From: Wickerhamiella versatilis
Lineage: Eukaryota
NCBI GenBank assembly: GCA_030867685.1
Contig: JAQOWU010000003.1
Location: 496,001 to 560,000, forward strand
Direction: 5' to 3'
Length of the DNA: 64,000 nt
The notes below the pieces were generated by a model. The model searched no databases. It saw only the letters and a list, made by a program, of their open reading frames with translations, and was not told where the DNA came from. Shown one piece after another: positions 1-64,000 of this stretch. The stretch's first letter is position 1, and every line of letters begins with the position of its first letter. The position numbers were made by a program, and so were the translations under genes.

Positions 1-179
1 ACCACGGGATCATCGAACTTTAATGCCCCAATCTCTTTGAGCTTTTGTGGAGATACCGTTTCAGGAATTTGCAGTAAATCCGCACTTCCCCCCGCTTCCT
101 CAATACCTACTTTTATTGCCAGCGCAAGCTGGCGCGTGTGGCCATAATGAGAATGGTATATAATGGCAATTTTGGTCAT
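1..179 (-). CDS. Flavodoxin-like NAD(P)H:quinone oxidoreductase (Pst2/Ycp4/WrbA family), 5' part; runs off window start
   Basis: Manual translation from ATG at 179 gives MTKIAIIYHSHYGHTRQLALAIKVGIEEAGGSADLLQIPETVSPQ, resembling the Pst2 N-terminus (YGH...GIEAAGGSAD..Q..ET.SP). Confidence 0.85.
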   Translation of the reverse strand, partial: MTKIAIIYHSHYGHTRQLALAIKVGIEEAGGSADLLQIPETVSPQKLKEIGALKFDDPV

Positions 180-571
180 AATACCTGTGTTTGATCGGAG
201 TTGAACCCCAGGCTCACTCTAAAGCCACACAATAGTATGCAAGGGCTAGGGTATTCATACCATCTGATGCAGAAGGGTGCTTTCGAAATAGTGAAAATTG
301 GAAGAAAAAATGTATTTCACGATTCATCTCTGCCTATAACCAATGGAGAAATGCCCTTTTACCTGCTATTCTACCTTTAATTATATGTAACGCACAATAA
401 TAATCAGAGTCAAGATCGTTTATTAACGAACACCTAACCCATTGGCCCACGATCGCATATGAAAATAAGTTCCCTGGTCTAATAGCATGCAAAAGGTAGT
501 CTATAAGGAGCTTCTTTGCTAAATACTAGTTGAATTATGCAATTCATTCAGCTTAGACCAGAGTTCACCTT

Positions 572-1222
572 TTAGACAAGCCATTTTTTTGCCAGTTCGA
601 CCCCATCTGCCACATTCTGCACACGAGCATCAATCAAGAACCCTTCCTCGCTCAAACGTTTCAGCTCTGCAGAGAGCGACTTAATGGGGATGCTAAATAC
701 TTCAATGAATTCGTTCTCTTCAAGTTTGGGCTTCGGGTTCTGGTTGCGCTCATCTGTAAGATCTATATTTACCGTAACCATCTTCAAGTTGGTATTGCAA
801 AATCCTGGATCATTAAATATCAAGGGAGTGACGCTCTGTGCTTTACCAATGTAGCCTGTTTCTTCATGTAGCTCACGTTCCGCACACGTCTCAATAGACT
901 CATTAGGATCGAGCAGGCCCGCAGGCATCTCAATACATACGCCTCCTATAGGAGCACGGAATTGCCTTTCCAGCACAATTTCTGGATTTCCTGCCTTCTG
1001 GAGGATAGCAAGTATCCCTACACCATCACAATCCGCACCCTCAACGCGCGTGGTCCTGGACGCGTATTCCCAGTCCCTCTCCTTCCCGTGGGGATCCACA
1101 TAGTGTATACGACCTGTTGTCACCCACTTCGGCTGGGTGAGGGCTGACGTGCCGATAACATGGGCTCTACGAACAGACATTTTAGAGATCGGAAGCAATC
1201 GCCGTATTGGTCTGACAAACAT
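572..1222 (-). CDS. YSA1: ADP-ribose pyrophosphatase (Nudix)
   Basis: Nudix box PAGLLDPNESIETCAERELHEETGY, plus QFRAP, DPGFCN and IDARV. ATG options at 1222 and 1180. Confidence 0.9.
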   Translation of the reverse strand: MFVRPIRRLLPISKMSVRRAHVIGTSALTQPKWVTTGRIHYVDPHGKERDWEYASRTTRVEGADCDGVGILAILQKAGNPEIVLERQFRAPIGGVCIEMPAGLLDPNESIETCAERELHEETGYIGKAQSVTPLIFNDPGFCNTNLKMVTVNIDLTDERNQNPKPKLEENEFIEVFSIPIKSLSAELKRLSEEGFLIDARVQNVADGVELAKKWLV

Positions 1223-1517
1223 CACAGCAATGGTGCTGTAAAAGAGTGCAATGTGAGGATGACCCAATGGTAACGCAACATATTATATCATGTCTGAAGC
1301 ATCTTTCATACGCGACATTTTTTTTCAATCAGGTGGGATGAGCCGGTGGGCATCTCATAACGTCTATATTCATCCCATTAGTTGTTTTAGTGGTATAATT
1401 GGTTCGATGACGGCAAATCAATATAATAAAGTTGAATATCCTTATCAGTCCACATATGCAGGCATAAAATCTAGTCCTTTACTTGGGATATAATAATACT
1501 TTCGACGGTAGAAGGGG

Positions 1518-1579
1518 GTATGCGGCGGGGGCCAAGCAGTTGCCTTATTGTCTTTGCTGACTAATCAACACTTCATCAG
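1518..1579 (+). other. Probable 62-nt 5'-UTR intron of TAF12
   Basis: GTATGC donor at 1518, GCTGACTAAT branch-like site at about 1556-1565, and CAG acceptor at 1577-1579 one base before ATG 1581. Confidence 0.45.
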
Positions 1580-1580
1580 C

Positions 1581-3086
1581 ATGAATCAAACACCACAGGC
1601 TCCACGCCTTTCGTTGGGCGAAATTGTCCAGCGGTTGGTGCAGCAAATGAAGATAGAGATGGGTAATGCAGATAGAGTCGGGCGTGGAACTCCTGTTGGC
1701 CAGCAACACATAGCGCGAGCTCAACAGATTCGAGCACAGTTAATACAATATCAACAACACGTTATACGGAACCAGCAAGCCCAGAGACCTGGTATGAATC
1801 CCCAGCAAATGGCTCAGGCTCAAGCTCAGGCTCAGGCTCAGGCTCAGGCTCAAGCTCAGGCCCAGGCTCAAGCCCAGGCTCAGGCTCAAGCCATGCGGCT
1901 ACGTGCTGCTCGTGCTGATCCACAGCAGCTGGCACAGCAACAGCAAAGAGCACAGCAGGCCCCACAGGCTGCCGCAGCTGGTGTACAGGCTGTGTCCGCA
2001 ATGCAACAACGTACTCAACTTATAGAAGAACTCCGGAAAGGTATTAATGAAATGCAGGTTCAGATTGAGCGTGGAGATCAAGCGCTTCGAAGTGTACAGA
2101 ACCCTGAAAATGCTACGAGGCTACGACAGCAGCTTCAAATGCTCCGTAATAGGTGCGATCAATACCGGGTCAGGGAGCAACAACTTGTGATGGAAGTAAG
2201 AAATGCTATAGTTCGTCAACCACAATTGGCCCAGCAGGCTCAAATTACTCAACGTATTAGAGCACAGCAGGCGCAACAGCAGGCAGAGAATCTTTCCGGT
2301 AATCCAGCTGTTGGTGCGGCACAGCGTATAGTCCCTTCACAAGGCCAACAGCGCTCCGCCAGCATTGCGGGCACTGCTCCTACCCCAGCCTTATCAGGAT
2401 CAAATCCACCATCAGCTGTACCGGCTGGAACGCCATTGAATGGCCAGAATCTGGTAACCCCTCAGCAGCAGCAGCAACAACAACAACAGCAGCAACAACA
2501 GCAGCAGCAACAACAACAATACCAATACCAATCACCGGCGGCATTCCCTTCTGTTCCAGGTGCCTTTCGTGAAGGCCCTAGAATGCCATCAATGCCTTTA
2601 CCATCACACACCTCCATTGCAGCACCCCAGCCAGTTCCTCTGCGGCCAAGTAGACCTACTCTCACGAACGGTGGTGCCTCCTCTTCCAGTTCTCTGAATA
2701 GCCCCCCGGCACAAAAGATTTCTCAGGATATAAGTGGCGAGGGTCGTGTCCTTGGAAAGCGAAAACTCCATGAAATGGTTGCGACAGTCTTGGGTGACGA
2801 GGACCCAGAGAGTCTGGTAGATGGAGATGTTGAAGAATTATTGCTCGATCTCGCAGATGAATTTGTTCAAAGTGTAACTACCTTCGCTTGCCGCTTGGCC
2901 AAGCATCGTAAATCTGACTCCCTTGAGGCTCGTGATATCCATATGCATCTCGAGCGGAATTGGAATATGCGGCTGCCAGGGTTTGCTTCGGATGAAATCC
3001 GCCCATTGAGACGGATGCAACCCACACAGTCATATCAGCAAAAAGTTCAGAGTGTTGGTGTGGCCAAACAGGTCGGTCGACCCTGA
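1581..3086 (+). CDS. TAF12: TFIID/SAGA subunit Taf12
   Basis: C-terminal histone fold RVLGKRKLHEMV...DGDVEELLLDLADEFV..VTTFACRLAKHRKSDSLEARDIHMHLERNWNMRLPGF, the RPTLTNG motif and a Q-rich N-terminus. First ATG is 1581. Confidence 0.93.
   Translation: MNQTPQAPRLSLGEIVQRLVQQMKIEMGNADRVGRGTPVGQQHIARAQQIRAQLIQYQQHVIRNQQAQRPGMNPQQMAQAQAQAQAQAQAQAQAQAQAQAQAQAMRLRAARADPQQLAQQQQRAQQAPQAAAAGVQAVSAMQQRTQLIEELRKGINEMQVQIERGDQALRSVQNPENATRLRQQLQMLRNRCDQYRVREQQLVMEVRNAIVRQPQLAQQAQITQRIRAQQAQQQAENLSGNPAVGAAQRIVPSQGQQRSASIAGTAPTPALSGSNPPSAVPAGTPLNGQNLVTPQQQQQQQQQQQQQQQQQQQYQYQSPAAFPSVPGAFREGPRMPSMPLPSHTSIAAPQPVPLRPSRPTLTNGGASSSSSLNSPPAQKISQDISGEGRVLGKRKLHEMVATVLGDEDPESLVDGDVEELLLDLADEFVQSVTTFACRLAKHRKSDSLEARDIHMHLERNWNMRLPGFASDEIRPLRRMQPTQSYQQKVQSVGVAKQVGRP
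1812..1891 (+). repeat. (GCTCAR)n coding hexanucleotide repeat (poly-AQ)
   Basis: Tandem gctcag/gctcaa/gcccag units in TAF12. Confidence 0.9.
2463..2519 (+). repeat. (CAR)19 polyglutamine repeat
   Basis: cag/caa run in TAF12. Confidence 0.9.
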
Positions 3087-3553
3087 ATTGACGTATCTCA
3101 ATTTTGGCTTACGCAGTATACGGTCATGAATGTATATTACTTTTTCATATTATGATTAATTTTAAGGCAACGGCGTGATTGCTTGTTATTGCAGTTATCC
3201 TTAAAGATTAAAATTATAGGTACCAGACTTTTTTTCCCTTAAACGTTTAGGGTAATATTACCATCCACGAAGTGGCATATGGATGTAGGGTAATGTCATA
3301 CCCTAAACTGGTCGATAAATCACTAACTCTTTGCAGCTTGACAATGGGGAGCGGATTCGTTTTTTTAATAAGCTCATCGCTGTTCATTCAATTGTTTTTG
3401 ACTTTTACCCCGAAAACTTACTCCCTAAAAATCAGTGAGATTCTACTACAGTTGAGATGCAATAAATTCAACCTAACCCTATACATTCGCTTAAGGCTTC
3501 TAATATAGGATTGGTCCTCGTCTTCGTCTTCGTCCTCGTCCTCGTCACCTGCC

Positions 3554-4687
3554 ATGCTTCAAACCGTATCATATATGGATGGCTCCAGGCCAACAAAATT
3601 CGATGTCAGTCCAGATTATGACCTTGAATATATAATTGGAGAGGGAGCCTACGGCGTTGTCATTTGTGCACTTCATATTCCTTCAATGACCCGAGTTGCC
3701 ATCAAAAAAATTCTACTATGTGACCGGGCCATCATTTGTCTGAGAACTCTGCGTGAGATCAAGCTTATTCGTCATTTCCAGAATGAAAACATTGTTCAAA
3801 TTCTCGAAATCCTTCGTCCACCCTCCTTGTCTAAAATGAATGAAGTCTATCTCGTCGAAGAATTGATGGATACTGATCTAGGCCGAATCCTTCTCACGCA
3901 GAAACTGACTGATGACCACGTACAGTTCTTTCTCTATCAACTCCTTCGGGGCCTTAAGGCACTCCACTCCGCGGATGTACTTCACCGGGACCTGAAGCCC
4001 GGCAATTTACTAGTAAATAGTGATTGCGATCTCAAAATATGTGACTTTGGTCTCGCCCGCTCTGCCAAACCTACCCAGGAGGCGGAAAAAAAAGCTGAAT
4101 TCATGACGGAATATGTGGCTACCCGCTGGTATAGAGCTCCCGAAATTATTCTTACCTTTCAGTCATACACAAAGGCGATAGATATGTGGTCTGTCGGCTG
4201 CATTCTTGCAGAAATGCTTACGGGAAAGCCCCTTTTCCCTGGCAAAGATTATGTTCAACAGTTGACTTTGGTGATTCAGACGCTAGGAACCCCTCCCCCG
4301 GAAGCCTTTAAAAGGATAAGAAATCGGCGAACAAGGCATTTCATTTCAACAATGCCTTACTTCGAGGCAAAAAGTTTCAGACACTTGTTTTACGGGGCAA
4401 ATCCGTTGGCTATTGACCTTTTGCGCAGGATATTGTGTTGGATACCTGAGCAAAGATTGACCGTTGAACAAGCATTGGCACATCCTTATCTAGCATATTA
4501 TCACGATGAACAAGATGAGCCTGAAGCTCCACCATTGCCAGAGAGTTTCTTCAGCTATGAGTCGATTGGAGAGATTTCAGGGCAAGATTTACGTCGCATG
4601 GTTTTTGAAGAGATAACCAAGAACTGTCGCAACCATCATATGTTACAATCTTTGCCTACAGTCATACCTCCTGGACCACATGCCTAA
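3554..4687 (+). CDS. ERK-type MAP kinase (Fus3/Kss1 family)
   Basis: GEGAYG, CLRTLREIKL, HRDLKPGN, DFGLAR, TEY activation loop in MTEYVATRWYRAPE, and CD site YHDEQDEP. Confidence 0.93.
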   Translation: MLQTVSYMDGSRPTKFDVSPDYDLEYIIGEGAYGVVICALHIPSMTRVAIKKILLCDRAIICLRTLREIKLIRHFQNENIVQILEILRPPSLSKMNEVYLVEELMDTDLGRILLTQKLTDDHVQFFLYQLLRGLKALHSADVLHRDLKPGNLLVNSDCDLKICDFGLARSAKPTQEAEKKAEFMTEYVATRWYRAPEIILTFQSYTKAIDMWSVGCILAEMLTGKPLFPGKDYVQQLTLVIQTLGTPPPEAFKRIRNRRTRHFISTMPYFEAKSFRHLFYGANPLAIDLLRRILCWIPEQRLTVEQALAHPYLAYYHDEQDEPEAPPLPESFFSYESIGEISGQDLRRMVFEEITKNCRNHHMLQSLPTVIPPGPHA

Positions 4688-4717
4688 GAATTCTTCTCTA
4701 GCAGGAACCGTTAGCAT

Positions 4718-4798
4718 ACTACTATGTGATGACAATTCGTCATAACCATTTTACTGCCTGGCATTGGTTGGACAATGCAGGATAACCCACTGAGTAGT
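4718..4798 (+). ncRNA. Candidate box C/D snoRNA
   Basis: Box C GTGATGA at 4726-4732, box D CTGA at 4790-4793, terminal stem ACTAC/GTAGT, internal hairpin GCATTG/CAATGC. Confidence 0.35.
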
Positions 4799-5138
4799 TT
4801 TGAAGAATTGACTAGTTATGGCTGTGCTTTATTAGCTTAGAGAAAATTTTTGCTTTGGTACCTAGAGACAAAACGAAGAGATAAAAAATTGAGATGTGAT
4901 CCTCCACATACATAATCAAAAAATACGTAACGTGAATAACTAACACAATATAACAACTAGGATTAAAAAAAAGTTAATCGTCAATCACGAAAGCTATAGG
5001 ATTTGACGACACAAGTACCAAACCATCAAATAAAAACTAAATGTGACATTGCTATTAGCCAGTCACTTCGAGTTCATGACTGCCTCGGGATTCTTGCACT
5101 AGAAATTGATTACCTAATATTTTTTTCCGTCAAGGTTT

Positions 5139-7685
5139 ATGGTTAAGAGCTACAGCCGCTACGAGCTTGGCGTAAATTTTGGCGTTATTGCCAGTGGGCC
5201 TAGTATTTGCTCTATAGGCGCTGGCTCAGTAGCTGTATCTGGTGCTGAGAACGTTTTACTGTGGGAACTCAAAACAGGTGTTCTTACTGGTAAACTGCGT
5301 GATGATCCTAGGGCTGCTGTCACAGCACTAAGCTCCCATATAGAGTCAGGGGTAATAGCAGCGGGATATTCTAACGGTTCAATACGAATTTGGGACTTGC
5401 AGTCTCAGACTGCGATGATGGTGTTACAAGGACATCGCTCTGCTGTGACTACCTTGGCATTTTGCGATGATGGAACGCAGCTTGCAAGTGGTGGTCAAGA
5501 TACAAATATTGTAATTTGGGACTTGGTCAGTGAACAGGGAATCATGCGTCTCAAGGGTCATCGCGGGCCTATTACCGGTATCGTGTATAACGGCGACGGG
5601 TCTTCTCGGCTTATCAGTACTTCCAAAGATGGTATCATCAAACTATGGGACTTAGAAACTCGATTCGCCATCGATAGTCATGTTGCTCATAAGGGCGAGT
5701 GCTGGGCACTTGCCTCGCGTGGTGATTCGCTGGTTACCGCTGCCAATATTCCTGAACTCAGACTTTGGGAAGTCACTGGCGACAAGCTCATGATGGGCGC
5801 TGCTATAGAGAGACCATCGTCCAGACATCGCCCTTCGAGTCTTACTTTCAATGAGGATGGTTCTAAGCTATATTGCAGTTGCGGTGATGCGGTTTATAGA
5901 TGGCGTGCTCGTACGGCGGATGAGCTTCGCAGATTACAGAGACGTCGTCAGAGAGATGACGTTCTACCTTTAGCAGCTGAGCCAGCACCTATCCGGTTAA
6001 GAGCAAAGATCAGTGGTCTGGTTACGGGACCTGCTGATTATTGGTATTCATCTTTATCTAGTAATTCCATTGAGTCTTGGGAAGGAGATGAACGACATAC
6101 CGCGATTGAGCTTCCCGGTCACCGGACTGATGTCCGTGATATAGCGCTCAGTAGTGATGACAAGCTTCTGGCCACGGGTGCAAATGGCTCTTTGAAGATC
6201 TGGAATACACGTTCTGAACAATGTATCCGCACATTCGATGATACTGGCTACATTTTAGCCGTTAGATTCCTCCCTGGTGATGGTCTCGTGGTTACTGGGA
6301 CTAAGGAGGGTGCACTGGAGGTATGGGATTTGGCGGCTGCTCAAAAGCACAACTCAGTTGTTGATGCACACTCGGGTGGTGTTTGGTCCCTTGATTTGAG
6401 TGCAGATGGGACCTACTTAGTCTCAGGTGGGGCGGATAAAACTGTCAAGTTCTGGAATTTGGAATTATCTGAAGACGAAGTCCCTGGCAAGCCCGGTGTC
6501 ACCATAAAGAAGTTATCACTCAAACTGTCAAAGCGTATTGAATTTAATGACGATGTGCTTTCCGTGAAGTTGAGTCCTGATGGTCGCCTTGTTGCTGCGT
6601 CGTTACTTGATAATACGGTGAAGGTATATTATGTTGACACGCTGAAGTTTTTCTTAAATTTGTATGGTCATCAACTTCCAGCCTTGTCAATTGACATCAG
6701 CCACGATTCAAAGATATTAATTAGTGCGTCCGCTGACAAGAATATAAAAATCTGGGGCTTAGATTTTGGCGATTGTCATAGGTCTCTGTTTGCTCATGAT
6801 GATTCAATCCTGAAAGTAGCATTTGAACCACAGTCTACGAATTTCTTTTCATGTTCCAAGGACGGCCTGGTGAAGTACTGGGATTCTCAAAAATTTGTGC
6901 AACTTCAACGATTACAGGCTCATCAATCAGAAGTATGGGCACTTGCTGTTGCGGGCGATGCGTCTTTCGTGGTATCTGCTGGGCACGACAAAACTATTCG
7001 TAAATGGGATATCAGTGAGGAGCCATTGTTTGTCGAAGAGGAACAAGAGCAGGAACTTGAGGAACTCTACGAGGGCAAGCTTGTGGATGAAATGGAAGGC
7101 CCCCCTAACACGAACGCTGATGGTGAAGGCGAGGACGAAGATGTTGTTGAAGCCCCCGCACATCACAGCATTGATTCATTGAAGGCAGGTGAAAGATTAT
7201 ACGAGGCATTAGAAATCTGCTACACAGACTTAACTGAGAGACCCCGACAGAGAAATGCAATCTTAGCGGCCTTGAATGTTTCGCCTGAACAGTACCTCCT
7301 AGATGTGCTGTCACGTATCAAGACCCCGCTGGTGGAGGATGCGCTTCTTACTTTCCCACTGGACAAAATTGTCAACCTTCTCAGATTTGTCAAAATATGG
7401 TTAGAACAGAATCAGAACTTGATGCTGATTACGCGGGTTCTTATGTTCTGTCTACGTACTTTCCACCGTCAGCTTGTAGCCAATAAGATGCTTATTCCGG
7501 AATTGAATGAACTGAAAGTTCTGCTACGACAACGTCTTGTTAATGTTGCTGATTTGGTGGGTTATAATGTAGAACAACTCAAAATCCTCGAGGAGCAGTG
7601 GGAAAGTGAGCATGTTTCATCGTTTGTGGAACTTCCGGAGCCGTCTAACGGTCAGAAGAAGAGAGTTTTCGCTTCAGTGGCTTAA
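5139..7685 (+). CDS. DIP2: U3 snoRNA-associated WD40 protein Utp12/Dip2
   Basis: MVKSY.RYE start, multiple WD40 repeats, SLLDNTVKVYYVDTLKFFLNLYGHQLP, KIWGLDFGDCHRSLFAH and a Utp12 C-terminal domain. Confidence 0.95.
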   Translation: MVKSYSRYELGVNFGVIASGPSICSIGAGSVAVSGAENVLLWELKTGVLTGKLRDDPRAAVTALSSHIESGVIAAGYSNGSIRIWDLQSQTAMMVLQGHRSAVTTLAFCDDGTQLASGGQDTNIVIWDLVSEQGIMRLKGHRGPITGIVYNGDGSSRLISTSKDGIIKLWDLETRFAIDSHVAHKGECWALASRGDSLVTAANIPELRLWEVTGDKLMMGAAIERPSSRHRPSSLTFNEDGSKLYCSCGDAVYRWRARTADELRRLQRRRQRDDVLPLAAEPAPIRLRAKISGLVTGPADYWYSSLSSNSIESWEGDERHTAIELPGHRTDVRDIALSSDDKLLATGANGSLKIWNTRSEQCIRTFDDTGYILAVRFLPGDGLVVTGTKEGALEVWDLAAAQKHNSVVDAHSGGVWSLDLSADGTYLVSGGADKTVKFWNLELSEDEVPGKPGVTIKKLSLKLSKRIEFNDDVLSVKLSPDGRLVAASLLDNTVKVYYVDTLKFFLNLYGHQLPALSIDISHDSKILISASADKNIKIWGLDFGDCHRSLFAHDDSILKVAFEPQSTNFFSCSKDGLVKYWDSQKFVQLQRLQAHQSEVWALAVAGDASFVVSAGHDKTIRKWDISEEPLFVEEEQEQELEELYEGKLVDEMEGPPNTNADGEGEDEDVVEAPAHHSIDSLKAGERLYEALEICYTDLTERPRQRNAILAALNVSPEQYLLDVLSRIKTPLVEDALLTFPLDKIVNLLRFVKIWLEQNQNLMLITRVLMFCLRTFHRQLVANKMLIPELNELKVLLRQRLVNVADLVGYNVEQLKILEEQWESEHVSSFVELPEPSNGQKKRVFASVA

Positions 7686-7820
7686 AAGGACATTGCATAT
7701 ATATATACTGCATAATAAACAAAAGAATAATATTATGAACTTCAGTCCATTGCCCAGTATAACCTTGTCGATATTGTAAATTATGAAAATAAAAAGCCTA
7801 CGAAATTGCCTCGTATGGTT

Positions 7821-7915
7821 TTACTCAGTGAATGACCTATTGATTTTTTCAATGACTAAGATGGGACCCATGCATAGCCTTAGGTGGCCTTTGTAGTGTT
7901 AAAGTCCTGAGTCAT
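7821..7915. promoter_or_regulatory. bZIP (Gcn4/Yap-type) sites upstream of the sulfotransferase-like gene
   Basis: TTACTCA at 7821, TGACTAA at 7853 and TGAGTCAT at 7908-7915, all within 120 bp of ATG 7939. Confidence 0.4.
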
Positions 7916-7938
7916 CCACTTTTTCATTCAATTTATCC

Positions 7939-8814
7939 ATGGCAAGCAAACCGAGAGTTATTATCCTTTGGGTTCACCCGCGCAGTACTTCGACAATGTT
8001 CGAATGTGCTCTCTTGAATGTACAGAAGGAATTTAGGGTTCTGCATGAGCCATTGGGTAGTCCATGGTACTTTGGTCCGGAGCGACAAGCACCGCGGTTT
8101 GATTCCGAAGAATCCCTTAAGTCCTATGCTCAGTATGCAGATGCTACTTTCAAGTCCACATGGAATGAAATCGTTACCGATACATCCGATCCCAGACGTA
8201 CTTTTTCAAAGGATATGGCTCAATACATTTTCAAACCCCCTCATTCTACAGGAATTGAAGTCGGTTGGAATAAAGATCCTAAAAATCCTACATTGATCCC
8301 CACGGAATTATTGATGGATCCTTCAATCCTTCATACTTTTTTGATTCGTCGACCAGAAAAAGCAGTTCCATCCTATTACCGTCTATGTACTGGTGACCAG
8401 GCTGAAATCACTGATTTCCATTACTATGATCCTGATGAAGCAGGTTTTACTGAGCTCAAAGAGCTGTTTGACTTTGTAAAGGACCATAACGGCACACCCC
8501 CGCTTCTCATTGACTCAGATGACCTGATCAAAGATCCCAAATATTACCTGCGAAAATGGTGCGAGCATACGAATGTTGAATATTCTGACAGTCTTCTAGA
8601 GTGGAATGATGGTACTCGAGAGCACTTTGCCAAGTGGCCCGGTTTCCATGTTGCTGCGGAAAACTCGAAAGGTATTGGTAGGGGACTTCAGCAAAAAGAC
8701 CAGAACAAATTGAAACCTGAGGAGCTCCCAGATATTGTGAAAGAAACTATTCAAAATAATGAGCTTACTTATTCCTACTTAAAGTCATTTGCTCTGCCCC
8801 ACAGAGATGACTAA
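7939..8814 (+). CDS. P-loop sulfotransferase-like protein (similar to the N-domain of BCAT-like proteins)
   Basis: LWVHPRSTSTMFE, VLHEP, FSKDMA, HTFLIRRPEKAVPSYY, PLLIDSDDL..DP and L.W motifs. Confidence 0.7.
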   Translation: MASKPRVIILWVHPRSTSTMFECALLNVQKEFRVLHEPLGSPWYFGPERQAPRFDSEESLKSYAQYADATFKSTWNEIVTDTSDPRRTFSKDMAQYIFKPPHSTGIEVGWNKDPKNPTLIPTELLMDPSILHTFLIRRPEKAVPSYYRLCTGDQAEITDFHYYDPDEAGFTELKELFDFVKDHNGTPPLLIDSDDLIKDPKYYLRKWCEHTNVEYSDSLLEWNDGTREHFAKWPGFHVAAENSKGIGRGLQQKDQNKLKPEELPDIVKETIQNNELTYSYLKSFALPHRDD

Positions 8815-9224
8815 GGTGACTAATCAGGCAACTGATTGAAGAAATAAGCGTGGTCACAAGCTTCCTCGCTAAACGAACACATGATTAGCATCATTAAACT
8901 TCACATTTTGAATCAATTATCATATTGAAGCGATAAACGAGAAATTATATAGTCCAGTAGTCTTGGGCTGAATTAGTCTATCCCATGAATTGAATCTAAC
9001 CTTTCCAGCTATTAAACAATGAACTTCAGGTAGTGAAGTGGGCTATCTTGCCTTGTAGGGAATTATGCTTATTTTCGAAAGCTTCGAGATTAATTCTAGA
9101 TTTGCTGCATGAGGAGGGGCGTTAATATGCCAATAATGCAAGGTGTTGGTTGCAACGCTAATCAAAGCTTATATTTTCATTATCATAGACCCAAACAGTG
9201 ACCGAAAAAAGGTCGTGCAAGCCG

Positions 9225-11012
9225 ATGCTAATAATTCCCATCATAGGACTGATATCAAGTGGATACGCAGAAAACATCCAAGCTTCATCCTACGCCCCTT
9301 ACCATGTACCGTGCCCAGAATCAAATTTGGTGCGTGAGGCTACACGTCTTTCGCATGCGGAGCAGGATTGGCTTTCTATAAGAGACAAAGTCACAGGTCC
9401 ACAATTGGATGCATGGCTAGAAAACAGTGGGCTTCAAGGAATGGATACCCATACGTTTTCAAATTCCTCGATACGAATAGGCCTAGCATTCAGTGGAGGT
9501 GGCTATCGCGCGATGCTATCAGGAGCCGGTCAACTTGCCGCACTTGACAGTAGAACTCAGAACGCACTGGAAAGCAAGCACATGGGAGGGCTTTTACAGG
9601 CCTCAAGTTACATTGCGGGGTTAAGTGGAGGGGGATGGTTGGTATCGTCTATCGTAGCGAATAACTGGACATCTGTGGAAGAATTGCAGGCCAGTCCAGC
9701 ACTGTGGCAGTTTTCGGAACCTTTTGAACCCTCAGGACTCAATTTACAACAGAGCATCTCCTGGTTTAATAGTGTTAGGGAAGATATTTTAGGGAAACAG
9801 AATGCAGGCTTCAACACGACAATCACAGACATATGGGGACGTTATTTGAGTGCACAGCTATTTTCAGTTAACGACCACGGAAGGTATCTTCGGTGGTCTC
9901 AGTTTCGAAATGCGGACCAGCTTCCGAACACCTCAATGCCTTTACCTATCCTTGTAACGGATGGCAGATCACCCGAAACGGATATCATTTCCCTTAACTC
10001 TACAGTTTATGAAATCACGCCCTTCGAAATGGGGTCATGGGATCCAAAAATTCGAAGATTTACTGATGTAGAATACTTGGGCTCGACTCTGCTAGATGGA
10101 AGGCCCACAAAGAATAAATGCTTCAAAGGTTATGATAACGTGGGCTTCCTTGCAGGGGTGTCTAGCTCTCTTTTCAACTCACTTCTATCTTCGGTGGAAC
10201 AAACCAAAAATCGCTTCTTATCCGAGATTATTCGTTCCTTGACCCACGGCATGAGCTCAAATCTTGATGTCGCCATAATCGAACCTAATCCGTTTTTGTC
10301 GAATTCGTCAGAGACAGCGGACTTAAGAAGCTTTGATCTTTCGTTAGTGGATGGTGGAGAGGATGGACAGAATATCCCTTTTCAACCGCTCATTCAACCT
10401 GAACGTGATGTCGATATTATATTTGCTTTTGACAACTCAGCAGATACAAATGACTCTTCACCAATTGGACCTAATTGGCCTGCTGGCTACGCGATGGCAG
10501 CCTCTTATGAGCGGCAATTCTCACCGAATGGAAACGGAATAGCATTTCCATATGTTCCTGACCCTGAGACCTTTGTTGCCCTGGGTCTTAACCAGCAGCC
10601 TACCTTCTTCGGATGCAATATGACCAATATGACCTCTCTCTTTGAGCAAAACCCATATGGAAATACAACAAAGTACCCACCCCTGATTGTATATCTTGCA
10701 AACAGCCCTCACTCTGTTTACTCAAATACCTCTACCTTTACTTTATCTTACGGCAACGATCAGAGTGCATCTATGATAAAAAATGGCTACAACACTGCGA
10801 CCCAGAACAACGGTACCATAGATTCTGATTGGAGAGCTTGCACAGCCTGCGCTGTGGTCTTGCGAGAACAGCAACGCCGCGGACAAGAACCCACAGAACA
10901 ATGTGCAAATTGTTTTTCTAGGTACTGCTGGACTGGAGAAACAAAAAGCATATCAGATCTAAAAGGTGCACCGCCTCGGCGCCCTGACGGACAGTCAAAT
11001 TTTGTCCATTGA
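9225..11012 (+). CDS. Lysophospholipase / phospholipase B (secreted)
   Basis: Signal peptide from ATG 9225, SGGGYRAML, GLSGGGW and LVDGGEDGQNIP. No obvious GPI tail. Confidence 0.93.
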   Translation: MLIIPIIGLISSGYAENIQASSYAPYHVPCPESNLVREATRLSHAEQDWLSIRDKVTGPQLDAWLENSGLQGMDTHTFSNSSIRIGLAFSGGGYRAMLSGAGQLAALDSRTQNALESKHMGGLLQASSYIAGLSGGGWLVSSIVANNWTSVEELQASPALWQFSEPFEPSGLNLQQSISWFNSVREDILGKQNAGFNTTITDIWGRYLSAQLFSVNDHGRYLRWSQFRNADQLPNTSMPLPILVTDGRSPETDIISLNSTVYEITPFEMGSWDPKIRRFTDVEYLGSTLLDGRPTKNKCFKGYDNVGFLAGVSSSLFNSLLSSVEQTKNRFLSEIIRSLTHGMSSNLDVAIIEPNPFLSNSSETADLRSFDLSLVDGGEDGQNIPFQPLIQPERDVDIIFAFDNSADTNDSSPIGPNWPAGYAMAASYERQFSPNGNGIAFPYVPDPETFVALGLNQQPTFFGCNMTNMTSLFEQNPYGNTTKYPPLIVYLANSPHSVYSNTSTFTLSYGNDQSASMIKNGYNTATQNNGTIDSDWRACTACAVVLREQQRRGQEPTEQCANCFSRYCWTGETKSISDLKGAPPRRPDGQSNFVH

Positions 11013-11194
11013 CGCTTTTAGATAGAAAAAATAGCACTATTCTCTCTAGGTAAGTTCTTGATATGATTGAGACAAAAAAAATAGCAGTTCCAATAATCAT
11101 GAAATTATGACATGCCCATGAATTAAGCAAGGAGTGACAAAAATGCATGTATGTTATAAGATTATATATATGCATATATATGTACATGTATATA

Positions 11195-12481
11195 TCACTG
11201 ATATGAATGGTTCATAGTCTTCATATCAGCCTTGAGCTCGTCTACCGTCATATTGACAGATTTTTTGGTTCCCCGTTTCCGCACGCTAATAGTCTCATTC
11301 TGCTGTTCACGATCGCCAACTACTACTATATATGAAGCATGCAGATTAGCAGCCCGGCGAATTCTTCCTGAGACAGGCTCAGACTGAGAGTAAACATCAA
11401 CATCGTAGCTTTCCTCATGCAACGGGGCGGGATCGCTATTCAGTCCTCGCAACTTGTCCGCGATCCTATAAGCATAATTCAAGTGGGCATCACTCACAGG
11501 TACGATGGCAGCTTGAAGGGGATTTAGCCAGAATGGCCATATTCCTTGGTAGTGATCTGCCAACAGGGCCAAAAATCTCTCGACACTACCGAATACCGCC
11601 CGGTGAATCATAACTGGGGTCCCCGTTCCTGATATATCATCGTAGCTTAAATTAAACTTGAGGGGCAGCTGGAAGTCTAACTGTACGGTTGCTGCTTGAT
11701 GGCGATTGCCAATATTATCCGTGACAATGTAATCGATTTTGGGCCCATAAAAAGCACCATCGCCCTCGCGTATTTGAGCATTCTCCCCCAAAAGATCACG
11801 AAGAGCAGTTTCGGCATTGTTCCACAAGCTAATCTCTCCTGTAAAATCTTCTGGCCGGGTTGATAAAACTCGTTCGTACTTCAAATCAAATACTTTATAA
11901 ACAGTATCCACCAGCTTCATTGCTGACTTGATTTCTGAAGCGACCTGGTCAGGACGACAAAAAATATGGCCATCATCCTGGTGAAACCGTCGAACTCGAG
12001 TGAGTCCCGTCAATGCGCCCGAGGCCTCGTTACGGTGTAGAGAGCTGAAATCAGCATAGCGTATAGGCAAGTCTCGAAAACTTCGTTCCTGGCTCCCAAA
12101 AATAAGGCAGTGTCCTGGACAATTCATTGGCTTAAGAGAATATCCCACCTCACCAGAGTCGGTATGGCCTTCCACGACACCAAACATGTCATCTCGATAA
12201 TGATTCCAATGGCCCGAAATTTGCCAGAGCTCTTTTTTATAGAGCTGAGGTGTAATAACTTCATCAAAGTTGTGTGCACGCATTTGTGCCCGCGCAAAAG
12301 CTGTGAGCTTTGAAAAAATGCGTGCTCCACGTGGTAGAAAAAAAGGCGATCCTGGGCTTGTTGGATGAACATAGTATAAATGCTGCTGCTCATTAATAGA
12401 CTTCACCTGCGCCGAGGTACTTGACAGTCTTCGGAATGACCGCCATCTTGCAATAAATTTTGAAGCACCGACCAGAGCCAT
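11195..12481 (-). CDS. MST1: Mitochondrial threonyl-tRNA synthetase (no editing domain)
   Basis: SGHWNHY, LKPMNCPGHC, HRNEASGALTGLTRVRRFHQDDGH, GDGAFYGPKID, MIHRAVFGSVERF and an Arg-rich presequence. Confidence 0.93.
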   Translation of the reverse strand: MALVGASKFIARWRSFRRLSSTSAQVKSINEQQHLYYVHPTSPGSPFFLPRGARIFSKLTAFARAQMRAHNFDEVITPQLYKKELWQISGHWNHYRDDMFGVVEGHTDSGEVGYSLKPMNCPGHCLIFGSQERSFRDLPIRYADFSSLHRNEASGALTGLTRVRRFHQDDGHIFCRPDQVASEIKSAMKLVDTVYKVFDLKYERVLSTRPEDFTGEISLWNNAETALRDLLGENAQIREGDGAFYGPKIDYIVTDNIGNRHQAATVQLDFQLPLKFNLSYDDISGTGTPVMIHRAVFGSVERFLALLADHYQGIWPFWLNPLQAAIVPVSDAHLNYAYRIADKLRGLNSDPAPLHEESYDVDVYSQSEPVSGRIRRAANLHASYIVVVGDREQQNETISVRKRGTKKSVNMTVDELKADMKTMNHSYQ

Positions 12482-12700
12482 CCTGATTGAGGGCCCACGG
12501 CTTGTGACTAAGAGCAGCTAGTTGGCTGGAGAAGACTAGAATGATATTTATTGCCATATCTTCAGCAACCAAGTTAAAAACAACTAAACAGCTATGATAC
12601 CGGACTCAAGTTCTAAGCCACTTGGGCTGTGCAAACTAGAAGAGGGAAATTTTATTGGCCTACTTCTTCACCTTTACCTTTAAGTCGCAACTTATAGAAG

Positions 12701-13720
12701 TTATAGGAGGTTACGGTCAACGTACTGCTTGTAAAGTGCAGCTCCAAGCTGGGCAGGGGACGGTTCGACAACAACACCAGCCGAATTAAGTGCATTGATC
12801 TTCGACTTGGCATCACCCTTTCCACCCGCAACAATAGCGCCTGCATGACCCATACGACGGCCAGGGGGCGCGGTTACGCCAGCAATAAATGCAGCAACGG
12901 GCTTAGGAACCTCACGAGACAAGTTGTATTGCTTCAAGAACTCTGACGCATCCTCTTCGGCCGTGCCACCAATCTCGCCAATCATGACGATACCGTCAGT
13001 GTTCGGGTCGTCCAGGAATACAGAGAGGCAGTCGATAAAGTTAGTGCCGGCAAATGGGTCACCACCAATACCAACAACCAAAGACTGGCCAAGTCCAACC
13101 TCAGTCGTCTGGTTCACTGCCTCGTAGGTGAGGGTACCCGATCGGGATACGACACCCACACGGCCCTTCTTGTGGATTGACTGGGGCATGATACCAATCT
13201 TGCACCGCTCAGGGGCAATGATACCAGGGCAATTTGGGCCGATGAGCCGTGTTTTCGACTGCGTCTTGAGTGCATCCAATACACGGATCATGTCATGCTG
13301 CGGAATTCCCTCTGTGACACAAACGACGAGGGGGACTTCAGCCTCCACGGCTTCCAAGATTGCCTCAGCGGCCACTGGAGGCGGTACGAACACACCAGAT
13401 GCAGTTGCCCCTGTGTGCTTAACCGCCTCAGCAACATTTTTGAATACCGGCTTCCCAAGGTTTAGCTCACCGGCACGTTTCGGATTCGTACCACCCACTA
13501 TTTGGGTACCATAGTTAAGAGCCTGCTGTGCATGGAATGTAGCTTGCTTACCAGTAAAGCCTTGCAAGATGACCTTGGTGTCTTCGTTGATCATGATATT
13601 CTTGCGTGTATCCTCATAACTCCTGCGGATATGGCTTGATACGAAGGTACGTCTGGCACCCGATGAGAGGACAGAACGATTCACTCCACGACTAAAAAAT
13701 CCAGAACCCCGAGATAGCAT
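12701..13720 (-). CDS. LSC1: Succinyl-CoA ligase alpha subunit, mitochondrial
   Basis: [30 protein letters not shown] and RRMGHAGAI. Start placed at MLSRGSGFF (13720), which looks like a presequence. Confidence 0.95.
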
Positions 13721-13912
13721 TTCTGAAAAGTGTACAATGCGGGAATTACTAATAGGACTCCCCCCACCTAAAGATATAGACAAGTCAGCGATTTGGGATG
13801 ATCTCCGAACTAGGTCCCGGTCGGGTGAGTAAATCCAGGATGGTGTAATAAAAAAAATATTCAGGAATATGTACATACAAAAAATAACGTGAATAAATAT
13901 AGGAGAGAGGAG

Positions 13913-15634
13913 TTATGCTACTATCCCGAGCGTGAGAAGTACCAGCTGGGCGAGAAACTGTAAGGACCATATCCCCACTTTTTTCATGCGGCGTGATCGG
14001 GCTTCGTCATCTGCCACATTTTGAGCGAATGCAGAATAAAGTTCTCGAGATAAATCAGGCATCAATGCACTGTCATAAACGGTCCAGCTTCCATCGAAAT
14101 CTTGAAGCCGCTTGGCAAGACGGCAATGAATAGGGATATACGTATCCCTACTGTTGATATATGCAACTATCGGGTGTATTAATGCATTATTCAGTGTGTT
14201 CAAATCTCGGGAATACAGCGGTGCAGTGGCTCTCGTGTTATTAAATTGGCATCGCAACTCAATTACCATGGCCTTTGCCCGGCCACGAATTGCCCTGGCT
14301 CTATCAACCGAGGTTACGATTTCATTGGCCTCCCCGCGATGCCATAAACCATGAACGCTAGCCTCCCAGCGCTCAATAACATCCTGTAGCTCCTCTCGAA
14401 AGCTAAGCTCGGAATCGTCATTGGGCAAGGTGATATCTGCAAGGAAGTCGACAGTTCCCGACTCAATCCACCCGAACATTCCCTCGACCCCTCGATTGAG
14501 ATGCCTGATGTCAACATCATCGATCCGCAGCCGTTGAACCTTCATTGGTGGGCTCTGTCTTAGGTTGGGTGTCTGACGGGGATGCAGGGTGAACAAGGAA
14601 TTATCAAACGAACCCGTCATATTATTAGCGGAAAGAAAGTCATAAAAGAGCCATTGTTTTCGAAGACGGGGAAGATCTGCGAGATAAATACCAATCTGGT
14701 ACGGTCCTCGACTTTCCTGTAGCACGGTTACGAGAACGTCTTCAATTTTACATGCTTGAAAATTGAAATCTCCGGATTTCGGGACATTTCGATGCTTCGT
14801 AGCATCGTAATCTGGATCCCAAACCACAAAACGCCTGTCAATAACGCCTCGGACACCTCTCACCTCAACCGTCTTTAGGATACCTAACCCTTTCAACCAA
14901 CGACTAACTGACAATGTTACAGCCATGTGATCGATGGTCAAGTCGAATTGGCTATAATTTCCATCATCGGGGGCGGCATCACCCACAAGAGCTGCCTCTG
15001 CTTCATCAGCAGCTTGGGACTGCGAACCGACCATTACAGACTGCTTCCGTCCCCTGGGCCGGCGACTGATGAATACCTTACGGAGGAGGATAACTCCCTG
15101 TTTCCAATCGGGCACAATGGCTTCCTCGAAAACAACACGAAGACCTGTTTCCCTTGTGACCAAACGCCCGACCCATTGGGCGAGAACATCCTCCGCACGA
15201 AATTTAGAAGCGGCCCACACCAGGAGACTTATAAATGTAGTCGTACCTAACACAATCCATAGTATGTGACCCCATAGCACCCATGATACTAATGCACTAA
15301 AGTCGTCACTGCGAAAAGGCCTGTAAGCTCGGATTAGCGGCCATTTGACGTGAACCACAAACCTATCCCAGCGGCTATGCGCTTGCTTCAAAAGTTCTTC
15401 CTTGGTTTTTCGCCTTCCCTGTGGCCGTAGATCATTTGGTGGGGATGGGCGTTCCGTCGAAAAGAACCGTAGTGGGACCATTTGGGCTACCGGACCACGA
15501 ATCGATCGATTTGCAAGTATCTGGCACATTTTGGGGGGGCAATGCAGCGGAGTGGTCAATCTCATTAGAGGCACTGGTCGAGGCATAACCTGCCTTCCCA
15601 GCAGCCTTAACAGTGAGCCTCCAGCTGGGGCCAT
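13913..15634 (-). CDS. MDM31: Mitochondrial inner-membrane protein Mdm31
   Basis: KWPLIRAYRPF..DD.SA..SW, GTTTF, NYSQFDLTID, LRKQWLFYDFL, HPIVAYINS and RMKKVGIWSL. Confidence 0.92.
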   Translation of the reverse strand: MAPAGGSLLRLLGRQVMPRPVPLMRLTTPLHCPPKMCQILANRSIRGPVAQMVPLRFFSTERPSPPNDLRPQGRRKTKEELLKQAHSRWDRFVVHVKWPLIRAYRPFRSDDFSALVSWVLWGHILWIVLGTTTFISLLVWAASKFRAEDVLAQWVGRLVTRETGLRVVFEEAIVPDWKQGVILLRKVFISRRPRGRKQSVMVGSQSQAADEAEAALVGDAAPDDGNYSQFDLTIDHMAVTLSVSRWLKGLGILKTVEVRGVRGVIDRRFVVWDPDYDATKHRNVPKSGDFNFQACKIEDVLVTVLQESRGPYQIGIYLADLPRLRKQWLFYDFLSANNMTGSFDNSLFTLHPRQTPNLRQSPPMKVQRLRIDDVDIRHLNRGVEGMFGWIESGTVDFLADITLPNDDSELSFREELQDVIERWEASVHGLWHRGEANEIVTSVDRARAIRGRAKAMVIELRCQFNNTRATAPLYSRDLNTLNNALIHPIVAYINSRDTYIPIHCRLAKRLQDFDGSWTVYDSALMPDLSRELYSAFAQNVADDEARSRRMKKVGIWSLQFLAQLVLLTLGIVA

Positions 15635-16008
15635 GGAATCAGCACAAAATTATGCCACTTATTATATAATATGAAGGAAACTCGAACAAGAAATCTGAAC
15701 AAGTAATCTTTCAAGAGGAGCTGGTCCGCAAGCTTATGCCGCTGTGAAAAAATTTTGTGATCAAATTAGATAGACGGATGATGAAGAAATAAGTAGTTTA
15801 ATATTATTATTATTATTGATACTCCTTGCAGATCCTGTGAACTTCGCAAACGATCAGAAAAGTGGTCTGAGAATTTATAGCATAGAGAGAAAAAAACTGA
15901 AGATATATTGACGTATTTGACGCTTTTCTGAACCTGTTAATCGTCACATCGCAGTTTTCAGAACATTTACATCTATCTAACAATCAAAATTCATTTAGTA
16001 ATCACAAC

Positions 16009-16665
16009 ATGTCAGCGGCGAAGGTGGGTGAAGAATTGCAAAACCTCTCCGTGGAAGCAGAGCCGTCGCAGGAAACGTTGAACGGAACTCCTAAGACGGT
16101 GTTCGACTCGGGTACAGACTTCAGTGTCGTGCATCCCTTGACCCACGAGTGGACTTTGTGGTATACAAAGCCACCATCGGGAGCCCCCAACGAAAACTGG
16201 GCAGATCTCCTTAAGGAGCTGGTTACCATCAGCACAGTGGAAGAGTTCTGGGGTGTCTATAATTCTATCCCGAAAATCAGCGAGCTCCCTGTCAAGGGTG
16301 ACTATGCCCTGTTCAAAAAGGGTATCCGCCCTGAGTGGGAAGATCCAAAGAACGCAAAGGGTGGCAAGTGGATAGCGCAGCTACCAACAACACCTGAGAC
16401 AGATGAGAGGTGGTTGAATGTTCTGTTGACATTGATCGGTGGTACTCTGGAAAACGATGGAGCCGAGAACGAGCAGGTTTCTGGTGTCTTCGGTATGGTG
16501 CGAAGAGGACAGACGGTCAAGGTCCAACTTTGGGTACAGGACACGCATACAGTCACAAAGGATGTCGCAGGCCGATTCAAGGACGCTCTTGATCTGCAGC
16601 CTGGTCAGCTGATCGAATATAACGGCCACCAAGATGGACGCAAAAAGTCTAACATTACCCTGTAA
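16009..16665 (+). CDS. CDC33: Translation initiation factor eIF4E
   Basis: HPLTHEWTLWY, TVEEFWGVYN and FKKGIRPEWEDPKNAKGGKW. Confidence 0.92.
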   Translation: MSAAKVGEELQNLSVEAEPSQETLNGTPKTVFDSGTDFSVVHPLTHEWTLWYTKPPSGAPNENWADLLKELVTISTVEEFWGVYNSIPKISELPVKGDYALFKKGIRPEWEDPKNAKGGKWIAQLPTTPETDERWLNVLLTLIGGTLENDGAENEQVSGVFGMVRRGQTVKVQLWVQDTHTVTKDVAGRFKDALDLQPGQLIEYNGHQDGRKKSNITL

Positions 16666-16681
16666 GTTTTAGTGCTAGAAA

Positions 16682-17539
16682 TTACTGCTCACTCATATGC
16701 TGCTGAGCACACGCTCTAAGCTCCTCGAGATCTTTCTGGAGCTTTCCTGTTGTTTGCGCAATGTAGGGATCGACGATATCCACTACCGCAGCCCAGTTGT
16801 GTTCGTAGTATTGGCGCTGAGCTTTGTAGATGACTTCATTTCCATCCCTAGGAATATAGTCCGCAGGGTATGCTGATGGGAAGTTGGGCCCTGAAGCGTG
16901 GAACTCACCGAGCTCCTTGTTAAACTCATCTTCGGATTGAGGCTTTCGTGCGGTTGGCTTAGGTTCAAAGTCAATCGATAAAGTATCTAGATAAACTTCC
17001 TCACAGTCTTCCTCGCTTACCCCATTCTCGTGGATTAGAACCGCGAAGTCAGTAGTAGAACCTAGTGCGATCATTGGGGCATGCCATGTAGCGGCACCAT
17101 AGGTCACTGCCTGATCGCCACGACAAATATAGGCCCGGACACCAGATAGCTCTGGCATTCCATTTGAATCATCTGGTGCGACAATAACCATGTACGCATT
17201 TTCCCAAGCTGGACGGCCCATGGGAAGAAAAGTTTGGGTTGAGAACGGATGCCTTTCGAGGACTTTGCTGGAATATACCCCATTTTGTATAAGATGTAGC
17301 GGCGGGCTACAGCGAAACAGATTAAAATTTGCCGTCGCAGGTTTATGTGAGGGCGCTTTGTCGTAGTTGTTGATGACGGGTGATAGTTTGAATAATTTTG
17401 TAGCGGTTCCATAATTTGCACTTGTGCTATTACCCGAGCTATGTTGAGAAGATATTACAGCTCCAAATGGGGCAAATGCTGCAGGCGTTAATGGCTCCGC
17501 ATTGATCGAGACAGTCGTCTTAAGCTTTGCCAAAACCAT
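16682..17539 (-). CDS. DAL3: Ureidoglycolate lyase with a C-terminal extension of about 90 aa
   Basis: AEPLTPAAFAPFGAVI, ANYGTA, VLERHPFSTQTFLPMG and GDQAVTYGAATWHAPM. ATG at 17539. Confidence 0.9.
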   Translation of the reverse strand: MVLAKLKTTVSINAEPLTPAAFAPFGAVISSQHSSGNSTSANYGTATKLFKLSPVINNYDKAPSHKPATANFNLFRCSPPLHLIQNGVYSSKVLERHPFSTQTFLPMGRPAWENAYMVIVAPDDSNGMPELSGVRAYICRGDQAVTYGAATWHAPMIALGSTTDFAVLIHENGVSEEDCEEVYLDTLSIDFEPKPTARKPQSEDEFNKELGEFHASGPNFPSAYPADYIPRDGNEVIYKAQRQYYEHNWAAVVDIVDPYIAQTTGKLQKDLEELRACAQQHMSEQ

Positions 17540-17896
17540 AGCTAGCCTAGAGATTATTTGGGCAAGGGCTGGATACTTGTGATATCTAATTTGAAGTAAC
17601 AACAATTAGAAGTTACCAAGGATTTACTGACACAGGTAGTTTGATCACGCAACTAATTAATCCCGGAAGAATTAAAGAAATGTTTGCTTTCTTTGCAATC
17701 TGGTTTTACATCCTAGCATAAAACTAGAGTTTGGCAAAAAAGATTAGAAAGGAGACAAAATTTACTCTTATCAAAGACTTTAGATCTGAAAATGGTGCAT
17801 ATATAGTGAAGTTACGGTTGATATTTCAGTGCTTCGCTAACTTGCATCCCAACGTAAAGGACATACGATCATAGCGTTTTACGTAACAAGCAAAGC

Positions 17897-18322
17897 ATGA
17901 CTTGGTTTCAAAAAACCATCACGTTGTCGCCACGGAGCCAGGGCGTCTATTTAATTGATGATGAGATATACAGCCAAATTCCTGAAATACGCAAATTCAA
18001 AGTTGGACTTCTGCATCTCTTTGTCAAACACACATCAGCGGGTATTACGCTAAATGAGAACTACGACCCGGATGTTCGCACAGACATGAATAAATCCCTT
18101 TCTCGTATCGTTCCTGAGGGGAACATGTATCTGCACGACGATGAAGGCCCTGACGATATGCCGTCTCACATTAAAACTGCACTAGTCGGCTGTCAGCAGA
18201 CGATACCTATATCTAATGGAAGCTTGAACACGGGGACTTGGCAAGGGGTATATCTCTGTGAGTTCCGTCGCTATCGCCATTCCAGGTCAATAGTTTGTAC
18301 TCTTCAAGGTGAGACGAACTAG
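17897..18322 (+). CDS. UPF0047 / YjbQ family protein
   Basis: HTSAGITLNENYDPDVR.D, HDDEGPDDMPSHIK and GTWQGVYLCEFR. Confidence 0.92.
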   Translation: MTWFQKTITLSPRSQGVYLIDDEIYSQIPEIRKFKVGLLHLFVKHTSAGITLNENYDPDVRTDMNKSLSRIVPEGNMYLHDDEGPDDMPSHIKTALVGCQQTIPISNGSLNTGTWQGVYLCEFRRYRHSRSIVCTLQGETN

Positions 18323-18545
18323 GTGCTTCAGTTCTAAGTGAATGTGTTTATATGCTTTGGAATTCTAAGGTGCACAGATGAACATCATGCAGCTATATTA
18401 TGTGCATGACATGGTATTCGCTGTAAATTTTTTTTTGGATATACCTACTTAGAGTTGTATAGTGATCGAATCATCATTATTACCCGATGTGCACTGCTTA
18501 CTAAAATATTTAACTGAATTCTGAATCGGCTACGAACCTAAATGA

Positions 18546-19958
18546 ATGGTAGTTGCGTCGCTTGAGGGGCTTCCGAGTGAAGTACTAGAGCAAATATTTC
18601 GCTATATTGACTTAGAGACGCTCGTAAATGGCGTTAGTGAGGTTTCTCGCCGACTCCGTGAGATTAGTCTAGATCAGTCATTATGGAAGGACAATGTTCA
18701 AACAATTCGGATGGGTCTGGACTTGGCACCTGTTACGAGTGACTACAGGATGTGGTTTTTATGTCACACTGCCAAAACCAAGAAGGTTCGAATGATTGTT
18801 GATGCCATAATTTACTCAAGATGTGCCAGCGCTAGCAGTGACTGGTCTGGGAATGTTGAAGGTCTTTCTTGGCATGTTATAAAATATGGGACAGAGGCTC
18901 TGACTGCACTTCGTGAGATAAGATCGAGACCGCCTACATTTGCTCATTATTATTGGGCTCTATGGCTTCACGACGTCGTTGTGAGACTTGAGGGCATCTC
19001 ACGATTACTCGCACTGTACAGCGATAGTTTAGTAGCAATAGAAGATCCAATGAACCATCTTAGGGCTCTTCATATGCTATGCCATGGGGGATTGAATCCG
19101 GATATTGGAGAGTTGTTGACCTCGTGCGACTGGCCTGACTTGGAATGTAACAGACATGCCATAGCCAATATTGCCTCCCGTATCTACGAAATTAGCAGAA
19201 GTATGCCGTGGAACGATATCGGCTTATCATCACTGACCTGCAATGTTCTTTTTGTACACGTAGCAAGACAGAAGCTTGGATGGATCTCGCGAGTACTCAC
19301 TGGCCCAAATTGTGCATACAGCTATGTGAAATCTGCCATGGGAGAGAGTATTTTTGTCGATTTCGCAAGAGGAGGAGCTCTTCGCTCTGCTGGTGATCTT
19401 CGTGATCGACTTGTATATAGTGGTGCCCGATCGGACCAGATTCATTTTGGTCTTTCACTTTATGATATCTTAACTATTTCGTATACCCTGCATGACTTAA
19501 CGTCAACATGTCAGGCTTCACTTACGGACTTGATCAAACAAATAGCTCTGCGTAGTCATGTTCCAGCAGGTAGACAGTGTCCAAAGCTGTACCCGAATCT
19601 TGTACGACGAGCCATTGCAAGAAAGGAATGTAATGGTGAATTGAGAGAATTCTGCACCCTTTTACGATCCCATAACCAGAACACGCGCGGCAATTTGCAT
19701 AGGTTCCCTTTCAGAGAAGGTGAAGTGTGTTCCATAGATAGGCAGGGCTATTGTGTGATCGTCGAGGATGATGGTAGCTCATGCTTAGTCTTGAAAGGTT
19801 CACAGTTGCTCCGGGTGCAGAAATCAAGCTTGAGCGCCGATTTTAGAGGCCCATGCATCGAGAAATATGGACTGGTTGTCCCAGATATCGATGTGGACTT
19901 AGACCTATTGGGACAATACTTCATGAAATATAATGCAGAAACATCTAGATTCGTATAA
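18546..19958 (+). CDS. F-box protein, FBXO21-like architecture with a degenerate YccV-like C-terminus
   Basis: F-box LEGLPSEVLEQIFRYID...VSRRLREISLDQSLWK. C-terminal FREGEV...VIV...LLGQYFMKYNAETSRFV. Confidence 0.7.
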   Translation: MVVASLEGLPSEVLEQIFRYIDLETLVNGVSEVSRRLREISLDQSLWKDNVQTIRMGLDLAPVTSDYRMWFLCHTAKTKKVRMIVDAIIYSRCASASSDWSGNVEGLSWHVIKYGTEALTALREIRSRPPTFAHYYWALWLHDVVVRLEGISRLLALYSDSLVAIEDPMNHLRALHMLCHGGLNPDIGELLTSCDWPDLECNRHAIANIASRIYEISRSMPWNDIGLSSLTCNVLFVHVARQKLGWISRVLTGPNCAYSYVKSAMGESIFVDFARGGALRSAGDLRDRLVYSGARSDQIHFGLSLYDILTISYTLHDLTSTCQASLTDLIKQIALRSHVPAGRQCPKLYPNLVRRAIARKECNGELREFCTLLRSHNQNTRGNLHRFPFREGEVCSIDRQGYCVIVEDDGSSCLVLKGSQLLRVQKSSLSADFRGPCIEKYGLVVPDIDVDLDLLGQYFMKYNAETSRFV

Positions 19959-20073
19959 TTTATAAAGTGACGACTTTCAAAGCCACGAAAAAAGAGATTA
20001 CAAACCGTATTGTTGTATCAAATCGACATACAAGAGCAATACTAGTATTGTAACACCTCTAGAAATAGTAAAA

Positions 20074-20688
20074 TCAGGTAGATCCTCGGTTCTTTGACAT
20101 TCGTGATCTTCCTGTATTCTTATTATTGTTGGAACCCCCTCCGCCGAAATCCGGCGCCTGGGGCATATTGGGAAGATCGATATGATATACAGTTTCAACC
20201 TTGTGGAAAGCAGTGGAGATGGTATGAGCAATGTCTGAGATTGAGCCATATACTGCTGTGGGCTCATTGCTTGGTACGACATCAAAAGCCCGGAGTTCTA
20301 TGGAACGTACGACCGGCGCGAGACTTTGCAGGTCATTACTTACAATATTTTTCACAGAAAGAGCATCAAAGTCCTGCGCTTTGAGAGTCAATTGGGCTAG
20401 GAGTCGCGAAAGTGATGAAGACAAAGGATATAGCGCGTCAACCACATTTCTAGTTAATTCATCTGAGAGGCGATTTACATTATGAAATGCATCATTCAAG
20501 TCGTGTGCCGCACTTGATAAGGGGTTAAAATCGCTTTGGATCGACAACGCATATTGAAGGCCAGACTGGGAGTTGAAAGACGACACCATTGCTTCCATCG
20601 AGTTCACATCGTTCCGGAGAATATGCACCGAGCTCACAAGGTCGACAGCAGCAGCAGCAAGACTCAAAGTACTAATAAGTACCAACAT
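20074..20688 (-). CDS. Secreted HsbA-like (hydrophobic surface binding) helical protein
   Basis: Signal peptide, amphipathic helices, an L..LTLKAQDF..L.V..IV..DLQSL pattern and I..AF......Y at the domain end. Confidence 0.6.
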   Translation of the reverse strand: MLVLISTLSLAAAAVDLVSSVHILRNDVNSMEAMVSSFNSQSGLQYALSIQSDFNPLSSAAHDLNDAFHNVNRLSDELTRNVVDALYPLSSSLSRLLAQLTLKAQDFDALSVKNIVSNDLQSLAPVVRSIELRAFDVVPSNEPTAVYGSISDIAHTISTAFHKVETVYHIDLPNMPQAPDFGGGGSNNNKNTGRSRMSKNRGST

Positions 20689-20767
20689 AATAGAGCTGTC
20701 AGCTCAGATGCCTTTTTATGCTGCCATTTGGTATTAGGTTAAGCTTGGCCAGCCCTAATCCTTAGCA

Positions 20768-21166
20768 TCACGACAACATTATAGAGCAACGGGGCAGCGA
20801 GAGACGGACAACCGTGGTCTTGCCTAATGGGATTAATTTGCAAAATAGGGGGTCTTTTTCCCCGATGTACTGAATGACTTTAGATGCTTCTCCAACACTC
20901 AACGACGTTATTAGACTATCCTGAACCTTGAGTGACAGTTCATGCAGCGACCAAACTTCCTGAGTGAGCCGAAGGTCGTTTAAAACTCGGCGTACTTGAG
21001 GAACACGCGCCTCAAGAAACAGCGACTCACGTGCTCTCCTGCCAGCAGGAGAGGAATATACTGTCCGGGCACGTTCCTTCGCACGGATACGTTCAAGTAA
21101 AGTTCCAGCTTTTCTGATATTCTTTTCGGGAGGAGGAGTACGCAGTAACTCAAGTTTGCCAGACAT
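20768..21166 (-). CDS. Cdt1 C-terminal-domain-only protein
   Basis: TLLERIRAKE, then SL.EL..KVQDSL...LS..EA...I..I....P.FC...LG..TVVRL (Cdt1 C-terminal winged helix). MCB elements lie just upstream. Confidence 0.65.
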   Translation of the reverse strand: MSGKLELLRTPPPEKNIRKAGTLLERIRAKERARTVYSSPAGRRARESLFLEARVPQVRRVLNDLRLTQEVWSLHELSLKVQDSLITSLSVGEASKVIQYIGEKDPLFCKLIPLGKTTVVRLSLPRCSIMLS

Positions 21167-21186
21167 TTACTCCGTAAATTGTTGGA

Positions 21187-21197
21187 ACGCGTCGCGT
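21187..21197. promoter_or_regulatory. Tandem MCB (G1/S) elements
   Basis: ACGCGTCGCGT, 21-31 bp upstream of the Cdt1-like ATG. Confidence 0.5.
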
Positions 21198-21952
21198 CTC
21201 TGATTATATAATAAATCACCTTTCGATTGTCTGGAGCTCCTAACCCTGTATATGACAGGATTCATTTGGGTGCGTATGCAAATGTATAACTACTCGTCAA
21301 ACCCATCAGTGTAATGCATGTTACTCCCAACAACCTCTTGTAGGCTCCTTGGAAGAAGGACTAGGTGGGTGTACTAGGAGTATTAAAGCCTCCCCAGTCT
21401 CAATGTGCACGTATAGCCCATCGAACCCATCTAACATTATGGATTTGCTGTCTTCATTCGCCCTGGTATTGCAAGCGTTAAACATGCACTAACATGCAAA
21501 CAGAAATACTCACTCGTTGACTGGTTTAGCAACTTTTTGAATATTCCCCAGCCTAGGTGGGTAGTGCTAACTAAGCGGATCCAACAGGTGTAACCCGGAC
21601 TTCCTTCTTTTTAAGACAGCTAGTTATTTTGAGTGGATATTAGCGATCATTCTGGGTACATGTAAAGAGAAGACGGCATGCAAATACTTAGGGAGACAAT
21701 ACGGCGACCAATTCCTGCACTGAGTGTACATGGTGTATATACCTTGATAGCAGCAATATCCATGGTATCACGTGAAGGTGAACTTTCGATGTCCATACCA
21801 ATTAAATACATCTAAGAATCTCCACAATTGTAGGAGCTGACGAAGCACGATGGCTCCGAGCCTGAGTGGCGACCCTAACCCGCATTACTGGAAAATTCTA
21901 CCGATGGGACCTTATATAATTCGAAGCAACTCTTTCGCTGCAAAATTCAAGT

Positions 21953-23887
21953 ATGTTGCGTTCGTTTACTCGACGTGCTGTGCCGAGCCTTTCTCGGTTC
22001 GCACGCATGAACAGCACCAAAGTTCAAGGCACTGTTATCGGTATTGACCTTGGTACCACCAACAGCGCTGTTGCTGTGATGGAGGGTAAGATTCCCAAGG
22101 TCATTGAGAACGCCGAAGGTTCCCGCACTACACCTAGTGTTGTCGCCTTCACTAAGGAGGGTGAGCGTCTCGTTGGTGTGCCAGCCAAGCGTCAGGCTGT
22201 GGTGAACCCGGAGAACACCCTGTTTGCCACCAAGCGTTTGATCGGCCGTCGGTTTGAGGATGCTGAGGTACAGAAGGACATTAAGGAAGTACCTTATAAG
22301 ATCGTTAAGCATGGCAATGGCGACGCTTGGGTTCATGTTCGTGGTAACGACTATTCTCCCCAGCAGATTGGAGGATTCATTTTGAACAAGATGAAGGAGA
22401 CTGCTGAGACCTACCTCGGTAAGTCCAGCAAGAACGCTGTCGTCACTGTTCCTGCCTACTTCAACGACGCGCAGCGCCAGGCTACCAAGGACGCTGGTCA
22501 GATTGTCGGCCTTAACGTTCTCCGTGTCGTCAACGAGCCCACTGCTGCCGCCCTGGCCTATGGTCTCGAAAAGAATGATGACAAGATCATTGCAGTTTTC
22601 GACCTTGGTGGTGGTACCTTCGATATCTCTGTTCTAGAGATCCAGAAGGGTGTTTTCGAGGTCAAGTCTACCAACGGTGATACCCATCTTGGTGGTGAGG
22701 ACTTCGACATTGCCTTGGTCCGTGACATTGTCGGCAGATTTAAGAAGGACTCTGGTATTGATCTGAGCGGCGACCGTATGGCCATCCAGCGTATCCGTGA
22801 GGCCGCTGAGAAGGCTAAGACGGAGCTTTCTTCCAGTTCTAAGACTGAAATTAACCTCCCTTTCATCACTGCTGACGCCTCTGGTCCAAAGCATATCAAC
22901 GAGTCGTACACTCGTGCTCAGTTCGAGAAATTGGTTGACCCGTTGATCAAGCGTACCGTCGACCCAGTCAAGGCTGCTCTCAAGGACGCTGACCTTAGCT
23001 CTTCTGGTGTTAACGAGGTCATCCTTGTCGGTGGTATGACCCGTATGCCTAAGGTTGTTGAGACTGTTAAGAACACCTTCAACCGTGAACCCAACCGCAG
23101 TGTCAACCCAGATGAGGCAGTGGCTATCGGTGCTGCCATTCAGGGTGCTGTCCTCAGCGGTGAGGTACAGGATGTGCTTCTTCTCGATGTGACTCCCCTT
23201 TCTCTCGGTATCGAGACCCTTGGTGGCGTTTTCACTCGCCTGATTGGCCGTAACACCACCATCCCAACACGTAAGTCTCAGGTGTTCTCAACTGCTGCAG
23301 CTGGTCAGACTTCTGTTGAGATCCGGGTCTACCAGGGTGAGCGTGAGCTTGTCCGTGACAATAAGTTGATTGGTAACTTCACTTTGGGTGGAATTCCCCC
23401 TGCCCCTAAGGGTGTTCCTCAAATTGAGGTCACTTTCGACATTGACGCTGATGGTATCATCAACGTCTCTGCTCGCGACAAGGGCACCAACAAGGATGCG
23501 GCTATCACCGTCGCTGGCTCTTCTGGTCTGAGTGAGACCGAGATTGAGAACATGGTGAAGGACGCTGAGAAATACGCTGAGTCCGACAAGGCTCGTCGTG
23601 AGCTTATCGACGGTGCCAACCGTGCCGACGGTGCTGCCAATGACATTGAGGGCAGCCTCAACGAGTACCGTCAACAGTTGGATGAGACCGACGCTAAGGA
23701 ACTCGAGGCGAAGCTTAATGAAGTCCGTGAGATCGCTGCTCGTGCTCAGGCCGGTGATGAGTCTGTCGACAAGGAGCAGTTGCGCGTTAAGACTGACGAG
23801 CTTCAGAACAAGTCCCTTGAAGTATTCCGCAAGGTCTATGAGAACAAGGCGAAGGACAACAACGGTTCTGAAAACAAATCCGAGTAA
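21953..23887 (+). CDS. SSC1: Mitochondrial Hsp70
   Basis: Presequence, [17 protein letters not shown] and ADASGPKH. Strong codon bias. TATA and GAAnnTTC upstream (21891-21920). Confidence 0.97.
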
Positions 23888-24105
23888 GTTTTGTACATAT
23901 TTGTAGATAGATTGCTTATGCGCGTATAGGCGCTATATGAACTTAGATTGATGGCTCTCGTTGAAGTTGCTTGCGTCGAATGTAGTTCGGAAATAGTTCG
24001 GTCAAGCTCTATTATTTATCGTTTTTAATTGGCCTATTTCATAAGTTTGGATAGTTAATATAGGTGTTCACACTTACCTGCTAAACGTGATTACTAATAC
24101 AGACC

Positions 24106-25710
24106 ATGCTATGGCGCCGTACACCGTCGGTGCATTGGTCTGAGGCAGATGCCCGTTGGCTTACTGCCAGCATTCTCCCTCAGCTTATTGAAAAGCATGG
24201 GAGTCAGATTTGGGCCAGTTCGCAGGCTATTGTTGATGAACGTGCAGTTGCTCATCAAATACAGTTGGACTTGGAAAATAAGGAAGACTCATCACCCGAA
24301 CTGCTTGCGGCTAAGTTGGAGGTTAACAAAGCTGTCGTATATGATATTATCAGAAAATTGAGCCTCAAAGATGTTTATGTAGGACCACATGTGGTTTTGC
24401 CTAAGCCGCGTGTGGAGAAATTGGAAGCGGAGTTGAACAAGATCACCGAGCCTGTTTCAACGTTAGCGGCATGTGAGCGCCTAGGGGTCAGTCTGGACGT
24501 ACTTGATTGGCTTGTTCGTCGAGTTACCGACCTGACTAGGTTGAACGATACCCTTATCAGAACCGATGAATACCAATCTCGACGTAGCTTACTCCATGAA
24601 AAAATCTCTCTTGCTGAAACTCCTATTGAAATTGCGTCGTTGGAGCCCAATTCAGATATTCTCCAAGCCGTATTGGCTCAAGAAAGTACCGCGGGGTCTT
24701 ATGATGCCTCCACGGGCCTCTGGACACCTACAAAATGGGTAGAAGCACGGAAAAAGCAATGCACCGATATTTTCGAAAAAAGTGGATATATATCGAACAA
24801 GGAGCTTACTGATTTTGGAGAACGCAAATCGAAGTTTGCGAAAAAAATGCATGCGGTTGAATTCGCTCGATATGTTGTAGCGCCTAGTTTTCTGGCAGGC
24901 CAGGAGCAGTTGATAAACGATGAAGTGAGTGAGAAGGGCTGGTTCGATTTGCGAACTCTCATTCTGGGTACTGAATCAGCTGCCCATATTGACATTAAAT
25001 ACCCAATCCACGAAAATTTTGTTATAAAACCATCTTTTCTTACTTCCCAAAAGGACAGTCTTTCTGAGCCTGTGTATAGTAAGGCTCTGGAGACTGCTGA
25101 ACAGCGCAGCGTGCAATATGTACCAAAGGCAAGTGACCTAAAAGTGGACCCTTCGATTCCTCGAGACTTAGCCACAATCATCGCAGAGTATTCACTGCCA
25201 TCGATCCGAGAACATTGTGTGACAGTGGCAAAAAAGATCTTGGATGCTAAGGCTGCTGATAAAGCCCGAGTAAATCAGTTAAAAGCAGCTGTATATCTTC
25301 AAGGTTTATTGAGTGTCGGTGACGAAAAATTGAGGCATATGCTTTGGGAGGAGTGGTCGCAGTATGTAGCAGAGATTGGCCCGGTGAAAAGCTTTGCACA
25401 AGCCCAGGCCCAGTATCTGGGTGAGTTTAGCCCCGAGGAAGTTAAAGAGACAGCGGACCAAATGATCGACAAGGTTCGAATGCAATTGCGCGCTGCAAAA
25501 GACCCTGCTCTCATATTACATCTGGCAATAATAGTCTATCACCACAATCACTACTCCCCAGGTGTGCTGAAGTTACGCGGTCGTATCATTCCTGCAATTC
25601 TCAAAGAATTTCATTTCCCGATTAGTTTTGTTGAGCTCAAGAATATGATTCGCCATCCTGCGCAACGTCTGATTGATCATGTCAAGAGCGATAGTATGCA
25701 TGGAGCTTAG
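24106..25710 (+). CDS. E3 UFM1-protein ligase 1 (UFL1)-like protein, N-terminally truncated
   Basis: Collinear motifs: W/LSE, tandem winged-helix spacing, LWTP..W......DIFEKSGYI..L..FG, I.DEVSEKGWFDL..L, and QL.AAKDPALILHL...L...GRIIP.I (human UFL1, from memory, has QLKVTEDPALILHL...PGRCVPQI). Confidence 0.7.
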   Translation: MLWRRTPSVHWSEADARWLTASILPQLIEKHGSQIWASSQAIVDERAVAHQIQLDLENKEDSSPELLAAKLEVNKAVVYDIIRKLSLKDVYVGPHVVLPKPRVEKLEAELNKITEPVSTLAACERLGVSLDVLDWLVRRVTDLTRLNDTLIRTDEYQSRRSLLHEKISLAETPIEIASLEPNSDILQAVLAQESTAGSYDASTGLWTPTKWVEARKKQCTDIFEKSGYISNKELTDFGERKSKFAKKMHAVEFARYVVAPSFLAGQEQLINDEVSEKGWFDLRTLILGTESAAHIDIKYPIHENFVIKPSFLTSQKDSLSEPVYSKALETAEQRSVQYVPKASDLKVDPSIPRDLATIIAEYSLPSIREHCVTVAKKILDAKAADKARVNQLKAAVYLQGLLSVGDEKLRHMLWEEWSQYVAEIGPVKSFAQAQAQYLGEFSPEEVKETADQMIDKVRMQLRAAKDPALILHLAIIVYHHNHYSPGVLKLRGRIIPAILKEFHFPISFVELKNMIRHPAQRLIDHVKSDSMHGA

Positions 25711-25938
25711 CATGACTTAAATATTTTAGTTGTCACCAGAATTGCTCTAGAGTCAATAAAGATGTTACGTTACTTGAGGAAGATTAATTCAAACCAGCAC
25801 ATTGTAAACCATAATACGGTCGATTTAGCGATTCATATCGAATCTTATGTTGATTAGTTGGTTGCAAGATTGTTAGTTAGAATCTAATATATTCGTTTAA
25901 AAATTAATTTAGTTACTAGAAGTCAGGTCCTTTTTCCA

Positions 25939-27975
25939 TCAAAATCGCACACGGGAAGTCTCCTGATAAATCTGAGCTAGCTTTTTCTGTAGAGCTGTGG
26001 CATTTTCATCAACAAATTCCAAGGAAGCCAGATGCGCATTCAAAATCTTGATTATTTGAGCTACTGGATCCTCATCCTTAATACCCTGAACATCTTGCGA
26101 AGTTCGGTTGATTTCCGTGATCACACTACCCAGGCTCGTCTCAAGGTCGTCAAGCTTACTTCCCAACGTTTCTGCCAATCCGTATGCCTCCCTTCTTTCC
26201 TGATCAACAGGTTGAAGGGCTTCTAATGAAATATTGGGCAACGCAGCAGAAGTCTGCTTCTCAAAGCGATCGAGCATTGATTCAACGTCGTCTTGCTGCT
26301 TTCCGACGTAGACAAGGATCTCATCGATCCGCGACTGTGTTTGCTCCGCCTGAGTTACTTCTGTGTACATTTCAGCAATCTGCGTGCCATTTTCAACCAA
26401 AATACGATCCCACTTCGACACATCGTCAACCTGCTCATTGAATCTTTGCACAGACTTGCTTAATGCACCCGTCCACTTGGAGACGATGTCCTCGAATGTT
26501 CTGTTTTTGAGATATTCACTAGGGCTGACTTCGAACTTCCCATCCACCGCAGCGGTTGAAGAGTTAGCAGCATCAGTACTGGCCGACGCTTGAGGTTTCT
26601 GTTCCTTCTGGCCGAATACCGATGGTTTATCTTCCTTTTTCTCGGTTTTCCCGAAGGAGAATGATCCAGAGTCCGCAGCTTTGGGCTCCGCAGCTGTGGA
26701 TGTAGCTGGCTTTTCCGAACTGCTCTTATCCTGGCCAAAACTAAAAGCCGGGGTCGAGGTTGAAGTTTTCTCGGCAGGCTTTGAATCGGTCCCACCAAAG
26801 CTGAATGCAGGTTTGTCCGCTGCTTTCTGGCCGAACGAGAAGGAGCCCGCAGCCGGAGCTTTATCATCTTTGCCTGTGCTTTCCGCAGTCTTCTGGCCCG
26901 AAGCATCACCCGGCTTACTTCCGAATGAAAAGGCTGGTGTTTCTTTTGGTTTATCCTCAGGCTTGCTTGCCCCAAAGCTGAACCCAGAAGATCCACTGGT
27001 CCCTAACTTAGCATCAGATTTAGTGGAATCCTCCTGTTTGTTTTCCGCAGGTTTTGGCGCCCCAAACAAACTGGACCCACCTGACTGGGTAGCATTTTGA
27101 TTGCTATTCTGAGTGCTTCCAAAGGAAAATCCACCCGCAGGCTTACTGTCAGACTTCTGTTGGCCGAAACTAAAGCTTGGGGTAGAGCCAGTACCTGTCT
27201 TATTTGCGTCACCGAAGCTAAAAGCTGGCTTATCCGCTGCTTTGTCTGAGGGCTTAGATTCGGTTTGCGGCGTGCTACCAAAAAGGCCAGTGGAGGAGCC
27301 TGAGCCAGTATTTGAGCCAAACAGGCCTGACCCGAGAGAGGGTGTTTTATTGTCAGTGTTTCCGAATGCATTCTTGGACTGGCCACCTGTCTGAGCACCC
27401 TGGCTCTGGGAGGAGCCAAAGAGTCCACCTCCACTGGTGCCAGTCGAGGGGGTACTACCAAACAGACCTCCAGCTGGTTTTGTGTCTTTGGAAGAGTCAG
27501 AAGTGCTAGGGTTGTTGGACTGCTGAGATCCTGATATTGATCCAAAAAGATTTGAAGACTGTTGGGTTGTGCTGTTTGAGCCAAAAAGGCTACCTGCAGG
27601 CTTACTGCTTGTTCCAAAGAGTCCTCCTCCAGAAGGTTGGGGTGCGGGTGCCGCCGAAGCGTTCGCATTGTTACTTTGTGCCGTGGACGCGGGTTTTTGA
27701 CCAAACAAACCACCAGTGCTAGCTTGGCCTGTCTGACCGAAGGCACTTCCTGCGGGCTGGCTATTGGAACTAAACAAGCTGCCTTTCGACGCACCAGCAT
27801 TACCGAAGCTGAAACCACCTGATCCAGAGCCTGCGCCAGAGCCCGAGCCCGAGCCACCTCCACTCAGACTATTCCCTGAGCTACCAAAAGAAAAAGTCGG
27901 GGTTTTATTATCACCGCCACCCGACTGTTGGCCAAAAAGGCCGCCACTACCTCCGCTCCCACCAAACGCAGACAT
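25939..27975 (-). CDS. NSP1: FG-nucleoporin Nsp1
   Basis: GLFG and KPAFSFG repeats plus a C-terminal coiled coil (LKNRTFEDIVSKW, WDRILVENG, IIKILNAHLASL). ATG at 27975. Confidence 0.94.
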   Translation of the reverse strand: MSAFGGSGGSGGLFGQQSGGGDNKTPTFSFGSSGNSLSGGGSGSGSGAGSGSGGFSFGNAGASKGSLFSSNSQPAGSAFGQTGQASTGGLFGQKPASTAQSNNANASAAPAPQPSGGGLFGTSSKPAGSLFGSNSTTQQSSNLFGSISGSQQSNNPSTSDSSKDTKPAGGLFGSTPSTGTSGGGLFGSSQSQGAQTGGQSKNAFGNTDNKTPSLGSGLFGSNTGSGSSTGLFGSTPQTESKPSDKAADKPAFSFGDANKTGTGSTPSFSFGQQKSDSKPAGGFSFGSTQNSNQNATQSGGSSLFGAPKPAENKQEDSTKSDAKLGTSGSSGFSFGASKPEDKPKETPAFSFGSKPGDASGQKTAESTGKDDKAPAAGSFSFGQKAADKPAFSFGGTDSKPAEKTSTSTPAFSFGQDKSSSEKPATSTAAEPKAADSGSFSFGKTEKKEDKPSVFGQKEQKPQASASTDAANSSTAAVDGKFEVSPSEYLKNRTFEDIVSKWTGALSKSVQRFNEQVDDVSKWDRILVENGTQIAEMYTEVTQAEQTQSRIDEILVYVGKQQDDVESMLDRFEKQTSAALPNISLEALQPVDQERREAYGLAETLGSKLDDLETSLGSVITEINRTSQDVQGIKDEDPVAQIIKILNAHLASLEFVDENATALQKKLAQIYQETSRVRF

Positions 27976-28164
27976 GCGGTGTGTATGTGTGCTTACTAAC
28001 AGAGACCTTCCACGCGGTTTAGATTCTAATACGTGAAAAGAAATATATACTGTAGACCCAGGATTTTTGAAGGCATATATAAAAAAAGAAAAAAAATATA
28101 GCATGTGAATATTATCATGTCTGAGTGAGAAAGTACGGTTCTTCAAACGTTAGATGATTATCCA

Positions 28165-28629
28165 TCAAGTAAACACGACGTTTTTCTCACTTTTTGCAGC
28201 ATTGGCTATGTACTTTGTGTGATTCCCTCTTGCCACAAGCTTTCCTGATACGTTGTCCTTTATTTCAACAAATGTGAAGGCCATGGTCCGTCCCACACGT
28301 TGGCAATAACAGTCGAGAAGAATAGTGTGACCGGGCTGCCCTCCGGCAGCGAGAAACGTCGTAGAGAGGTCCGTTGTCACTCCAGTCATAAAGTAACCGT
28401 TGGCTGCCAATGCTAATGAGCCTCCAATGTCCACAAGTGTCGACAAGACACCTCCATGAATGATTCCCAATCGGTTTGTGTGGGTCTTATCGATTTTAAG
28501 TTGTGCTTGGGCATAGTTCTGCCTGGCAGACAAAATTTGAAGGTTAGGTAGTACCGCCTTTTCTATCCCTCCACGATGGAGCATGTCACCCCACACCTGA
28601 CGAACAAAACCAACGCGCCCGATACTCAT
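28165..28629 (-). CDS. PaaI/ACOT13 hotdog thioesterase
   Basis: HTNRLGIIHGGVLSTLVDIGGSLA, GVTTDL and VARGNHTKY. Confidence 0.9.
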   Translation of the reverse strand: MSIGRVGFVRQVWGDMLHRGGIEKAVLPNLQILSARQNYAQAQLKIDKTHTNRLGIIHGGVLSTLVDIGGSLALAANGYFMTGVTTDLSTTFLAAGGQPGHTILLDCYCQRVGRTMAFTFVEIKDNVSGKLVARGNHTKYIANAAKSEKNVVFT

Positions 28630-28722
28630 AATTCTAAAGCCCTTACCACGAAGATCGAGCAGGGCGATCCAAAATTGATCGCCACGCTCCCCTGAGTTCC
28701 GAATAACTATGTATGGATAATT

Positions 28723-29267
28723 TTAGGAAGACTTACGTACCCAATCCTTCAAAACAGATGCAACAAGAGCGTGGTCATCGGCCTGTTTCAGACCGCTAAC
28801 AACCACTGCCCCCTGAATGCCCTCTGATCCCCGGACACGAATTGGGAACCCGCCGCCATGGAACGCATAATCCCTCTCAGACAAGCGATACGCAGATTCG
28901 GGAGTTCGATCCTCGATTCTCGCCTTACAGCCAAGGAAGAACGTCGAGCGATGAAATCTCAAAACAGTAGCCCGCTTGCGTTTGATCCACTCAAGGTTAT
29001 CCGGGATAACACCGGGTCTCGAACAGCACTGGAAATAGACTATTCCATCGGCGCTGCTGATACTTATAGCAACGGGTTCGCTATGAGTACGGGCTTTCTC
29101 TCGAAGAAGACACCCGATTTCAAAGGCGATATCTGCATTAAACGCATTTAGGATACTAGAGGCTTCATCCTCATCCAATTCACGAAGCTAAGTTAGTACT
29201 GTACAGACACATGAACTCGGGTGGAATTACCCGCACTTACTCCCTTATCCGCAGGTGCTGGCGCCAT
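28723..29267 (-). CDS. UPF0303/GlcG-HbpS family protein (YBR137W-like); two exons, 29267-29241 and 29187-28723
   Basis: FNADIAFEIG, PDNLEWIKRKRATVLRFHRST, YAFHGGGFPIRV and VVSGLKQADDH. Splicing keeps the frame and gives MAPAPADKG|LRELDEDE. Confidence 0.9.
29188..29240 (-). other. 53-nt spliceosomal intron
   Basis: GTAAGT...TACTAAC-TTAG on the minus strand, phase 0. It joins an upstream ATG to an exon that otherwise starts at TTG. Confidence 0.9.
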
Positions 29268-29503
29268 GATGAACTTTGTAATCAGGTTGTTTCACCCAAA
29301 CACCCGCTGTAATTGTGAATGAGACCGCGAGTACAAGATTTATTAGATAGTATTACAGGACGCTGGAAATTTCTTTCTACCGTGGATTGAGGAGCTAAAA
29401 GTTTATCTGATTCATCAATCCAGATTATACGGAGCTTGCGCTATTAAGGTAATAGGTAATCACGATAAACCTGCGCCACTGTAGTAATCGTGTACTCATA
29501 GGT

Positions 29504-29596
29504 GATGACATCATCTAACCACCTGGGGTGACTCAGGTGTGTCGTGCTTAATGAAGCCCTGGTCAAGTTCTGCATGACTATATTTAGATGACTCAT
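29504..29596. promoter_or_regulatory. Cluster of Gcn4/AP-1/CRE-like sites
   Basis: GATGACATCATC at 29504, TGACTCA at 29529 and ATGACTCAT at 29588. Confidence 0.45.
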
Positions 29597-30110
29597 ACTA
29601 ATGTGGAAAGTCAAGGAAGAAAAATCAAGGTGGGCAAGCATTGCCTGGATTTTATTATAATGTCATACGAGGAATTTCGAGAGGTTTGAACGACATGCCC
29701 GGAAATACTTCGAATATATATTCTGGAAGGCATGATATGTGAATGATCTGGGTCAGGGTAGTTAAACTGATGAAGTGGAATGCTATCCCGACTTGATGTT
29801 GTCAAGATTGAGGAGCATGGATACTTTTTAGTTTCCGCACTCTGAATATTCTGAATGGCTCTTCTACTGTTATTCTCTTTGTTTTTTGACCGATCTAAGG
29901 ACTACAATCGAAGGGGAGCGTAGGTATTATCAAGTACACTCAGCTATTTGTCATTTAGAGATTAATATGCTGCTGTCAGGCTCAAATACTTTCTCCCTAA
30001 TTGGAAATTTTAACGCTAACCTGCAAACAATTGGAATGCAAAATATTGGAACAAATTTGAATCAACTCATTTGAATCTGAGCTCAGCAAGCAGTGGTAAA
30101 AGATTTTTGA

Positions 30111-30968
30111 ATGGACAAAGTCTCTTCTCGAAGGAAAGAAAGCGTTGTGGACCCCCCAATGGATAAATATGAGAATACCACCAGGTTTGAGTTCAGCTCC
30201 ATGATGCCTTCGGCGATGATAGATTTTTCGGACAGCCAATCCAGCAAGTTAGGTACAATACCCACTAACAATACGGTCAGCACGGTTGGTGTCAATAACT
30301 CGTGCGATCGGAATTGGGGAATGCAAGATAACGGGTCGTTCCTAGCTCCCCCTGTGCTCCCCGAGCAAGGACAAACAGAAATTTCCCCGAACCTTCCGAA
30401 CCTTCCGTCAATAATTGACGTCATGAGCTCCATAGGCGAACAGGTAGGTGGGCTCGAGGATAAGCAGGCCTTTTCCCGTCCGCATTGCATGAGGGAGTCT
30501 AGCCCCTTGTGGGAGATCGGGCATTCCTCATTGATCGAGAAAAAATCCCATCATGGTGCGTTACGCAGGCTCGAGGAGCCTGGTACAAAAACACTCGAAA
30601 ACGCCGACCCGGCGTGCGTCACGTCACGTCCTTACAAGTGCACTTATGCAGATTGCAATTGGGCGTTCGTCCGCTTGAGCGACTTTAGACGGCACGTCCG
30701 CATTCATGAAAAACCACTATTTCAGTGTCCATTTCGTAATGTGGACCCTTGCTGCTTCAGGAAGGGTGGTACATTTAACCGTCTTGACGTGCTCAAGCGT
30801 CACATGAAGCTTGTGCATCTCGATCGCTTTCAGACCCTGGAGGGCGAGCAGGGCCGTTGTCGAATATGCGGTTCACATTTTAGATCTCTAAAGCATTTTT
30901 TCGACCACGCTGAAAACTGTGCAACTGACGCCTATAAAAAACTGGCAGATGCTAGACCCATAACCTGA
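30111..30968 (+). CDS. C2H2 zinc-finger transcription factor
   Basis: CTYADCNWAFVRLSDFRRHVRIH, CPF...C...GGTFNRLDVLKRHMKLVH and CRICGSHF...HAENC. Confidence 0.88.
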   Translation: MDKVSSRRKESVVDPPMDKYENTTRFEFSSMMPSAMIDFSDSQSSKLGTIPTNNTVSTVGVNNSCDRNWGMQDNGSFLAPPVLPEQGQTEISPNLPNLPSIIDVMSSIGEQVGGLEDKQAFSRPHCMRESSPLWEIGHSSLIEKKSHHGALRRLEEPGTKTLENADPACVTSRPYKCTYADCNWAFVRLSDFRRHVRIHEKPLFQCPFRNVDPCCFRKGGTFNRLDVLKRHMKLVHLDRFQTLEGEQGRCRICGSHFRSLKHFFDHAENCATDAYKKLADARPIT

Positions 30969-31185
30969 CGAACTTATTGGAGCCTAGTGGATCAATGCAT
31001 CAGTCCGATTTTGTACAGACTGCACTCTTGCATAACATTTATAGATATAGATACATATTCACATGTTTTCATTTTTTTAGCGTAATAGTCTATTATTAGT
31101 TTATAGTGATGGGTGGGTACATCATGAACAAACACACAACGCGTTGACTTACATAATAAGTTCCCGGGACCAAAACAAACAAAGC

Positions 31186-31986
31186 ATGCGTGAGTACAAG
31201 GTGGTGCTACTTGGTGCCGGCGGCGTAGGGAAGTCCGCTTTAACAGCTAGATATGTTCATGATGTTTTTCTCGAAATGTATGACCCTACGATAGAGGACT
31301 CATACCGTGCAGATTCAGTCATTGACGGAAAGCCTACCACGCTTGATATACTTGATACGGCTGGTATAGAGCAGTTCAAGGCCATGAGAGAGCTGTACAT
31401 AAGATCATCTGATGGGTTTATTCTAACATATGATACAACGAACCGAGATACCCTTCTAGAGCTACGCCCTCTCCATGACCAGATATGCCGTTTAAAAGAG
31501 GACCCTTGGGCACCTATGATAGTTGTGGGAACAAAAGTAGATTTGGAGACCACGAAAAATGGGGTGTCACGAGCAGAGGCTGCTGCATTGGCCAAGGAAT
31601 GGCGTGCACCCGTTATATTCACGAGTGCAAAGGAGAATGTTAATGTGAACCTCGCATTTGAAGAACTTGTTCGCGTGATGGTGCGCCGGGATTCGGCACT
31701 GATTGATGCTAGCATTATTTCGTCAGCCTCAGTTGAGTCTAGCGTCGATTCAACAAAGCAAAAACCAAAGAAGTTGAAGTCTGCAGCTACTCTGCGTATC
31801 CGAAAAAGCCTTGCTAAACTTTCAAATAGCAAGTCTGTGAAAAAATTCAGGTCAATTGCTTCCTTTAAACATACCCCTTATGATGAAGGTGGCTGCGCCT
31901 TTAATCCTCTGGAAGAGATACCCGAAATACCCGTAGTTGCTCCCCAGCCTCATCAAAAGCACCACATCGGCTGTAACGTCATGTGA
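31186..31986 (+). CDS. RSR1: Ras/Rap-family GTPase (Rsr1/Bud1-like)
   Basis: MREYKVVLLGAGGVGKSALT, YDPTIEDSY, DTAGIEQF..MRELY, a long basic C-tail and CaaX CNVM. G4 is the variant TKVD. Confidence 0.78.
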   Translation: MREYKVVLLGAGGVGKSALTARYVHDVFLEMYDPTIEDSYRADSVIDGKPTTLDILDTAGIEQFKAMRELYIRSSDGFILTYDTTNRDTLLELRPLHDQICRLKEDPWAPMIVVGTKVDLETTKNGVSRAEAAALAKEWRAPVIFTSAKENVNVNLAFEELVRVMVRRDSALIDASIISSASVESSVDSTKQKPKKLKSAATLRIRKSLAKLSNSKSVKKFRSIASFKHTPYDEGGCAFNPLEEIPEIPVVAPQPHQKHHIGCNVM

Positions 31987-32033
31987 ATATTATTTATCTT
32001 AGCATCCACTCTTTTAATTTTGCTATACTAATA

Positions 32034-32594
32034 CTAGCCAAATCGAAATAGCCTGTTCGCAACTTCTTGCAACAAATAGTCCAACCCAGCCTCAACTCCA
32101 TATCCAGTGTAGGCGGAGCATCCTAACAGCTCATAATTATGCATCTTCAATTTATCAAGCTGTAGCTCTTGCGAAATCAGGTTTATTACTTCTTCAGCGT
32201 CACTCACTAAATCAATTTTGTTAACCCATATGAGAAGACCTGCACCTTGGAGCTTGTCAGCAGTCATTATTGAATGAAGTTCCTCGCGACAGTCATTCAG
32301 TCTGTCTATTGCAGTAGCGTCCACGACCCAAATCAAGAAGTCGGTTTTCTCGAAGTAATTTTGCCAAAACGGTCTCAGGGACCTCTGACCACCAACATCC
32401 CAGATATGCATAGTGTAGCCATTTCTCTGCAATGTTTCAATTGCGAAACCAAGGGTGGGATGTACGTCGTTTAAGTTTTGGTTCATTGCCGACGCTACTA
32501 GCGTAGACTTTCCTGCATTGTCAAGCCCCAAAAGTAAAACACGTATTTGTTTCTCTTTTCTTTGGGATTTGCGCAAGATGGATAAGAATACCAT
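32034..32594 (-). CDS. CIN4: Arf-like GTPase Arl2
   Basis: GLDNAGKS, PTLGF, WDVGGQRSLRPFWQNYFEKTD and NKID. Confidence 0.9.
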   Translation of the reverse strand: MVFLSILRKSQRKEKQIRVLLLGLDNAGKSTLVASAMNQNLNDVHPTLGFAIETLQRNGYTMHIWDVGGQRSLRPFWQNYFEKTDFLIWVVDATAIDRLNDCREELHSIMTADKLQGAGLLIWVNKIDLVSDAEEVINLISQELQLDKLKMHNYELLGCSAYTGYGVEAGLDYLLQEVANRLFRFG

Positions 32595-32946
32595 CAGTTA
32601 CGCTTTCTCCGGCACACAGCCAGAGGATATCGTTTGCTTAGACAGCTTTTTTCAGTGCGCGGCAGCAGCGACAGCGGCCACAAGAGCGGCAGGAAGATTG
32701 TATTTCAAAGAATTTTGCAGGTCCTTATTTCTTTGGATTGGTTTCGCTATATTCTGGGCTACTATTAATGGCTTAAAATTTATTGAGTTCGGTCCTTATC
32801 TCCAACGTCGACTCCTTGAATATCAAAGACAGAATGGTGCAGTGGGCGATTCTATGCAAGCCATAGGTTGATTGAAATGGTATTTTCATCATCACCCCTT
32901 ACTATATATGCGTCGTCTCAGTAAGTATATCTCTGGTGTGGAGATC

Positions 32947-33018
32947 TCGCGTCCACCTTGGTTTAAATACGGGTTAGGTTAGTTAAATTGGCGTCAAAAT
33001 ATTGATGTGCTCACGCGT
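32947..33018. promoter_or_regulatory. MCB-like elements upstream of MCM3
   Basis: TCGCGT at 32947 and ACGCGT at 33013. Confidence 0.45.
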
Positions 33019-33167
33019 CTTACACGAACCTTAAATGCTTTTCCATGCGTAAAATATAGCCTCAAATCAATTCTCACACTAATAAAATTTGAAATGGATC
33101 TTGGATATTTATTACCACCCACCACTATGTGGATCATGTGACATAGTCATTAATCCCAAATCGGTAA

Positions 33168-35591
<2,424 letters not shown>

Positions 35592-35705
35592 TATATGAAT
35601 TTTTAAAGTTTTTGCCTTATAGATTGAATAATTTCCAGACTGCTTTTCAACCTGACCCTGAAAATTCCATTTTGTTCCTAGCAGTCTGATAACGTAAGCA
35701 GTGAT

Positions 35706-38700
35706 ATGCTGGTCCGGGCGCCATACATCGCGGAAGCCTCGTTGAGGAATCCGCGTCCGTTGATAGCGCGGCCTTATACGACGCCGTTTTTGCCGGCATA
35801 TGCTTATTTTTACAAACAATATCTTGAACGTTACGATGAGTACTTTGGCAGCCATCAGTGGGTAGTCCTCTACTTCGGCGCCATTGTTAGCGTACAACTA
35901 TTAGTTTGGTTGATGACGTTTTGGAGTGCTGATATCAAGGAAGTTTTTGAAACGACTTCAGCCAGCTCTCCCGCCACGGCGCAGCTTATCAAGGTTGTCC
36001 CTAAACGTTCTCACGGTGCCACAGAAATTGTCAAGCTGAGGCACGAAGATCCGCTAAGCTTTAGCTTCCAGCAACGTCGGTTTATCTGGAATGCACAAGA
36101 TAAGGTTTTTGAGCCGCCGCAGTTTTGGGTCGATCAACCTGTTCGTATTGCAAAGCTTGTTGAGTCGAGTGGTCTGTCTACGAAGCAAGCTGATGCTGAA
36201 TTCCACGAGTACGGGCAAAACACTTTTGATATCCCAGTACCTACCTTCGTTGAACTCTGGAAAGAGCACGCGGTTCAGCCATTTTTTGTGTTTCAACTCT
36301 TTTCCATTGCTCTCTGGCTTTTGGATGACATGTGGAAGTCTTCGATATTCTCACTTTTCACACTTGTGAGCTTTGAAAGCACTGTTGTGTACCAACGTCA
36401 ACGCACGATGACTGAGTTTCGCAGTATGGGTATCAAACCTTACGATATCTGGGTTTTACGGAATCGTAAGTGGACTCAGATTTCAACAACTAAAGTTGTT
36501 CCTGGTGATCTGATCAGTGTCAACCGAAGCCCTGAGGACTCAGGTCTGCCCTGTGATCTTATCCTGGTTAGTGGTACCGCTGTTGTAAATGAAGCCATGC
36601 TAAGTGGTGAGTCTACACCTCTTCTTAAAGAATCAGTTAGTGATCGATCAGTTGAAGCGGAACTCGATCTGGAGGGAGTTGATCGTAATTCGTTGCTAAG
36701 TGGAGGAACTAAAGCTCTTCAAGTCACTCCTGGATCTTTGAAAAATATCCCTTCGCCACCTGACAGTGGCGCATTAGCCGTAGTTGCTCGGACGGGATTT
36801 GAGACCAGTCAGGGTCAACTTGTCCGAACCATGATCTTCAGTAGCGAAAAGGTTGGTGCTGGAAACAAGGAAGCATATTTCTTCATCCTTGGTCTCTTGG
36901 TTTTCGCAGTTGCTGCATCTTACTATGTCTGGATACATGGTCAGGAAGTCGACCGACCTCGAAGCAAACTGCTTCTTGACTGTGTCCTAATTATCACTAG
37001 TGTAGTCCCCCCAGAGCTACCCATGGAACTCACCCTGGCTGTAAATTCGTCTCTTGCAGCACTATCGAAGTTTTACGTATACTGTACAGAACCTTTCCGT
37101 ATTCCTTATGCTGGTCGCATTGATGTCTGCTGTTTTGATAAGACCGGAACACTTACTGAGGAAGATCTCACGGTCGAAGGCATGGTTGATGCATCCAATC
37201 TCCAGAAAATGATTTCTGTCAAGGATCTGAGTCCAGTGGCCGCACAGACGCTAGCCAGTGCCCATGCTCTAGTCTTGCTCGAAGATGGAGAAGTAGTAGG
37301 TGATCCTTTGGAACAAACCACGTTGAAATCTCTAGGCTGGTCGCTTGGTAAGAACGACGAAGTGACGTCTGACAAGCAGAAGATCAAAATCGTGAAAAGA
37401 TTCCAATTCTCTTCTGCGTTGAAGCGTCAGTCGTCATTAGCCAAGCTGGCTGGCAGTGGAGACATGTTCGTTGCCGTCAAAGGTGCACCAGAAACCATTC
37501 AAAAGATGTTGAAAAAAGTTCCTGCTGGCTATGAAGAAGCTTTCACCCACTATACTCGTGAAGGGTCCCGAGTACTTGCATACGCAAGAAAACAGATTGA
37601 CCGGCACCAGGATATCCAGAAGTATTCACGTGAGAGTGCTGAGGCTCCAAACTCTCTTGAATTTGTAGGATTTCTCGTATTCCACTCACCTCTCAAGGAG
37701 GATGCTATTAGTACGGTGAAGATGCTTGGTGATGCATCGCATCGCGTTGTTATGATTACAGGTGATAATCCATTGACTGCGGTTAAGGTAGCGCAAGATG
37801 TGAACATCGTTTCACGTCATGGAGCTGTCTTGGAAGTTCTCGATGGTAAATTAGTTTGGCTCTTACCTGACGATAGTAAGAAGGATTTTGACCCAGAGAA
37901 CCCCGTTGGTTTGTTTGAAGAGTACGATTTGTGTCTCACAGGTCCTGCGCTTTCTTTGCTAGAGACACATAAGAAACTTGCCCAAATTGTATGCCATACC
38001 TGGGTATGGGCCCGTGTTTCGCCTGCGCAAAAGGAGCTCATCTTGACGACTCTCAAGCATTCGGGCTATATGACTTTGATGTGTGGTGATGGTACCAATG
38101 ATGTTGGTGCCCTCAAGCAGGCACATCTCGGTGTTGCTTTGCTAAATGCAACTGAAGGTGGTATGAAAAAGATTCAAGATCAGCAGCGCATTGATCAGAT
38201 GCGTGGTGTATATGAAAAACAATGCGCGATGATGGCGCGATGGAATGCTCCACCTCCTCCCGTTCCTGCGCCAATTGCACATTTGTACCCACCGGGTCCT
38301 CGCAACCCACACTATGCGAACACTGTAAGAGCTAGGGGGGGTACTATCGATGCTGAAACACAGCGAAAGATTGATCAGAGCCGTACGGAACCAAACGCCG
38401 TTGCTGCTTCTCAGATCGCTGATAAGGTCTCTGGTCTTATGGATGAGGGTGAGGATGAAGCGCCGACTCTGAAGCTAGGAGATGCTTCTTGTGCTGCTCC
38501 GCTCACTTCTAAACTACGAAATGTATCTGCTGTCACACATATCATTCGTCAAGGCCGCTGTACGCTTGTGGCTACAATTCAGATGTATAAAATCCTCGCT
38601 TTGAACTGTTTGATTTCGGCCTACACACTTTCAGTACTTTTCCTTGCTGGAATTAAGATTGGTGATGCACAGTCCGTTGCTGCAGGACTCCTCATCTCGA

Positions 38701-39269
38701 TGTGCTATATGTCAATCAGTCGTGCTCGTGCTGTAGATACTTTGTCTAAAGAACGCCCCCAGCCAGGTATATTCAATATTTACATATGTGGCAGTGTGCT
38801 TCTTCAATTTGCGGTGCATATTGCAACCTTGATATACGTTCGTAGTTGGGTTTATTCGATTGAATTGCCTGTCAAGGTCGATTTGGAGGCCAAATTCGAA
38901 CCCTCGCTCTTGAATACAGCTATGTTTTTGTTGCAAAATGTACAAGAAATTTCTACTTTTGCTGTTAATTATCAAGGGAAGCCATTCAGGGAGAGTTTGA
39001 CCCAAAATCGTGGCATGTACTACGGGATCATTGGATGTCTTGGACTCTCTTTTGCGGGTGCAACCGAGTTATTCCCAGAATTAAATGAAGCATTGAGTCT
39101 AGTGCCGATGTCCACCAGTTTCAAAACCAGGCTTACAAGTATTATGCTTCTTGATCTGGGTGCTTGCTTTGCGATAGAACACACCCTCAAGCACTTCTTC
39201 TCGGATTATAAGGCAGCAGACATTGCTCAACCGGTGCATATGCGTAAGGTTAAAGTGCTACAGAAATAA
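35706..39269 (+). CDS. SPF1: P5A-type ATPase
   Basis: SGES, PPELPMEL, CCFDKTGTLT, MCGDGTNDVGALK and RQGRCTLVATIQMYKILALNCLI. Confidence 0.96.
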   Translation: MLVRAPYIAEASLRNPRPLIARPYTTPFLPAYAYFYKQYLERYDEYFGSHQWVVLYFGAIVSVQLLVWLMTFWSADIKEVFETTSASSPATAQLIKVVPKRSHGATEIVKLRHEDPLSFSFQQRRFIWNAQDKVFEPPQFWVDQPVRIAKLVESSGLSTKQADAEFHEYGQNTFDIPVPTFVELWKEHAVQPFFVFQLFSIALWLLDDMWKSSIFSLFTLVSFESTVVYQRQRTMTEFRSMGIKPYDIWVLRNRKWTQISTTKVVPGDLISVNRSPEDSGLPCDLILVSGTAVVNEAMLSGESTPLLKESVSDRSVEAELDLEGVDRNSLLSGGTKALQVTPGSLKNIPSPPDSGALAVVARTGFETSQGQLVRTMIFSSEKVGAGNKEAYFFILGLLVFAVAASYYVWIHGQEVDRPRSKLLLDCVLIITSVVPPELPMELTLAVNSSLAALSKFYVYCTEPFRIPYAGRIDVCCFDKTGTLTEEDLTVEGMVDASNLQKMISVKDLSPVAAQTLASAHALVLLEDGEVVGDPLEQTTLKSLGWSLGKNDEVTSDKQKIKIVKRFQFSSALKRQSSLAKLAGSGDMFVAVKGAPETIQKMLKKVPAGYEEAFTHYTREGSRVLAYARKQIDRHQDIQKYSRESAEAPNSLEFVGFLVFHSPLKEDAISTVKMLGDASHRVVMITGDNPLTAVKVAQDVNIVSRHGAVLEVLDGKLVWLLPDDSKKDFDPENPVGLFEEYDLCLTGPALSLLETHKKLAQIVCHTWVWARVSPAQKELILTTLKHSGYMTLMCGDGTNDVGALKQAHLGVALLNATEGGMKKIQDQQRIDQMRGVYEKQCAMMARWNAPPPPVPAPIAHLYPPGPRNPHYANTVRARGGTIDAETQRKIDQSRTEPNAVAASQIADKVSGLMDEGEDEAPTLKLGDASCAAPLTSKLRNVSAVTHIIRQGRCTLVATIQMYKILALNCLISAYTLSVLFLAGIKIGDAQSVAAGLLISMCYMSISRARAVDTLSKERPQPGIFNIYICGSVLLQFAVHIATLIYVRSWVYSIELPVKVDLEAKFEPSLLNTAMFLLQNVQEISTFAVNYQGKPFRESLTQNRGMYYGIIGCLGLSFAGATELFPELNEALSLVPMSTSFKTRLTSIMLLDLGACFAIEHTLKHFFSDYKAADIAQPVHMRKVKVLQK

Positions 39270-39387
39270 ATAGCTAATCTAATCTACTTTGTAAGTAAGA
39301 AAAAAAAGTGCACCTTTATTTTGTTATATGACCAGTGTAATCAAGTTGCAAGGCATCTTGATTCTAATAATAAACAAATCAGTCACC

Positions 39388-40707
39388 CTACTGTTCCAGT
39401 AAGTTATATCGGCCTGAAGGTGACCAAAAATTGATTGCAGAAGGTAATATTTCTACCTGAATTGGAAGGCAGGGATAGCTCTCCCCATCAATATCCATAT
39501 AATTCTGGGCATGTGGAGTCAATCTAAAAGCACTGACTTTATGATATCGAATTCTTTTATCCTCAATATGATCTCCCTTTTCGAACTTTGCCAATGTGAG
39601 AAGCCCACGTAGCCTCCCTAAATCATTGTCCCAAAGCATCATATCCATTGCACCGTCTGTCGGCAGCGCAAGCGGAAATACCAACGCATCACTGCTCATC
39701 CAAGGAAGCTTCCCGACATAAAACAATGAAAGATCAGGATGCGTTTCAATTTCCCAGTCGTCAGGTATGGGATCTGTCACTCTACCATACTTACCCTGAA
39801 GGGATATAGGTGCTTGGGAGATATTGGGTGTTTCGTGGCGATTATAGTGTTCCTGAAGACTTTTGCGACTAGTAGCCACTACCTTATATGCAATATCACA
39901 AGGATACTTATTCTTAGCGAGGCATTTGACAATTGCTCCCACTGTGAATCGCAATCCACCCATCCAACGCCATGACTCAGTCCCTAAGTCACAGTCCGCA
40001 ACAATTCCATACGTTGTACTCAAGAAACTGTAAAATTGAGTATCACCCTGAGTACAAAGCATCGCGTCTACGGGTAGAGGTGCTCCTTTGATGACACCCA
40101 AAGCAGCTCGAGGCCAACCACTTCCATATACAGAGTGAGTAAGTGCATTACCACTACCACCAGGTAGCTGGCAGATAGCCACCTTTTCTAGTACAGTAGC
40201 AGCGTCATCACGTGTCGCAAAGCCATTCAGGACTTCGTGTGGAAGACCATCACCACTCACGCATATCACGCAATTATAATCATCAGGATTAAGGTTATGT
40301 GCGATCTCCGCACCCTCACCAGCATATTTTGTCACTCTACACTCTGTCCGGCACCAAGGGCATGCGTCAAAAATTGGTTGTGCATACTCGAAGTAGTTAT
40401 CATTGGCTTTTCCTGGCCCGCTTTTAGGATTGATCAGAACGAGGAAGCGTGTCCTTAACCCAAGTGGATACGCTTCTCTCATTATGTGTTCCAAAGGATT
40501 CCCATAACTCTCATCAGGTGTTATGCGAAAACTACACGTGACCATAGGCTTCGGTACAGGAACATAGCTTACAGCAAGCCAATCCGTTGATGTTTCTTCG
40601 CAAGCTACGATTTGATCATATGGTATCACTTCCGTTGCCCTAGTTCCAAAACAACCTCGATTCCCCTTAAAAGTTATGCCTTGGTGTGTGAGACGCGCCT
40701 GGTACAT
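39388..40707 (-). CDS. LCB4: Sphingoid long-chain base kinase (Lcb4/Lcb5)
   Basis: INPKSGPGKA, SGDGLPHEVLNG, LPGGSGNAL, DLGTESWRWMG..RF and DIDGE. Confidence 0.9.
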   Translation of the reverse strand: MYQARLTHQGITFKGNRGCFGTRATEVIPYDQIVACEETSTDWLAVSYVPVPKPMVTCSFRITPDESYGNPLEHIMREAYPLGLRTRFLVLINPKSGPGKANDNYFEYAQPIFDACPWCRTECRVTKYAGEGAEIAHNLNPDDYNCVICVSGDGLPHEVLNGFATRDDAATVLEKVAICQLPGGSGNALTHSVYGSGWPRAALGVIKGAPLPVDAMLCTQGDTQFYSFLSTTYGIVADCDLGTESWRWMGGLRFTVGAIVKCLAKNKYPCDIAYKVVATSRKSLQEHYNRHETPNISQAPISLQGKYGRVTDPIPDDWEIETHPDLSLFYVGKLPWMSSDALVFPLALPTDGAMDMMLWDNDLGRLRGLLTLAKFEKGDHIEDKRIRYHKVSAFRLTPHAQNYMDIDGESYPCLPIQVEILPSAINFWSPSGRYNLLEQ

Positions 40708-40878
40708 CGGTGGCTTTGTAATTCAATTCCTATTGAGTAGATCTGAATACGACAAGCACTAAGGTAGTAAGAAGTAAACTTTCTCAAAAGTTATTTCTTG
40801 ATGAAATAGTATTCGTTAGTATCCAAGCGATGTCGCAAGAAATTATTAAGTTTGTGGTCCACGGAATCAGCTGACTAC

Positions 40879-41652
40879 ATGAAAAGTGGCCGAAAAGGCG
40901 GAGGGAAACCACATGCTCATAAAGGGCAGCGTAGAAGGCATGTAGTAGTCCTGGAACCTGGCTGGCAGGGTATTTTTGCCACTTGCGTTCGTGGAAAGGA
41001 AAGCAGTGCTCGCAGAGAGCTTGTGGAGTGGATAAGTGATTTAGTGGATCAAAAATGGCCACAGGAGTCTGAACAGTCGCCTGAGCAGACCCAGCCAGAC
41101 AACGGAATTGAAGATTCTATAGCTAAAGAGATTGCAGAGCTTTCTAGTGATAAGTCTAGGTTGCGAATACAACCGTGTGATCTTGGGTGTGACTGTCTTA
41201 TTTTTGTCAAGTTACGCTGGCCTATTAATCCAACCGAACTCGCAATTGCAGCAGCGCAAAAGGCTTTAAACTCTGGGACTACAATTCGCTATACTTTGAG
41301 ACTAACCCCTGTCAAACTGGTTTCGGCAAAACTTGATAGTTTAAGCCAACTCGAGGATATAATCAGTCATGCTTTTGAAGGAGGCCCATGGAAATTTGCG
41401 GTGTATCCAACTATTCGTAACAATAATCAAATTCTGCGTGATGATCTCATAAGGGCAACTGCTCAGCTAGTGGGTAGAACTGAAGGGGATCACAAGGTTG
41501 ACCTGAAAAATTGGGACAAACTAATACTTGTTGAGGTTTTCCAGTCGGTAATGGGTCTTAGTGTTGTTGGGGGTGACTATGAGGAGCTTTCAAGACTCAA
41601 TCTCCGCCTCCTGTGTGAAAAGGGAGCTCTAAACTCTGTCGAGGCAGAGTGA
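40879..41652 (+). CDS. TAN1: THUMP-domain tRNA acetylation adaptor
   Basis: LEPGWQGIFATCVRGKE, RLTPV, FAVYPTIRN and HKVDLKNWDKLILVE. ATG at 40879. Confidence 0.9.
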   Translation: MKSGRKGGGKPHAHKGQRRRHVVVLEPGWQGIFATCVRGKESSARRELVEWISDLVDQKWPQESEQSPEQTQPDNGIEDSIAKEIAELSSDKSRLRIQPCDLGCDCLIFVKLRWPINPTELAIAAAQKALNSGTTIRYTLRLTPVKLVSAKLDSLSQLEDIISHAFEGGPWKFAVYPTIRNNNQILRDDLIRATAQLVGRTEGDHKVDLKNWDKLILVEVFQSVMGLSVVGGDYEELSRLNLRLLCEKGALNSVEAE

Positions 41653-41691
41653 CTTTAGAGAGTATTATCCTATTATAAAATAAGTATTAGC

Positions 41692-42222
41692 TTACTGTCG
41701 ATGATCCAGAACTTCTTTATAATTTGCTGGGCTCTCCCAGGCGACCCAATCACTGTTGTGGTTTGGCAAAAGTCCCATTTGACCAACCTTCCAGATGCCG
41801 GCTGCGACTACCAAAAGAGAGCACAACACGTATATTCCCTTTGTAATGAAAATTTCGGCTTTTAGAGTTTTACCTGAGAACGGCGCAAAAGTTTCATTTA
41901 CGTTAATGATCTGACGGAGCGGTCCTAAGAAGAACATATATGTAGTCATGGATATTGTTACCATTTGAAGAGAATTACCGCTCATGTAAGACATAAATAT
42001 ATTCATCGGTAAGGACTTAGCAGGTCCTAATGCTACATTCCAAGCACTTTGTAGTCTCAAGCGATCCTCATGGGCTCGGCGTCGGATGCCTGCCTGGGGA
42101 TGATCCCTATCCTTTAGCATGTCAACATGTGGGAGTTGATGTGGTTGCTTAGCCACTGCAAGTCCTGTAGACTTCTGTTGATCACCCATTATATCTACCA
42201 GCCATTGCACATTCTCTGTCAT
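41692..42222 (-). CDS. EMC4: ER membrane protein complex subunit 4
   Basis: AWNVALGPAKSLPMNIFMSYMSGNSLQ and MGLLPN..SDW.AWE. Confidence 0.92.
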   Translation of the reverse strand: MTENVQWLVDIMGDQQKSTGLAVAKQPHQLPHVDMLKDRDHPQAGIRRRAHEDRLRLQSAWNVALGPAKSLPMNIFMSYMSGNSLQMVTISMTTYMFFLGPLRQIINVNETFAPFSGKTLKAEIFITKGIYVLCSLLVVAAGIWKVGQMGLLPNHNSDWVAWESPANYKEVLDHRQ

Positions 42223-42303
42223 GTCAACAATATCAGTGTGCTCAGATACTCACAGACGTTGTCTTAGTCACACACTAGAAGTCAGGCAGGTTGTAACAAT
42301 TTT

Positions 42304-42639
42304 ATGGCGGTGATACGGCATCCACCCCCAAAGTTAGCAACTGCTCGGCCATCAGATATATTCATAAGCACACGTACTCCGTTTATGGCTGCTGTTCGAC
42401 GAACCATGAAGGCACTGCGTCAGAGGCAAGGAAAGTACGTTCGAGTATATGGTACAGGCAAAGCAATGCAGCGGGCATTGAGCTTGGCTGCTGAGTTCCA
42501 AAGTCGAGGTCACCAGATTGAGTTACGCACAAGCACCCTTTGGGCTCTAGATGAAACTATCAATGAGGAGGAAGGCAAATCAGACATGGAGCGTCGGCCT
42601 GTGGGAACGTTGGTAGTCCATATATTTCCAAATTTATAG
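42304..42639 (+). CDS. POP7: RNase P/MRP subunit Pop7 (Rpp20)
   Basis: IFISTRTPFMAAVRR, V.GTGKAMQRALSLA and T.T....DE. Confidence 0.82.
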   Translation: MAVIRHPPPKLATARPSDIFISTRTPFMAAVRRTMKALRQRQGKYVRVYGTGKAMQRALSLAAEFQSRGHQIELRTSTLWALDETINEEEGKSDMERRPVGTLVVHIFPNL

Positions 42640-43383
42640 TCCTGCTACTTTCCCTTCTGGATAAGAGATGCATTTTTTTTGAAAGTAGTAAGGAGGGAAG
42701 ATCTAAAATATCAATTGTGTTGTCATACTCTCTATATGGAGATCCTTGACCCAACTAATACTCTGCCCGTTTACTACTTATTAAAAGTTCTAAATACGCA
42801 TTCATTCTGGTGACAAGATTTTATGATTTCATACAGAATGACGTTGTCTAAAAACCGTAATCATAATTTAGTTTCTATATATTCGTTACTAAATCGCGTG
42901 AACGATTTATTATACCTGTCTGGAGCACATGTCATTATGGTTATTATTCGTTTTCCCCTTTTTTTCTCTGCAGAAGCACTGGCTGAACAATACAGTAAAT
43001 ACCACCCCTGCATAGTACTGACTGAACCTCCAGAATTATTTATTATTCCAAGCATACTACTGCCTAATAACCTACTTCCATATTTAACTAAACGGAACTC
43101 CTTCTACGGACTTGAAGCAATATTTAAACAGTGCAATGCATTTGTCGGGAAGCTAAATGATATTGCAAAAGCTGCAGAAGTAGCCTGCATTCAGGTATCT
43201 TCTTCTATTTGTCATCTCTCATCAATAATAAGCTGCCTAACAGCAAGTCGCAGATTGGTCTGCGACCTTTAGAACTTGGATTTAATATAACTGGGCCTAT
43301 TAGATCGCTTAGACTTCTGGATCTCCTCTTTCTGTCTTTTTAAACTGGCTAACGATTTTGGCTACACATCACATGTGCTACAG

Positions 43384-45714
43384 ATGCATCGTGCTGACTC
43401 GTTAGTAAACCTACATTCCCACACACGTCATTTGCTAGGGATGGGTAGCGTTAATGGAACTGGGGCATCTACCAATGCCGGTCAAAACAGAGCGGTGCGG
43501 ATGCAATTGGGTGCTCCAGCATCGCGTGGATCCTCAGTAGGGCCAGAGGGCCCTACTAATACAGTTCGACAAGCCCCGCGGCCTCCGGCCCGTCGTTTTT
43601 TCAGTGTTGAGGATGATAATACTGAGCCTGATACCCCTCCGGAAGACGAAAATAATGAGGACTTAGCGTCTATCGCTAGTGATGAAAGTTTCACGCTTCG
43701 TGATAGGCAGGAGGCTATCAACTCGACTCATCCATTTGGTATTCGGATATGGAAGCCTGCTCTCTACAAAAAAAAGCGTTCGGTCGAGCGTGATGCAAAT
43801 GAGGATATACACTCGCGGCCAGATCGCTATGTGCCTTGGTATGTTCGAGCAGGAAATGTATTGTGGACCCTAACATGGGGAATGTTCCTTGGTGTTACAT
43901 GTCTTATTGCATCTTTACCTCTGATGATAGCTGCTTTTTTTTCAATCAGCGCCAGAGAGTATTTGGTTATGTTTCAGAACCTGGCTTTATACTTTGTTTG
44001 GCCATTTGGAAAATACATCCAGTTAATTAGTAGTGATGCATACCTGGAGGAGGATGCTGGTCAAGGAAGACCTCTGAGTGACTGGCTTGATTGGCATAAT
44101 AATGACGTTTCTCAGACTTCCCGATTATTTTTTGCCCCCCGTGCCCGTAGACAGTCACAATTGTTCGATAACAGAGATCGTAGACACAGGTTTTTTGGAA
44201 GGGGTAAGTGGACAGTTGGTCGCGCATTATTTTTTACCGGATTCTGGATATTAGTAGTACCTGTCGCTACCCTTGTTTCAGTACTTTGCTGGCTAGGCGT
44301 TTTCAGTATACCCATGGCTCGTGTAATTATGACTCTTCTTCATCATGCTAAGGCACATCCTCTCGCGCTTGCATTCAAGCCGTCAGTCCGTTTCACAGAT
44401 GCAGAAGCTGCTGATCCAGAGCGCTATGCCATTCTTATGTGTACTTATAGAGCATTTGGGTGGAAGTACTACAAGTATACTTGGCAGGGCACTAATATAA
44501 TCTTGCTTAATATGCTCACCCTTGTGATACTTACTATCGCTGACTTTTATATATTCCACCTATTTCCAGAATGGTTTCGTTTCACAATGTCTCTCCTCAG
44601 TATCATACCTTTAGCCCACTTCATCGGCCATGCCGTGGCTTCGATCTCTGCTCAGAGTTCTATGAGTATGGGTGCAACTATAAATGCATTTTTTTCTACA
44701 TTGGTCGAAGTTTATTTATATATAGTTGCCCTTACGCAAGGAAAGGGTGACCTGGTTGAAGGCTCCATTATCGGTTCCGTACTAGCGGGTGTGCTGCTAA
44801 TGCCGGGTCTAAGTATGTGCGCAGGTGCAATCAAGAAGAAAACGCAGAGATTTAATCCTCGTTCTACAGGTGCAACTAGCAATATGCTGATGTTTTGTGC
44901 CGCGGCACTGCTTGCCCCTACGGTATTCTATTCCTTTTACGCGCCTGTTGAGATCCATTGTGATGAGAACAATCAGTGTTGGAATGTAACTATACCCTTA
45001 GAGGGTGATGATCCACTTTATCTCTCTATCATCAAACCATTTAGTCTTGTTTGTGCCGTTTCTTTATTTCTAGGTTACGCTACAGGTTTGTTGTTCACGC
45101 TTCATACTCATGCTGCGGTAATATGGGCCACTCAAACTGCCGATGAGGAAGAAGATGTCGATTCAGAGGAAGGACCAAACTGGGGTCGCTTTAAGTCGTA
45201 TGTCATTCTGCTTACTGCAACTGTTCTCTATGCGATAATTGCGGAAGTACTTGTTGACTCCGTGGATTTCGTTCTAAATAATTTTGCCATCACACCTCGC
45301 ATGTTAGGAATTACTGTATTCGCATTGGTCCCTAATACAACGGAATTTTTGAATGCTATTTCATTTGCGATGTACGGTAATGTAGCACTTGGGTTAGAAA
45401 TTGGTTCCGCTTACGTTCTTCAGGTCTGCATGCTTCAAGCCCCCGTCTTAGTTCTGGCAAGCTTACAACTTGTTGGTCGCTATGCGGGCACTCTTCGGAA
45501 TCATGCGTTTATCTTTGTTTTCCCAACGTGGGATGCATGGGCAGTATTTATCGCCTATCTGTTGTACGTTCATGTACATTCTGAGGGAAAGTCAAATTAC
45601 TTTAAAGGGGTCATTTTGCTTCTGACGTATCTCGTACTTTTGCTAGGATATCACTTTTTCTCAGTGCGCGACGACCTACTTCCGACAGTCGTTTCAGCTA
45701 CGCCCGCCCACTAG
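43384..45714 (+). CDS. VNX1: Vacuolar monovalent cation/H+ antiporter (CAX family)
   Basis: ESFTLRDRQEAINSTHPFGIRIWKPALYKK, ISAQSSMSMGATINAFF, LVPNTTEFLNAISFA and EGKSNYFKG. Confidence 0.93.
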   Translation: MHRADSLVNLHSHTRHLLGMGSVNGTGASTNAGQNRAVRMQLGAPASRGSSVGPEGPTNTVRQAPRPPARRFFSVEDDNTEPDTPPEDENNEDLASIASDESFTLRDRQEAINSTHPFGIRIWKPALYKKKRSVERDANEDIHSRPDRYVPWYVRAGNVLWTLTWGMFLGVTCLIASLPLMIAAFFSISAREYLVMFQNLALYFVWPFGKYIQLISSDAYLEEDAGQGRPLSDWLDWHNNDVSQTSRLFFAPRARRQSQLFDNRDRRHRFFGRGKWTVGRALFFTGFWILVVPVATLVSVLCWLGVFSIPMARVIMTLLHHAKAHPLALAFKPSVRFTDAEAADPERYAILMCTYRAFGWKYYKYTWQGTNIILLNMLTLVILTIADFYIFHLFPEWFRFTMSLLSIIPLAHFIGHAVASISAQSSMSMGATINAFFSTLVEVYLYIVALTQGKGDLVEGSIIGSVLAGVLLMPGLSMCAGAIKKKTQRFNPRSTGATSNMLMFCAAALLAPTVFYSFYAPVEIHCDENNQCWNVTIPLEGDDPLYLSIIKPFSLVCAVSLFLGYATGLLFTLHTHAAVIWATQTADEEEDVDSEEGPNWGRFKSYVILLTATVLYAIIAEVLVDSVDFVLNNFAITPRMLGITVFALVPNTTEFLNAISFAMYGNVALGLEIGSAYVLQVCMLQAPVLVLASLQLVGRYAGTLRNHAFIFVFPTWDAWAVFIAYLLYVHVHSEGKSNYFKGVILLLTYLVLLLGYHFFSVRDDLLPTVVSATPAH

Positions 45715-46791
45715 ATTTTCAACATACTCAGCTATAGCCATGCTAGCCGTAAGTCCAGGGGATTCTATCCCCAATAAATTTATAAAACCGGGGAATCCTA
45801 CCTCCTCCCTAATTATAAAATCTTGGAAAGACTTGCTGTTCTTTGACAACTTAGGTCGAATACCGGCGTAATCCGGAACAAGAAGCGAAGTGTCAATATT
45901 TAAGTATTTCAATATTGCCTCTTTGGCTTTTTCCAAGTTTTGACAATTCACACTCAAGTCGTTAGGCGAATCTACCCATTCCAAATCAGGGCCAAATTTA
46001 ATACGTCCTTGCAAATCGAGTGTGAGATGAGTTCCCAAAGATCCTTGATCAGAAGGACAAGGATAAATCAGACGGTCCACCCTTGGCTTTGTACTTGAAT
46101 AGGAGAAGTAATTGCCTTTTCCAAAGTAGGGTTTCAAATGCCTCTGAGTTGGTAAGAGAAGATTACTGATGGCAGGAGCGTAGTGTCCCGCAGCATTTAT
46201 CACATGTGATGCTGTAACTACGGAATCATCAGCAGTTTTCACTTCATAAATGTCTCCATCTTTCGATAAACCCGTTACTTCCGTACATGTGGCCATATCT
46301 CCACCAGCATCTTGAAATTCTGCCTCATACCAGCTCATGAGTTCATGTGCAGATATAATCCCTGTCGTTGGGCTTTCTAGAATAGCTTCTCGAGCAATGA
46401 CTTCCGGTTCAGCTTTTTTAGCCTCATCCAAGCTTACCCACCGTAGAGGGACACCTGTAATTTCAGCGCGTCGTTTCATTTCATTAAGATACATACTTTC
46501 TTTTGGTGTCTGGGCTACGATCCATTTGCCACACTTCCTAAGACTCACCCCGGCTTTAGCAGCTCTTTCGTAGATCAAATTTTTCCCGCGAATGCATAAT
46601 TTAGACTTGAGAGATGCTGGAGGATGATATAAACCTGCATGAATCACTTCGGAATTGCGAGAGCTTGTTTCCTGTCCAGGCAAATGGTTTTTTTCTAAAA
46701 TAAGTACACTTCTACTTGCACGAGCGAGCCTTACTCCTATAGCCAATCCCACAGCACCCGCACCAACAACGACATGACAGAAATCGGGCAT
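45694..46791 (-). CDS. L-2-hydroxyglutarate dehydrogenase-like FAD oxidoreductase
   Basis: GAGAVG, ETSSRNSEVIHAGLY, LGTHLTLDL, FGPD, YAGIRPK and GIESPGLTAS. Confidence 0.92.
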   Translation of the reverse strand: MPDFCHVVVGAGAVGLAIGVRLARASRSVLILEKNHLPGQETSSRNSEVIHAGLYHPPASLKSKLCIRGKNLIYERAAKAGVSLRKCGKWIVAQTPKESMYLNEMKRRAEITGVPLRWVSLDEAKKAEPEVIAREAILESPTTGIISAHELMSWYEAEFQDAGGDMATCTEVTGLSKDGDIYEVKTADDSVVTASHVINAAGHYAPAISNLLLPTQRHLKPYFGKGNYFSYSSTKPRVDRLIYPCPSDQGSLGTHLTLDLQGRIKFGPDLEWVDSPNDLSVNCQNLEKAKEAILKYLNIDTSLLVPDYAGIRPKLSKNSKSFQDFIIREEVGFPGFINLLGIESPGLTASMAIAEYVENLVGGRS

Positions 46792-46839
46792 ATTAGGAGA
46801 ATCGATAAGTCAGCGAGTTTTCATGCTAGCTCGTTTTGT

Positions 46840-47823
46840 ATGCTAGCAGGTATACCAAAACGTGAGATTCAGCGTTATTTATATGAGCTGAAAGTTCCGC
46901 TACGCTATCGTCAAGTACAAAATGCCGTAGACTTGTGTTTGCGTGACCGTGATCCCGGTTCAACTCCACAATGTCTAATAGCTATTAAACGCGCATTAGA
47001 AACATATCGAAAACGAACTGGCCGTGTTTCTCGTGAAGCTGCAGCTGCAGAATCAGCACTACTTGAGTCCGCAGCTGAAATGGGTGATTATACTGCAATA
47101 GCGTTACTCTGTGGGTTCAGGTTGTCCGAACCTAATCCGGCAGAGGAAGATTTGAATGCCGGATCAAAGCTTCTGAAGGAGCTGATGGATAAAAGATTTC
47201 CCCTCGCTTTCAAGGTAAGCGGAGATATAGCCTATCGACTCGGTCGGCATAGTGAGGCCAAGAAATTTTACGAACTGGCTATCAGTAATGGAATAGAGGA
47301 TACATGGCTATCTATAGAATGCTTGCGGAATATTGGCCATATTGCATTTAAAGAAGCACACCTATACGAAGCTCGATCTGCCTTTTCTGATGCTTGTAAA
47401 ATTGCTGAAACCTCGGGTGAGATGCGACAGGTTGGAGACTGTCATTTTTATTTAGCCCAACTCAGGGAATCAGACAGAATCGCATACCGGAAACACCTGG
47501 AGAGAGCAGCAAGTACAGGTTTAAGTGATTCATTCATTCCGCTAGGTTTATTGCTGCTTAATTATTTTGGTGAACCCGAACTGGCCAGTGAGTGGTTCAA
47601 ACTAGCACTCACAACTGATGGGACAGGTGCTGCTGCTGTGGGTCTATTCGACTCCATGTTGAAACTGAAAAATACCAAGGAGGCACTAAAAGCCGCTGCC
47701 CGTATACCAGTAGACTTGCGGAAATTACGGTCGAAAGAGATAAGCCGCTTAACACAACCTTCTGAAGCTGGTAATTCGTCGTCCTCTTCTCTTCCACATG
47801 TTGTTGATCGCTGGAATTTTTAG
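46840..47823 (+). CDS. MSS2: Mitochondrial Cox2 export factor, TPR/Sel1-like
   Basis: P.KR.I.R.LY.L, LLE.AAEMGD.TAI, GD..Y, YLA.L, ASTGL.DSF.PLG.L.LNYF and EWFK. Confidence 0.8.
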   Translation: MLAGIPKREIQRYLYELKVPLRYRQVQNAVDLCLRDRDPGSTPQCLIAIKRALETYRKRTGRVSREAAAAESALLESAAEMGDYTAIALLCGFRLSEPNPAEEDLNAGSKLLKELMDKRFPLAFKVSGDIAYRLGRHSEAKKFYELAISNGIEDTWLSIECLRNIGHIAFKEAHLYEARSAFSDACKIAETSGEMRQVGDCHFYLAQLRESDRIAYRKHLERAASTGLSDSFIPLGLLLLNYFGEPELASEWFKLALTTDGTGAAAVGLFDSMLKLKNTKEALKAAARIPVDLRKLRSKEISRLTQPSEAGNSSSSSLPHVVDRWNF

Positions 47824-48162
47824 CTTTTTCTTAAAGAGATAAATAATCCTGATGTTGCTATTGAAGCAGTATTCTAGTAGAATCAAATTTAATTTTTTTA
47901 ATATAAATAGCATGTTGCCGCGTTTCAAGGTCAACCTTGTACTATTTAAGCTTGATAATTAGGTACTTACTGACGAAAGGTCCTCCATAAAGACAACAAA
48001 AGCCACACAAAAATATTGACAATTCCTAACATCGAATCACAGATTCTTTTCTAGTGTCTATTTCTTTTACCTCCCCATTAACCTAAATGAGAAGCATCTC
48101 AACAGTCAACTTACGAGTCTATCAAATTATAAACTGATGGTCCAGGTACTTGAATTACGGAA

Positions 48163-49293
48163 TTAGCCACGAACCGAATGGCGATTTCTTTCCTTTCGAG
48201 CTTTCTTGCTTTGCTCTTTTTTGGCTAATTTCCGTTGCTCCTTTTCGCTAAGCTGCGACTGACGCTTAAGTTTTTCACGAAGCTCTTCATTTTTCTTCTG
48301 CTCTGCCTCCTCCTTAAGTTTATTTTGTTCTTCCTTCTGTAACTTGCCAATCTCTTCTTCGCGCGTTATTCGTATCCTCCGGATTACATGGCTAGAAAAG
48401 ATGTTCTTATTATCAACAAGCTCGTCCACATAATCCACGGTAGCACGAAGAACACGTCGGATGGCTAAATCATCAGCTTCAGATGATGGATAAGAAAATC
48501 GCAACCGAATCACAGGCGATGGCAACACATCTTCAACCTTTGTTGGGGCCTTACTGGGTTGGTCAGTTATCACGAACCAACGAAGCACATTAGCAGCAGA
48601 GGCTAAGGTCTCTAGAAGAGATTTTGGCAAAGATTTTGGCATTTCATTGTGCTCATGCATAAATGTGAATTCTACTGGCAGCAACTCGCTATCGACTGTA
48701 TTGGTTAGCGACAAATAGTAGTTTTGCTTTCGACTTTCCTGCATTACATCTTTATGCACAATTCCTAAGATAAATGGAATAATTGCTTTGGGATTGTGCG
48801 GAGTGATAGTCACCTCAACAGCGTCTTCGAGTCCTTCGGCGCTCCGAAGTGAAGGCACAAGGAGGCCGATGGAGCTCAAAAGCATATTTTGGCGATCAAC
48901 AGCGGTGAACTTGATCAAAACACTTTCAATGTTTAAACGACCTGTAGCATAAGAAGTATATTGGGCCGCTGAGTCTTTAACCAAGAGACCACTTTTGGTA
49001 ACACCAACCTGGGCAAACTGGTCCTTAAGAACCGGCATTGCTGCCTCCATCCACCTCATGACCATCCGCTTATTCTTATTGCGACCCCACAGATACACCA
49101 ACAAATACAATACGACTGACGAAAATGCAATCAATTCCTTTCTCCAGTCATAAGCAAGGACGCGCTGAGTGAATGTCATTTCATTCCATTTTTCGGCAGG
49201 TATGTTATCAACGCCGCTAATCAAAGCCAAAATTTTCAAAAGCCCGTTCGGGGGTTCCGCAGCTGCCAACGTGAAGAGAGAAAGCCACCACAT
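48163..49293 (-). CDS. PAT complex subunit CCDC47 / YNR021W-like
   Basis: Signal peptide and TM helix, GRNKNK, QFAQVG, YTSYATGRLNI and a K/E-rich C-terminal coil. Confidence 0.9.
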   Translation of the reverse strand: MWWLSLFTLAAAEPPNGLLKILALISGVDNIPAEKWNEMTFTQRVLAYDWRKELIAFSSVVLYLLVYLWGRNKNKRMVMRWMEAAMPVLKDQFAQVGVTKSGLLVKDSAAQYTSYATGRLNIESVLIKFTAVDRQNMLLSSIGLLVPSLRSAEGLEDAVEVTITPHNPKAIIPFILGIVHKDVMQESRKQNYYLSLTNTVDSELLPVEFTFMHEHNEMPKSLPKSLLETLASAANVLRWFVITDQPSKAPTKVEDVLPSPVIRLRFSYPSSEADDLAIRRVLRATVDYVDELVDNKNIFSSHVIRRIRITREEEIGKLQKEEQNKLKEEAEQKKNEELREKLKRQSQLSEKEQRKLAKKEQSKKARKERNRHSVRG

Positions 49294-49409
49294 ATGTGTT
49301 TAGCTTACTCAGGCAGTAGCTCGCGAAATAAGCGGCGGCCATGAGGTCGGACGTAAATGAGATAAGTTGTAATTAAAGAATATATTTATTAATTAAAGAT
49401 CGTTGCAAA

Positions 49410-51398
49410 TTAGAAATAAAGAGAAACCATAATGCCCCAATCCTGTTGGATATCCCACCAATCACAATTTACACCTTCTTTCCGCCGTTTATGTACTTCT
49501 TGCACGACTTTGATAGCAGTTTGATAGCTTGAAAGACCTAAAGCACGCATATCCTGAAACCATAAATCATAGCGATTCCGCAGACTTGCATCATCCTCGG
49601 CAACCTCACAAGCACATATGAATCCTGTAAAAAGATAGGGTATACATACATTCTCGCTGTCCTCACGGTTAACACGGGTTATTGCCTCAAGATGATTTAT
49701 AGTACGGACCAACTGCGCCTGAAGTAAACTTGGTGGTACGTCCTTGGCCACACGATAGTGATAAACAACAAGCGATTCATAGAATGCAAGCGCATGGTGC
49801 ATGACGATAGATGCCTTCTTTCGATCAAGTGGCTCATCAGGTCTCAACCTAGCAAACTGTTCAGGCCATGATGCAAGCGCGGCTTCGAGGGATGCACAAC
49901 CTAATGACGTAGTCTCGCTGAATTTGCCATTAGTTCTTTCCTGATAGGCATATCTACTGACAACCACAGCCTCCTTCAGGAGCAATATAAGCGATTCGGG
50001 AACACCAAATGTGACGAGTGAGCTCACAGCTTCCCGCCTTTCTGTATTTTCAACAGAGACGCGGGGGATATATTCGCGAATATAATAATCAAACTCTGTG
50101 AAAGAATTCATTTCATTTAAAGGTTTCTGTCGACTCTCCATATGTGCTAAATCCTCCAGGCCTTGCACAGGCTGTAATGGGCTGTTCGCAAAAACTTGAT
50201 CGAGCCATTGTAGCTCCGTTCTTTCATGATTAGAGAAGCTCCCAGTTACCTCAATTAACTTCCTTAAAACAACAGTCCAACCACAAATGCGGTGCAGAAC
50301 CGATGCCTTGTGGCTGACCTTGGGCCTGGTTGCAATCCTTGACGATATCAATCGCTGCAGAGCTTCGCACGTTACCCCTGCAGCACTTTCGTCATTGGTG
50401 GTAAAATCGTACTGCACAATGCTGTATAGAGCTAAAAGCAGGTCTTTATAGTGACTTTCGTCATGCTCATCTAAACATTTGTTGAGCCACCAAAGCGCTG
50501 CTGTGTGCAGTCGCGCAGAAAGCTCGCCCAATGACATTTTTTTAGACTCAACACGGGTTTCAAGTCGCAAATGGTAAGCACTAATGGCAGCAACTGAATG
50601 GAGAAGTGTTTGGCGAGCATATGACGTTTCACCAGAGACAGACATGTCACCTATCGCCGACCGCACATGTGGACAGTATATAGTACTCCAGGCATTTTTC
50701 GAGTGACTTACGAAAGACATCAAGGGAACCATACGCTCATAATTGCGGAAAAGATAATTTGCCTGAGTTGTCAAAACCAGGTTCTTCCGAGCGGTATCAC
50801 TTTCAAGCACAATCAGTCCTTCATCATTTCTATTGACCTCAAATAGAAGTGGTTCTGTCTCCGAATGTAGCGATGATTGTGCAATTCCTTGGGCAAAAAT
50901 AGAACGCATATCAAATTCGGGTGCTAATGCTTCCCAAAGGGAAATATCTGGCTCTGTAGCTCTGAGTGGGGAAGGACCAGAATCAGTACTTAGAGTCGCA
51001 ACAGGAGAGACCGATGATGCAGGAGATACCATGTCTTCATTATTGTTGGCAAAAACACCGAACGGTCCAGACAAAGCGGTTTCTCTTGAAGTAGGCCTAT
51101 CCCTGCTGTTTAGTTTGTTTAAGGCATCATCAAGCTCTTCATAAGTATCAAAGAGCTGACTAGGAGGAAATTGAACAAAGTCTAATGTGCGCCGCAACAT
51201 TTTCCTCTCATTACTATTAGTATCATCCCCGGTCCAACGAAGACGCACGCTGTAACCCTCACAACTCCTTCCGGTTCTTAAACATTGACTACAGTATGGT
51301 TGAGCCCCATCGCACTTAATTCGCCTTCCTCTGCAGGTCCAACAGCCTGTGAATGTCTTGGTACGCTGGCTTATCGTCCTTTTTCTCTCGGAAGAGAT
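49410..51398 (-). CDS. ARG81: Zn2Cys6 transcription factor, Arg81-like; start codon anomalous (ATC)
   Basis: In frame upstream of the track ORF: KTFTGCWTCRGRRIKCDGAQPYCSQCLRTGRSCEGYSVRLRW. Also RR..DFVQ.P...F..YEELD, GPFGVF and a fungal TF C-terminal domain. Confidence 0.8.
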   Translation of the reverse strand: MSSERKRTISQRTKTFTGCWTCRGRRIKCDGAQPYCSQCLRTGRSCEGYSVRLRWTGDDTNSNERKMLRRTLDFVQFPPSQLFDTYEELDDALNKLNSRDRPTSRETALSGPFGVFANNNEDMVSPASSVSPVATLSTDSGPSPLRATEPDISLWEALAPEFDMRSIFAQGIAQSSLHSETEPLLFEVNRNDEGLIVLESDTARKNLVLTTQANYLFRNYERMVPLMSFVSHSKNAWSTIYCPHVRSAIGDMSVSGETSYARQTLLHSVAAISAYHLRLETRVESKKMSLGELSARLHTAALWWLNKCLDEHDESHYKDLLLALYSIVQYDFTTNDESAAGVTCEALQRLISSRIATRPKVSHKASVLHRICGWTVVLRKLIEVTGSFSNHERTELQWLDQVFANSPLQPVQGLEDLAHMESRQKPLNEMNSFTEFDYYIREYIPRVSVENTERREAVSSLVTFGVPESLILLLKEAVVVSRYAYQERTNGKFSETTSLGCASLEAALASWPEQFARLRPDEPLDRKKASIVMHHALAFYESLVVYHYRVAKDVPPSLLQAQLVRTINHLEAITRVNREDSENVCIPYLFTGFICACEVAEDDASLRNRYDLWFQDMRALGLSSYQTAIKVVQEVHKRRKEGVNCDWWDIQQDWGIMVSLYF

Positions 51399-51416
51399 GG
51401 CTTACGTAATAATCGA

Positions 51417-51863
51417 ATGCCCCCCGTAGCTTCTGGTGGTCGCCATCAGGCACGTACAAAGCTAAGTGATTTATTCACAGGTGATATAAAAGCCTTAATG
51501 TATGCCTTTGGCGATGTACCAAATCCCTACCCGGAAACAGTTGCAGTCATGGAAGATATCCTAGAGGATTATATTGCTCGCGTATGTGGTGAGGCTCAAA
51601 AAGTTGCTCGAGCAGGCAATCGCCAAAAACTTAAAGTTGACGACTTCAAATTCGCCTTGAGGCATGACCCCAAGAAGCTTGGTAGGGTGGAAGAGCTTCT
51701 TAGGCTCCAGAAGGAAATTGACCAGGCAAGAAAGACATTTGATAACTCGGAAGGCAAATCTTTATCTCGCACGTATGACGAAAAAACTGAAGCCCCTTCC
51801 ACAGCACCCACTGGTGACCAGGAAAGTGGATCAACTGGTCCGAATGTAGCTCCTAGCATGTAA
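51417..51863 (+). CDS. TAF13: TFIID subunit Taf13
   Basis: LF..DIKALMYAFGDVPNP, KLKVDDFKFALRHDPKKLGRVEELL and ARKTFD. First ATG is 51417. Confidence 0.93.
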   Translation: MPPVASGGRHQARTKLSDLFTGDIKALMYAFGDVPNPYPETVAVMEDILEDYIARVCGEAQKVARAGNRQKLKVDDFKFALRHDPKKLGRVEELLRLQKEIDQARKTFDNSEGKSLSRTYDEKTEAPSTAPTGDQESGSTGPNVAPSM

Positions 51864-51933
51864 TGATTTTATGACCATTTTTTTTAAGAAATGAATCCGA
51901 ATTATTAGTACAGAATAATACTAGTATGATGCT

Positions 51934-53430
51934 TTAAAGGTCTCTGATCTCTGTCTCGATACGTCCACCAGAAATGAATGACGACCAGCCATAGTTGACA
52001 TAGAATAATACTAAATGCAAGAGATTCCGGGGGAATTCGATATAAGACCGCATGATGAATTTAAGATGCATCTTTGCCTCTCCCCATGTCTGCTCCCACT
52101 CTAGACGGAATCTCGATTTGTCGAGTAATTTGATCTCTGCAAATTTGCGGAAAAGAGATATGGCCTCAACTGAATGAGAGAGACGGGAGAGTGTCTGCAC
52201 CAATGCAACCAATTCAGAACGTCTGAAGTCACCCAAAACTTCTGTGGTCTTTTCCATATTATCCTCGGGTTTTTCAGGAAGCTCCAGTAATATTTTTAAA
52301 GCCGTACCATAACCGGCTGTCTGAATTTTTCCCCACAATCGACAGCGTTCACATCCGACGCAGCTCATTAGAGCGTTTACATTGCGCATTCGACGCCGGA
52401 ATTCTTCTTTTAATGCTTCAGTTTCCGGCCCCTGGAACAGTCCGCTCTCATTAATACCACGTCTACTATTCTTTTCAATCCCATGGGCCAAGGCCAGAAG
52501 CCCCTTTCGAACACCCCTATCGGCTGCCGGTGAGTTGGGGGACGCGAAAACCAAATAATCATTGAAAGCGCTAAGTTTTTCCACAGCTCTGCTCACAAGC
52601 ACGTAATTAAGGAAAACATGGTTGAGACGGTCTTCGAACCATCCAACACGTCGAAAAAACTCGAACGGATTTGGTCCCCATGTCTGAGTAGTCGCATTAT
52701 ACCATTCGTAGCTGAGGTGCGTTGAAATACTTGCATGCATACCAGAAATCATTTTATAGAAGAGCCGTTGCTCCACACATTCCGGAGTTGAAACAAGCCC
52801 TGAAGCTGGGCCTATGCCAAGACCAGGAATTGTAGGCTGCTGGCGATAGTTCGTTTGAGCCGAGTCATCAAAATCTGCACCTGAATACCCAAAGCAATTT
52901 TCCATGTATACCATAGCCCACATATTACGCGCACTATCGCCAGTATAGCCCGTATAACGCTCGATATTATCATTTAAGTCAACCCATACACCGTCACTTG
53001 ATGTCGATTCGTCCTCAGGGAAGCAGTAATCGCCTTCGTGCAAAACATCCTCATCTGGGGGTTCTTCTGAGACCGAGTCAGCGCGGAGTCTACCCAGGAA
53101 CTGCGGGATATCTAGAGCTCGATCACTGTTCATTGGCGAAACCGCACAGTTGTTATTGACGCAGAGCGCCTCGTCATCCCCAAACGGGCACTGCTTTCCA
53201 CTTAGATCCACTTTGTATGTGGAAAAATAAGGGCTTGCTGCAAGTCGGTTGATAATATCTTTAACTTCGTCGTTCAAGTATACCACCTCACCTATTGTGA
53301 CATTTTCGGTATCCCTGATCTGTTCCTGAGATAAATCAAGAAGCATCTTGTTCTCACGGGAGTCCCGCGGCATACCAAATAAGTCTGCAGCGAGTACTGT
53401 ACCCAAACTAAGCAGCCAACATGGTCTCAT
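51934..53430 (-). CDS. ERO1: ER oxidoreductin
   Basis: CPF....C....CAV, ERYTGY, SGMHASISTHL and MSCVGCERCRLWGKIQTAG. Confidence 0.95.
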   Translation of the reverse strand: MRPCWLLSLGTVLAADLFGMPRDSRENKMLLDLSQEQIRDTENVTIGEVVYLNDEVKDIINRLAASPYFSTYKVDLSGKQCPFGDDEALCVNNNCAVSPMNSDRALDIPQFLGRLRADSVSEEPPDEDVLHEGDYCFPEDESTSSDGVWVDLNDNIERYTGYTGDSARNMWAMVYMENCFGYSGADFDDSAQTNYRQQPTIPGLGIGPASGLVSTPECVEQRLFYKMISGMHASISTHLSYEWYNATTQTWGPNPFEFFRRVGWFEDRLNHVFLNYVLVSRAVEKLSAFNDYLVFASPNSPAADRGVRKGLLALAHGIEKNSRRGINESGLFQGPETEALKEEFRRRMRNVNALMSCVGCERCRLWGKIQTAGYGTALKILLELPEKPEDNMEKTTEVLGDFRRSELVALVQTLSRLSHSVEAISLFRKFAEIKLLDKSRFRLEWEQTWGEAKMHLKFIMRSYIEFPRNLLHLVLFYVNYGWSSFISGGRIETEIRDL

Positions 53431-53528
53431 GGTTCAATTATTGGATCGAAAGGAAAGTCCTTCTGGGTTAGGGGGTCGCACAGAGACACCCTTATATACA
53501 CGAGACAGTATTTTTGTGGCAAAACTGC

Positions 53529-53534
53529 CACGTA
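53529..53534 (-). promoter_or_regulatory. UPRE-2-like TACGTG upstream of ERO1
   Basis: TACGTGGCA on the minus strand about 100 bp upstream of the ATG, with a TATATAAG box at about 53491-53498 between them. Confidence 0.45.
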
Positions 53535-53855
53535 GGTGGCAAGAATTCTATTATGTATTGAAACGATAAATTACCTATATGTCAATATAGTTTTAAAAGG
53601 CGTTGGTAAATCTAGTTTAAACGCACACAGATGTCTATTCCATCCTTATCTCTCCTATTCCTCATCCTGATACCATTTACGTAAGTTCATAAATCACTGG
53701 GAAACCCAGGAAAAACCCTGCGAACCGATTTTGCGTTTAATATAAAATATTATTGCCGTGACTATTCTCTAATAGTTGTAATCTGCCAAAAGCTCACCAC
53801 AGCTGAAAAAGATTGACTTGCTTACCAACCTTCTGGGACACCGGGAAAATTTCAC

Positions 53856-55421
53856 ATGACGGTGGACGACCATAGGAAGCGCAAATCCGACTCAAAGGAT
53901 TCGAAAAAGCACGATTCGAAAAAGCACAAGTCAGAATCAAAGGACTCTAAAAAGAACAAAGTCAAGAAGCACAAGTCAGAGGAGACTGAGAGTCCTAAGA
54001 AACACGCGAAGTCTAAAAAGCATAAGGAGCATGACCACAAGGAAAGTGGAAAGAATGAGGAGAAGAAGGCAGTTGAAAGTACAATTTCCGTAGATAAGCC
54101 TGATGCTCCACCAGCAAGTGCATCTGAGCCATCTGCTGATGAAATTCAAAATTTTCTTGAAGAAAACTCTGTGGGCATTGAGGTTCCAGAGGGTTTCTCG
54201 GAGCTCAAACCATATCTCGAAATGTCACAAGTCCCCGTTAATGCAAATCTCAAGCAATATCTACAGAAGTTCCCACGCCCAACCCCGATTCAGAGTGCGA
54301 CTTGGCCACACCTTTTAGCCGGCAATGATGTAATTGGTGTTGCCGAGACAGGGAGTGGGAAAACATTAGCGTTTGGTCTTCCGCCAGCTCAGAATGACGG
54401 CAAGCCATTCAGCTCGTTGATCATTTCGCCAACCCGTGAATTAGCTATGCAAATTCATGACTCACTGGTTCAACTTCCAGGGCTCAAGTGCTCTTGCGTC
54501 TACGGTGGGGTTCCTCGCATCCAGCAACAAAAGGAATTGGATGCTGTTCGACCATCAGTTGTGGTGGGAACACCTGGCCGAGTTAAAGATCTCATAGGCC
54601 AGGGTTCTCTAAAGACTCAGTCGGTTAATTACTTGGTTCTTGATGAGGCTGATCGAATGCTGGAGAAAGGATTTGAAGAAGATATTAAGGAAATTATTTC
54701 AAGCCTTCCCGTTAAGCGACAAACTGTTATGTTCACAGCAACCTGGCCTCCCGAGGTTCGCCAGCTGGCCTCGACATTCATGAATAGCCAGGTGGTGAAG
54801 GTTTCAGTTGGCGACGCTGATGAGCTCGCGGCTAATAAGCGGATTCAACAAATTGTCGAGGTCATAGATCCGAGTGAGAAAGAAAGGAAACTATTGCAGC
54901 TGCTTCGCGAATATACGCGTAACCGTCAAAAAATTCTCATATTTGCTCTCTACAAGAAGGAGGCATCCCGTATAGAGCGCTTGTTAGTTAACAAAGGCTA
55001 CAGTGTCGCTGCTGTGCACGGAGACCTGGGTCAAGCTCAACGTACAGCAGCTCTGGACGACTTCCGCAGCGGTCGTAAGTCTCTAATGCTTGCGACCGAC
55101 GTTGCGGCGCGTGGTCTTGACATTCCTGCAGTTAAAGTTGTATTAAACTTGACGTTTCCTTTGACAGCAGAGGACTACGTCCACCGAATAGGCCGTACCG
55201 GAAGAGCTGGCCAAACTGGTATTGCTCATACGCTGTTTACAGAGCAAGAGAAGCATTTATCAGGGGCCTTAATCAATGTACTTCGTGGTGCGGATCAGCC
55301 GGTGCCAGAAGAGCTACTGAAATTTGGCTCCCATACAAAAAAGAAGGAGCACAGTCTATATGGTGCATTCTTCCACAACATCGATCCAAACCAAAAGGCG
55401 AAGAAGATTAAATTCGACTAA
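53856..55421 (+). CDS. DBP3: DEAD-box RNA helicase Dbp3
   Basis: K-rich N-terminus, [37 protein letters not shown] and KKKEH..YGAF. Confidence 0.95.
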
Positions 55422-55522
55422 ATATCACTGTACATTATCTTATATTCTGCCATTTATATTTATTTGCCAAAAATGTCTTGTTTTCTTCGAAAAGCAACTC
55501 TTAGTAAGTAATCCTAGGGCAC

Positions 55523-56071
55523 ATGATTGAACTAACCGGATACGCCTCCGGTACTAAACGCCACCTCCTCACTTCAGAACTTGCACAGTCAATTGCAGAA
55601 TTGCTCCCAGATAGGTTGCAACTTCACAATCATTGGGCGCTGAAGTATAGCCTTGAACAGCATGGAGCATCCCTGAACACCTTGTATTCACTTTCTCCTT
55701 CTAATGACGGTCAACAGCATGGATGGGTACTGGTATTGCAAGATGAAGATAGCGGTATTTTTGGTGCTTATCTCAATGAGCCACCTCGCCCTACGGGGGG
55801 TACGCATTATGTGGGGAACGGAACGTCTTTCCTATGGAAATTGACCAAAGCGGGGGTTAAAGGCTTCTTATATACCGGAAAGAATGACTTCATAGCCTTC
55901 TGCTCACATTCTTTCTTCAGCATGGGTGGCGGTGATGGCCTCTATGGACTGTGGATCGACGACAACGTGAATAACGGTGTGTCATACCCAACACCTACAT
56001 TCGACAACGAAACTCTGAGCAAAGAGGGCCCCAAGTTCAAGGTTGTAGCTGCGGAGCTTTGGCAGATATAA
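55523..56071 (+). CDS. OXR1: TLDc-domain oxidation resistance protein
   Basis: YSLEQHGASLNTLY, IFGAY, Y.GNG.SFLWK, GGGDG.YGLWID and TFDNE.LS. Confidence 0.88.
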   Translation: MIELTGYASGTKRHLLTSELAQSIAELLPDRLQLHNHWALKYSLEQHGASLNTLYSLSPSNDGQQHGWVLVLQDEDSGIFGAYLNEPPRPTGGTHYVGNGTSFLWKLTKAGVKGFLYTGKNDFIAFCSHSFFSMGGGDGLYGLWIDDNVNNGVSYPTPTFDNETLSKEGPKFKVVAAELWQI

Positions 56072-56130
56072 TTAATTAGCTTTGAAGTTTTACATAGTTC
56101 TTTACTGTTTTAAAAGCATGACATCGATGA

Positions 56131-56517
56131 CTAGACGAGCCGTTTTACGCGGTCTGTCGCTGCTGCAAACTCCACAGGGAAATTGGAGCCTATCACATTA
56201 TTTAAAGTGGCCATTTGGCTTTGAAGCCATGCAATGTCTGATTGAATGCGTTTAATTAATTCCTTTCCCTCTTGAGCACGCTCCTTGACCTGAGGTAGTC
56301 GTTCTTTAACCTGTTGCACAAGTTTATTTAGTTCTCCTGTCTGTGCGTGGAGCATTCCTGAAAGCCTGGCCTGTATAACCAAGGCACGGTCAAGCGGCAG
56401 TGGGTCATAGGCAGCTACAAGTTCTTCAGCAACACGATGCTCTGATGATTCTTCGATTGCTGCAATTGAAGCAGCAGAGCCAGCATATGAGTCGCTGTCG
56501 CTACTTTCTGTGGACAT
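56131..56517 (-). CDS. KXD1: BLOC-1 subunit Kxd1 (KxDL family)
   Basis: LDRALVIQA..SG.L, a coiled coil, I.SDI.W and FPVEF..A. Confidence 0.78.
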   Translation of the reverse strand: MSTESSDSDSYAGSAASIAAIEESSEHRVAEELVAAYDPLPLDRALVIQARLSGMLHAQTGELNKLVQQVKERLPQVKERAQEGKELIKRIQSDIAWLQSQMATLNNVIGSNFPVEFAAATDRVKRLV

Positions 56518-56597
56518 ATGAGCCAGCTAAAAGCTGGAAAGATAGTACAATGGAAGAAACGAACAACCCTGCCCTTAGTCAGAGAGGATAGATTGGC

Positions 56598-58898
56598 ATG
56601 AGCCATTCCCGGTTGAGGCCGTTCGGCTTTTTATTCGAAAAGAGCCTTAAAGACCTCATACGTGGGATTCGTGCCAGGAAATCTGCTGATGGGGTTCAAG
56701 CTTATATTCGGGAAGTCATCGCGGAATGTCGTGAGGAGGTTCGATCGCCAGATCTTGATACCAAAACCACGGCTATCTTGAAATTAGCTTACCTCGAGAT
56801 GTTTGGATATGATATGTCTTGGGCTGGATTTCATGTATTAGAGGTGATGGCCTCTCCCGGTTTCCAGCAAAAACGTATTGGTTACATTGCCGCAATGCAG
56901 TCGTTTGGGGGAGACGCGGAGCTACTCATGCTCTCTACAAACTTATTAAAAACAGACCTAGCATCGTCTGACTCTGGTTTACCCCGAGTTAGCATAGCTC
57001 TTAGTGGTATCGCAACGATGGTCACCCCTCTACTGGCAGCTGATGTGGTAGATGATATATTGCGCATGCTAACCCATTCATCGCCATATATCCGGAAAAA
57101 AGCTGTCATTGCAATGCACAAGGTTTGCCTGAAATATCCACAATCTTTAGATGAGGTTTTACCGCGGATTGGAGAGAAATTGGAGGATGAAGATTCGTCT
57201 GTGGTAGGAGCAGCTGTAAGCGTCATAGGGGAGTTTTGCTATCACACAAACGAGATTCGACGCTTTATAGAGCTTGCTCCCCAGCTCTATGAGCTATTAT
57301 TGTCAAGCCATAACAATTGGACCATAATCAAGCTTCTCAAGCTCTTCGCACGATTTAGTCTTGCCGAACCTCGGTTGCGAACCCGGTTACTTCCTGCTGT
57401 TCGCTCGCTTATGGATACAAGCCCTGCGACATCTCTAACTTATGAATGTGTTGCTTGTATTCTCCAAGGTCAATTTCTTTCACCTGATAACAGTGAGCTC
57501 GCTTCTGCGGTAGTGAGCAAAATTCGACTTCTGATAGAGGAGAATGACCAAAATTTGAAGTTTGTTGGACTGCTTGCATTAGGAGAATTAGCAGATATCA
57601 ATCCTGAATTCATTGAATCAACCGAGTTTCTTGTGTTGGGGAATCTCCAAGATCCTGATCCAGTCATTCGACAAAGGGTACTTGGAATGCTACCTCATGT
57701 GGTTAATGATGATAATCTTGAGGATATTGTCATGAAACTTATGGATAAACCAGAGGTTTCGTCTATCATAGAACTTTGTTCCATCAACCAGTATGCCTAC
57801 CTGCCTAACTTTGAATGGTACGCTGACATATTGCAACAGCTAGCGCAGCGCACTTATTCTGATCATAATGCTGGCAAATTGATTGGTGCGCAAATAATGG
57901 ATATTGCCATTAGAGTTCGATCTGCCCGTAGTCAGATTATCGAAGTTGCCGCTGGTCTCGCTTTGGATCGGAGGCTGTCGACACAACAGCCTGAACTTTT
58001 AAATAGCTGTTTGTGGGTGTTGGGTGAGTATATTGATAGCTACATTACGTCCTTGAATGTTGAAACTATTCCCGTGCTAGTTTCACACCTCACGGCATTG
58101 AGTGTTGTGAGTCCTGCTTTGGTGGTAGCCCTTGCCAAAATATTCTTGCACTATACGCGCTTGTCAGAAAATATCGACGGTATGAAAAACTTGCTTCAGC
58201 AAGTCTTGAAAGGTATGGAATCTTTCTATGGCTCACGCGACCTCGAAGTTCGCGAACGTGCGTCGGAATTCTGTGAGCTCTTTCGACTAGGCAGCGAATC
58301 GTTCGATCAAACAGATGAGGTGCCTCCATTCATTAGTGAAGGAATGACTGGTTTATTTAGCGGCAATATCGTTCCTGTGGCGCCAAACACACAACTGCGT
58401 ATACAGCTTCCTACAGACGTAGATTGGGAAACTCCTGTGGAGTATGAACTCAATGCTGAACTCTCGGCGTCCGAACCGGAACCAGAGCCAGAGCCAGAGC
58501 CATTTCGTGAAACAGATGCATATGAGCAATCTGGCGGGGCTACTGAAAGAGAAGAACAGGAGCGTCGACCATACTACATTTCTTCTTCACCTGCCCTTGA
58601 GAGTCGCGAAGTTTCTATCAAGAGTGAACCATCGCAAGAGAGTAAAGCGAAAAAGAGAACCCAGAAGGTCAAGGTTGAAATTGCGGCAGATGTCGATCCT
58701 ATAGGGGATAACGTTAGTCCCGAACCGATCCCAGCGGAGCCAGTAGCTGAACGAAGATCCCTATTCCAAAGCGGATTTCAGACAAGTAACGGTGTATTGG
58801 ACCCGCGCAGCTCAGAGGAACCAGTTGTTGTGCGGCACAAGAAGAAAAAGAAGCACAGCCACAAACACAAACACCAGAAGAAACCCGAAGTTAATTAA
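56598..58898 (+). CDS. APL5: AP-3 complex delta adaptin
   Basis: LRPFG..FEKSLKDLIRGIR, LAYLEMFGYDMSWA.FHVLEVM and NNW.IIKLLKLF. Confidence 0.94.
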   Translation: MSHSRLRPFGFLFEKSLKDLIRGIRARKSADGVQAYIREVIAECREEVRSPDLDTKTTAILKLAYLEMFGYDMSWAGFHVLEVMASPGFQQKRIGYIAAMQSFGGDAELLMLSTNLLKTDLASSDSGLPRVSIALSGIATMVTPLLAADVVDDILRMLTHSSPYIRKKAVIAMHKVCLKYPQSLDEVLPRIGEKLEDEDSSVVGAAVSVIGEFCYHTNEIRRFIELAPQLYELLLSSHNNWTIIKLLKLFARFSLAEPRLRTRLLPAVRSLMDTSPATSLTYECVACILQGQFLSPDNSELASAVVSKIRLLIEENDQNLKFVGLLALGELADINPEFIESTEFLVLGNLQDPDPVIRQRVLGMLPHVVNDDNLEDIVMKLMDKPEVSSIIELCSINQYAYLPNFEWYADILQQLAQRTYSDHNAGKLIGAQIMDIAIRVRSARSQIIEVAAGLALDRRLSTQQPELLNSCLWVLGEYIDSYITSLNVETIPVLVSHLTALSVVSPALVVALAKIFLHYTRLSENIDGMKNLLQQVLKGMESFYGSRDLEVRERASEFCELFRLGSESFDQTDEVPPFISEGMTGLFSGNIVPVAPNTQLRIQLPTDVDWETPVEYELNAELSASEPEPEPEPEPFRETDAYEQSGGATEREEQERRPYYISSSPALESREVSIKSEPSQESKAKKRTQKVKVEIAADVDPIGDNVSPEPIPAEPVAERRSLFQSGFQTSNGVLDPRSSEEPVVVRHKKKKKHSHKHKHQKKPEVN

Positions 58899-59076
58899 TG
58901 GACCATCATTCCGCATTGACCTTGTCCCCTAAATGAGTATACATTTAACCCTAGCTATCCGATGAAATATTAGCATGTATAGTAGGGAAATATTTTGTAA
59001 CATTTAAATATCAATATCGCCCCATAGAAAATGAAATTAAGAATTTTGGTTAGTAACACAGTTTGAGGCAGATGGT

Positions 59077-60333
59077 ATGGCGTACCAATTCCAAGATCCA
59101 GGAGCACTGGTAGCACTACGTATAACTGTGAATGCATTCTCGAAAATTGGCGATCAAATATTTATTCATGCGCAGCCTTCTTTGTTGCGACTTGAGGCCA
59201 GTAACAAAAGTCTCTCGATCTCTGCTCGCGCTGACTTCCCTCAATCCACTTGGTCAGGTCCAGGTGATAACCGAATTGCCCAGGTCCAATCCCGTGCGCT
59301 TGATTCTACTCTAACAAATCTTCAGGGTGTGAGAGTTCGTAACCTTCGATGGAAATTTCGCGTTCCTCGTAGGGGCTCAGAAAGCCTCGAGATCCGGTTC
59401 CAGTTGAGCAGTGGAGTGGAAAAAACATTCAGTTTACCTATTCTTGAACCTCGCTCTAATGACCAGACACCTCATCACCTGGTTTATGGGATCACACAAA
59501 CCAACCAACCTCAAGCGCATGGGCATCATCATCAAGGTCACCACTACACTCTTAGTATACCAGTGGCAAGCATGCGAGAGCTCCTTAGCCACACTGCAGC
59601 ACCTGCTGATGAGCTCGAGCTACGTTTCAGTCCGGCAGGTGAGGTGGTGCTCAGAACATACAGACATCCGGCTACCTCTGGAAGGCGGGATCGGACACGT
59701 GGGGTGCTCAATTTAGACCTCAGCACACATATTCAAGTAGGACTTGGAAGTTTTCGACAGCTCATTGTGTGTGCTCCATGGAACGGAGGGCTCAGGCTGA
59801 AAGAGTTTCGAATTATGCTTCAATTCCTCCAACAAATGCCACGAATGGGAATACTCAATGCAGAATTCCGTGGACCAGGATGTCCATTTGTCTGTCACGG
59901 ATATAATGACGGTGAATCAGGCCCTTCGTTCAGCTTTGTATTTTTAACAAAACCACTAGTGACCACTCACAATTCGCGACCGCGGTGGCTCCGTGTTGGT
60001 CAGCCTCCAGAGGCATCTAATAATGAGCGCGAAGAGCCAGTACTGGAACCATCTAGTAATGCACAGCCTTCTGAGGGGCTTGACCTTTCAACAGATTCGA
60101 CACCGCATCAGGCGCTGAGTGCACATAGATCTACACGACAGTCCTCAAGAGTTCAAAACCCACAATCAGTCCATCAGCGGTCGCATCGGCAATTCACACC
60201 CCTTGCATCTACAGCGAGTGGTTTGACTGAGCTGACAGGATCTACTTCGACTGAGCAATTGTTCGTTGATGAGAATGTTGAAGAAATTGGCCTTACACAA
60301 GGTGCCGAGCCATCGAAAGGTCTATTTGAATGA
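59077..60333 (+). CDS. 9-1-1 checkpoint clamp subunit Rad9/Ddc1
   Basis: FSKIGD.I.I......L.L...NKS.S, SGVEKTF, LKEFR..L.F, F.GPG.P and an S/T-rich disordered tail. Confidence 0.75.
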   Translation: MAYQFQDPGALVALRITVNAFSKIGDQIFIHAQPSLLRLEASNKSLSISARADFPQSTWSGPGDNRIAQVQSRALDSTLTNLQGVRVRNLRWKFRVPRRGSESLEIRFQLSSGVEKTFSLPILEPRSNDQTPHHLVYGITQTNQPQAHGHHHQGHHYTLSIPVASMRELLSHTAAPADELELRFSPAGEVVLRTYRHPATSGRRDRTRGVLNLDLSTHIQVGLGSFRQLIVCAPWNGGLRLKEFRIMLQFLQQMPRMGILNAEFRGPGCPFVCHGYNDGESGPSFSFVFLTKPLVTTHNSRPRWLRVGQPPEASNNEREEPVLEPSSNAQPSEGLDLSTDSTPHQALSAHRSTRQSSRVQNPQSVHQRSHRQFTPLASTASGLTELTGSTSTEQLFVDENVEEIGLTQGAEPSKGLFE

Positions 60334-60635
60334 TGTAGTATAAATGCATTCCTTCTGGAATGACCCGGCGCTGGCGTCTGGGATTAAAATGTTGGCGAGC
60401 CTTGCATATACCTATCTAGGAGGCCGTCTAGGGTTACAATGGTTTAAGTATAGTCGCAAAAAAATCCCGTTAAGTCTAAATTTTGGTATTTCTTTGCCGT
60501 GTAGCTCGAAATGCCTTCTGGTGTGCTTCTCAGCCACAGTCGCGCACGTTCTCACACATACTTATATCTTTGAGCGTATCCTAACACTCACCACAAAGGA
60601 CCACATATCTATCCATTGCTTTGAGAGAAATTTCT

Positions 60636-60989
60636 TCATTTGTTTTGAGTTGGTGATGCTCCATCCGAATTATCTTCCTGAGTAAACCCAACATATTTCA
60701 GGTAGCGATATCCTTGACCAAGCTGAGCTCCCTCATTAACAAAGTGACATCCAAAGAGCAAGGGGTTCCAAGGGCGAACTTGGGTGGCATAGCGCATGAA
60801 GACAAGGCTGTACACAATGAGGGCGCTGGTCATGCTAGGGGATACCAAATCAGGGTCCTTCTTCAGATCAACAATAGCGGCAAAAGGTATCCCAAAGTTA
60901 GACACAGGTCCCCAAAAATGGGTGGAGCACACGTACTTCAAAGATTCTTTGCTGAACAGGAAATCAGTCGCCTTCTTATACCAACTCAT
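60636..60989 (-). CDS. MPC1: Mitochondrial pyruvate carrier 1
   Basis: [35 protein letters not shown] and LLFGCH..NE.AQL.QG. ATG at 60989. Confidence 0.93.
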
Positions 60990-61340
60990 ATCGTTGGTGC
61001 TGACTGAACCCCACTTTAAACTCGAAACCCTTCTTCCGACAGAGGATGCGTAAGCCAAATGCTCTATGTTCCTCTTTATTCGTTTATTCTGATCCATATT
61101 AGAAGTAGGTTCCATAAATAAACAATGCAAACAAGTCATTCTAGTACTAAGATTCAGTGGTTACAATTAGCTACGTTGTTATATTGGCTGGGGAAGAGTT
61201 ATGAGGTGGATCAAGTTGTTACATAATGAAGTTTCTATTGATCAAATAATAAATTCACGAGGTCTTAGCCAGGAACAGCTCTAATATAAGTATTGTTCTA
61301 TATCTGGCATCCTATTCTTTTACTTGTAACCGAAAGTATT

Positions 61341-61826
61341 ATGGAGCCAGTTCAGAAAAAAAGGAAGACGGATGGGGATATTTCATTCGTGAGTCCTGAT
61401 ATCTTAGAAGCCTCGAAAGACATTGAGAAATGGATCGCCGAACGGCGGAAAAATTGGCCGACACGCGAAAGAGTAGCTGCTCGGGCTGCTGCAAATCCTG
61501 ATGCAAACCCTGATGCAAACCCTGATGCTGAAGATGTTGCGAAACCGAACTTGCAGTCGGCCAAGGTCTCGACCAAGTCTAATTCTTCCCCGCAATCTCG
61601 CCCCGTTCAAACCCGAATTTGCCGATTCTATGTCAAGGGTAATTGTCGCGCTGGTAATAGATGCCGATTCGCTCACCAAAAAGAGTCAACGGTTCCCAAG
61701 CGTTACGAGCCGCCCCCTAAGGCAAGTCTTTTTTTGAAGCTAGTACAGTCAGACCATGATGTGGAGGATGAATTACTACTGGACTTTATTTACTATTTAT
61801 CAGAGAAAGGGCGACTGAAGCATTGA
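61341..61826 (+). CDS. RSA1: NUFIP1/Rsa1-like snoRNP assembly factor with a CCCH zinc finger
   Basis: DIEKWIAERRKNWPT, CRFYVKGNCRAGNRCRFAH and SLFLKLV..D...E...LL.FI.YL. Confidence 0.78.
   Translation: MEPVQKKRKTDGDISFVSPDILEASKDIEKWIAERRKNWPTRERVAARAAANPDANPDANPDAEDVAKPNLQSAKVSTKSNSSPQSRPVQTRICRFYVKGNCRAGNRCRFAHQKESTVPKRYEPPPKASLFLKLVQSDHDVEDELLLDFIYYLSEKGRLKH
61491..61526 (+). repeat. 12-bp coding tandem repeat x3 (ANPD)
   Basis: gcaaa(t/c)cctgat repeated three times. Confidence 0.85.
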
Positions 61827-61895
61827 TATTATAGCGCCCCCTTCTTCTTACATAGGCTAATACCAATTAAGACAATAGACCAAAAGGCTTTGCCA

Positions 61896-62879
61896 CTACT
61901 GCTTGAGTGGCGCGAAGTAGGGATGTTTCATTGCTTCCTTTGCGGTCAATCTCTCTTGGTGATCATACCGTAACAATTTGTCCATAAAATCTATAGCCTC
62001 AGGAGTTACCAAATGTTTGTTTTCCTGTTTGATAAAGCTGTTCCAGGACTTTTTCGGAAAATACCCGATTAAGTCGTCATATTCGTGACCGAGTTTAAGC
62101 TCGTATTTATCAAGGTAGGCATACAGCCCGTCAGTGCCCAGAACCTTCGCTATTTTCACCAGCTGGTCAGTATTTGACGTTCCGTGAAAGAACGGATCCT
62201 TCCTGAAGATCATTGCGGCGAACATGGCACCCAAAGACCACATGTCGAGGGAATAGTCGTATTGTTGGAAGTTAACCAAAAGTTCAGGGCCTTTAAAACA
62301 GCGCGAGGCGACACGAACGTTGTATTCCATACCCATGTGGTAAAATTCTGCAAGACCCCAATCTATCAATCGCAAGACTTTTCGTTCGTGGTCGATCATG
62401 ACATTATGGGGCTTCACGTCACGATGCATAATTCCCTTTGAATGACAATAGTCCAGGGCCTTGATGATTTCATAGACATAGAATCGGATTTCAAGATCCG
62501 AAAGCTTTGGATAAAGAATGCGGAAATCAGTGTTGTTGACGTACTCGAAGATGAGCGAGGGAGTCTTCGACAGTGGGTCACGGACAACGTCAAGCAAGGT
62601 GACAACGTTTGCCCCCCCTGTCAAGTTCTGAAGAATCTTAATTTCACGCTTGATCTTCTTCTTCTTAACAGGTTTAAGGACCTTAATGACACATTTAGCG
62701 TTGTTTTGCACGTTAATCCCCTCAAATGCTTCTGAGTATTTTCCACGGCCGATCTTGCGGACAACCTCGTAGTCCGACTGGCGGCCCCAAAGAATAGCGA
62801 CGTTGTCATAATCCCAGTAGCTACTGGGCATTTTCAGATTGTAGTCCGCATATATCCGCGCAACACTCTGCTTCACCAT
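61896..62879 (-). CDS. CKA1: Casein kinase II catalytic subunit
   Basis: [38 protein letters not shown] and [14 protein letters not shown]. The CKA1 versus CKA2 assignment is tentative. Confidence 0.9.
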
Positions 62880-63136
62880 GGCTTATGTCGACTCTTGGGT
62901 TACGCTGACAAACGTGAGTGTCAAGAACAGAAATTTTGTCGGTGGCCGCACATGCAAGCATATGTGAAATTATTATTGTTCTGATCATGAAATACTACAT
63001 ATTTTTTTGCTCGATATTTACCTTTCTATTCTAGACGTTAAGATTTTTACTGCAACGTACTTTTGCATCACGTGAGTATATTACAGGTTCCGCTGACGAA
63101 AGCAAAACCAAAGGACCTCAGTGTAAACACCGTAGA

Positions 63137-64000
63137 ATGGACGTTAAGGAAATTCTGCGTCGAGCGATTGATGGTAAGGTCGATTCAAGTGTGCGTGCGG
63201 CAGCGCTGGCGCAGCTGCAGACGGCAGCTCGTGACTACTTCGTGCCTTATGTTGGCATGTTGGTACAAACATTGGCCGACACCAGCACTGACGATCAAAC
63301 CCGTATGGTTGCAGCCCTGGCTCTGAAAAATGAGCTTACAGCAAAGAATCAGCGTACACGTCATGCCCAGGCAGAAAGATGGAGCGCTATTGATCCTGCA
63401 GTACGAGCTGAAGTAAAGCACGCTGCACTGACGTCCCTGGAAACTCAAGTCGAGCCAGTAGCAAATGCAGCGGCTCAACTTGTTGCAGCTATTGCAGACA
63501 TTGAACTTCCTCTCGGTGAATGGCCGGAGCTCCCTGGCATTCTGGTGGAGTCAACCCGTGCTGATCGGCCAGTTAATATAAAACGAGCGAGCCTGGTAGC
63601 GATTGGCTACATTTGTGAGTCGGCAGATCCAAATAACCCGATGGTAACTTCTCACATGGATGGCTTCCTCACTGCAATTATTCAAGGAGCCCAGAAAGAG
63701 GAGCCTAATGAAGGGGTACGACTTACTGCTTTAAATGCTCTGGTAAATTCCCTTGAGTTCATTAGGCGAAACTTCGCTCAGGATAATGAGCGTAACTACA
63801 TCATGCAAGTGGTCTGTGAGGCGACGCAGGCGTCAACTACTGAGTTACAGAGTGCAGCGTTCGGTGCGCTGAGTCGGATTATGTCCCTCTACTACGTTTA
63901 TATGAGACCGTACATGGAAGCAGCTCTTTTCCAGCTTACCATCACGGGTATGCAGAGTGAGGATGAGGGTGTGGCATGTATTGCTTTAGAATTCTGGTCA
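63137..64000 (+). CDS. KAP95: Importin beta-1, 5' part; runs off window end
   Basis: Manual translation: MDVKEIL...AALALKNELTAK...AAQLVAAIADIELPLGEWPEL...IGYICES...LTAIIQGA...ERNYIMQVVCEATQ...ALEFWS. Confidence 0.93.
   Translation, partial: MDVKEILRRAIDGKVDSSVRAAALAQLQTAARDYFVPYVGMLVQTLADTSTDDQTRMVAALALKNELTAKNQRTRHAQAERWSAIDPAVRAEVKHAALTSLETQVEPVANAAAQLVAAIADIELPLGEWPELPGILVESTRADRPVNIKRASLVAIGYICESADPNNPMVTSHMDGFLTAIIQGAQKEEPNEGVRLTALNALVNSLEFIRRNFAQDNERNYIMQVVCEATQASTTELQSAAFGALSRIMSLYYVYMRPYMEAALFQLTITGMQSEDEGVACIALEFWS

Follow-up and report, generated by a model that had tools for sequence, protein, structure and literature searches.

What does a UFL1-like protein do in a yeast, given that yeasts are usually regarded as having no UFMylation machinery? 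The question is raised by a 64,000-nucleotide stretch of Wickerhamiella versatilis DNA (contig JAQOWU010000003.1, positions 496,001 to 560,000; hereafter the window). An original prediction, made from the sequence letters alone, read a 534-aa open reading frame in it as an orphan UFL1 (UFM1 E3 ligase) without the E2-binding N-terminal helix. The ORF list and translation of the window contain this frame as a single exon, encoding the protein P0001. It lies in gene-dense, intron-poor yeast DNA, preceded by the mitochondrial Hsp70 gene SSC1 (21953-23887) across a gap of 218 bases and converging with the Nsp1 gene (25939-28104, minus strand). A Pfam scan of 29 of the other window proteins identified no member of the UFM1 pathway among them.

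The window encodes several other proteins of note. These include an HsbA (hydrophobic surface binding protein A) family protein (20074-20688, minus strand; Pfam E=1.4e-10), from a family known mainly in filamentous fungi, and a sulfotransferase-like protein (7939-8814, plus strand; PF13469, 27.2 bits), which is unusual in a yeast. A gene at 16682-17539 (minus strand) encodes a ureidoglycolate lyase (residues 11-186) that is followed by about 100 C-terminal residues matching no Pfam family. The Nsp1 ORF (start region 27975-28104, minus strand) probably begins at Met44 (MSAFGG) rather than at the first ATG; many RNA molecules end at 27978.

Taken singly, P0001 falls below the thresholds of its own family. 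It scores 16.7 bits against Pfam E3_UFM1_ligase (PF09743, residues 183-240; cut-off 23.2) and 20.4 bits against UFL1_C (PF25041, residues 459-502; cut-off 24), and a single-sequence search against PDB sequences returns no matches. The two sub-threshold matches are arranged along the protein as expected for UFL1, and many full-length relatives score above the cut-offs of the UFL1 families. A word-index homologue search recovered three proteins, and a HMMER scan of 1.84 billion representatives with a three-sequence profile gave 38 matches at E<=0.001. A profile of 25 fungal-type sequences matches four of 177635 PDB sequences, all of them human UFL1 (best E=2.9e-35), with profile positions 9-381 on human residues 26-407 and 377-552 on human 473-724. 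In the profile search suggested with the original prediction, P0001 alone thus stays below threshold and the 25-sequence profile matches human UFL1 significantly.

The AlphaFold model of P0001 (mean pLDDT 90.5, pTM 0.50) points to the same family. All six Foldseek matches at E<=0.001 are UFL1 (best 3.5e-17), the outcome that the prediction had anticipated for this comparison. Structural alignment with 8qfc_B covers 500 residues (model 11-533 on human 27-786, Z 15.6), with an rmsd of 11.5 that is due to hinge movement in the long chain. The four motif pairs on which the prediction relied are all in register with human UFL1 in both the profile and the structural alignments. In the ESM Atlas, an Ascomycota cluster ranks first and UFL1 clusters follow, a ranking that serves as a lead only. 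The fungal profile and the 500-residue alignment bear out the proposed identity, and we conclude that P0001 is a true, divergent UFL1 orthologue.

The P0001 model shares its domain order with human UFL1 (PDB 8qfc, 8ohd, 8oj8, 9gy4, 8b9x and 8c0d): a partial winged helix comes first, then five winged helices, then a C-terminal helical bundle. The model has no transmembrane segment. P0001 has 534 residues whereas human UFL1 has 794, and the two share 12-15% identity. P0001 differs in the absence of helix alpha1 and of the loop domain, in a bundle that is about 60 residues shorter, and in the loss of the W256/F260 surface.

Table 1. Features of the UFL1 locus, in window positions.
Feature	Position	Strand	Basis
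Branch/acceptor-like motif, not seen used	24092..24102	+	no donor, no joint in RNA reads
UFL1 orthologue P0001	24106..25710	+	profile, Foldseek, structural alignment, RNA depth
Residues 1-10, coil with lineage-conserved M-(x)-[LF]-W start, in the place of alpha1	24106..24135	+	alignment, model
Residues 11-44, partial winged helix (helix 13-31, strands 35-37 and 42-44)	24136..24237	+	profile, model, structural alignment
Residues 45-334, five winged-helix units ending in a long helix, boundaries approximate	24238..25107	+	secondary structure, profile
Residues 335-352, short linker replacing the human loop domain	25108..25161	+	human 408-472 unmatched, no GG[NT]
Residues 353-534, shortened C-terminal helical bundle	25162..25707	+	profile 377-552 = human 473-724

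One loss is at the N-terminus. Human alpha1 comprises residues 1-25 (PMC9627666), and a change at any one of I8, F15 and Q19 eliminates UFC1 binding but leaves UFBP1/DDRGK1 binding intact (PMC10937380). Profile, model and pattern agree that this UFC1-binding helix is absent from P0001. W11 aligns with human L27, placing the N-terminus about 16 residues short. The original prediction was therefore right about the shortening and too generous in its extent (about 25 residues). The first ten residues are coil (pLDDT 53) and do not form alpha1; nothing in P0001 corresponds to human I8 or F15, and W3 is placed close to Q19. The predicted loss of the E2-binding helix holds.

A second loss goes beyond that reading. 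Human residues 408-472 are unmatched in the profile alignment. They belong to the loop domain of human UFL1, which has 79 residues and a strand (394-396) that binds NEMF (PMC12047416), and they include the PTC loop, residues 436-448 (PMC10937380). P0001 has no GG[NT] motif of the PTC loop. A crude alpha1 pattern occurs in three of 40 proteins (P0034, P0036 and P0040), none from the ascomycete clades, and GG[NT] occurs at the loop position in two (P0039 and P0040); both counts are a rough guide, as eight of the 40 proteins are fragments. The alpha1-bearing P0034 and P0036 are also without GG[NT], so the motif is not universal. P0007/P0047/P0049, P0056 and P0072 carry extra N-terminal residues, and these were rejected as candidates for alpha1: they are mutually unlike, lack F15 and Q19, and the 90% clusters concerned also contain proteins that begin at the usual Met.

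Is the short start real? The original prediction pointed to a branch/acceptor-like TACTAAT-ACAG just upstream of the ATG that could hide an exon. The motif is present, is in frame with the ATG and resembles a real intron end of this genome (TACTAAC-TTAG), and an exon of a few bases could sit among 36 further loose read ends. Against this, the interval from the SSC1 stop to the motif has 28 GT/GC positions but no consensus donor (GTAAGT, GTGAGT or GTATGT), and the space back to that stop is short, at 218 bases. Sequencing reads of four of 24 listed runs were placed on 21900-29900, among them RNA run X23 (raw, unstranded reads from about 24% of the run; 25455 of 33088 placed reads at >=99%). RNA depth in X23 is about 125-190 over 24303-25637 and 82 over 24036-24302, compared to at most 1 over the silent stretch 29376-29900. 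The UFL1 gene is expressed. No spliced joint is listed within 23888-25710 in the X23 reads (one sample, depth about 80 upstream), whereas the control, a 53-nt intron at 29188-29240, is supported by 42 reads.

The relatives begin at the same place. Fifteen of 18 yeast-clade rows reach the N-terminus, and 14 of these start with a Met 5-13 residues before the L27 equivalent. In the remaining one, P0007, this start is preceded by an extension that is missing from three of the six full-length members of its cluster. Trp occupies position 3 or 4 of the start in 11 of the 15. We conclude that the short start of P0001 is real and a hidden exon unlikely; one spliced to the acceptor at 24102 that would restore alpha1 is extremely improbable. 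The motif is thus where the prediction placed it, and the upstream exon that it seemed to announce is not seen in the X23 reads. A spliced SSC1-UFL1 fusion was also considered and rejected: the reads contain no such joint, and the product would be out of frame.

The reads reveal further features of the region. A GTAAGT overlaps the stop codon of SSC1, 208 nt upstream of the TACTAAT-ACAG motif; 123 of some 300 RNA molecules have their end at its G (23884), and no spliced joint is found there. These ends are probably a library pile-up near the transcript end, as at 21940-21964, 23953 and 27978, and they may alternatively reflect spliceosomal cleavage that stops at the first step. The control intron (minus strand, GTAAGT ... 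TACTAAC TTAG) has its branch point 1-2 nt from the acceptor and sits in a small two-exon gene (about 28720-29270) that is missing from the ORF list. An extra A appears in A-runs of the UFL1 ORF at 24840 in 19 of 166 and at 25229 in 16 of 183 RNA reads, most likely through polymerase or sequencing slippage.

How widely is this form of UFL1 distributed? In a 30-row tree, P0001 and P0003 fall in a nine-row clade with the Starmerella bacillaris cluster (100/99). This is nested in an 18-row yeast clade that includes Trichomonascus vanleenenianus (100/99). The adjacent clade contains the Pezizomycotina Wilcoxina, Ascodesmis, Rhizina and Dactylella (100/99), and Saitoella, Cladochytrium, Bifiguratus and Calcarisporiella lie outside both. 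The tree is midpoint-rooted with several long branches and omits eight fragments (P0018, P0020, P0028, P0030, P0033, P0035, P0037 and P0038), the N-truncated P0039 and the strain variant P0002. Its order follows what we take to be the fungal species tree, which suggests that fungal UFL1 is vertically inherited. The position of P0001 in it fits a host yeast of the Starmerella/Wickerhamiella type.

In Wilcoxina, Rhizina, Dactylella, Saitoella, Bifiguratus and Calcarisporiella, too, the protein starts either directly at the L27 helix or no more than ten residues from it. Judging from these alignments, alpha1 loss therefore appears broad in fungi, encompassing budding yeasts, Pezizomycotina, Taphrinomycotina and relatives in Mucoromycota. 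The short start is shared by family members from Starmerella bacillaris (GMM50501.1), Trichomonascus vanleenenianus (XP_076540812.1), Wilcoxina mikolae (KAF8249741.1) and Saitoella complicata (XP_019021610.1). The Ascodesmis nigricans protein (TGZ78022.1) belongs to the same family and does not have it; its UniRef label is 'E3 UFM1-protein ligase 1-like N-terminal domain-containing'. No full-length member is shorter than P0001 and P0003, which fall below the Pfam cut-offs and are therefore unannotated. Identity to P0001 is 62% for the nearest non-strain relative and mostly 17-30% for the others.

Pattern searches for the loci of relatives gave no hits in 151 and 90 metagenome candidate stretches, and a search for Asgard UFL1 gave none in 104 prokaryote genomes; the patterns are insensitive and do not imply absence. 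One Saitoella annotation (P0073, 953 aa) fuses a UFL1 relative to the neighboring PAPS reductase and another separates them; the fusion is likely a gene-model error.

The family spans at least three ascomycete subphyla and retention of UFL1 in fungi is already published, so the term 'orphan' in the original prediction was too strong. UFM1 is reported as lost in fungi, with UFL1 and DDRGK1 often co-retained, Fungi included (Picchianti et al. 2023, PMC10183829). UFL1 and DDRGK1 are present in Asgard archaea and predate UFM1, and a UFM1-independent function has been proposed (PMC10183829). The same study reports that some fungi keep UFM1 pathway components and that CDK5RAP3 is lost in most fungi. 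Ufm1 was missing in fungi in a 78-genome survey that included 16 of them (PMC4327156), pathway genes are described as lost throughout fungi (PMC8057497), and Saccharomyces cerevisiae is reported to have no UFM1 (PMC11354881).

The proteins of UFM1-less eukaryotes and Asgard archaea in PMC10183829 share both the evolutionary situation and the proposal of a UFM1-independent role with the case described here. The text consulted there makes no mention of budding yeasts, nor does it report that alpha1 or the loop domain is missing, and two of the supplementary files contain no yeast names; its species figures and other supplements may list ascomycete or yeast UFL1s. A full-text literature search, mostly of papers outside subscription, retrieved no paper on budding-yeast UFL1 and none on alpha1 or catalytic-arm loss in fungal UFL1. 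The retention of fungal UFL1 and DDRGK1 after UFM1 loss is thus already known, and the matching loss of the catalytic arm is apparently new.

The function of the shortened protein may be read from the parts it keeps. Of the 18 yeast-clade rows, 15 retain the half winged helix. Its helix (13-31) and hairpin (35-44) in P0001 correspond to human 27-58, with the equivalent of L45 uncertain by one position, and model confidence is lowest here (76-82 for residues 11-40 vs about 90 thereafter). Three of 18 yeast-clade and two of five Pezizomycotina rows start after this element, possibly as truncated gene calls. In human UFL1 the partial winged helix pairs with DDRGK1, and UFL1 aggregates without DDRGK1 (PMC9627666).

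Conservation is highest in the C-terminal bundle. Its mean is 0.58-0.60 at positions 461-500 vs 0.27-0.44 elsewhere, and the best-conserved motifs, DPAL.LHL and L[KR].[STR]G[KR].[VI]PK.LK, lie within residues 466-500. P496 is invariant, and K or R occupies position 493 in all 25 rows and positions 489, 497 and 500 in 23 of 25 each. The human bundle sits in the 60S tRNA groove, between rRNA helices 69 and 38a (PMC10937380). Human UFL1 also has a basic patch, K658/K659/R662 (PMC12047416), which is not a patch in the fungal family consensus of the 25-sequence profile. In human structures, residues W256, F260 and Y266 contact uL1 jointly with CDK5RAP3, the middle of the clamp. Of the fungal rows, 24 of 25 have a polar residue in the W256 column, the F260 column is mostly charged or polar, and Y266 is hydrophobic in most.

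We propose, at about an even chance of being correct, that P0001 is a non-catalytic 60S-binding scaffold on a DDRGK1-type tether that guards or recycles ER-bound 60S subunits without UFM1. From the literature on fungi generally, we infer that UFM1 conjugation was lost in this lineage. The parts that serve the tagging cycle, namely the UFC1-recruiting helix and the PTC-entering, NEMF-binding loop domain, would then have been shed and the ribosome-binding scaffold would remain. The half winged helix could pair with a putative DDRGK1-type partner as an ER tether, the winged-helix chain would run along the 60S subunit, and the basic C-terminal bundle would enter the empty tRNA groove. In this putative role, the protein would guard free 60S subunits bound to the ER, or help to recycle them, with no catalytic step of its own.

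By analogy with human UFL1, where alpha1 is dispensable for DDRGK1 binding and needed for UFC1 binding, the pattern of loss is consistent with this scaffold. So are the retained half winged helix and the basic character of the best-conserved block, which lies in the bundle that docks on the human 60S. The co-retention of UFL1 and DDRGK1 after UFM1 loss, and their age relative to UFM1, likewise seem to favor it. Several points argue against it: CDK5RAP3, the middle of the clamp, is mostly lost in fungi, contacts to uL1 and CDK5RAP3 appear only partly kept, the human K658/K659/R662 patch seems to be gone, and some rows start after the half winged helix. Translocon release is the weakest step, because the human ligase alone does not release SEC61 and requires UFMylation to do so (PMC10937380).

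The protein could instead bind 60S or pre-60S particles away from the ER and without DDRGK1, in storage, anti-association or assembly, an option we consider rather unlikely. Another partner would complete the half winged helix, and the M-[LF]-W start could be a docking site or an N-acetylation-dependent anchor. M-L and M-F starts are NatC substrates, and the start motif is conserved despite less than 30% overall identity. The model also shows no membrane span. However, some relatives start with MV-, MQ- or MN-, the Pezizomycotina proteins are without the motif altogether, and the published pattern is one of co-retention with DDRGK1 (PMC10183829).

A role away from the ribosome, with the protein as a winged-helix scaffold in DNA repair or on chromatin, for instance, was also suggested by the original prediction and is improbable. 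Tandem winged helices bind nucleic acids elsewhere, SelB and others come next among the structural matches, and the reported in vitro substrates of UFL1 include MRE11 and histone H4 (PMC9627666). Yet these two links are UFMylation reactions that need alpha1, and the fungal protein is best kept in the bundle, which in human structures occupies the 60S groove.

It is very doubtful that P0001 is still an E3, in a genome that keeps a UFM1 pathway or another E2, and recruits its E2 without alpha1. Certain fungi do keep UFM1 pathway components (PMC10183829), but single alpha1 changes abolish UFC1 binding in the human protein (PMC10937380) and Ufm1 is missing from the 16 surveyed fungi (PMC4327156). 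A decaying leftover with no current job would fit the fast divergence and the reported absence of UFM1 from baker's yeast (PMC11354881), but is most unlikely given an expressed gene with frame and length intact in many lineages, near-invariant motifs, and at least four fixed ORF differences in run X23, of which three are synonymous among the differences listed.

Returning to the tethered 60S scaffold, we tentatively extend it to the family, as a possibility we hold to be less than probable. Fungal UFL1 may be a natural separation-of-function form, in which the E2 helix and the PTC/NEMF loop were shed in several lineages while the 60S clamp was kept for an Asgard-age UFL1-DDRGK1 job that predates UFM1, acting on ER-bound 60S without a covalent mark.

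Two questions are left open in PMC10183829: how 60S is released from the ER translocon in cells without UFM1, and what UFL1-DDRGK1 did before UFM1. Standard Pfam cut-offs miss genes such as this one, and presence/absence tables therefore undercount yeast UFL1. An expressed, single-exon UFL1 without its catalytic arm, in a budding-yeast lineage with culturable members, makes both questions testable. If the separation-of-function reading is true, a culturable yeast would allow a direct test of the job that UFL1 held before UFM1.
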